Shown here: positions 1 through 64,000 of the stretch, piece by piece
Position numbering within the stretch: position 1 is the first letter of the stretch
Layout: each line of letters starts with the position of its first letter
The notes under the pieces: generated by a model
What the model was told of the DNA's origin: nothing
Database searches by the model: none
The model's input: only the letters and a program-made list of their open reading frames with translations
DNA from: Pecten maximus
Taxonomy: Eukaryota
Assembly: GCF_902652985.1 (NCBI RefSeq)
Contig: NC_047023.1
Span: forward strand, 35,402,001 to 35,466,000
DNA: 64,000 bases
Direction: 5' to 3'
Position numbers and translations under genes: made by a program

Positions 1-455
1 ATTAGGATTATAAATATGCCTAGATTTTTTTTAAACTAGCCTTAATAAATGTAGACTGGTTTATAATTTACAGGACTTTGACTATAATGCATGACAGTGC
101 TAGCCTGCTTCCTGGTCTATATGGGCGGTTAGCTTCTAATTATAATCTAGATCCAGAATAGGTCAACTTCTTGATCAGTAAATAATATATTTTACACACA
201 TGGTTTAGTACAGACAAAATCATTTTGTTCAATATTCTGTTTTTACTACATTCCATAGCAGTACAATGATAACCGTATACACGTACCTGACCAGGGATCG
301 TTTGTTGTAGGCATTTGGAGTTCTTTGTGGTGTACATTTAGTTTTTATATAAGTCTTTCCTGATAACGGAAATTACGTTTTAAAATCCTTGTAAGTATAT
401 AGATCTATTATAACAAACATGTAAAGACTCATTCCTACAAACACTGATAACATAC

Positions 456-518
456 CTTCAGTTTCCGGCTATAATCATCTAGACACTGATCCACACGTGT
501 CCTCGGATCCGGCTCCAT
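456..518 (-). CDS. Putative alternative first coding exon (MEPDPRTRVDQCLDDYSRKLK) of an unidentified minus-strand gene continuing off the left edge
   Basis: ATG at 518, 21 open codons, then AAG|GTATG donor in phase 0. No homology recognised. Confidence 0.35.
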
Positions 519-924
519 ATAGAATAATTAGTACAGATCATTTACTGGGGACATGTATATATATTAATTATATCCAGTCCAATTAAAGTCTGGATCTAGA
601 GTTCTAGTCACACAAAAAGTATACTATAGTCCTGTGACGTAGCAGTCCATAAAAATGATGTTATATTTCAACTCAAGTCTCACAAAGCAAATAGAGTCTA
701 TACTGGGTTGTTTACAAATTACATTTCATTTTTAACATATTATGCAGAGGTATTTCAGTCAAAGTTGTAAATATACTGCTGGAAGTGGCCTTATATAAAT
801 ATATCTAAACACTGTGGGTGTCACTTGTGTTGTAATCTTAGTAGCCTAGACTCTTAAACTCTATCCCTCTCCAAACACCCGTCTACATCTAAGTGGTGTG
901 TTGTTCTCAACTGATTATATTAGT

Positions 925-1485
925 ACAGACCTTGTGTTTGACACAGGGTATATTCTGATGGATGTACAGACCTTGTGTTTTACACAGGGTGATTCTGATG
1001 GACGTACAGACCTTGTGTTTGACACAGGGTATATACTGATGGACGGACAGACCTTGTGTTTGACACAGGGTATATTCTCATGGACGTACATACCTTGTGT
1101 TTGACACAGGGTATATTCTCATGGACGTACAGACCTTGTGTTTGACACAGGGCGATTCTAATGGACGTACAGACCTTGTATTTGACACAGGGCGATTCTA
1201 ATGGACGTACAGACCTTGTTTGACACAGGGTAGATTCTGATGGACGTACAGACCTGGTGTTTGACACAGGGTATATTCTAATGGACGTACAGACCTTGTA
1301 TTTGACACAGGGCGATTCTAATGGACGTACAGACCTTGTTTGACACAGGGTAGATTCTGATGGACGTACAGACCTGGTGTTTGACACAGGGTATATTCTG
1401 ATGGACGTACAGACCTGGTGTTTGACACAGGGTGGATTCTGATGGACGTACAGACCTTGTGTTTGACACAGGGTAGATTCTGAAG
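925..1485. repeat. Minisatellite, 40-41 bp unit (ACAGACCTTGTGTTTGACACAGGGTATATTCTGATGGACGT), ~14 copies
   Basis: Units start at 925, 966, 1006 and so on; explains ORFs 898..1104, 980..1387 and 1278..1493. Confidence 0.95.
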
Positions 1486-4367
1486 GACATCACATTTACC
1501 CCAATATCCCTATCTATCTTATATTAGTAGTATACAGGTCCGTCCTACATCTTCCCTAACTCTATACAGTCCAAATAAAGATAAATAGCTGGTAAAGAAA
1601 TCTTAAAACAATATATGAGGAAGAAAACAAGATTACAAATGAAGTTTAAAAGCATGTTTTTAACCCCAGATATTAACCCTACCAAGACAGTAGGTTTATC
1701 CCAATGTATTTGTATATGTAATTCTCAATACAAAAATCTGACAATAGGTTAACCTTTATATTTACATAGTTAGGCTGACAATGTACCCTGAAGACGGACC
1801 AAACTAAAGGAGGAGGGGAGGGAAAATACACATTCCGTGTAAGAATTCCCATCAACACCTTCAGTTTGGTGTAAGAATTGAATATATTCCTATTAAATGT
1901 GTACCATATCTAGAAAACAGAGTGGAAGGAAAGATGAACAAGTACATGTATATTTCAAGTCAAGTTGACCATGTGCCTGTTTATTTGAACAGCTCCCACT
2001 TGTTGATAGAAAATCTAGATTAACCAGCCAGATCTGGAGAGCTACAGATGAGGAGGTACATGACCATTGTTGTCTTCACAAAAGTTGTGCCAAATTCCAC
2101 CACAGGTGAATGGGGCCACTTAATTTGACAAGGGAAATTTTAAAGTGTTAACATACTAAAATATTGCAGTACTTATGCAGCCACAGTCCCATTGCTTTGA
2201 CAATGAGCTGACCTTGAAATCTATGATCAGAACATTTTCTCATGATGGCATATAGGAAACAGACCATAATTTCACAAGGTAACATGGTTATAATTCCAGG
2301 GAATCCATTCTTCTCTCTGGGTTCTTTTAGCTATAGAAACAGTATAAACTTTGGTAGGAGGATTGTACATAGTGCTGCATCGGGAGGCAGCACCAACTGA
2401 CAGCTTTCATAACATTCTAAACATGTCCCCAAGACGAATGCAGGAAACACAAAAAAAATCAAAAAAAATCACGGAACTGCCATGATATGTACATTAGCTC
2501 CACTATAGGATACATTTAGGTCAGTTTCATTTACCAAAACCTGCTGGAGACATGGAACAGAAAAGTCAAGATGGCCATGTATACATAATGGTACCTATAT
2601 ACATTATGTAGGTACTTTTGTATATATACGAGAACAGGGACTCCAGGCCTCAGAGGTGGAAGATAGAAAGTAATTGAACATTCCAAGTCTGTTAAACTGT
2701 TTCTTGGCCAAATAAACTTGGCAAACAGATAAATGGCCAATTAAGTCCTATATCTCTTTCCAATAGGATTCCACTCAACAGTGTATATGCTTACAGGAGA
2801 AGTCACTTCAAGTCAATCAACATATGTTTCCCACACTACAGGTAGAAATAGCTGTAAACATTCATTCTTGATAGAACCAATTTACTTAAGATTTTACTGA
2901 AATATGAGATTACAATAAATCAATTATCACTCCTGTCTATTTAAATAATTTGGCTGTTTTTATCAGAAATTCAGCAAATTTATTTCTAATTATTATTTTT
3001 TGTGAATTGTCATTTATACACGGCATAATACAAAGCTCATTTTTTTTCATCTTTTTTTTTTTTATATCTAATATGACTGCTTACGGAACATATGGTGTTG
3101 TGCCGAGTTTGATTTAAATGAACTAGCAATTCGACTTTACATACTCAAAAGACTGCATGCATTTCTTGATTGTTACCGTGAAACGTTCTGTGTTACATTA
3201 TATTATCAAAGGACTGAACGCTGGTCTAGGATGTGTCGATGGCATCATCAATATCCGTTCTGCACTATTGACAATAAGGTTTGGTTTTGGCAGTCTGCGC
3301 TTCAGGCCAGTGTGCATCACATCAGACAATTTTTTTTTTTACCCTTAATTAATTCAGTCAGCATTATCTTCCACCAGCAAACGATTTATTCCATAAAATG
3401 AATCACATCTGAGTTCAGACTCTGGAAAATCGTAAATCTGCAACAGTTTGATTTTATTTATTGGACAAACCTATTTAATTATTAAGCCATCTACATAGTA
3501 ATTGTTCGTCCATATATTGACTTGCATTGCACTCGTACCAGACGGAACAAGATCCAAAATGGCTGATCTTGTACCTTAAACATTAACGTCCATTCTCCAT
3601 AGGTATACGTTAATATCTACTATAGCTGACAGTTAACCAGGAGGCTTCTTATTCCTTCCACTTTAAAACAACTGGCACCAAAATATCACAACACATGTTT
3701 TGTATTATCTATAAAAAACAGGCCTTACATCCTAGCATGTGTTATACTCATCACACCGGTAATACCGTACATCTTAAAAGAGTTTTCATCTCGTAAAATA
3801 ATGTATAAACTGTGTGTGATTAGTATATTATAGCTGTTTTCTACATATTACCTGCGGGACAGAAAGGATATTGTATAAATAGGTAGAAACATTCTAATAA
3901 AGATTGACTCGAGAATTTGTACATGCAAGATTGAAGAAAACAATGTACGAATTATTGCACCACACAGCAATATCTACAGTACAAATTAATGTGCTCATCT
4001 TTGATACCTGCAATCCTCAGAATTTAACAAGTGCATTGTTTAGTGAAAATATATATGATAGAATCACATGGACAGTAGTAAATAATTACATTAAGATCAT
4101 TTGGGTAACTGTACAGTAAGTAGATGTATTATATATTTTCCCACAAACTACAAGCATACCCAGTAATCCCAGACAGGAAACTGTTGTAAATAGATAGTTT
4201 ACACAAAATAGTAAAATAAGTACAACATTGTACATAACAGGATACTGGTAACATGATTTACCTCATCAATAACACCAATCATTTTTTTATCGTATCATAT
4301 CTCAGTTTCGTACGTTTTTTATCAGTAGTGGTCATGGTTACATGGTAAAACAGAGGAGGGGTCGTAC

Positions 4368-4466
4368 CTGTACCATTGTTAGTGTGTATGATATTCTTGG
4401 AGATGAGATAAATATGAAACAGATACAAAACAAACAAAGTGTTGTCGGAACCCTTCCCACTGGTTC
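4368..4466 (-). other. Putative exon (5' UTR plus ATG GTA CAG = MVQ) of the same unidentified minus-strand gene
   Basis: Acceptor tttttatcag| at 4466, ATG at 4376, donor CAG|GTACGA after 4368 (phase 0). Confidence 0.35.
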
Positions 4467-4639
4467 CTGATAAAAACTGGTCAGCTATCCGAAATGAAGG
4501 AAACTTTTCATAATAATAATTAATGAATGAGTTAATTATGTTTTTAAGTTTTTTTATACTGTTTTATGTATCACATCAATGTTCACATCTCAAAGCAGTT
4601 CACAAATTCTTCTCCAGGGTTTAAAATGGACCTTAATAA

Positions 4640-5030
4640 AGAAGCCAATGTCTTTTTCTTATCTCCCTTGGGAGCATACAGTCGGAGCTGCCATTTCGGC
4701 ACTATCAGCTCTTATCACATACTCATTACACAGTGCCCCTGGCACTATCAGCTCTTATCACATACTCATTACACAGTGCCCCTGGCACTATCAGCTCTTA
4801 TCACATACTCATTACACAGTGCCCCTGGCACTATCAGCTCTTATCACATAATCATTACACAGTGCCCCTGGCACTATCAGCTCTTATCACATACTCATTA
4901 CAGTGCCCCTGGCACTATCAGCTCTGATCACATACTCATTACACAGTGCCCCTGCCGTGACTCGAACAAGCAACCCTTTGGTAATGTGTAGCTAGTAGTC
5001 CTGCATCCTTTTTCCACTAGAGCACCATGC
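4640..5030 (-). mobile_element. Degenerate tRNA-derived SINE, probably MetaSINE-type, with an internal 43-bp tandem amplification
   Basis: Minus strand has A-box-like TGGTGCTCTAGTGG, B-box GTTCGAGTC and GGCAGCTCCGACTGTATGCTCCCAAGGGAG, which resembles the Meta central domain as I recall it. Confidence 0.55.
4698..4953. repeat. Minisatellite, 43 bp unit (GGCACTATCAGCTCTTATCACATACTCATTACACAGTGCCCCT), ~6 copies
   Basis: Near-identical tandem units; explains the ORFs at 4566-4991. Confidence 0.95.
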
Positions 5031-8000
5031 TTCCATGAATATAATAAAGACATATGTGATATGAAAATATGTGATTACTGGTATGTGTATTTCAAAATGT
5101 TTAACTCATGAAATTTTATAAAATAGGGAGATCAATGAAAAACATTAAGTTTTATTACAGATAACCAGCTTAGATCTTTACCAATGTTTTCCCAACAAGT
5201 TCCTATACCCATTGTAGACAAATTTATCATGAAGAATTATTGGGAATTTGAATAAGTGAGGATCCAGATATACAAAGTGGTACAATGAAAATTTCTACAA
5301 AATAACGATAGTGATTGAGTTGATTTGAACAGACTGTCTTTGTACCAAATGATGTTGATACAAACCAAAATTGGCTGGTTGATGAGAGCGCTGCTGTTTT
5401 CTAGCTTAATTATCAACACAGAAGTCAGCTTTCAATTACTGTACCTAAATATAGGCCAGATGGGCCCAGGTGTTTTTACTCTGTAGTGAACTTTGTCTCA
5501 ACATCAAATAATTCATTCTTTAAACTCATTACAAGTATGAACAGGCACTGCACATGCTTATCCATACTGAAAATAAGAAAATAAGTTTTTCAGGTGATAA
5601 AGTATTTTGGAGGAAAGCAATTAGCTATAGCTATATAGGTTTACTAAATAATTACAAAGTTTACTTTTAAAACTATATTTGACAGCAATCATTCAAACAC
5701 CCTAGCCAAGAATCAAGTACATATGTATTACAATCTATCTCATTAATGGTCTTGTTTATTCATGTAGAAGTTGATACATATACAGGTTTCTAACCTAACC
5801 TGATACAGGCTCTCTATTTTTCTTCTGATGTCCTTTAATTACACGATCAAATACCTTCATGCACCAACGTAAGTGTAGTTCAAAAGAATATATTGATGCC
5901 ATTTTGTTTTCAATTTCAAAGATTTTTCATTCATTCAATTTCAAGGTCACATTTTAGAGATGAACTTCAATAGAGTTTAAACCTCAAATTCCCCCATATG
6001 TTTAGATTTTAAAATCTTGTTCCTTGCTATTGTAAACCTTGTGAAGCCTTTAAAGAATAAAACTGTGCCAAACATGTGATGTAATGGAAAGATAACAAAC
6101 TTCCTTTTTTTGTGTAGAATAAACAATCTTTAAACAATAACTATATATAGTAGACTGCTTATGCTTCAGATTTCGCAAAAGAGTACCATGTGTGCATTTT
6201 ATTACAATAATGATATAAATACCAATTCAAATACATCAAACCATATATCAACATATAGATCTATATGAATAACAGTTCAGATAAGACACAGTGGCCATAT
6301 CTATAGGACCATATGGACAATAAAGAACCATTATATATAATATGCAGTAGCTAGTGTATATACAAAACCTGATATATACATTAAACCTTTCTATTTGCTA
6401 CATGTATGTACCCCAAAATTTGTAGGGTACATTATATTTTGATCAATAGTATAGATCAAAACTGTACATACACGAAGAACAATTATTGTTTTGCTATATA
6501 TCCAGAAAGTGATAACCTGAATGTCTTGATTGATGCAGTGTCTGGATTATCTACTTTTATACCTACAGGTATCACTACATAGATGTGTTAATGACATTAC
6601 CAATGGCTTGTTGGAGAAAAATCAGGGTAACATCAACATCTGGGCAATGCTTCAACATGCAAGACATTTCCTTACAAAATATGTATGTACGTAGCCAATA
6701 ATTAATTTATCAGATTCTGTGTAAACGTCATGCACTTTATGTGTAGTAAATACACAACTTAAGATTTACTTCAATGACAAGAAACCTGGATAGTAAACTT
6801 AAAATAACATAATTTTATAATTTACAGAAATATCAAGGCCAAGAAAAAGGAACAATTGTTTTCAGTTACCCAGCTAGTTACAAAAGCCTTCTAAGACTGT
6901 ATCATTATGACAATTATGGCACTACCTATACTAACATACATGTTACATGTACAATATTACTTTTTTTCCAAACATGCAATAGAAAACAAAAATTAGTTTT
7001 TTTGGCATTATAAATTAACAAGTTCTGAAAAAAGGAATGTTTGCACATACACCACAAGTATACAATTGTGTATGCAGACATGTACATCTATCTACAATAT
7101 CCATGTCTGTATAGCTTGCATTTAAATATAGTCCACTAATGTAGAAGACCGCTGTACCAGTTTACTTAGTTTATAATCATGTTACAGTACATTACCTCCA
7201 TTCTTTAATACAGAATCCACAATAAGTTATGCTGAGAAGAGTTAAAAGTCTGTAAAATGTTGAGTTAAGGTGATTAAATGATTTTGCTTCCTGTTGATAA
7301 TTTGTGAAGATTTAAACAACCCACACAATAACTTGTATTGTAAACACACATAAAACCTTGCCAATTTGAAAATTGAATAATTTTAACTTAATTGACCCAA
7401 AATGCAATGCTGTTACAGTATAAACATATAGAGCAGCATGTAGGTTTTCAGAGAATGCATCTATAGCATAAAATGAAGCATTAAAATCATATCTAGATTA
7501 TAATTAAGTACCAGGGTAAAAAGACTTAAATATTGTCCAGACCATCAATAAGATTAATGTCAAAGCAAAGAAATTGACATCAAAACAAAGAAATGTGATT
7601 AATAAGAAAACAGAAGACTTTCAACATTTAACACATTTTTTTCATGAATTCATATAAAACTAAAAATTGTTTTTACAAACAAAATGTTGTCTCTCCCAAT
7701 CTGTCTATGTGCACAAAAATTCATGTCTCTTCTAATCTCCCTTGTAACAGGCATTGGTGGGTTTTTTGTACTAAATTGACCTTTGTCTTTTAGGTCAAGG
7801 TTGCACTTGTGTACTTTGTCAGTGAGGTTTTATATGGTATACAGCAACATTCATTAGGTTTGTAAGATAAGACATTATTAAAATAATAATATGCAGTGAC
7901 CTTTGAACTTGAGATTACAAGGTCAAACTTAGAAGTTATGGTCCAGACAAGAAATTATCACTAGAAGAACCAGTACGTATATATATACTAATACAGTATG

Positions 8001-10236
8001 TCTCACTTTTGTTGTAGGAGAGACATATCAGTGAGAGCCTATTTATCATCCTTGACATAAGGACAACAAATAACATATTAGAAAATAATATAAACAACTT
8101 TTATATTTGCCATTTTATATCATTGTTTCTGACATTACAATGGACAATATACAATTGTATTTCATGTTAAATACTTTGAATTATAAAAATATTACTACTG
8201 TAATATTGAAAACAACATCAATACAAAGTGCTTTTGATAAAGAAGTAAATACCTTTGTCTGTAATTAGCTGCAGACTGATGAGATCTCAGGCTTCCAGAG
8301 AAAATCATTATGGTAATTTATCTAATTAATAATCCCAAAACACCTCAACAAACATCTGTGTCTGTAACCATTTACTAGATCCGATCTAGAATGGACAACA
8401 CCACACCACAACTGATCAGTGTGCACCACAGCTAGCAAAGCCCTAGAGAAAGAATGTTTTCCAAGCTGGACCTCTGCTGCTACCAAACCATCTGTTTTAT
8501 CATAGCATAATGAGGTTAAATGCTGCCTGCCATGTTTTGTCAGATAAAGTGATGAAGAAAGATAAATTTTCCTGATCAACCTTCCATCACTCGAGGTAAT
8601 GGACCAGTATAGTTCTGCCTATATATATATTGCAGCTACAATATGCCTCCCCTCCCAGCACTTCTGTATACAGTGCACCATCAGCCTACTGCAGAAAACA
8701 AGTACTATAGACTTTGTGCCAACCAGTCCCCTTCACAAGTACATATGTACATAGGTTGAAAACTTACTGTATAGGTTAAAATTTATTATACAACACTCGT
8801 CTTCCCCTTTCACATCTTTATAGCAAGTCATCAACTTATTACTTCAGCACTCAAAACTATTTCTCAGATGATATGGTTACTTTCCAATTAGCCACGGTGG
8901 AACTAAGGGGGAATATTTTACTTCAACACTTGATGAAAAACACCAGCTAGACTATAGCTGATATATGGCCCCGTACAATCAAACCTTTTAAACAAGTTAG
9001 TTCATCCTTGATAATTGACAGACTCTTTTGATGGATATGATATGTTGGTATGAATAAAATGAAATATAAATACAGTATATAAAAACAAAGCACGACAGAG
9101 GTATACTACTAATCAAACCCTGCTACTCACTGTTTGTCTATTTATTTGTGGCATGTAAAAACATTCATTTAAAAGAAAGAATGATAATTCGCATTTTTAA
9201 ATAACACTGTGATAATAAAATGCTATACTGCAAAGCTTAAGCAATCATAAGCAAGCACTGTTTTCAAAAAGGCCCTCTAAAGTTGGCATTAAATGATCAT
9301 GAAGTATCAGACAAACAGACCTCCAGATATTTGTAGAGAACCCCAATCTCCACTTATTAAACAATTAATGTTACCTTCACCTTTCATGTTCAGACTTCAA
9401 AAGCACATTTTCCGAAAAAGAACGAGATGAAGTCTGAGTGCCATGAAGTATCACTAGGTTGGAAAACAACTCAAATAGTAACTGAACATACAGTGACCTT
9501 GACTTTTGACCTCCAGATCTAGACAATCCAAAGCAGAGCTTCCTTCTATGAGGCAATAGATGAAATCTGAGAGAAATTGGCCTAACCAAATTTCAGAAAC
9601 CAATTTTCTCCCAACAAATTACCAGTGCTAAAAGAAATAGCAATTTTTACTTATCACACAACGTTGAATATCATTTTCAATCAATATGTATGCTCTAAAA
9701 GTATACCTGAGTGACTGTCTTAATCACAAGAATTCACATTTTTTACTGAAAAAGTAAAACTCAAAGATACAAATCAGCCTTGTTCTAAATGTCCTTGAAC
9801 CTCAGAAAAAAAATCATTTTCTTCAAAGCACTTTGCAGTGTACTGATGTGACATTGGAGATTCAAGATTATCTTGAAAAAGTGAACTAGTGCATATGGAA
9901 AGAGTTCACATCTTCAGACAACAGAACAAGAAAAAGTATATAAATAATTTTACTCAAAACTGAGTAGCTTTTAGGAAAATTATCAAAAAATAAAATGCAT
10001 GTACCGTATATGATACATGACATATATTGGATCTATGGTTTTAAATTTGCTTTTGATACACTAATTTCCTCCTTGACCTATAGGACAAAAGTCTACATGC
10101 AAGCATCAATAGCAAATTGATTCTTTAAGCCAGTTGACTAGAAATTAATTGAACATCAGAGTAATGTGTATGTAGCTCCTTGATTACTGTAAAAATGGAA
10201 ATGTTCATGCCATGGAAATTTTCGCTTATTTCAGTC

Positions 10237-10600
10237 CAGGGGTTGACACTAACTAAGTTGCCTTGACAGACCGTCGGGCTGCCAGGTTTTGAAATGAGGC
10301 AGCCCGGGCTGCCAATGGTGAAACCCCTCCTAGGGGATTTGGGGGAAGGTCCCTAAAATGCAGTTTCCTGCTGTCTAGTTTATTCTGAGCATAAAAATAT
10401 TAGATCTTACACCAACAGATTTTATATCAACAGTTTTGAAAATGAAATTATTAAAGTAAACGAGGACAATTTTAGCTGGACATTATACATTTGGCTGAAA
10501 ATGTTGGCAGCCCACAGGGCTGCTGGTCTGGACATTCTGGCAGCCCAACCAGATTTCAGGCAGCCCAGGGCTGCTGGGCTACTGTTAGTGTCGATCCCTG
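10237..10600. mobile_element. hAT-like MITE (364 bp)
   Basis: TIRs CAGGGGTTGACACTAAC ... GTTAGTGTCGATCCCTG; subterminal GGGCTGC/GCAGCCC repeats; degenerate flank similarity (ATTTCA on both sides). Confidence 0.7.
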
Positions 10601-10972
10601 ATTTCATGATCATTAAATCTCATTACAATAAAATCCAAGATTCAAGTTAACGTTTCTGGTGGTAAACCATGTCAGCATTCAAGCATCATGTCCATGATGT
10701 GTATCATTGTCATGGTTGGTCAAGTGTTTGAGACATGACATTACTGATATGAGTAACTTTCTTATTTTGTGATAATTATGATCGGTTTTACATTATTGTA
10801 CATATTAATCGAGAAGCTGCTTGGCGATTGTATAGCTATGGGTCCCAAAACAGCACAGTGTCACATCATTTTTGACACAAAAGATAAACTTACTTGTATT
10901 AGAAATGTTAATGTTGAGTTTCTGCATGGTTATATGTTATATTTGAATCAGAAACTATCAATATATTACTGT

Positions 10973-12721
10973 AACTAGAAATTGTCATGGACAATTTGAC
11001 GGGCTTTTCACTATTTAGCATAAATGACCTAAAGGCTTGGTATTTCCAAACATAAAAAACTATTTTAGAACACTTGATAGGTCATCCACATTCTAGTTTT
11101 GATTAATCTGGTATCTGAGATATAACATTTCAACAAAGGAGTGGATGAAGGGAGATAACTCATACAGCCTTGTACAAGTTATCTCCCTTCGTCCAACTAA
11201 TGTTATATATCAGATGCCGTTATATATCAGATGCCAAATTAATTCAAAATGGCGTACCGCGTTAATGGCAAACGTTACCAAAACACTAAAAACATGAAAA
11301 TCATCAGAATAACATTTTGCATCATACTTAAATTTCTTTTTTTGGAAAAAAAGATTACAAAATGAAGATTTTCTAAAAATAGACTTATTTGACCCCATAG
11401 CGAACGCTTTTATTTGACCTCTGACCCTAAAACTTTTGGTGAGTAAAAGCTAGAGCCAGGCATTAACTACAAATAACATAATTACATGACCCCTGTAAAA
11501 TGAATACTTTTTTAATTATGGGCATTTTAAGCTTTTTAATACATGAGGTCATGGCGGCCATCTTGGATTTCAAATCAACTTAAAAAATAACATAACTTGG
11601 CCAGGACAATCCAAGGATTATTTCAGCTAAGATTGAGCTGAATGCCACTGGTGGAACTTGAGAAGAAGCTTAAAATGTAAAACTATTTTTAATATAGAAT
11701 ATATAGTGGAAATTCAAAATAGCGTATACTGGAAACTGTATGTGTCACAGAAAAACTAAAAACGTCAAATTCATCAGAATGACATTCTACATCATACTAA
11801 GAATTTTTTTTTGGAAAAAGATTGAAAAAATGAAGATTTTCTAAAAATAGACTTATTTGACCCCATAGCGAACGCTTTTATTTGACCTCTGACCCTAAAA
11901 CTTTTTGTGAGTAAAAGCTAGAGCCAGGCTTTAACTACAAATAACATAATTACCTGACCCCTGTAAAATGAATACTTTTTTAATTATGGGCATTTTAAGC
12001 TTTTAAATACATGACGTCATGGCGGCCATCTTGGATTTCAAACCAACTTAAAAAATAACACCACTTGGCCAGGACTATCCAAGGATTATTTCAGCTAAGA
12101 TTGAGCTGAATCCTACAGGTGGAACTTGAGAAGAAGTTTAAAATGTCCTGTAGAACTTGAGAAGAAGTTTAAAATGTAACACACTTTTCTATATTAAAAT
12201 ATATAGGGGGAAATTCAAAATGGCGTACAACAGAAACCGTATGTGTCACAGAAAAACTGAAAACTTCAAATTCATCAAAATGACATTCTGCATCATACTA
12301 AGAATTTGTTTTGGAAAAAAATTGAAAAATGAAGATCTTCTAAAAATAGACTAACTTGACCCATTAGCGAGCTTTTTTATTTGACCTCTGACCTTAAACT
12401 TGTAATTATATAAAAGTTACCCCCAGTTATTATCTACAAATAATATATAACCTCTGTATAATGAATGCTTTTTGAGTTATAGTCATTTTAAACATTTTAG
12501 GTATGACGTCATGGCGGCCATTTTGAATTTTCTGACCTACTTAATTTTGTTACATGAACATCTTCAGACCTTCTTATTAAACATACCTACATCATTTTAA
12601 ACATAACTTATACCATATTTGCTGAATGGCTGTCACAAAATCAAGTGCAGAAGAAGAAAAATAATAAGAAACATAACAGAAACAATAGGTCTTTTCACCA
12701 CTTGGGTGAAAAGCCCTAATA
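10973..12721 (-). mobile_element. Helentron-associated non-autonomous element (HINE-like) with ~470-500 bp internal tandem repeats (~2.7 copies)
   Basis: Minus-strand 5' end TTATTAGGGCTTTTCACCCAAGTGGTGAAAAGACCTA (subTIR plus hairpin); inverted subTIR GGGCTTTTCAC at 11001; 3' stem-loop AAATTGTC-ATG-GACAATTT ending CTAGTT; repeat units at ~11241, 11711 and 12211. Confidence 0.8.
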
Positions 12722-14881
12722 AACAGTCTGTTTAATACATTGAAAACATAGTCTACATAAGCTGTTGCGTTTACAAAAGCGCTACTGTAAATTAGGTTAA
12801 ATTAGGTCAGAACATCAATGTCTGCTTTTAAATTGCCCAGTCATATTTAATAACTGCCAAACTTATTTGATACCTGCAAAATTAACCATCTCTAATTGAG
12901 ACACCTGTGGTTGTTTTGGCTGGACATGAATGCTAGCGCTTATCAAATCACTCAGCATGACCAGATGGCCAATCCTTTCAACTTTACTGTGGGCAACATC
13001 TCGGATATTTATTGGAAGGATACAGTTTTTACTTTTAAGTGAAATGTTTTCTGTTTATCTTTCGTATCTTTAGCTATTGCATCTTAAAACACTACAGAAA
13101 ACAAGAAAAAATAAACTGAAACCAAATTTATTATTTCCTGTAAGCTGTGTCACTGTTAAAATACAAACACAGCCTAACTACAATAAACAGATTGAATCAC
13201 CAAAATACAACATAAATAACGAGCTATCACCGAATATATCATTAAATTTCAACTCAAATCAGCACAAAAGTCTTCCACATCAACCAATCCTTGTCACATG
13301 CATCTTCAGTATTTTTATTTCCGGGATCCGGAGTGCTCAATCAATGAGTTTTCTTATTTGACAAGGCATGGAAGTAAACAGCATTATACTTTGAGAATGG
13401 GCACATATGCTGCATTCAAAATATTTATAGAATTGATCATCAGCCAGTAGTAATTTTTGTAGCATTTTGGACCAATGACTCCCACACTAAATGTATTCAT
13501 CTATCGTTTTTTTTTTTGAAGATTTCAAACTGTTGCCATTTTCAAAAATGGTGTGAATATTAATGAAACTATGAAAATTTTGAAGTACTGTACTGTGATG
13601 TTGTAAATAACCTACATAGTGGCCTTAAATAGGTTGCATTGGGAACTCCCTCAAAAGTTGAGGCAGTATCAATTTTGCAAGACAAATTTGCATTTTACAA
13701 CCGAGTGCATATACCCTAAAAATCTAATATTGTAGAGAAAACTGGTACATCATGCCACCTAGCCTTCTCTAAAGACTTATGACTGCCTATAGATTCCAAA
13801 ACCCAAACAATGCAGTGAGGTACTCCCATTTTGTGACTATCACCTGCTAGAGGTCAGGATCAAAGAGGACACTCTTCGTCACCACGCAGAATATTATATA
13901 CGACAGCGCACCTCCAGCTCATTCCTGCCAAGGGAGATAACTCTGCCCAGATTTTCACTACACCATGATTTAATACAATACATGCATGCACAAAGCTTCT
14001 CCATGGCCATATCAAATAAATATTTACCAGAAGTATTAAATATGAAAATTTTGGATTTCAATATTTGATAACTACACCTTTTTTGTTTATTTTGGTTTGA
14101 ACAGTGTTTGTGTCTCGACCTTCTGTGGTTAGTTCCTAACCTGTTGAATGTAGATCTAGACCAACACAAAGTTTGTTCAAATTTTTAGTTTTTGAATAGG
14201 GAATAATTTTGACAGCTTACCAGAAGAGAGACGAAAAACAAATGGCAGCTAAAAATGAGAACAATTAGGACTAGAACTGGATAAAAATTTGTGCTACATA
14301 CTATATTTGACTTAACGGAGCAACGTAGCTATATTGTTGTCTGGGAAGGCATTTGACACTTTTCACTGTCTTTCAAAGGTGTCAAAAATTCACGGTTTTC
14401 CGATACAAATGTGACATGTCAGGTTTGTCAAAGCTCCACTGAGCACATGTGCTATCACAAATTTTATACACTTACAATCACCTGTGCAACGTGAACATTT
14501 ATAACGTGATCAGTCTATAAGCTACACAGCGCCGAATTCTTTATTTATTTCTGGCCTGAAGCTCTGTTCGACCATGTCATGGCCCGGCAGATATATCTGA
14601 ATTATATCAATAGACGGTCAAGTATTTTCAGCTCATCACATCCACTGTTATAAGCGTGTATGCAATGAAATTTAAAATTCAAATAACGACCATGGTCATA
14701 GAATAGATGCGACAAGTGCTCTATCAGCAAAAACCATGGTGGGTCTGAAGTAGGAAGTTACTCTCGTGGTATAACAGTTACATTTGAAAGAAATTATGTG
14801 TTTATAGTTAATATTGACATTAAACTGCTTGCCTGTGATTATACTATCAAGACACGGGTGTATGATTCATTTTTAACTTAC

Positions 14882-15125
14882 CTTTTTCCTCCGTTTGCAG
14901 TCAATAAGTTGCACTTTTGTTGCGGTCAAGCAGGAAGAATAAATCGGCAGCCATGTTTCAGAAATAGCAACGGAAGTGGCGCCCTCGAAAGGGAACCAAG
15001 GGAATTAACTCTCAATTTAAAGGTGTTGAGTGGGAAGTAACCGACTTCTAAGGCCGAATATTTAAAGTACAGTATCCCATAAGAAGTGATGTTTATTCGG
15101 TGCACATATTGTTTCGAAACTGCCG
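14882..15125. promoter_or_regulatory. Putative bidirectional promoter with two divergent non-coding first exons
   Basis: Minus donor AAG|GTAAGT after 14882 and plus donor CCG|GTAAGT after 15125; ETS-like CGGAAGTG (14971) and YY1-like AAACATGGCTGCC between them; locally CpG-richer. Confidence 0.6.
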
Positions 15126-17205
15126 GTAAGTAAATGAATTTTACCTAGATGTTATAATCATTGCGATGGATTAGCGCGAGATAAACACCAACTGAACCGA
15201 GAAAGTGAAAGTAGACTAAGTGGATATGTTTAGCACATCAGATCAAGGACGGAAAGGAACATGTATCTATCAATCGTAGCTGTACACTATAACCACACAA
15301 ACATTTCCAAAGATATGGCTATATTTGAACGTATCCCTATGGGCTTAGCGTAAAACTTCATATTGAAATACAGATCAAGGTACCCAGATTAAACACCAGT
15401 GTGTAACCACTATGCCACCTGACCACCAAAGATAAATTTTCATGCATAAATCTGAACTCTACTAGACACAACGAATTTCTCTAAAACCTATGAATTATAG
15501 GTAACATAAGGTATGAACTTGATAATTTAATGTCATGAAAACCAAATATAAGATAAAATATTTTTGTACTTGGAGTCCAGATAATCTTTTGCTATACTAT
15601 TACAGTAAACATTAAATACTTCAGTTAAATTACTCTGCTGTATACTACATGTATGACAGTATTGTCCTTTATGATAATAAGTGATAACAGTAGTACATGT
15701 ATTTAAATATCTTACTTGTGTAGATTCTTGCTGTTCCAGTTTCCAGATGAATTCACAGTAGTAGTGGACATGATGCTTGTATGATTAAAGCTCTTTGCTC
15801 TATTTTTACTTACTTCCTGTTTTACCCTTATGAGATAAGCACTACCTGTGCAGATGTGCACATTACACACACATATATATATCTATCTACGAAAAAAAAC
15901 AACATTAATATACAAGTTTCAAAACTTCCTGGTTTGTAAATACACAATAGTCTTAAGTGGATACAATTAAACATGTATGTATGTCAATATCTTATATATC
16001 AGATACAATTTTCCAAGTAATTGATAATGTTCTATTAGAATATTCATTCTGCTTAAATTATGAAAATGACATTTTTTTTTGACATACCTGTGACATGTAC
16101 ATGTATATGCTAACTTATTTCATGGTCTAGCATAATCAGTTAATGACAGTTAAAAAATATATATATTATCTGGGCCATAACTCTAATCTAAATCATTGAA
16201 GATATCTTGATGAAATGAATAATATATTTGCATCACCTGGACCTCAAGGGTAAAGGTCAAATAAGTATGATTTTTTTCCCCAATATTTTCTTGTACTGGC
16301 AATTGCTTTTAATCTGTTTAAGATCTTAATGCAAGATGCTATGTACATGTACATTTATTACCCACAGGTGATGTGCAGTGTACTATAATCAGGTCATTGC
16401 AACCTTCATTTTCAAAGGTCAATTAATGCAAATTTATTCAAAGCCTAGTAAGGGAGAAGGGGAGACATGATTATATTAATACATTCAGGACTTTCAGTGC
16501 ATGAATTATGTATATATATTAATCTGGAATGAATTCCGTAGTTTTTGTAGAATTCTAGTAGGCTCATACAATCCAAGGGAGATAATTGTTCTTCAAACGT
16601 TTTCAACACCTTCCTGATTTGTGAAGCTCTAATCCTCTTCCATTTAAAACTAAGTAGCAGGTGATATATGATAAACTTTATATACTTTTGTAAATCATTC
16701 TGACTAGTGGAAAATATGAACAGTCCCTAATAGACACTTTCCTAATTCAATCATTTTCTTGCCAAATTAAAAAAAGGAACCTGCAATTACACTGCGATTT
16801 CAGAAAAGTGCATTGTCTTTACCCTATTGGTCCATCAGTGTAATTTATGTATATCAATGTCAAACAAACCGATAATCGACCAATCAAATATTTCCTATTC
16901 TATGGCCTGATCAGCCGTTTTTTCATCCACCAATGGTCTACAACAACATACACGTATGAGGAACATACCAGCAACTTATAATGTAGTCAGACGTGAGCCA
17001 CAAGGATGGAAACAGTATCTATCCTGCATGCTTTACTCTTTCAATGAAGGTTTTGCACTACCAAAAGCAGTTTTTGTGTATCATAAACTGACAGTTGTTA
17101 TTTTTGTTCATTTCAGTCCCTATTTCAAGATATTTCCCCCTTTAAGAAGAAAAGCTAACATATACTGTATGGTATAGCTCAGAAGCTGTTGTAGATGCCT
17201 TGAAA

Positions 17206-20200
17206 ATGGAGTCACAAGACTTTTCCAAGTGGTTGAATTCTACTAAAGAGCACTTTAAAAAAGCATTGACAGAGGCAGAGAAAACACAGACTCTGGATGA
17301 ACTACTGCAGCTATGTGGACCCGAACAGCTGTTATTTTTGACTCAGACTTTTCTCCCCTTGAATTGCAAAATTGATTTTCTTACTTGTCTTCCTAATGAA
17401 ATCAGTGATCAAATTCTTTGTTACCTGGATGCCACCTCAGTATACAGCTGCTGCTTGGTATGTAACTTCAGACACATGGGATATATAATTATATTTTATA
17501 TTTGAGTATGGTACTATAAAAACCCATTGGAGACCTTATAATATTGTTCTCTCATCATTCATAGATTTGTCACCCATTTTACCTGTTCAAGACATCTCAG
17601 TCACATCTTAGAATGAGATTTTTCTATCAACTCCAAGTGTATGACAGATAGTATGACAATGACATCACAGAAACAATACAATGATGTGACACATCAACAT
17701 TGTATAGCATTACATTTTTCATACACCTGTCAAATTTGGTGTAAATGTTATGGTATGGTGTTTGTCCATCTGCCGTCAACTTTTTTTGTCTGGAGATTTC
17801 CTACATTTATTAGCTCACCTGCCCGAAGGGCAAGTGAGCTTATGACGTGGTGCGGCGTCCGTCGTCCGGCGTCAACTTTTTCATTTAAACAACTTCTTCT
17901 CAATAACCAAGAAGCCCAAGAACTTCATATTGGGCCTCTAGTATGCTGGGGTGAAGGGCTACCAAGTTTGTTCAAATAAATGACCTTGACCTTCATTCAA
18001 GGTCACATGGGTCAAATAAGCTATAATCTTCAAACGACTTCTTCTCAATAACCAAGAGGCCCAGGGACTTGATATTGGGCCTGTAGCATGCTGGTGTGAA
18101 GGGCTACCTAGTTTGTTCAAATAAATGACCTTGACCTTCATTCAAGGTCACATGGGTCAAATAGGCTAAAATCTTTAAAAAGACTTCTTCTCAAGAACCA
18201 AGAGTCCTAGGGACTTGATATTGGGCCTGTCTGTAGCATGCTTAGAGCCAAGAGTCACCAAGACCCGATCTTAGGCCAATTGTATGCTGGAATGAAGGAC
18301 ATGAATAAACCTAGCTTACTCTGATATTTGAATACAATTGTTATCAGCATAGTATCTGTAGAAATGACATCAGTCAACTGCAAATTTGCTGTAGAGCCAG
18401 GTGAGCAATACAGGCCCATTGGGCCTCTTGTTGACCAAACTCTTTGAAACTTTGTATGTATGATTAAGCATTATGTATATTACTGTATACCTGGTAATTT
18501 TCGCCCCAATTTAATTTTCGCCTTTTGAGGATAGCACATTTTTAAGATGAAAGCGAAAATTTCAAGCTGAGTTGAAGGATTTATAAACCATAGTACATGG
18601 ACCAAGTGTAGTCAGATCACAAACATACCCTCTTACTTTTCAACTGTAAAATCACGTACTAGGCTTAGCATTTTCAATTAAAAAACGATACATACCAAGT
18701 TATTTTAAAAATTCAGTCATTTTTTTTAAAATTATGTAGTGCAGTCATGATAAAAATGAAATACAGTGGCATCAAATTCCTGCCATGGAAAAGACTAATT
18801 TTATGAGTTCACCGTCGCTTAATTGTGGCTTCCATTCATGTAATTGTATGTACATGTGAACAAGAGAAAACACTGATCAGTCATTAGTCACGGTGCGGTG
18901 AACTTACAATTGATCGTGTTTGCTAAATGTAAAATCACCCATGCATACCCGATACTACTTGAATTAGCAGGGACTAAAAGAAAATCTGAGCACAGGTAAA
19001 CGTTTTTTGTTTGACACCTGATCACATTTTACATCTCATGCTGGTAAGACAATTGGGGAACTAAATAAGTCCCGAGTGGTTCGAGTGCAACTTGTATTGA
19101 GAATTCCGAACGGAATTTTCCGATTTTACAAACGAGAAAAAAAGGATATTTCTTAAAAACTATTTAGGGCGAATTTAAAACGGGGCGAATATGTTTTGTG
19201 TTGCTCAATGGCGAAAATAACCTGGGGCGAAAATTACCAGGTATACAGTATTCTTAAGGAATGTCTACGAAACTCATAATGGGGCCTGATAAGTCGCTTA
19301 AGGCTGGTACCTAAAACTGAAATACTATAGAAATGCTAAACCAAACATGTATCTGTATCATAAGAGATCTGCACGTCTGTAAAAAATTCCAAACTAGTGA
19401 AGTCATTTCACCTAGGAGATGGCAAATTTGACATATTTCTCTTTATAATTGTAATCAGACAACCCAGCAGATTTTCCATGATTTTCAGATATATATTCCA
19501 TGAGTGAAGAGAAGATATGTACATTGACCGGGGGCTAGGATTTTGAAGATATGGATCATACTTTACCTGTACTTCAATGTTAACATAACGATACATGTAT
19601 TAGGAGAGGGAACCAGACAAAGATTTGAACCCAGAACCTTTCAAATTTTAGATAGGTTGCTCTAACCAGGTACCAGGTCATTCCAGACAGTCTGGCTATT
19701 TCAGTTCTAATGTATTACTCCCTTCTGTTTCAAGCCTTGACACTAGTTGATTCATGGTTTGTCACTGGGACCAATGTTAAGTAGATCGAAAACCAAAAGG
19801 ACCCAGAATGGGATTTTAACCGAAATTAAACTTCCGATTTCTAGATGGGTGTCAGATTTCAGTTACTTGGCCTGCACAGACAATTCAGATCAGTTCAACT
19901 ACACTGGAGTATCTCTTGGGATAGCCAATCACACTTTGTGAAATTTGGAGATTATATAGAGTCAGTGCCTTTCAATCTTTATTTAAGGATGTCAAAGCTT
20001 TCCCAGAGGTGGGTTTTTATCATGGTTTGGTGTTACGATTCATCCACATTCTGTACTGAAGCTTGGAATTTAACCCTCAACTCTACAGAATATCATTGTG
20101 TTAATCGTCTCTGGTAGGACCTGTTATACAGTTCTCATTCTAAAGAGGTCACTTGTTTTATATTTTGTTTTCAAATTTGAATTATAATGATTTTTGGATT

Positions 20201-23200
20201 TTATATAATACAGGTGAGCAAGTCCTGGAATATGTGTGTAAGTCAATGTAAGAAGGTATGGACCGAATTGGTCTGGCACATCGGAGGCGTGAGACAGCGA
20301 GTCCTCAACAAACCAGCACATGTGTACAGAAACCAGTTCATCAGACGGAGGATGTTCCTGACCACCTCACAGAGAGGCTTGTATGTGTCGGGGGTGTACA
20401 GTCAGGAGAACACAGACAGTTTCTGTGTGTGGGCATGTAGGCAAGGTCGTTTTTCTGTATCTGGTGAGTATTATGTTATTGAAAGGATTCCAGCTTTATT
20501 TTTAACATTACTTATACAAGATTGAACTACATGTAGATGATAATTAGGTCTAGATCAGAAACTAACTTGTACTCTGAATAATCCTTTTTAAGTCATTTAT
20601 TGGAAGATTTTTAGCCCACCATCATCAGATGGTGGGCTATTCAAATCGCCCTGCGTCCGTGGTCCGTCGTCCGTCCGTCCGCCGTCCGTCCGTAAACAAT
20701 TCTTGTTATCGCTAATCCTCAGAAAGTACTGAAGGGATCTTTCTCAAATTTCATATGTAGGATCCCCTTGGTGCCTAGTTATGCATATTGCATTTTGGGA
20801 CCAATCGGAAAACAACATGGCCGACAGGCAGCCATCTTGGATTTTGACCATTGAAGTTTGTTATCGCTATTTCTGAGAAAGTACTGAAGGGATCTTTCTC
20901 AAATTTCATATGTAGGTTCCCCTTGGTGCCTAGTTATGCATATTGGATTTTGGGACCGATCGGAAAACAACATGGCCGACAGGCAGCCATCTTGGATTTT
21001 GACCATTGAAGTTTGTTATCGCTATTTCTGAGAAAGTACTGAAGGGATCTTTCTCAAATTTCATATGTAGGTTCCCCTTGGTGCCTAGTTATGCATATTG
21101 CATTTTGGGACCGATCGGAAAACAACATGGCCGACAGGCAGCCATCTTGGATTTTGACCATTGAAGTTTGTTATCGCTATTTCTGAGAAAGTACTGAAGG
21201 GATCTTTCTCAAATTTCATATGTAGGTTCCCCTTGGTGCCTAGTTATGCATATTGCATTTTGAGACCAATCAGAAAACAACATGGCCGACAGGCAGCCAT
21301 CTTGGATTTTGACAATTGAAGTTTGTTATCGCTATTTCTGAAAAAGTACTGAAGGGATCATTCTCAAATTTCATATGTAGGTTTCCCTTGGTGCCTAGTT
21401 ATGCATATTGCATTTTGAGACCAATCAGAAAACAACATGGCCGACAGGCAGTCATCTTGGATTTTGACAATTGAAGTTTGTTATCGCTAATTCTCAGAAA
21501 GCACTGAAGGGATCTTCCTGAAATTTCATATGTAGGTTCCCCTTCGTGCCTAGTTATGCATATTGCATTTTGAGACCAATCGGAAAACAACATGGCTGAC
21601 AGGCAGCCATCTTGGATTTTGACAATTGAAGTTTGTTATCGCTATTTCTCAGAAAGTACTGAAGGAATCTTTCTCAAATTCCATATATAGGTTCCCCTTG
21701 GTGCCTAAATCTTAAATTTTATATATAGGTTTCCCTTGTTTGAAAAGTACTAGAGGTTTCTTCTGAATTTACACAGATTAGTAAGACTTAGAAGAAGAGA
21801 AAAGTAGAGAAAAGATCAATCTGACATGGAACCTATGAAGAACATTCAATGGTGGGCGCCAAGATCCCTCTGGGATCTCTTGTTAGGTCATCTGACCCAA
21901 AGGGTCAGGATGACCTATAGTCATCGTGCTTCGTCCGTCGTCGTCCGCCGTGCGCCGTCCGTAAACTTTTTCTTTCAAAACGCTACTCCTCCTTAACGCT
22001 TGGGTGGATTATATTATATAAATGAGGCTGGTCTGACCCCTGGGGCCAGAAGGGCGGGGCACCAAAAAGGGAACTTAGGTGAATATTGCTATAAAATCCT
22101 ACTCCTCCTTTACCCTTGGGTGGATTACAACTAAATTTGGTGTGAAACATCATTGGGGAGGGCGGTCATATTTTATATAAATGAAGTTGGTGTGACCCCT
22201 GGGGCATGAGGGGCGGGGCCCCAAAAGGGGAACTTTGATGAAATTTTGCTATAAAATCCTACTCCTCCTTAACCCTTTGGTGGATTTCAACCAGATATTG
22301 TGTGAAACATCATTTGGGGAGGGTGATCATATTTTATATAAATGATCGAGGCTGGTGTGACCCCAAGGGCCTGAGGGGCGGGGCCCCAAATGGGGAACTT
22401 TGATGAAATTTTGCTATAAAATCCTACTCCTCCTTAATTAACCCTTTAGTGGATTTCAACCAGATATGTTGTGAAACATCATTTGGTGAGGGCGGTCATA
22501 TTTTATATAAATGAGGCTAGTGTGACCCCTGGGGCCTGAGGGGCGGGGCCCCAAATGGGGAACTTTTATGAAATTTTGCTATAAAATCCTACTCCTCCTT
22601 AACCCTTTATTGGATTTCAACCAGATATGTTGTGAAACATCATTTTGGGAGGGCGGTCATATTTTATATAAATGAGGCTTGTGTGACCCCTGGGGCCAGA
22701 GGTGCGGGGCCCCAAAAGGGCAATTTGATGAAATTTTGCTTTAAAATACTACTCCTCCAAAACCCAAGAGTAGATTATTAGCTCACCTGGTCCGAAGGAC
22801 CAAGGTGAGCTTATGCCATACCGTTGCGTCCGTCGTCCGTCCGTCCGTCGTCTGTCGTCCGTCCGTCCGTCAACAATTGACTTCTTCTTCATAACCACTG
22901 ATCAGAATTTGACGAAATTTTGTCAGAAGCATCCCTATGGGGTGTGGACTCAAAATTGTACAAATGGTGGGGCTGACCCCCAGGGGTCGGAGGGGCGGGG
23001 CCAAAAGGGGTCAATTTGGCTATATTAATATAAACGACTTCTTCTCTGAAACCAAGCAAAGGATATCGCTCCTATTTGCCTGGTAGCATCACTATGGGGT
23101 GAGGATTCAAAATTGTACAAATGGTGGGGCTGACCCCCTGGGGGCCTGAGGGCGGGGCCAAAATGGGTCAATATACCTATATTTATATCAACGACTTCTT

Positions 23201-26200
23201 CTCTGAAACCAAGCAATGGATATTGCTCATATTTGCCTGGTAGCATCACTATGAGATGGGGATTCAAAATTGTACAAATGGTGAGGCTGACCCCACGGGG
23301 GCCTGAGGGGCGGGGCCAAATGTGGTCAATTGGGCTATATTGATATAAACGACTTCTCCTCTGAAACCGAGCAATGGATATTGCTCATATTTGCCTGGTA
23401 GCATCAGTATGGGGTGGGGATTCAAAATTGTACAAATGGTAAGGCTGACCCCACGGGGGCCTGAGGGGCGGGGCCAAGAAGGGTCAATTTGGCTATATTG
23501 ATATGAACAACTTCTCCTCTGAAATCAAGCAATAGATATTGCTCGTATTTGACTGTGAGCATCCCTTTGGGGCCAGGATTCAGAATTGTACAAATGGTGG
23601 GGCCGACCTACCTGGGGCCTGAGGGGCGGGGCCAAAAGGGGTCAATTTGGCTAAATTGATATAAACAACTTCTTCTCTGAAACTAAGCTATGGATATCGC
23701 TCATATTTGCCTGCTTCAACCCCCGGGGTAGGGATTCAAAACTGTATAAATGACAGAGCTGACCCCCGGGGAGCTAAGAGGCGGGGCCAAAAGGGGTCAT
23801 TTTGGCAGAATTGATATAAACAACTTCTTCTCTGAAACTAAGCAATGGATATATCACTCACATTTGTATGGTAGCATGGTCATGGGGTGGGGATTCAAAA
23901 TTGTACAAATTTTGGGGTTGACCCCCCCCCCCCCAGGGGACTTATATAATTAGGGGTGGGGCCAAAAAGGGTCAATTTGGCTAAATTGATATGAACAACT
24001 TCTATGAAACAGCTCATATTTGACTGGTAGCATCCTTTTGGTTAGGGATTCAAAATTTTATAACGGAAGGAACTGACCCCAGGGTGCAGAGGGCGGGGTC
24101 AAAAGGGGTCAATTGGTTTAAACAACTTCTTTTCTGAAACTAAACAATGGATATCGCTCACATTTGTGTGGTAGCATCTGGGGTTGCGCCAAAAGTCCAT
24201 TTCATTTCATGGATTAATGCATTTTTGGCAGAAAAACCTCACGTACCCATATAAAATGCCTATGATATATTGACATAGCAATACCAGTGACAATATACTT
24301 AATCATCATTCTTGTTTCATATCTCATGAAATCCAGGTGAGCGATACAGGCCCTCTGGGCCTCTTGTTACAAAATTTGGTGTGGAACATCGTTGGAGGAG
24401 GACAATCATATTTTATATAAACGAGGCTGGTCTGACCCCTGGGGCCAGAGGGGCTGGGCCCCAAATAGGGAACTTTGGTGGATATTTGCTATAAAATCCT
24501 ACTCCTCCTTTACCCTTTGGTGGATTACAACTAAATATGGTGTGAAACCTCAATGGGGGAGGGTGGTCATATTTTATGTAAATGAGGCTGGTGTGGCCCC
24601 TGGGGCCAGAGGGGCGGGGCCCCAAAAGGGGAACTTTGGTGAATTTTTGCTATAAATCCTACTTCTCTCTAACCCTTGGGTGGATTAATACGAAATATGG
24701 TGTGAAACATCCTTTGGGAAGGGTGGTCATATTTTATATAAACGAGGCTAGTGTGACCCCTGGGGCCTGAGGGGCAGGGCAAGGTGAATATTTGCTGTTA
24801 AATCCTAATCCTCCCTAACCTTTTGGTGGATTACAACCTAATTTGATGTGAAACATAAGGTGACGGCAATCATATTTTTTAATGAGACAGGTTTGACCCC
24901 TGGGGAAAAAAAGATGGGGCAAAAGGAGCGCTTAGGTTAAACATTTCTTAAAAATGCAATTCCTCCTTAATGCCTTAATTGATTACAACCATATTTAGTA
25001 TGAAACATCATTAGGGAAAGGCAATCCTAATTGATATAAATGAGTCTTGTCTGACCCATTGGGACAGAGGGGCATGCCCCAAAAATGGGAACTTGGCTAA
25101 AATTTTGCTTTATGATGCTGCTCTTCCTGGACAAGCTAAATGGATAAAAACCAAATTTGATCTAAAACATAACTGGCTGCGATAGATAATTTATGGTAAT
25201 AATGCTGGATTGAGGGGTGTGTCCCTGCTGTAAGTGTAAGTGTTTGTCAGATGACTGTTAAGGCCCATGGGCCTCTTGTTCAGTCTTTACATCGAAATAT
25301 TGTCTTGTTCAGTCTTTATAACTAGTCAAGTCAGAATCTATGATATTCATGTGAAACATATATAAGTTTTCAGGTAAACAACTCTTATTAAGTGAATGCA
25401 TGAATTAAAACAATCTACCTCATATTGTTTCATTTTCATTGTCGCAATCATTATTAGGGAGATATTGAGGATTTTTTTCCTCCAACTCATTATCGTACTG
25501 ATAATTATACCAATTTAAACATTCAAAAATGTTTGGGTTTTTTTTCTCACTACAAATGCTATAGTTATATCAATGAGAACAGCCAATGTTTTTGCGAGAA
25601 TATATCTTCAACCCAATGTTTTTAAAAGAAAAATCTCTTACACAAGTTATGAAAATATATTTCAAAATATAAGATTTTTCTTTGATGGTGTAATCATTAA
25701 AATGGTGTACATTTTTTTGTATTTGCTGCCAGTCACTGTCAATTACAGTCTAAATAAATGGCGAAAATGAAGTGACAATATTTGGCAATATTTTGTGCAA
25801 GCTAATAAGGTAGAATAAACAAATCATAAGCCAATGTATAGGACACCAAATAAAGCTGGTCTGTCACACATGTTTGATAGGCAGTATAAGTTAAGCAATG
25901 AAAAGGCCTATTGCATACAAAATTCTATTTAAAATTAATCTACTTTATAATTATATACTTTATGTTGTAAGTGTAATGGTAGTTTAAAATTTTTTTTTTG
26001 TTTCAGGAAAAGGTTCTAGAAAGGTGTATCTAGGTATGATTGATTCGCCAGCAGATGGAGTTTCTATAAGGCTAGACTGTGCTGTACGGGCCATGGCTAT
26101 GGATACCGAATACCTATATATAGCATCCGATTCCATTGCCTGTGCTTACGACCTTCAGAAATTTGAACTTCACCAGACATTTCAAGGTCATCTACGTTGT

Positions 26201-26953
26201 CTTCTGTCCATTGATGGAGACTGTCGTAGTGGGCTAGTGGTGACGGGTTCGGCAGATTGTACAGTGAAGCTATGGAATCTTCACACTGCTGAAATACTTT
26301 TCTCCTCCCAACTTCACCATGTCGGCTGGGTATGTCATGTTCAAATTTTAATGGATTTAAACTCTTCAACAAAAGCTTTTATGGCATATGATTCTAATGC
26401 TTATTTAAGTGTATGGACCGTACATAAATCAGAAGATTCTGAAGTCTGGACAGTTCGGCATGTTGATGATCTACTAACAGACATGAAAAGGATTCCGTTG
26501 CCATCATATGACAAATGTGGATTTTTTGTGTTCCAAAAACCAGTCGATGTATATCAAACAAATTTCTGTATCGTAACTTACTATAATCTAGTCTTACAAA
26601 ATCTGGAGAATCACAAATACAAGCTAAAATTCATCAAAAATATTGATATTAATCATCGTTTTCAAGACATGCTAGCTATAGGTGACAGGTTTACGATATA
26701 TACTCAAGTTATACACGAGAAGATTTCCGTATGTGTATACGACTTACATGGACAATGGCTACTGATGAGAATTCCCTTACCAGAACCTCTTCCAGTTGGA
26801 AGTTGGACAGTGTACTTGGAGAAACACGATTGGTTGGGTGGTTTTACTAGTACCAACCTTCCTCAAAGCCTGTTCTATGTTATGGATCCTGAAAACATTC
26901 ATAAACAGGAGACCAAGCTCCGACATCAGATCAACAGACAAGTTAATGTATAG
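17206..26953 (+). CDS. FBXW2: F-box/WD40 repeat protein, FBXW2-like (divergent), ~482 aa; exons 17206-17457, 20214-20463, 26007-26953
   Basis: N-terminus MESQDFSKWLNS..TLDELLQLCGPEQL..DFLTCLPNEISDQILCYLD..CCLVSKSWN closely parallels FBXW2; WD motif GHLRCLLSID..VVTGSADCTVKLWNL; GT-AG junctions in phases 0 and 1 keep the frame. Orthologue versus paralogue is uncertain. Confidence 0.85.
17809..18432 (+). mobile_element. HINE-like element with ~146 bp central repeats (~2.5 copies)
   Basis: 5' TTAGCTCACCTGCCCGAAGGGCAAGTGAGCT, CGTC microsatellite, 3' CAGGTGAGC plus hairpin AGGCCCATTGGGCCT-CTTGTT. Confidence 0.85.
18483..19248. mobile_element. Tc1/mariner-type MITE (~766 bp) with TA TSD
   Basis: TA|CTGTATACCTGGTAATTTTCGCCCCA ... 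TGGGGCGAAAATTACCAGGTATACAG|TA: perfect ~26-bp TIRs, no transposase ORF. Confidence 0.9.
20610..21884 (+). mobile_element. HINE-like element with a 155-bp satellite-like core (~6.3 copies)
   Basis: 5' TTAGCCCACCATCATCAGATGGTGGGCTA, (GTCC)n tract, units at 20731, 20886, 21041, 21196 and onward, 3' ATGGTGGGC plus hairpin AAGATCCCTCTGGGATCT-CTTGTT. Confidence 0.9.
21883..25280 (+). mobile_element. HINE-like element with ~162-165 bp core repeats, interrupted by a nested element at 22777-24368
   Basis: 5' TTAGGTCATCTGACCCAAAGGGTCAGGATGACCTA, CGTC tract, 3' CAGATGAC..AGGCCCATGGGCCTCTTGTT; the repeat register resumes after the insertion. Confidence 0.88.
22777..24368 (+). mobile_element. Nested HINE-like element with ~158 bp GC-box-containing repeats
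   Basis: 5' ATTAGCTCACCTGGTCCGAAGGACCAAGGTGAGCT, (CGTC)n tract, 3' CAGGTGAGCGATACAGGCCCTCTGGGCCTCTTGTT; inserted at TT of the host GATT|ACAA. Confidence 0.9.
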
Positions 26954-29900
26954 TGATGACACTCCCTCTCCATTGTGGTTATTGGCTGGAAAGGTAACAG
27001 TTCTTTAGTTGTATATTATTACGAGACTGTTACATAGACAGCACAGACTCATAAAATGATACATACAAATGTATATGTAGTGTTTTGGTCTCAGCTTTCA
27101 GTGAGAAAGTGAGGCATTTAGTTTGTTACAGATACAAGTGTTTATAATGCGAGTACAAAAAACTGTATTTTGTACTTATACAAAATTTATGAATATGTTT
27201 CAGATGCACTTGTAAGTAGGAGTGAGGATAAACCAATTAATTTTTTGTTTGTAATTAGTAGAAATTTCATGTGTATTATTTTGTTAAAAGGAAAGATTAA
27301 CTGTTTACATAATATTAAAGCCTTTTATCTAAAACTCTATGAGGATTTTCTTCTTCTTTTGCATGATTTTACAGTAGTTTCTTGCATATATCCATCAAAG
27401 TAAACCATTTTTTCGTTTATTGGTGCTCACCTTAATGTCGAAGTTTCTTGCATACTGGTTAATATCATATATTGAAAGTCGCATCCATGTTAAATTAATC
27501 AAATACACAATTGAAGTATTTAGCATGTTTGAAAAAATTGCATAGTGTTTGTAATTAGATTAAAAATTGAACCCATGGGCATAGATACCTAGGGATAAAG
27601 TTTGAGAAAGATCCTCCCATTCTTCGTAAGAAATAGCAATAACAAAAATGTTAAAATCCAAGATAGGCACAACTAGGTACCAAAGGGAGACTACATACAT
27701 GTATGAAGCTGGAGAATCATCCTTAGGGATAACAACAATTGTTTGTGGATAGACAGACCACATGCATAAACAACAGCCCACTATATCAAAATATGGGCTA
27801 AAATCAAAGTCGAAATTGCAATAAAACTTGTTAAGCTACATGTATCAGTCTTTGATTTCCCGGTCCAGTGATATCCTTTGTTGATGATTTTCACAGGTCT
27901 GAAGTAAAAGGAAAACAAGATAAACAAATTTGAGTGCTATTTTATTATAGATTTCCTCTTCATGAACACTTGTGCCTTGACACACCACAACACACATGTG
28001 TAAATACATACAGCTCAATATGGCAAGTTGTCTTCTCAAAAATATTAAATTCTGGATCAACTGATCTCGTGTTCCTAATACATGGCAGATATATGATGTA
28101 TGTCATATATAAATATATATACTTCAGGGAGATAATTTACATAAAAAAATGTAGTAACCAATTTTTCCAGATCTACAAAGCTTCTATCAGAGGTGACTAT
28201 TAGATCTAGAGTTATCACAAAATGTACTGTAAGATATAAATCTAACTAAAATCATTTAACATTTTTCTCTCACATTTAACCGAGAGATTTTTACTCTCAC
28301 ATTTAACTGAGAGATTTGGTTACACTGGCAACATTTAAGAAACAACTAATCTATGCAATAGTAGACTTTGTGTTTGGGTATTTTTTAGACATGCATGGTT
28401 ATACAGTATATAATATCAATAAGTTGTTTTGGTAGGAATAGGTAGATACATGAGTTTACTATTTTCATAGTTTCACATTTTTGACAACTCCTTAACAGAT
28501 TTTTTGTCTTGAAGAAACATCTGAGAAGATACAGGTATTTAAGCAATGTTTAACATCGCAATAAACATGGTCAAGAGTTTGCCTAGATTTATAGAGCTAG
28601 CTGTTTTAACAGTGAACGGTGTTTGCTTTTTTTTTTTTAAATCTATCTGTCAAGAAGTAACTACTATTTACAAAACTTTATTTAAAATTTTCTATGTTTT
28701 ACAAATTGTTCATTAACACAATAAAAGCCAGATCTGGGACTGTCAGGATAAGGGTAAGATTCTTAAGCTGCCAAATACACTGTACATGTACTGTAATGTC
28801 GTGTTTGGGTCCTTAAGAACATTTCCCCTCATGTTGAGCCCCCCCCCCAATGAAACCTCCAAAGGCATAATAACAATAACACCCACTCATGAACAAGAGT
28901 ATTATTGCATAAGCAAATTGTCATGAAGTTCTTTTATGGTTTTTCAATTTTGAGGTATACATATAAAACTTTTCTATGGAAAAATAGCGATTATCTTTAA
29001 TGGACGGAAATCGCGTTTGTCTCGTTAAGATGGACATATGAAAAATACATTACAATGTACAGAGCTGATAAAATAACATAGTCAATAAAACAACAACAAC
29101 AATTCATCATTAAAACATAACAATCAAAATAACTCTTTGGATTAAAATTACTAATTATCACAGAAAATGCCATTTACAGATAGAATTATCTAATACTGTA
29201 TTCTTTTAGTTGGAACATTCTAATTGGGCCATGTTGTTCCATTTCTGTTTACAAATATATAAAAACAATATAATCAAACAGGGAAATGAAACTTTGAACC
29301 TTCAAATGAGAAGGTTCCACCAAATTGTTTCGTTCCATTTATCGGAAAAAATGGTTCCTTCCAACCCAACTGGAACATTCCACTAAACTGATCATGCTAG
29401 AAGTTAAAGATGGTTGTATTATATAACCAATTTAACCAATGTAATCAACTTTATAATTATATATAATATAAATTACATATTTAGATTATTACAACTCTCT
29501 GTAATACATATTATATTAAAGGCACAGGAAACAGTATAAACTATTACAGTATGTACTATATTTTATTTCAATTTATCATACATGTAAAATTTAATTTCTA
29601 GTACATATTACTGATGTGAAAGCTATCAAATAATGTACTATAAGTCTATATTCTAATGATACATCTTTAAATGTCATACATGAAAAAAAATACCAACATG
29701 TTACAATATTTGTCCTGTACTAAACTTATAGGTGGCGCCAACACAAAGACTTTGTCTAAAAATAGGGGGAGACCCAACAAGTACTTGTTAGCATTATTAC
29801 TGAACTGAAACAGGCATTGGATTACTGCTACATAAATAAATGATGAAAATGGCAAAAGAAATCTTTAAAGCATCAATCGAGATAGCTGAGTATGCCATTG

Positions 29901-31205
29901 TGTTGAAATACATTATAAATACACATATCTACATTTTGAACACAAACATAATATTAAGATTAACTTCAAAGTTTTAGTGATATATACTTGATTATATGTG
30001 AACACAAGTCCTTGTTTTTTTGTTAACACAGCAGACAGATCCTTACCCAATAACATGTATACAGTATAGTGTATATTATAGAAAGATTAAATCCAAATAT
30101 CAGTTAACACAGTGGAAGGCCCAATACAATGCCAAGTTCCACTATATTTATATAATTTAAAGGCACATACAGTTCAGGACAGTGATTTACACACAAAATT
30201 AAAAATGGCCAGATACAATAGACATATAGTCAGTATGGATTTAAGCAGGATACCACGACTAGATATAATATGAAATGGAATATCTTTGGAATCAGATATG
30301 TATGTTGATAATGTTTTATGATGAAGACTGATGATTATATGAGAACAAGTTTTTAGGACATTCCCATTATTTACCTAAATCCATTTACAAATTGAAATAA
30401 ATTTGCCATTAAACATCTTAATTGTAATTTTTTATACCATCCATCTACCGGTATTTTTTTATGAATCCAATATCAGTAACTTTCTTAGTATCCAGTAATT
30501 GACAAACGAAATCTACCCACAATTTAATTTCAGTGCTTTAGGGGAAGTTTATGTAAAAGTTTGTCCTGACTAAGGTCACTAATGTGACCAAAACCAGTAG
30601 ACAAACTACCTAATAAAGAAATAAGATCCTGCCTTCAGCCTGTTGTGACTGATTCTCTGAATTAAGCAATAACTTTCTTGTTTCTTAATGATATACATAA
30701 TATATATATGCATTGAATGGTCCAGGTGTACTTAGTTTTCCATGGTTTTAAGCAAAGATATCAGAATTAACAAAATAGTGAAAACGGGTTAAAAAATCTC
30801 AAATCCTTGTGAAATAAAAAATTGATATTGCAAAGATTCAAACTACAAAACAGTGTTCAATAATGGACAACAATAAACGACAGTCGTTCCACCAAGGTAT
30901 AAACTCACCAGTATATTTGTGCAAAGGAATTTCAGATACTGTCCAAATAATAGTGCACTTGCATATTAATATCTTGAAAATGAAATGGAAGAAAGCTTGA
31001 TCTGAACCGAGTTTCTGCTCAACAAAAGAACATCACAAAAATATTTATTACTAAGATTGAATTCATGGATGACTATTCGAAATAAATAATCACATCAACT
31101 GAATGCTATAAAACTGTAAAGCAGTGTGTCCATTGGAAACTTTTGTAGGTTATCTGTCTTACAATCCTGGCTGAATCGGTTGTAAGGTAGTGGACGCTCT
31201 GTCGT

Positions 31206-34200
31206 TCAATCCTGGCTGAATCGGTCGTTCCATGGTGGACGCTCTGTTATTGGAACCTGTTCGATCTTCTTAGCACTTTTTGGTTTCTTGTTTGGCTGTA
31301 AATAATAAAAAATGTATTTATTTTTTATTTTTTGCACAAAAAATATGAGAAATATATTAGGTTTTAATGTATAAATGTATGAAATACTGTCTAGTAGAAT
31401 TTGTTTGGCAATCTAGCAATATTCTCTAAAAGCACTTTACAGAAATGAAATGATAATAATACCACGGTATTACTAGCATGAGTTACATTTAGTTTACAAT
31501 CTCCTCTATAAGGATTAACTACAGGAATAGAAAAAATAAAATACAGTTTAAAACACATTTATTTATTATGTATATAATATTGTACATTGTATAAAAGAAA
31601 CACTGTAGAAGTGTGTAATAAAGTACATAATTTATTATATGTTAGATTATCTACATTTGTATATCTGTTGTTAATAACAAAAAAAAGCTTAAAAACTAGT
31701 AAAGGCTGATGTATATATATGTAGATAAAACAAACTAATAAAGCTACGTACTGCAGATCGAGGCAGTAAAAGCTGGCACTCAGTTACACAAATTTTTTTT
31801 CTCTAAAGTCTGAAAATACCATAAGGCTGAACATTGATCGCTTTTTATTTTTGCTTTTATTTCTTTTCCTATAATATTGACATTTTCTATTGACACTTAA
31901 TGTTATGTATTTCACACAAAGTCTTTTACAAATTCCACATTTTTGGGCCCCAACATACTTTATTTAATCAATTGTAGAATGCACTTTCTGTATTATATTT
32001 TACACAGTAAAGACTCCAAATTAAATTATTTCCATGCAAGTATACTAATTAAACAGCAGCAATCAAATGGATCGGCATACCCAAAATTAAATTTTCTCAA
32101 TATCAATATTATTTCTATATTTTATAAAATTCATGATCATAATATTATACTAAATTAAAACCAATTTTTGTGAAAATGAAGGGCCTGAATTACATCGATA
32201 TGTCATTGTCAGCAAAGCTAAAGCACTAAGAATTAATTCTGAAACAAGATATTGTGTATACATATAATCAAAAGAATTCCACGAAAGTGGATGTGTCGCT
32301 GCGCAGAAAGTTTGGTGATTACAAGAGTTACTGGGGGTATATAATCACACGGAACAAAATTTCTATTTTAAGAAACAGTGACCTTGACCTTCCGACCTGG
32401 AAAGCAATCCCAAGCAAGAAATTTTGGAAAAAAATATCTGCATAAAAATTTGAGTTTGATCGGCCCAAGCAAACTTGATCATGAGTTATTATTGCATGGA
32501 AACAAATTTTCTATTTTCAGTAACAGTGACCTTGAACTAGGACCTTCGGACCTGGAAAGCAATACCAAGCAAGCACTTTTGGTAAGGAAAATCTGCATAA
32601 AGTTTGAGTTTGATCGGCCCAGGGAACTCTGGTTATCGCATAGAAACCTCTGATCATTGTGGACATTTCTGAAGATTTCTTCAGCTGGCATCATTTAGAA
32701 TATCATTTTGTTTTGAATTTTTATCATTGCAACAGTCACTAACAACTTTAAGTCATATGAACTAAGATGGTGGCAACATCAGAAATGGACACAAACATAA
32801 GGGTAATTCCTTGGGTACTTATACTGTGCACAAAGTAAATTAAATATCATAACCTCGCTCACATTAATCTGACAACTAATGATGTTCTAGTGACAAAAAC
32901 AGGTCAGATGATGTACTACCACTAAACTTTAAAGAGTTCAAAATGGTCGCTCTACCAGGACTGACACAGCTACTGCTGTGAATGATCAGTGTTGTTAAAT
33001 CTAAATTAATGAAATATATTCATTACTTCATTAAAATTGAACTGACAAATTTGATGAAGTTTAATTCATTGTAAAATTACTCTGACATTAAAAGATATGC
33101 CATTCACTAACTCTGGTTGTTTATAGTAACTAGTCATTTTCCAGTAATATTATATATATCATATAAAATAGGAGAGAAAGATTGTAACACCTAGACCAGG
33201 ACTCAAACCAGGTCTAACATTATACATGTATATATAGATACAGGTCTACATTCAAATTAAGAATGTTGTTCAAGATAATCCATAAAAAACAAACAATAAA
33301 TGTAATAAGAAAAAGGACTAAAATGTAAAATACTAAAGTGATTATAGTTATAGGAAAGATGCATGTGTACAGGCAGAAATCATTGGTTTACCGAAATGTA
33401 TTCCTTTGCAAAGAGAGTTCATCCTGAAATCAATGGCAGTTAGTAAATTAATTGAATACAAAATTCAAGATATATAACTGCAGAAAATTTCTCAACTATC
33501 AAAATGGTAAATACAATTACAAATGTATACAGTTATATCTTTTGGTGATCTAATAACTTTCCAAGGCTGTATGAGAAGAGTTGCAGGCACATGTTTCTGT
33601 TGGGAGTCTTTTAAGGCTATATTTAATTTGAATTGCAGGTTTAAAATTTTCTGAGAGGGGCCATGAATGTAAAAGAATTGTCTACCTTTTTCTGAGGGTG
33701 GCCAAGAGTGTTCCTGTTTCTCTGTAATTAAGGTGGTCATAAATGTGAGACTTGTCCATGTTTCTGTAAGGTGGTCATGAATGTGAGACTTGTCCATGTT
33801 TCTGTAAAGTGGTCCTGAATGTGAGACTTGTCCATGTTTCTGTAAGGTGGTCATAAATGCGAGACTTGTCTATTTTTCTGTAAGGTGGTCATAAATGCGC
33901 GACTTGGCCATGTTTCTGTAAGGTGGTCATAAATGCGCGACTTGGCCATGTTTCTGTAAGGTGGTCATAAATGCGCGACTTGGCCATGTTTCTGTAAGGT
34001 GGTCATAAATGCGCTACTTGGCCATGTTTCTGTAAGGTGGTCATAAATGCGCGACTTGGCTATTTCTCTAGGGTGGCCATGAATGTGAGACGTACTCTAT
34101 GTTTTCTAAGGTGGCCATAAGTGTGAAGACTTGTCTAGGTGGCCAAGAATGTGAGACTTATCCATGTTTCTCTAGGGTGGCCATGAATCTGATACTTGTC

Positions 34201-36833
34201 TATTTTTTCTAAGGTGGCCATGAATGTGAGACTTGTCTGTTTCTCTAGGGCGGCCATGATTGAGAGACTTTTCTATGTTAATCTAAGGTGGCCATGATTG
34301 AGAGACTTTTCTATGTTTCTCTAGGGTGGCCATGAATCTGATACTTGTCTATTTTTTCTAAGGTGGCCATGAATGTGAGACTTGTCTGTTTCTCTAGGGC
34401 GGCCATGATTGAGAGACTTTTCTATGTTAATCTAAGGTGGCCATGATTGAGAGACTTTTCTATGTTTATCTAAGGTGGCCATGATTGAGAGACTTTTCTA
34501 TGTTTATCTAAGGTGGCCATGATTGAGAGACTTTTCTATGTTTATCTAAGGTGACCATGATTGAGAGACTTTTCTATGTTTATCTAAGGTGGCCATGATT
34601 GAGAGACTTTTCCATATGTTTATCTAAGGTGGCCATGATTGAGAGACTTTTCCATATGTTTATCTAAGGTGGCCATGATTGAGAGACTTTTCTATGTTTC
34701 TCTAAGGTGGCCACGAATGTAAAGACTTGTCTGTTTCTCTAGGGTGGCCACGAATGTAAAGACTTGTCTGTTAATTCTCTAATAATAAAGGAGCCATGAA
34801 TGTGATACCTGTCTACGTTTCTCTAAAGTGGCCATAAATTTCTACCTTTCTGTGAAGAGCAGCCGACCATGAACGTGAAAGAATTTTCTTGATATAAAAC
34901 TGTCTGAATGTGAAAGAGTTTCCTCCCCTTCTTTGAAATGGCCTTCTATAGCTAGTCAATTACATAATCAGTATCACTACTATGGCCATCAACTATAATT
35001 AATTTGTTTAGCTCTAACCATAAGCACTAATTTTATCTGGCTTGTGACTGATGTTACAATTGATCTGCAAAAAAAAAAAAAAAATAGTTGGGAACCTCAT
35101 TACTCCATAACATGGTATAAAGTTTCAGGCTCTATATTCTATGAGGAGTTGACCCTGATCAATCTACACAGTACACTGCAGCAGATTTAAAGCATGTAAA
35201 CTTCAAAGTAGTTTGCTTAAGGAAGTTCAATGTAATGATCCACCCTTATATTGGCCAAAGGGATTGGTGGTGTTATGATGACATCACATTTGTCTTTCCT
35301 CTACCAAACAATGTGATTTTCACCAGATACAGGTTCACTCCAACAGTGCCCTCAGCAACTTTTCAAAATCATTGTAAAATAATTGATTTGTCAATCTTGG
35401 CTTTAATGGTACCTATACTAACCTTGCCAGAGTTTCTTCAGCCCACATTAGTCTTAATGATTCTAACTATAACTGTTTTAATATACACAGTACTATATTA
35501 TACTAATATAACATATGTATGGATTATTATATATAGTCAAGAATCGGAAGTCTAGATCCAGACTGACTGTCACTCTAGATAGCCAAATAATGGAAAATTT
35601 TAGTTCCCATCAACACTGTGGAGAAGGTTGACGGACTTGGAAGGCGTAGGATTAGCATCTCCTTGCATTAGGTGGTGCGGCGACGCACTTGGAGGACGCG
35701 CAAAGCGTGAATATGGCGAGAGATATGAGCATGAACTTTTTTTTATCTGATCTCGGAGAGAGATATCAATAGCTAATTTAATTTTAATCAATTTTTGCAT
35801 GTTCAGCAATAACTACTCTATCGTGTGCTCCCTCCGAGTACTCCGCGTCACTTAATACAAGGGGACGCAAGTCCTGTGCCCTAAAAGTCTGTCGACCTTC
35901 TCCACAGTGATCAATAAGATGAGTTTGGAATTGGAGGAAACTTACAAAAGACATTGCTAGCCTAAATCAGACATCTGTCTTTCAAAACCTGATGTATGGT
36001 CTTGCGGCCAGAGGGAAAGTGGTCAATATGAATGTTTTTCTTACCATAAGACCTTGGCGAGGTACAACCCTGCGACCTGGACCTTGGGAAGATAAGGCAT
36101 TTCTGGTTGGAGTTGTACCGGCAGAAGGTGGTGCAGGTCTACGCAGCTTGGCACTGTATACCGAAGAGGAGACATTGGAGCTTGATGCATTACTCGAAAC
36201 AGACGGGTGAAGTGAGTTAGGATTCATATCATTTATTGGAGGAAGTGGGGCATTCTTAGCAAATAAATTTTCTCTCGAAGAAGTACCAGAGGCAACTCTG
36301 CATTGAGGAGGCATTGTTCTTGTATTGGAATTTGCCCTGCTGTTAGAAGTTGTCCTTGTATTAGAACTTGCTCTGGACTGTACAGAATTGCCAGGGACCA
36401 TAATAACTGACGACCCATTAACGAGAGATGCTTCTGCAGGATTAAGCTCTTTATTGTCTTCTTTTTTCTGTAGCATCATTCTTAGTTTTCTGTTGACATT
36501 GTAAGCCTCCTGAAGCAGCACGTCTGTATCTTCTTCAGAAAGATCAACTGTTTCAAGCATTCGCAGCACTTCATCTGGGTCAGTCAGATTAAATTTGAAC
36601 ATTTCATTTGGTTTTACAGCTTCAGAAGAATCTGGTCCTTCGTCAGAAACAACTGTTTTTTCGTCATCCTTTCCCGTCAAATCAGTTCCTCGGCTTTCGA
36701 GATCAATGCCCGATTCGGGCGACAAACTATCATTTAATCGGCGGGGTGAATCAGTTTCGTCGTCGATTTCAAGTTCATGCCTTTCTGATAGAGAGGAAAG
36801 TTCTCTTCCGTCGCCATCAACAACTTCTGCCAT
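31206..36833 (-). CDS. Uncharacterised ~292-aa protein (acidic N-terminus, short helical segment, S/P/N-rich region, C-terminal ERPPWNDRF); exons 36833-36045 and 31295-31206
   Basis: 263-codon first exon ends ATG|GTAAGA (phase 0); ttatttacag| acceptor at 31295 gives PNKKPKSAKKIEQVPITERPPWNDRFSQD*. Intermediate exons are not excluded. Confidence 0.75.
32271..32650 (-). mobile_element. Truncated HINE-like remnant with ~148 bp repeats (GTGACCTTGA motif)
   Basis: 3'-type hairpin TCCACGAAAGTGGA at ~32278; two diverged units at ~32351 and ~32497. Confidence 0.6.
33720..34850. repeat. Minisatellite, 38-40 bp unit (AAGGTGGTCATAAATGCGCGACTTGGCCATGTTTCTGT and variants), ~28 copies
   Basis: Tandem units seen directly, with block-wise variants. 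Confidence 0.95.
35614..35909. mobile_element. 296-bp MITE with CACTGTG...CACAGTG ends, ~80-bp imperfect TIRs and 5-bp TSD ATCAA (Transib/RAG-like signature)
   Basis: ATCAA|CACTGTGGAGAAGGTTGACGGACTT ... AAGTCTGTCGACCTTCTCCACAGTG|ATCAA. Confidence 0.85.
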
Positions 36834-38479
36834 CTTTGCTGACGGAACACTGTTTAAGTTGCTGCTGAAATGTAGGATATCACATTTTTGAAAGTGTTGA
36901 CAAAATCTTTGATGTCATTCGTAACGAAGTCGTTAGTCTCTGTAAAACAAACTCTTGTCGACTACACAGAGAAATACGTAGTAATTAAGCGTCTGATTGA
37001 GAGAGAGACTATGTAAGAATGCCACCTGTCGAGTGGATCGAGCAACGGTATACGAAACTATTAGGCCTACCGTATCCTATGCGAGTGTAATACTGTATTT
37101 TAGTACTGTACTAAAAAAATATTGCGAAAAACACGTGTATAGATTAATATGTTCTCACATTAAGCAAAAAACATCGCCATGTAGTTTAGGAAAAAGAAAA
37201 AAAATCGCACCGGTGTCTACAAATTTTATTCTAGCTTTGCCACCTACAACAAAACTACAGACGGCGGCAAACGCAAATGATAAGGTAGCCCTAGATTGTT
37301 TTAACCGAACAATAACTTTGTTCGCTAATCATTCGTTGAAATGGATATCTGATCAGTTTTGTATGACACATTTACCTGATTTATCTGATCCTCTGTCTCT
37401 GTAAGCGTATTTGCTTATTGACCTCCGTAGTTTAGACCACTGGCATGTTTTTAATCATGAACTTGGCAAAATAATGTCTCGACATCCTGAGGTGTTTTTA
37501 ATAAGGTATGTGCTTACCTATTTGTGGTCTCTTTTAGGACAACAAAGAACTGAAATATGGAAAACAATTAGATTTTGTTTTGTTTGTGATAATTCCCAAA
37601 TCTGACTTAAAAGAGATTTTATTGTGAATATACATGTCATTCAATAAAAAATAGAACCCCCAATAGTGAATAACTTTAATTTCATCTTGCTTTTGGATAA
37701 CTATGTGGAATAGGTCAATTTTCATTCCAACTTCTTTCTTGTTCATTCAGAGGCCTGTAATCTCTGTGCTAAAAATGGGTAGTTTCCCCAAACTTAGACT
37801 AATCCCTGTCATGCATTCCCTGTGGAATGTCTTTGACTTTGTCAAGAAACCATACAACAAATTTTTACATTACTTTGTGAAAATCCTAAACCTACCTATG
37901 GTAAGGATCAGAACACAGAACCTTGTCACTATCATATGGCTAAGTATATATTCTTGAGTTTTCTGTTTACCCAATGACTGTTTAAGGTTAATAGTTATGA
38001 GAGTAAACAGAACACTCGGGCATATGTACAAAAATAATACAATACTCTTCTCGACTGCCCTGCATGTGATCAGAATGTGTACTTACTCAAGGAGGGGATC
38101 ACAACCCTGGCAAATGATGGATCAATGGGACCACACTTAAATGGTTGTGTGATGCAAAAGACAAATTCTCAAAAGGCATGATAAAAATTGGTGGTAATTA
38201 TCAGTATATGTAGTAAGGCTACAAGAAAGAATCTAAGAAAGACCTAGATGTCACTCTTCAATGTCTAAGGTGTGAGAGAACCTGACATGAGAGAAAAGAA
38301 ATGGATAGAAAACATTTATTGGTTTCTCCCCCCAAAAGTAAGGGTTTGTGCCAAAGAAATTGTGAGGATTAGAATCTCTGAAGAAGGGGCTAATGGGTTG
38401 GGCATTAGTAGTCATTGTATGTACAAGACACAAGGCAGTGAAAGTACATTTTTAACTTCTGAGAAATTTTGTGTCATCC

Positions 38480-41400
38480 ATGGTGGAAGTGAGTAATGCC
38501 ATTTCTAGATTCTATACAATATGACCTACATGTAGCTGCCTCAATTCTAATGAACTTACTGGTATCAAACAAATGCAGAATATTTGAATATAATGATTCA
38601 ACTTATATTACAGATGGAAAAAGTAAGCAAGTATGAGATTTCCCCATTGATTGCTCTTCTCAACATGATAAAAGTCAACTACTTTGGAAAAACTGAAATT
38701 TACAAAACACTGCTAGCAGTTCTTTGTGATCATGATACAAGAAATCCAGCTATTAAGGAAAAGGTACATGTACCATATTTATTTCTGGGCAATATTAAGA
38801 ACTTATTTTCAATCATGAAATAATTTGTGAAACATTATAAAGAGTTTAATATTTGATAAAAATTGTATTCATGAAAATTTAAAAAAAGGTACAGCCAATT
38901 TCTATAGGAGTCAGTCTTGCAAGTATATACCTATCTTATCAAATGATACTTATTTATTGTCTGGTCAAACACCTGAGCACTGTACATTTAAACAAAATTT
39001 AGGTTGAAGTTTTTGGTTAAGAAGCCAAGATTGTCATTCATTAGTAGTTAAGGGATGATTATAATGAAAGTTATTTTGATGAGAAATATCAATAGAGGAC
39101 CATGAAAACTAAAGGAAACTTTAGGCATGTTTTGAAATTTGACAAGTTCTCAATGTGGTTGTCTGGATCTGTAGAGCAATTCTTCATGTGTATTTACTTT
39201 CATTCACAGACAAAACACTACATACAGTTGTTACTAGCTGACCATCAGGATTTGGCCAGAAGTCTAATCTCCTTCCTCCCTGGAGAAGCAAATGCTGACA
39301 GCATCCCTCTAGGCTTAAGTCCTATCACCAACACACCTGCTGGCAACCTTAAAAGGTCTTAGACTTTTAGGTTTTATGTTATATTAAGTATATTCAACTG
39401 CTTAATATGGTCCCCTGAGACAAAGTCTCTAGTGGTGTTCGTCGTAAACAATTCAGATTATAGATTTCTTCTGAATAACCAAGAGGCCCAGGGTCATTAT
39501 ATTGTGTCAGTAGCATGCTAAGATGAATGACCTTGACTTACTTTAGAGGTCACATGAGTCAAATGTGTCAAAATCTTTAAACAACTAAACGAGATGCCCT
39601 GGATCATGATATTAATTGGATCAAATTATTAGCATGCTTGGATAACACATTAAAATATTAAATCAAAGGAATGATGACCTTCAAGGTCATAGGGGCCAAT
39701 ATATATTCTTTCCAAAAATATTATTAAATTTGCACACCTACCACAATTTTTCTTCATTTTATTTTAGAAATCGTTGTAAACAACATTACTGATTTAAAAA
39801 AATCTAGCTACCAATCCTTATAAATTAACTTAATTAAGCAATATTACAACTATTGGTCAACTTGTATTGTTCTTAAAAATTCTTGTACATACTTCGAAGT
39901 GAAGTATTTGTTATCTCTATGAACTAAAATTGTATGTTTTATTTTGTTTACAGACATAAGAAGAGCAGACATAAAAGTAAAAAGAAAACCAAACAAAAAT
40001 CAAAACAGTCTAGCATAGTGAATAGAGTGCTGTTAGAGACATTGCCTCCTGATTTGGCAACACCACCAAAGCAAAGTGCAAAGATGGTGGTAGACTTCCC
40101 AGATGGAACACCAAAGAAAGAAAACAAATCCATAACTCCTAAAATATCTGAAACACTTACTCCTAAAACAGAATCAGATTCTCCCCGACCTTCACTTCCT
40201 GAGGAAGTGTGCAACACAAAGAACATTTCCTCCAGATGCAATTCTGACTCTGAAATTATCAGAAGCAAAAGTCCAGTCTTCTCCACAAGCAGCAGAAAGC
40301 CTGTAGTATTTACCACAGCAGTTTATAATGAGAATAAAAGTTATCCTTTGCCTTTTTCTATGTTTGACAGCTGTGGCTTTCCTTTGAAAAACTTACCAGG
40401 GGTATGTGAAACTGGGCAAAAGTTTTCTCCACGTGTAAGTCACAGGCAGGCATCAGTAAGTGTTGCAGATACTGGAACACTTATGACCAAGAAAAGTATT
40501 TCTCAGCAATGTATGGCTGAAGCTAAAACATCGGAAGTGCCAAGTTTAACATCAGCCATTCCCACCAAGCCTGGTAATAGTTGTGGCCTACCATTAGCAA
40601 TTCCACCATACCAGAGTACTTCAAGAATGATGCCGTTATATAACCGAAGTAGAAACGCATTTAATGTAGGTGATCAGGCAAATTACTCAACAACATCTCT
40701 TGAACAAAATATGAATTCTGGACTTGAACATCTGCCATTTTGTAACACTAGTGAGTCAGCGGTCCATGGAACTGAGCCTACAGTTCTTATACCAGCGACT
40801 CTGCCCCATAAAGCCAGTTTGAGCCAAATGAGTGGCTTACCACACAACTTTATCCACAGACCAGAGCCTCTGCTGATTGGACACACTCCAAAAGTTTACA
40901 ACCCAGTACAATGGGCCACAAAGTTTGAACAGTTCTCTACCATGACAGTTGGGCGAACATTCCACAACAGTCCTGCTGGTCACCTCCAACCTCCTCCTGT
41001 TGCCAAGTTACCGTGTTCCACAGGTCTCGCTTCCCATAATCCTCCAGTTCCACATCTGTACACGCTCCCAAAAACATCAGCATCATTTGTTCCAAGTCAG
41101 GTCGAACAACATTTATCTCAGCTATCCCTTACCAAGAGTCCACTGCATTATTCTATGGCCCAGACGTCTCATTCTGCCGGTAAAAAAATCTACCTTGGAA
41201 CTAATTCTAATCTCTCAGCCTTCCCATATACCAGGCAGATGGTTCTTCCAGATGGTCAAACCCAGAATCTGTACTTAAAGCGATCATCTGTCAATATACC
41301 TGCAGACAGTAATGGAATGTCAGATATTGAGAATTTACAGAAAGGCATGGCGACTGGTGCAAGTTACAGTTATCCAGATGAACAGGGAAATATAAGTTTT

Positions 41401-41724
41401 CCAAACCAGAATGTGATAGATATGAATACTGGGGTACCAATGACTGTACCAGTCGAGAGTAGTATGCTTCAACAGTTAGGAGATACAAGACAAAGTCTCA
41501 AAGCTCCAGTGCCCTTCTTTATTTCTGATCATCACTTGTCCAAGCTTCAACATCCTGATAACATGGTGGATTCCTTAGGAGGTCGTGGCGACGCAGATAT
41601 CCTGGAAACCTTGCCAAAGCCAAAAAAAGTTATAATGTCAGCCAACTCAAGTGTAAGGAAAAAGCTGCGATTAACACCTAAAAGTTCTATACATCAGGAG
41701 AATGCAGCTTCCTACGATACATAA
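38480..41724 (+). CDS. Protein with one N-terminal PAH-like (Sin3-type paired amphipathic helix) domain, a basic NLS-like stretch and a long S/P/T-rich tail, ~690 aa; exons (38480-38488?), 38614-38763, 39210-39355, 39954-41724
   Basis: The spliced frame is continuous (phases 0, 0, 2). ALLNMIKVNYFGKTEIYKTLLAVL..IQLLLADHQDLARSLISFLP fits the PAH pattern; the 596-codon ORF covers the last exon. The N-terminus and the weak AAG|GTCTTA donor are uncertain. Confidence 0.75.
39440..39700 (+). mobile_element. Decayed copy of the 17809-18432 HINE core family
   Basis: TTCTTCTGAATAACCAAGAGGCCCAGGG..GTAGCATGCT..ATGACCTTGAC..GGTCACATG matches the repeat at 18036-18160. Confidence 0.6.
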
Positions 41725-43488
41725 TGTTTCTTACATTGCAAAGTTTCATATCTCCAGTTATTGTCTATTTTCACAAAAATGTCCATATTACTAATTTACT
41801 GTCTACTGTAAGCTACATCATTAGTAATAACTAACATGTTCCCAATTATGTCTGTTTTAATTGCATGTTATTCATACAGTCATGTACCTATCTATAATTG
41901 CAAGCTACATACATGTAGCAAGTATTTTTGTGAAATTAATGTTACTATAATTTAACATAATAATTATGTATTTACAATATATGTTGGTTTTTATTGCCTG
42001 TCATTTATACTTATCATCTGTCTACATTTTCATTTCTCATATTTAAGACTGTTATATGTATTAATATATATGTTTATGCATTGTATATATATTTTTAAAT
42101 TACTCTTGTAAATGATACTAAATTTTTAAAAATGTTTCAAATAGTTTCATGAAATTTTTATGACAACAAAAAGACTGATTATTCACTGAATATGTGAAGT
42201 GAACCATAATTGGGATATTGCGGGAATCATCTTCATACTTACTGGCCTGTAAAATATTTAAAGTGTTAAAAATCTTCTCGATATATTTGTCGGGTACCAG
42301 TGAAATTGCACATTAAGTGTACCTCCAGTTAAACTAGATATGCTGTACCATAAATAGGTCACTGTGACTTTGACATGAAAGTCCAAGCAGTACATAATTA
42401 TGAACCAGTCTTCAGAGTAAAACTCACAGGTTGTATGCACTTTATAAATAAGACGTTACATAGTATCAACATGAACCAGAATATTTCTACCAAAATGAGC
42501 TAAATGTAAAAACAATGTATGTAGATAGTTTATCACTTCTAACATTTAACAACAGCAAAAATATTTTTAAAGTAATTTATTTCTGAATCATAGTGCTATT
42601 ATTTGTACATATATATGTAAGTCTGAAAACAAGTTCACATCACAAATGAAAAAAAACCTGTCAAATATGAAGCTTTCAATCATCTGTACAAACACATCCC
42701 ACAATCTTCCACGCAATAGACATTCAGAATCCATTTTATCCATTTTTACAACTATACATTGAAACACTATCACACAAAGCTAATCAGACATACTGACTTA
42801 AAATAAGGTTGTATTCATACACGAGTGTTTACAAATCAATCACGAATGCCAACATTTATATTTTTACATCAAAACATGTCTTAAAGGACACTGGTATCTT
42901 CAAAAAAATCTGGTCTCTTCCAACACAATTCCATATCATGACTTACTTTGGAAACTATCCTGTAAGTCCTGTCTGTTCTGACACCTATGCGTACATGATA
43001 TCCTTCCCACTGTATAAACAGTGTATAAACAGCTAGTGTAACTAGCAATAGACTAGAATGAATAATACTCATTCAAAAGTTTGTTTACAGCTAAATATAT
43101 ATATGTTTCTATGATATGATTTTGGTTCATAACCAAAGTCAAAAAAATATTTCTGCAGGATTCTTTCTGTCATTGGACCAAGTATAATAATGTCATGTAC
43201 TGGCACACGTATACAGGTAGTCTGTTTTGGAAGATGATTTGAGGGATGCAGTGGTTAAGTCTGACAACAGATTTTACTGGGTTTCATGATAAAAGTTGAA
43301 TTACTGTACAGTATATTTTGATATTTACAATAACAATAACTGTTCTTTGTTCGGTTTTCTCTTTTTGTACATATCAATAAAACTTAAAATTATTGATGCC
43401 TAGCTTCAGTTCATCATTAACACTCAGAAACATCAGACGTTGTCTCTATTTTTAGTATAAAGGTTAATATCTGCTGCCATATATACAG

Positions 43489-43579
43489 TCATCTTCACTA
43501 ACCAAGTGTGTTCAATATGATGCTCACCTTGCTGAAAAGGAGAGCATCATATTGGAACACACTTGGCTAGTGAATATGA
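43489..43579. other. ~91-nt near-perfect inverted repeat (hairpin); candidate pre-miRNA/hpRNA or fold-back remnant
   Basis: TCATCTTCACTAACCAAGTGTGTTCAATATGATGCTCACCTT pairs with AAGGAGAGCATCATATTGGAACACACTTGGCTAGTGAATATGA around a ~6-nt loop. Confidence 0.6.
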
Positions 43580-46568
43580 TGTACAGTGTACATATGTATT
43601 TTAGATTCAGAATGCTGATTTTCCAAAGTTTCGTAACTTTGAATTACATTTAATTTATACCTTGATCAGGTTCCAAAAAAAAAAAAAAAAACGGTTTAAT
43701 GATTTTATGTTCATCTAAGTAGGAGGGTATTCAAACGACTTCTTACAGAATGTACACCAACTATGGTCACTTCCATTTATCACAGTCTGAATGTTTAACT
43801 GATTATAATGGAGTTGATTAGTTATGAAATAAGGACAGACCTAGTCGTCTTATGTAGATAAATACTTTCAAGGCTTCAAGGCCTGTATTAAAATCTTAGG
43901 ACAGAGACCTAGTGGACTTATGTAGCTTTTACACAAGCCTTGATAAATACTTTCAAGGCATCAAGGCCTGTATTAAAATCTGCATCGTTAATTACTTCCC
44001 TACCTGCTGTTTAACATACTTGTTCTCATTCATTGATACTCTTCATGTTGAATTGTGGCATACTGTTTAATAATTACTTGTAAGCAAAGACATTCAAATG
44101 TATTTTATTGAAATAACTAGTGCTGTCTTACCTTTCATGGTTTTCAGTGAATCAAAATTGTTTTGAAAAGTGGTTTCATAATTAAATTTTTTACTTTTTA
44201 AAAAAAAAAAATATAGATATGTAAAATTTGTTGCAGATTTTACAACATGTTTCTTGTTAACTGCTGTAACTGTTATATAAGTAAGAAAATAAGTAATGAT
44301 GCATTCTTACCAAGCATGACAGCAGTATGGAAAAAAATTCCACTAGACAAAAAAATTTAAAAAGTCAATATTGACTTTATAACACATTTTAAAATAACCG
44401 GCCATGGTATTTGATTTTCTATACATTTAATGTGTTTTGAATACAAATAACATTTAATACAGGCAAGTGTAAAATAATACCAGATGTATGGTATATCTGA
44501 ACACTGGACGTATACACCCACAAAAACACCAACACAAGATTTATTGTGTGAATAAGACATAGAGAATAGTTGTGTATAATAATTGTGAAATTACTGAAGG
44601 TTGTACAAAATAAATATTTGTAAATAGAACATTTCTTCTACTTTATATTTCTATCTGAAAAACTAATTTAAAGTCAAACATGTACTACCAGTTTCTCTGA
44701 TTTATTAAATACAGTCATTAGTTTCATGCAGGGATCAATTTGTTTTAAATAACTCTATATCGCTACATGTATACAGTCTGTACATATAATACAAACAAAC
44801 AAACAAAAAAAACCCAAAAAACTCAGTTCTAGCAATGCACATGTATATTCTTCATGTACAAGATAATCATTTTCTCAACATGATGAAGTTCTATATCAAT
44901 GATTCAATTCAGATAACATGAAAAAAGCTAGATTCACAACATTTGAATTAATTGAGATCCTCCGACCTCAAAAAATTAATACTTTATATATTTTAAGAAC
45001 AAAAATACTTTTTATATATATTTATAAAGTACCTGTTGTTTTATCATAGTAACATTTAAAGAAATCATCACAGAATATTGCAATTTTAAATTAAATCTAT
45101 CACATATCAAAAATACTCAATACATGTATATAAGCATGTAAATACTTGGAGAACTTTAAATCAGATTGATTATACCAGGTATACAGTACAATACCAAAAA
45201 TATTTGGTCACAATGGCGATGTGTTTGTGTTGTCAAACCACCTGTTATAAATTGCCTTGACCTTGTCACAGACTTTAAATGTGATCTGACTGAAGAGACA
45301 CCTTGCAAAGTATTGAATGTATACAAGTGTGTAATATTGTTGTACATGTATTTAAGTTTTTTTTATCAATGTGTGAACACGTCATTATGACCAAATACTT
45401 GTGGTACTGGTGAAACACAATACAACATAAAGAATGATGTTTTTAAAATGAATTCACAGTGTTTGGTTCCCTTACTTTTAAAGATACATTTACACAATGA
45501 AAGTGATTTGAATAACAAAATATCATATATGAAGTTCTCTTCACTTTCCCTTAGACTAAAAATTATCTCGATGCCATGTCAACATAAGAAAACAACATGC
45601 TTAACAATCACAGTACAAGTACATCCCAATAAATTGGCATAAATACCTACTTCTCTAATGATACAAGAGTTGTGGGACTACAAGAACATGTTTGATTTCC
45701 TCCTTAGTTGATCAGCTATTAAATATAAGAAACTAGCCTTGGGAGTAATGATGTTTTTTTTCCCTTTTTTCAAAATAATATTTTGGAGACAAAAATTTTC
45801 TAAATTCTTTCTAAAGCTACTTTTGCATATATACATGTATTTACAATCTAATACATGTACATGCACTTGGATTTATTTTGAAACTTATTAAAACTGACCA
45901 CCATTATGAAGTTATTAAATTAACTGAGACAAAAAACATAGAAGAGGTATGTAAAGTTGTTTAACTTATGAACGGAATTTGTGAACAGTTAATACGGGTA
46001 TTCATAGAACAAGAGAGGTAATTAAGTTTGGCATAAACCATAGTCACCACGTATTTCTCTCATATACGATTTCACTGCTTTGCCGATGAAAACCTATCTC
46101 GTCATTTAGACGGCTATTGTCTTTTAAAAATAGCAATAATGAAGGACGACAATGATAATGGCTTTCCTAGTAATATATCTACCTAACAGGAGGAATCAAG
46201 GTTTGTCTAACAGGGACCACTAAAGAAGTGATTTAATTTAAACAGTACCATGATTTTTTATGATAAGCCACATTTTCTCCATCACCCACTCTGCATAGAA
46301 TTTCTTTATTTCTGGAGTCCTTCAGTATATGATATATCTAATTTATTTTACTGCTAACTGTACTAGTAATAGCCCTATTTATAAACAGACTGTAGTTTGT
46401 TCACTTTCATATGATTTAAGAAATATACTGAAAATTCTTCATATTTTCACAAAACGTGTCGCCTTTAAAATTCATTTCAAATACCTTTCATACATGAACA
46501 TTTATTTAATTTTGTACATGTGCCCTTGCAATCCTTGATCGAATGAGATTAAGTCCATGGTTAACGCT

Positions 46569-61939
<15,371 letters not shown>

Positions 61940-62694
61940 TATGAAGCGGTAATAGCTGCAATGCACTCATCCACTCCAGTGAAATCTTCACAGAGAGAAA
62001 TGTTTTGAAACGCCGGTTTCCAAAAATCTGCATTTGTTGCACAATTGACTACGGTATCCGCTCTTTGCTTTGTCTTACATTCCAGTCTACTAAGTTTTGA
62101 CAACACATCTTTCTTTCTGATTTTACACGAACTTCTCAATAACCATTAGAACAATATCCACGTAACGCAACAAAACACATTGCCAAGTTTACGGAAGTCT
62201 GTTGTTGCAAACCGGATGTGAAAATCTGATCACAAGGCATGCGCAGCGGAAATGCAAAGAGTAATGGCTGCGCCCATGGTTTACTTTCCGGAGCATGATA
62301 GAAGAACTTTTCTTACCTTTGACAAGAGAGTCACACTTCACTTGACGAGATTATGTTCACAGAAGGGCATATTTACAACAATTGCATTGTTTTGTGACAA
62401 CGAGAAAGACATTTTATCTTAAAAACGGAAGTTGACATGCAGCTGATTTTTTCATTCATTCATTCCTAAATTTAGTACGCCATCCAACACTAAAATATAT
62501 CAATATACCACTCCAAGAAGATCGACAGTTAGAAGGGAAACGATGCATTATTCACTCTTGAGAATTCGTACATGTCATGTTGCGGAATTGTTCTGGTGTG
62601 AATATCAATAGATGAGTATGCATTCAATGTGAGAAGTTTTTGACAACTTGCCAAATGTAGTTTTCAGTCTTTATCCAACATAGAAGAGACATAT
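61940..62694. promoter_or_regulatory. Bidirectional promoter/5' UTR region shared by SLC30A5 and IPO11
   Basis: Start codons diverge 755 bp apart; ETS-like CGGAAGT motifs (~62192, ~62425), NRF1-like GCATGCGCA, minus donor AAG|GTAAGA near 62317, plus acceptor ttttcag| at 62667. Confidence 0.65.
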
Positions 62695-63996
62695 ATGACA
62701 ATGGAGGCCGGCAATGCCGGACCATTGGTACTAGAAACTTTGGCCAATGCGTGCAATCAAAATGCATGTGTGTTTAAAACAGCAGAGAAACAGCTACAAG
62801 ACTGGGAGATACAGCCTGGATTTTATACCATTTTATCTGTGAGGAATTTTCTGTCATAAATGATACATTTGGATGATTAAGCATGACAACTTCGTTTTGT
62901 TTTTTGATTGGTTTCCTTATATGATCATGATATAAAGGACACAATATTAATGTATAAGGAGTTATTTACTTTATAAAGGGCTGCACTGGTGCAGTGCTTC
63001 CAGTATATATGAGATGTGACTTTTGCATTGGAAGGACATATATACCACACTTAAAAAAATTGGTAAAAGCCAATTGGAAGTCCTGAAAAGAATGATTGTA
63101 TTTGTTTTCTAACAAATATCAAGTTTTAGATTGTTTATTCTAATTTGAATAAAGTAAAACTCAAGTAAAAAAATCTTTACATTAAAGAAATACATGGATG
63201 TGTATTCCATTTTCAAGATTTTCCATATTTAAAAAAATGTTTAACAGTTCAAATTTATATTAAGCAGCATATATAAAGTGTAGAGCATTAATGTTGCATT
63301 TTTTTTTTTTAGGAAATATTCTGCAACCATGAGTTGGATGTGAATGTACGATGGCTGGCTGTCATGTATGCAAAGAATGGGGTGGAAAGATACTGGAGAA
63401 GGAATGCCCCTAAGTATGCTATCAGTTGGAAGTCCCGTGTAGCATGTGCAAATAAGTTGAAAATGTTTTCATGACCAAGACATGTTCAATATTAATAGTG
63501 ATCTGTAGGCACTTAATCATTGAGTTTATGAAAAAAATTCTTGTATTGCTCTCAGATATATATACATATCATTTTCAGTTTTAAACTATGTTTTGCAAGT
63601 GAAATGTTGTTCAAATTGTTTTTACATACTGGTACACCTGTCTCATTTTTATAAGAAACTTAAAATTCACATGAATTGCATTAATTTTGAATTAAATGTG
63701 AATTCATTGAGGATGAATACATGATCAAACAGTATTTTATTGATGACTTCAAGGGTTATCAAGAGTTATCTCCTCAGAAATTGTATGTGAATGCAATCAG
63801 TAGAATTTCAAAGGCATTTTGACCTATGTTAGATCTTTTACCCCAGTAATAATAAGCTCTACTGTGATGTGAGCATTGTACTTAAATTTATTATTATAAA
63901 AGTTGAAATGTGATTTTCTTTAGTGCAATTGCCGAATCAGAAAAAGATGGAATAAAACAAAGACTGCTGTCCAATTTCACAGAACCAGTACATCAG
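62695..63996 (+). CDS. IPO11: Importin-11, first three coding exons (62695-62838, 63313-63413, 63924-63996); continues beyond the window
   Basis: MTMEAGNAGPLVLETLANACNQNACVFKTAEKQLQDWEIQPGFYTILS-EIFCNHELDVNVRWLAVMYAKNGVERYWRRNAPN-AIAESEKDGIKQRLLSNFTEPVHQ matches the importin-11 N-terminal IBN_N region; phases 0 and 2 are consistent. Confidence 0.95.
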
Positions 63997-64000
63997 GTAG

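What the first reader, a model, noticed from the sequence alone, without database searches (positions are those of the whole stretch)
38480..41724. Stand-alone single-PAH-domain protein hidden across small exons
Seen: splicing 38614-38763, 39210-39355 and 39954-41724 gives one frame. The first ~85 aa fit a Sin3-type PAH four-helix pattern (..MIKVNYFGKTEIYKTLLAVL..IQLLLADHQDLARSLISFLP), followed by RHKKSRHKSKKKTKQK and ~580 aa of low-complexity, probably disordered sequence ending in more basic motifs. Known: PAH domains occur in Sin3 (several copies plus an HDAC-interaction domain) and GON4L, and bind SID helices of repressors. Inference: one PAH with no recognisable HID could be a lineage-specific nuclear adaptor or a Sin3 decoy. 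The domain is invisible in the ORF track because it is split across exons.
Basis: partly seen in the sequence, partly recalled or inferred. Interest (0 to 1): 0.7.

Follow-up and report, generated by a model that had tools for sequence, protein, structure and literature searches.

The report
Mollusc-wide single-PAH protein family
This is a real, spliced scallop gene with unstudied relatives in clams, snails and octopuses; its protein starts with one domain predicted to fold like a docking module of the gene-silencing scaffold Sin3 but lacks Sin3's deacetylase-binding part, so it likely works as a nuclear adaptor with partners of its own.

Summary
Observation confirmed. The three exons splice at GT..AG sites into a 688-aa frame identical to RefSeq XP_033749454.1 (Pecten maximus, 'uncharacterized'). 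One transcript-type contig bridges all three introns, including an unnoticed 5' UTR exon. Residues 6-74 model as a four-helix bundle (pLDDT above 90). Foldseek's top hits and all 12 PDB sequence hits of the scallop profile are Sin3 PAH domains, PAH2 nearest, though no member reaches Pfam's PAH cut-off. True Sin3, with its HID, lies on another chromosome.

New here: the protein belongs to a family in bivalves, gastropods and cephalopods. It is one clade (99/99) and shares an intron position. The tail is predicted disordered but is not low-complexity, and it carries a second conserved module, an FPY..LPDG hairpin (aa 517-542). Most SID-pocket positions are kept, but two floor residues are swapped (Ala307 to Phe/Leu, Tyr310 to Leu). 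That favours an adaptor with changed specificity over a plain Sin3 decoy.

No partner, location or function is shown. PAH proteins without a HID are already known as a kind. Verdict: a new, undescribed variant of a known kind; interest moderate.

The parts
36830..37505 (.). CpG-rich stretch between this gene's first exon and the head-to-head neighbour on the minus strand; likely a shared promoter (inferred)
   Evidence: CpG observed/expected 1.17 against 0.0-0.37 in the gene body and 0.36 in the window; contigs of the neighbour reach 36929 and this gene's contig starts at 37288
37288..37505 (+). Exon 1, 5' UTR (5' end is that of the contig, true start not known); five short upstream ATG frames of 3-14 codons
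   Evidence: joint 37505/38614 GT..AG in X1; in-frame stops and uATGs
38614..38763 (+). Exon 2, codons 1-50: start Met, helices 1-2 and the start of helix 3 of the PAH-like domain; ends at a phase-0 intron shared by the family
   Evidence: read-through Val at the same offset in 16 of 17 single-exon fragments
39210..39355 (+). Exon 3, codons 51-99: rest of helix 3, helix 4, FLP end of the domain, linker
39954..41724 (+). Exon 4 coding part, codons 99-688 and stop: basic cluster and long predicted-disordered tail
38629..39281 (+). PAH-like four-helix domain, aa 6-74, split by intron 2
   Evidence: AF2 helices 6-22, 27-38, 45-58, 63-71, pLDDT 91-96 over aa 11-70; Foldseek and PDB profile hits to Sin3 PAH; coordinates
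39351..40005 (+). Basic cluster aa 98-116 (12 K/R, no D/E), NLS-like (inferred), split by intron 3
   Evidence: 68-89% identical among scallops; a basic run at about the same place in Mytilus, Potamilus, Lottia and unnamed P0028
41206..41283 (+). Conserved tail motif aa 517-542, NL[ST]xFPYxxxxxLPDG, predicted beta-hairpin (strands 525-529, 535-539)
   Evidence: found above the best of 1800 shuffles in 8 of 18 non-scallop relatives; pLDDT 83 over aa 531-540
41620..41676 (+). C-terminal basic motif aa 655-673 (KPKK..SVRKKLRLTP), second NLS-like signal (inferred); shared with Mytilus
41725..43381 (+). 3' UTR as far as the X1 contig runs; AATAAA at 43376; the last about 750 nt may overlap the 3' UTR of the convergent zinc-transporter gene
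   Evidence: contig 40243-43381; hexamer scan; contigs give no strand, so the end is inferred

Best explanation
This is an intact, spliced four-exon gene whose 688-aa protein likely acts as a nuclear adaptor: a single N-terminal domain predicted to fold like Sin3's PAH2 would grip an amphipathic helix of one partner, and a conserved predicted beta-hairpin in the disordered tail would bind another. Shown: the gene, its splicing, the family across three mollusc classes, the lack of a HID, and a separate full Sin3 on another chromosome. Predicted: the fold of the domain and of the hairpin. Inferred: origin by an old partial duplication of Sin3 PAH2 before the mollusc classes split; nuclear import by the basic clusters; a retained but re-shaped cleft (Ala307 to Phe/Leu, Tyr310 to Leu) that selects partners other than Mad/Mnt-type SIDs; and HID-independent coupling to chromatin co-regulators through tail motifs.
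For: Fold: four helices at pLDDT above 90 with an 18-row alignment. Foldseek ranks 1-9 (domain model) and 1-8 (full model) are all Sin3 PAH, best 6XAW, TM 0.75-0.81 by target, rmsd 2.4-2.7 A. Sequence: all 12 PDB hits of the 4-scallop profile are Sin3 PAH2 (best E 0.005). The top 13 of 20 hits of the 14-member profile are Sin3 (best E 4.6e-6 summed over two repeats, 4e-4 for isolated PAH2). ESM Atlas features: 0.90, 202 of 256 shared, PAH clusters. Family profile on scallop Sin3: PAH2 19.3 bits, PAH1 12.0, partial PAH3 under 5. Family: 32 of 38 hits among 1.84 billion representatives; one clade 99/99 against 13 Sin3-type repeats; shared intron. Selection: domain 87-88% and hairpin 81-97% identical among scallops against 47-66% for the rest of the tail; 10 of 11 coding differences synonymous. 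Pocket: of 17 positions listed for SIN3A PAH2 in PMC8657803 (passages seen), K315, Y325, K326, L329, L332, Y335, V311, F304, F376, F379 and L380 are kept in class in most of 18 rows. Sin3 PAH and HID are on C17, this gene on C9. No second copy of exon 2 or of the hairpin in the genome search.
Against: No member reaches Pfam's PAH cut-off (best E 0.0017; 16.8 bits against 21.3 for Octopus). No Foldseek hit has E under 0.001, and VIA-align Z values (6.7-8.7 for PAH, 6.3-6.7 for HHD domains) are within the range of common helical bundles. The tree does not resolve PAH2 against PAH1 ancestry beyond weak support, and the family's stem is long (1.87). The hairpin is absent from the annotated Octopus, Solemya, Batillaria and two unnamed proteins and weak in heterodont clams; basic clusters are missing from several members. 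Nothing here measures location, partner or activity. Splicing rests on one contig of one run plus the RefSeq model and orthologue frames.
Confidence: 0.55

Rival explanations
1. Sin3 decoy: the domain binds the same SID helices as Sin3 PAH2 (Mad/Mnt, HBP1, TGIF types) and, lacking a HID, shields those repressors from Sin3-HDAC, like the role proposed for mouse Sin3B-293.
For: PAH2 is the nearest repeat; most cleft residues are kept in class; no HID. A scallop SID-type exon exists (one exact pattern match on C8). The antagonist role of Sin3B-293 is stated as a proposal in PMC3786298 (passages).
Against: Ala307, a pocket-floor residue (PMC8657803), is Phe 10, Leu 6, Met 1, Gln 1 in 18 rows; Tyr310 is Leu in 13 and never aromatic; His333 is mostly Cys; Gln336 is mostly Asp. 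Single conservative changes in this cleft alter affinity and specificity (PMC7948954 passage). The family stem is long while Sin3 PAH2 is near-invariant. A pure decoy would not need the conserved tail hairpin.
Confidence: 0.2
2. Non-transcriptional scaffold: the domain works like the HHD members of the same fold group (harmonin, CCM2, RTEL1), in the cytoplasm or in DNA or RNA metabolism rather than in transcription.
For: HHD domains tie with PAH in VIA-align (Z 6.3-6.7, rmsd 2.7-3.4). Some members have no basic cluster. Earlier scan notes report Sin3-derived PAH domains reused on non-chromatin proteins (unchecked).
Against: Sequence hits are to Sin3 only, with no HHD among the PDB profile hits; the model has four helices, not five; two basic clusters are conserved in scallops and mussels.
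Confidence: 0.13
3. Closed or self-contained module: the bulkier floor residue shuts the cleft, or the tail hairpin folds back onto the domain, and the protein binds through another surface (for example the conserved L37-x-D39-Y/F40 and Y54-I-x-L-L-L58 face).
For: Bulky residue at the Ala307 position; family-specific near-invariant D39 and Y54 that Sin3 lacks; the hairpin is the only other confident part of the full model.
Against: The loss of Tyr310 would offset the bulk; edge residues K20, Y/F30 and K/R31 stay conserved as in an open cleft; several members have the domain without the hairpin.
Confidence: 0.12

Closest known systems
Sin3 PAH2 domain (Pfam PF02671; PDB 6XAW yeast Sin3-Ume6, 1G1E and 1E91 mammalian Sin3-Mad1)
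   Same: Four-helix bundle of the same length and register, about 24-26% identity, conserved KxxY/F, (I/V)YK, LxxY/F and FLP landmarks; a phase-0 intron in the H2-H3 loop one codon from that of scallop Sin3 PAH2.
   Different: One copy, at the very N-terminus; no PAH1, PAH3, HID or Sin3 C-terminal region; pocket-floor swap; below Pfam's cut-off; lacks the intron that scallop Sin3 has after helix 1 of PAH2; long disordered tail with its own motif.
Mouse Sin3B-293 short isoform (PMC3786298, passages seen)
   Same: PAH without the HDAC-binding domain; proposed to antagonise Sin3/HDAC repression.
   Different: Sin3B-293 is a splice form of Sin3B with unchanged PAH1 and PAH2; this is a separate, old gene with one diverged PAH and a 600-aa unrelated tail.
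GON4L (PMC11538285, passages seen)
   Same: Nuclear regulator that carries PAH domains outside Sin3 and has no HID among its listed domains.
   Different: GON4L is 2241 aa with two PAH domains at 1624-1777 and a Myb-like domain; this protein is 688 aa, has one N-terminal PAH-like domain and no Myb/SANT hit.
HHD and other alpha-alpha-hub domains (harmonin-N, CCM2, RTEL1 HHD2, TAFH; PMC7948954, passages and section 7 seen)
   Same: Same helical-hairpin bundle; structural Z 4.9-6.7.
   Different: No sequence match to them; no fifth helix; no PDZ, helicase or other partner domain.

Membership tests
PAH domain (PF02671) | Four-helix bundle superposable on Sin3 PAH | tested here: met
   AF2 helices 6-22, 27-38, 45-58, 63-71; Foldseek top 8-9 all Sin3 PAH, prob up to 1.00 but E 0.035-0.13
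PAH domain (PF02671) | Score above Pfam's gathering threshold (21.3 bits) | tested here: not met
   No PAH hit for P0001; weak hits in 3 of 4 scallop domains and 4 of 14 other domains, best E 0.0017; Octopus 16.8 bits
PAH domain (PF02671) | Detectable sequence homology to Sin3 PAH repeats | tested here: met
   PDB profile searches E 4.6e-6 to 0.005; hhalign to a Sin3-type protein 82%, E 1e-5; 4 Sin3-type proteins among 38 hits
PAH domain (PF02671) | Hydrophobic H1-H2 cleft with the PAH2 pocket residues | tested here: inconclusive
   About 11 of 17 listed positions kept in class; A307, Y310, H333, Q336 changed and I308, Q339 variable; judged by alignment only, the cleft was not measured on the model
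PAH domain (PF02671) | Binds an amphipathic SID helix | not testable with these tools
   Needs a binding assay
Sin3 co-repressors | Three or more PAH repeats | tested here: not met
   One helical domain only in the full-length model; complete gene with UTRs on both sides
Sin3 co-repressors | HDAC-interaction domain (PF08295) | tested here: not met
   No hit in P0001-P0005 or 14 relatives; the genome's two PF08295 matches are on C17 next to the Sin3 PAH exons
GON4L / YY1AP1 | Tandem PAH1-PAH2 plus C-terminal Myb-like domain in a protein of about 2200 aa | tested here: not met
   688 aa, one domain, no Myb/SANT hit; architecture from PMC11538285. The scallop GON4L gene itself was not located.
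HHD (harmonin homology domain) | Fifth helix packing between H3 and H4 | tested here: inconclusive
   No fifth helix in the better model; a 3-residue turn at 79-81 in the weaker one; structural Z ties with PAH; no HHD sequence hit

The most novel reading that the evidence does not exclude
Molluscs built a second, HID-free transcriptional hub from Sin3's PAH2 before bivalves, gastropods and cephalopods split. Its re-shaped cleft reads a set of transcription-factor helices that Sin3 does not, and its tail routes them to other co-regulators through a new beta-hairpin motif and, in some lineages, CtBP-type PxDLS motifs. It would be a phylum-wide switch between Sin3/HDAC repression and another outcome.
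Probability: 0.2. Interest if true: 0.75.

Novelty: new variant of a known kind. Interest (0 to 1): 0.5.

Why it matters
If true, it adds an unrecognised, old, mollusc-wide nuclear regulator that Pfam misses in every member tested. It also gives a natural test of how PAH clefts change specificity: a reciprocal small-to-large and large-to-small swap on the pocket floor, kept across three classes. The tail hairpin is an undescribed conserved motif. [quoted passage not shown]

Tried and rejected
Pfam on the separate exons found nothing relevant, and the genome-wide PF02671 search did not ring at this locus. Complex prediction of aa 1-82 with the scallop SID-type exon (22 coding residues plus 8 in-frame upstream codons): no answer, score 0.02 against a mark of 0.34, alignment not used, controls not folded; it counts neither for nor against binding. 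The look-up of sequencing runs listed no holder on record as RNA. Seven of the 8 runs laid gave no contig across the junctions and covered mostly the 3' end; this says nothing on tissue or level. ESM Atlas on aa 495-555 gave only 0.76 to an ARID2 fragment, under the bar, rejected; its structure rows for both parts were all under the bar. The second genomic hit of the hairpin (C18, E 5.5) lies in a 44-codon frame between stops and was rejected as chance. P0021 and P0032 among the 38 hits are repeat-driven noise and score under 5 bits on the family profile. No SID-like helix pattern in the protein's own tail; no WRPW/eh1, SIM or LxCxE pattern in 18 members. The word-indexed searches found only scallops at first and 9 proteins with the wider profile. 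No oyster, annelid, brachiopod or other non-mollusc name appeared, but the one exhaustive search used a 4-scallop profile, so absence is not shown. Alternative 3' end of an upstream gene: rejected, since the contig joins exon 2 to a non-coding exon in a CpG-rich stretch and relatives start at the same Met. Papers: six locus tags, 0 papers; 'paired amphipathic helix' + 'single PAH domain', 1 paper, on C. elegans Sin3; two mollusc + PAH searches listed 15 and 12 papers, none with a PAH term (listings only); 'PAH2 A307V SID', 0 papers. PMC371107 and PMC2259223 are not held, so my recollection that enlarging Ala307 blocks Mad1 binding is unverified and is not used as evidence. No supplements were read.

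Full report
1. The observation. The product is identical to P0001, RefSeq XP_033749454.1, 'uncharacterized protein LOC117334105' of Pecten maximus. One 748-nt contig of run X1 bridges 38763/39210 and 39355/39954 and a further intron, 37505/38614, all GT..AG; overlapping contigs continue through the coding exon to 43381. This is 1 of 8 runs laid, and its RNA nature is a guess by the tool, but a contig without three GT..AG introns is a spliced form. The extra exon has in-frame stops, so Met 38614 is the start. Ten of 11 coding differences between X1 and the genome are synonymous. The stretch 36830-37505 is CpG-rich (1.17) while the gene body is depleted (0.0-0.37), which fits a promoter shared with the head-to-head neighbour (inference).

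2. The N-terminal domain. Pfam gives no PAH hit for P0001, and weak hits in 3 of 4 scallop domains and 4 of 14 other domains, none at the cut-off. Other tests agree on PAH. All 12 PDB sequences matched by the 4-scallop profile are Sin3 PAH2 (best E 0.005). With 14 diverse members the top 13 of 20 hits are Sin3 proteins (best E 4.6e-6). ESM Atlas features give PAH clusters at 0.90 with 202 of 256 shared. AlphaFold2 gave four helices, weakly with 4 rows (mean pLDDT 67) and confidently with 18 rows (91-96 over aa 11-70). Foldseek ranks Sin3 PAH structures first in both models (ranks 1-9 and 1-8; 6XAW, rmsd 2.4-2.7 A), though with E of 0.035 or more. VIA-align puts PAH at Z 6.7-8.7 and HHD domains at 6.3-6.7, all in the range of common bundles. 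So the structure alone places it among the alpha-alpha-hub folds, and the sequence places it with Sin3 PAH2.

3. It is not Sin3 or GON4L. The genome's PF02671 and PF08295 (HID) matches all lie on contig C17; this gene is on C9. The full model has no second helical domain, and no HID or Myb hit appears in 5 + 14 proteins scanned. Searches of the genome with exon 2 and with the hairpin returned this locus alone, apart from one E 5.5 match.

4. The family. An exhaustive profile search of 1.84 billion representatives gave 38 hits: 32 family members, 4 Sin3-type proteins and 2 repeat artefacts. I looked up 27 of the 32; 13 carry names and all are molluscs: Pecten, Mytilus, Solemya, Potamilus, Mercenaria, Mya, Mactra, Haliotis, Gigantopelta, Patella, Lottia, Batillaria and Octopus. 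Fourteen are unnamed. All are labelled uncharacterized, hypothetical or 'mucin-17-like'. In a 75-column tree of 18 members and 13 Sin3-type repeats, the family is one side of a branch at 99/99 with a long stem; its place next to PAH2 is only weakly supported. Fragments, P0005, P0059-P0062 and the two artefacts were left out of the tree. Sixteen of 17 single-exon fragments read into a Val (GT donor) at the same offset as Pecten's intron 2, and the 17th one residue earlier, so the intron is shared (inferred from protein fragments). Scallop Sin3 PAH2 has a phase-0 intron one codon before the aligned point, and another after helix 1 that this gene lacks: suggestive of origin from PAH2, not proof. 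The family profile scores scallop PAH2 19.3 bits and PAH1 12.0. The unnamed P0028/P0061 is the most divergent member and may be a non-mollusc; this is unknown.

5. The pocket. PMC8657803 (passages) lists the SIN3A PAH2 floor (A307, Y310, L332, Y335, E355, V358, F376, F379, L380) and edge (F304, I308, V311, K315, Y325, K326, L329, H333, Q336, Q339). I mapped 17 of these 19 through the register; E355 and V358 lie past a loop of different length and were left out. In 18 members L332 is Leu in 17, L380 Leu in 17, Y335 Tyr/Phe in 17, K315 Lys/Arg in 17, Y325 aromatic in 18 and K326 Lys/Arg in 14. But A307 is Phe or Leu in 16, Y310 is Leu in 13 and never aromatic, H333 is mostly Cys and Q336 mostly Asp. 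The review PMC7948954 (passages and section 7) says conservative exchanges in this cleft change affinity and specificity. I infer a kept but re-shaped cleft.

6. The tail. It is predicted disordered and 31% S/P/T, but not low-complexity. One motif, NL[ST]xFPYxxxxxLPDG (aa 517-542), is 81-97% identical among scallops against 47-66% for the flanks. A profile from four scallops finds it above the best of 1800 shuffles (8.9 bits) in 8 of 18 non-scallop relatives (three Mytilus, Potamilus, Haliotis, Gigantopelta, Patella, Lottia). It is visible but under that bar in Mercenaria and Dreissena, a trace in Mactra and Mya, and absent from six short or unnamed proteins. It is predicted as a beta-hairpin (pLDDT 83) and matches nothing known. 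Two basic clusters (aa 98-116, 655-673) are conserved in scallops and mussels. A PxDLS-like pattern, recalled as the CtBP-binding motif, occurs in 5 of 18 tails against 0.83 in shuffles (0 of 1000). It is absent from Pecten, and I chose the pattern after seeing two cases, so it is a lead only.

7. Mechanism. Most likely (0.55) a nuclear adaptor: the PAH-like domain binds a partner's amphipathic helix, the hairpin binds a second partner, and there is no HID. Shown: gene, splicing, family, conservation pattern, separate Sin3. Predicted: both folds. Inferred: origin, location, binding and role. Rivals: Sin3 decoy (0.2), non-transcriptional scaffold (0.13), closed or fold-back module (0.12).

8. 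Novelty. HID-less PAH proteins are known (PMC7948954 section 7; Sin3B-293 in PMC3786298; GON4L in PMC11538285; passages seen), and earlier scan notes list several other Sin3-derived PAH add-ons (unchecked). I found no paper on this family in searches by six locus tags and by mollusc + PAH terms; the library lacks most subscription journals. It is a new variant of a known kind: an undescribed family with its own pocket signature and tail motif. Interest 0.5.

Noticed in passing
window 35787-36914, minus strand: Head-to-head neighbour, first exon about 263 codons from the Met at 36833, acidic then S/N/P-rich with a short predicted coiled stretch; contigs in most runs laid; no convincing Pfam hit. 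About 360 nt separate its contig end (36929) from this gene's first exon.
   Followed up: partly
window about 46500-56650, minus strand; contigs 42622-44000: Convergent cation-efflux (zinc transporter, ZnT5-like by my recall of the family) gene with a His-rich loop; Pfam PF01545 on two exons. Deep contigs at 42622-44000 probably belong to its 3' UTR and overlap the last about 750 nt of the X1 contig of the PAH gene: a possible sense-antisense UTR overlap or a chimeric contig.
   Followed up: partly
window 25988-26953, plus strand: 321-codon open frame with WD40-like hits, all under cut-off (best E 1.6e-7).
   Followed up: no
window 39466-39584 (intron 3) and 35719-35824: Short dispersed repeats: contigs from many other transcripts match here at very high summed depth with loose ends on both sides.
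   Followed up: no
window about 49095-50690 and 52600-53450: Tandem arrays inside introns of the zinc-transporter gene; their translations repeat.
   Followed up: no
L007 1486-1551 (G000:C8, about 32.71 Mb): Exon starting MSLETLLEAAEFLE, the only exact genomic match to the SID-type pattern; likely scallop Mnt exon 1 (name recalled, not tested).
   Followed up: partly
P0014, P0015, P0022, P0062 C-termini: Heterodont clam members share their own C-terminal motif (SPYL..MLPD followed by an acidic end) in place of the basic C-terminal motif of scallops and mussels.
   Followed up: no
P0007, P0043, P0044 (Octopus, Argonauta): Cephalopod members are annotated at only 138-139 aa: the PAH-like domain plus a short tail ending in a C-H-x-C-like stretch, without the hairpin. 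Either a true mini-protein or an incomplete model.
   Followed up: no
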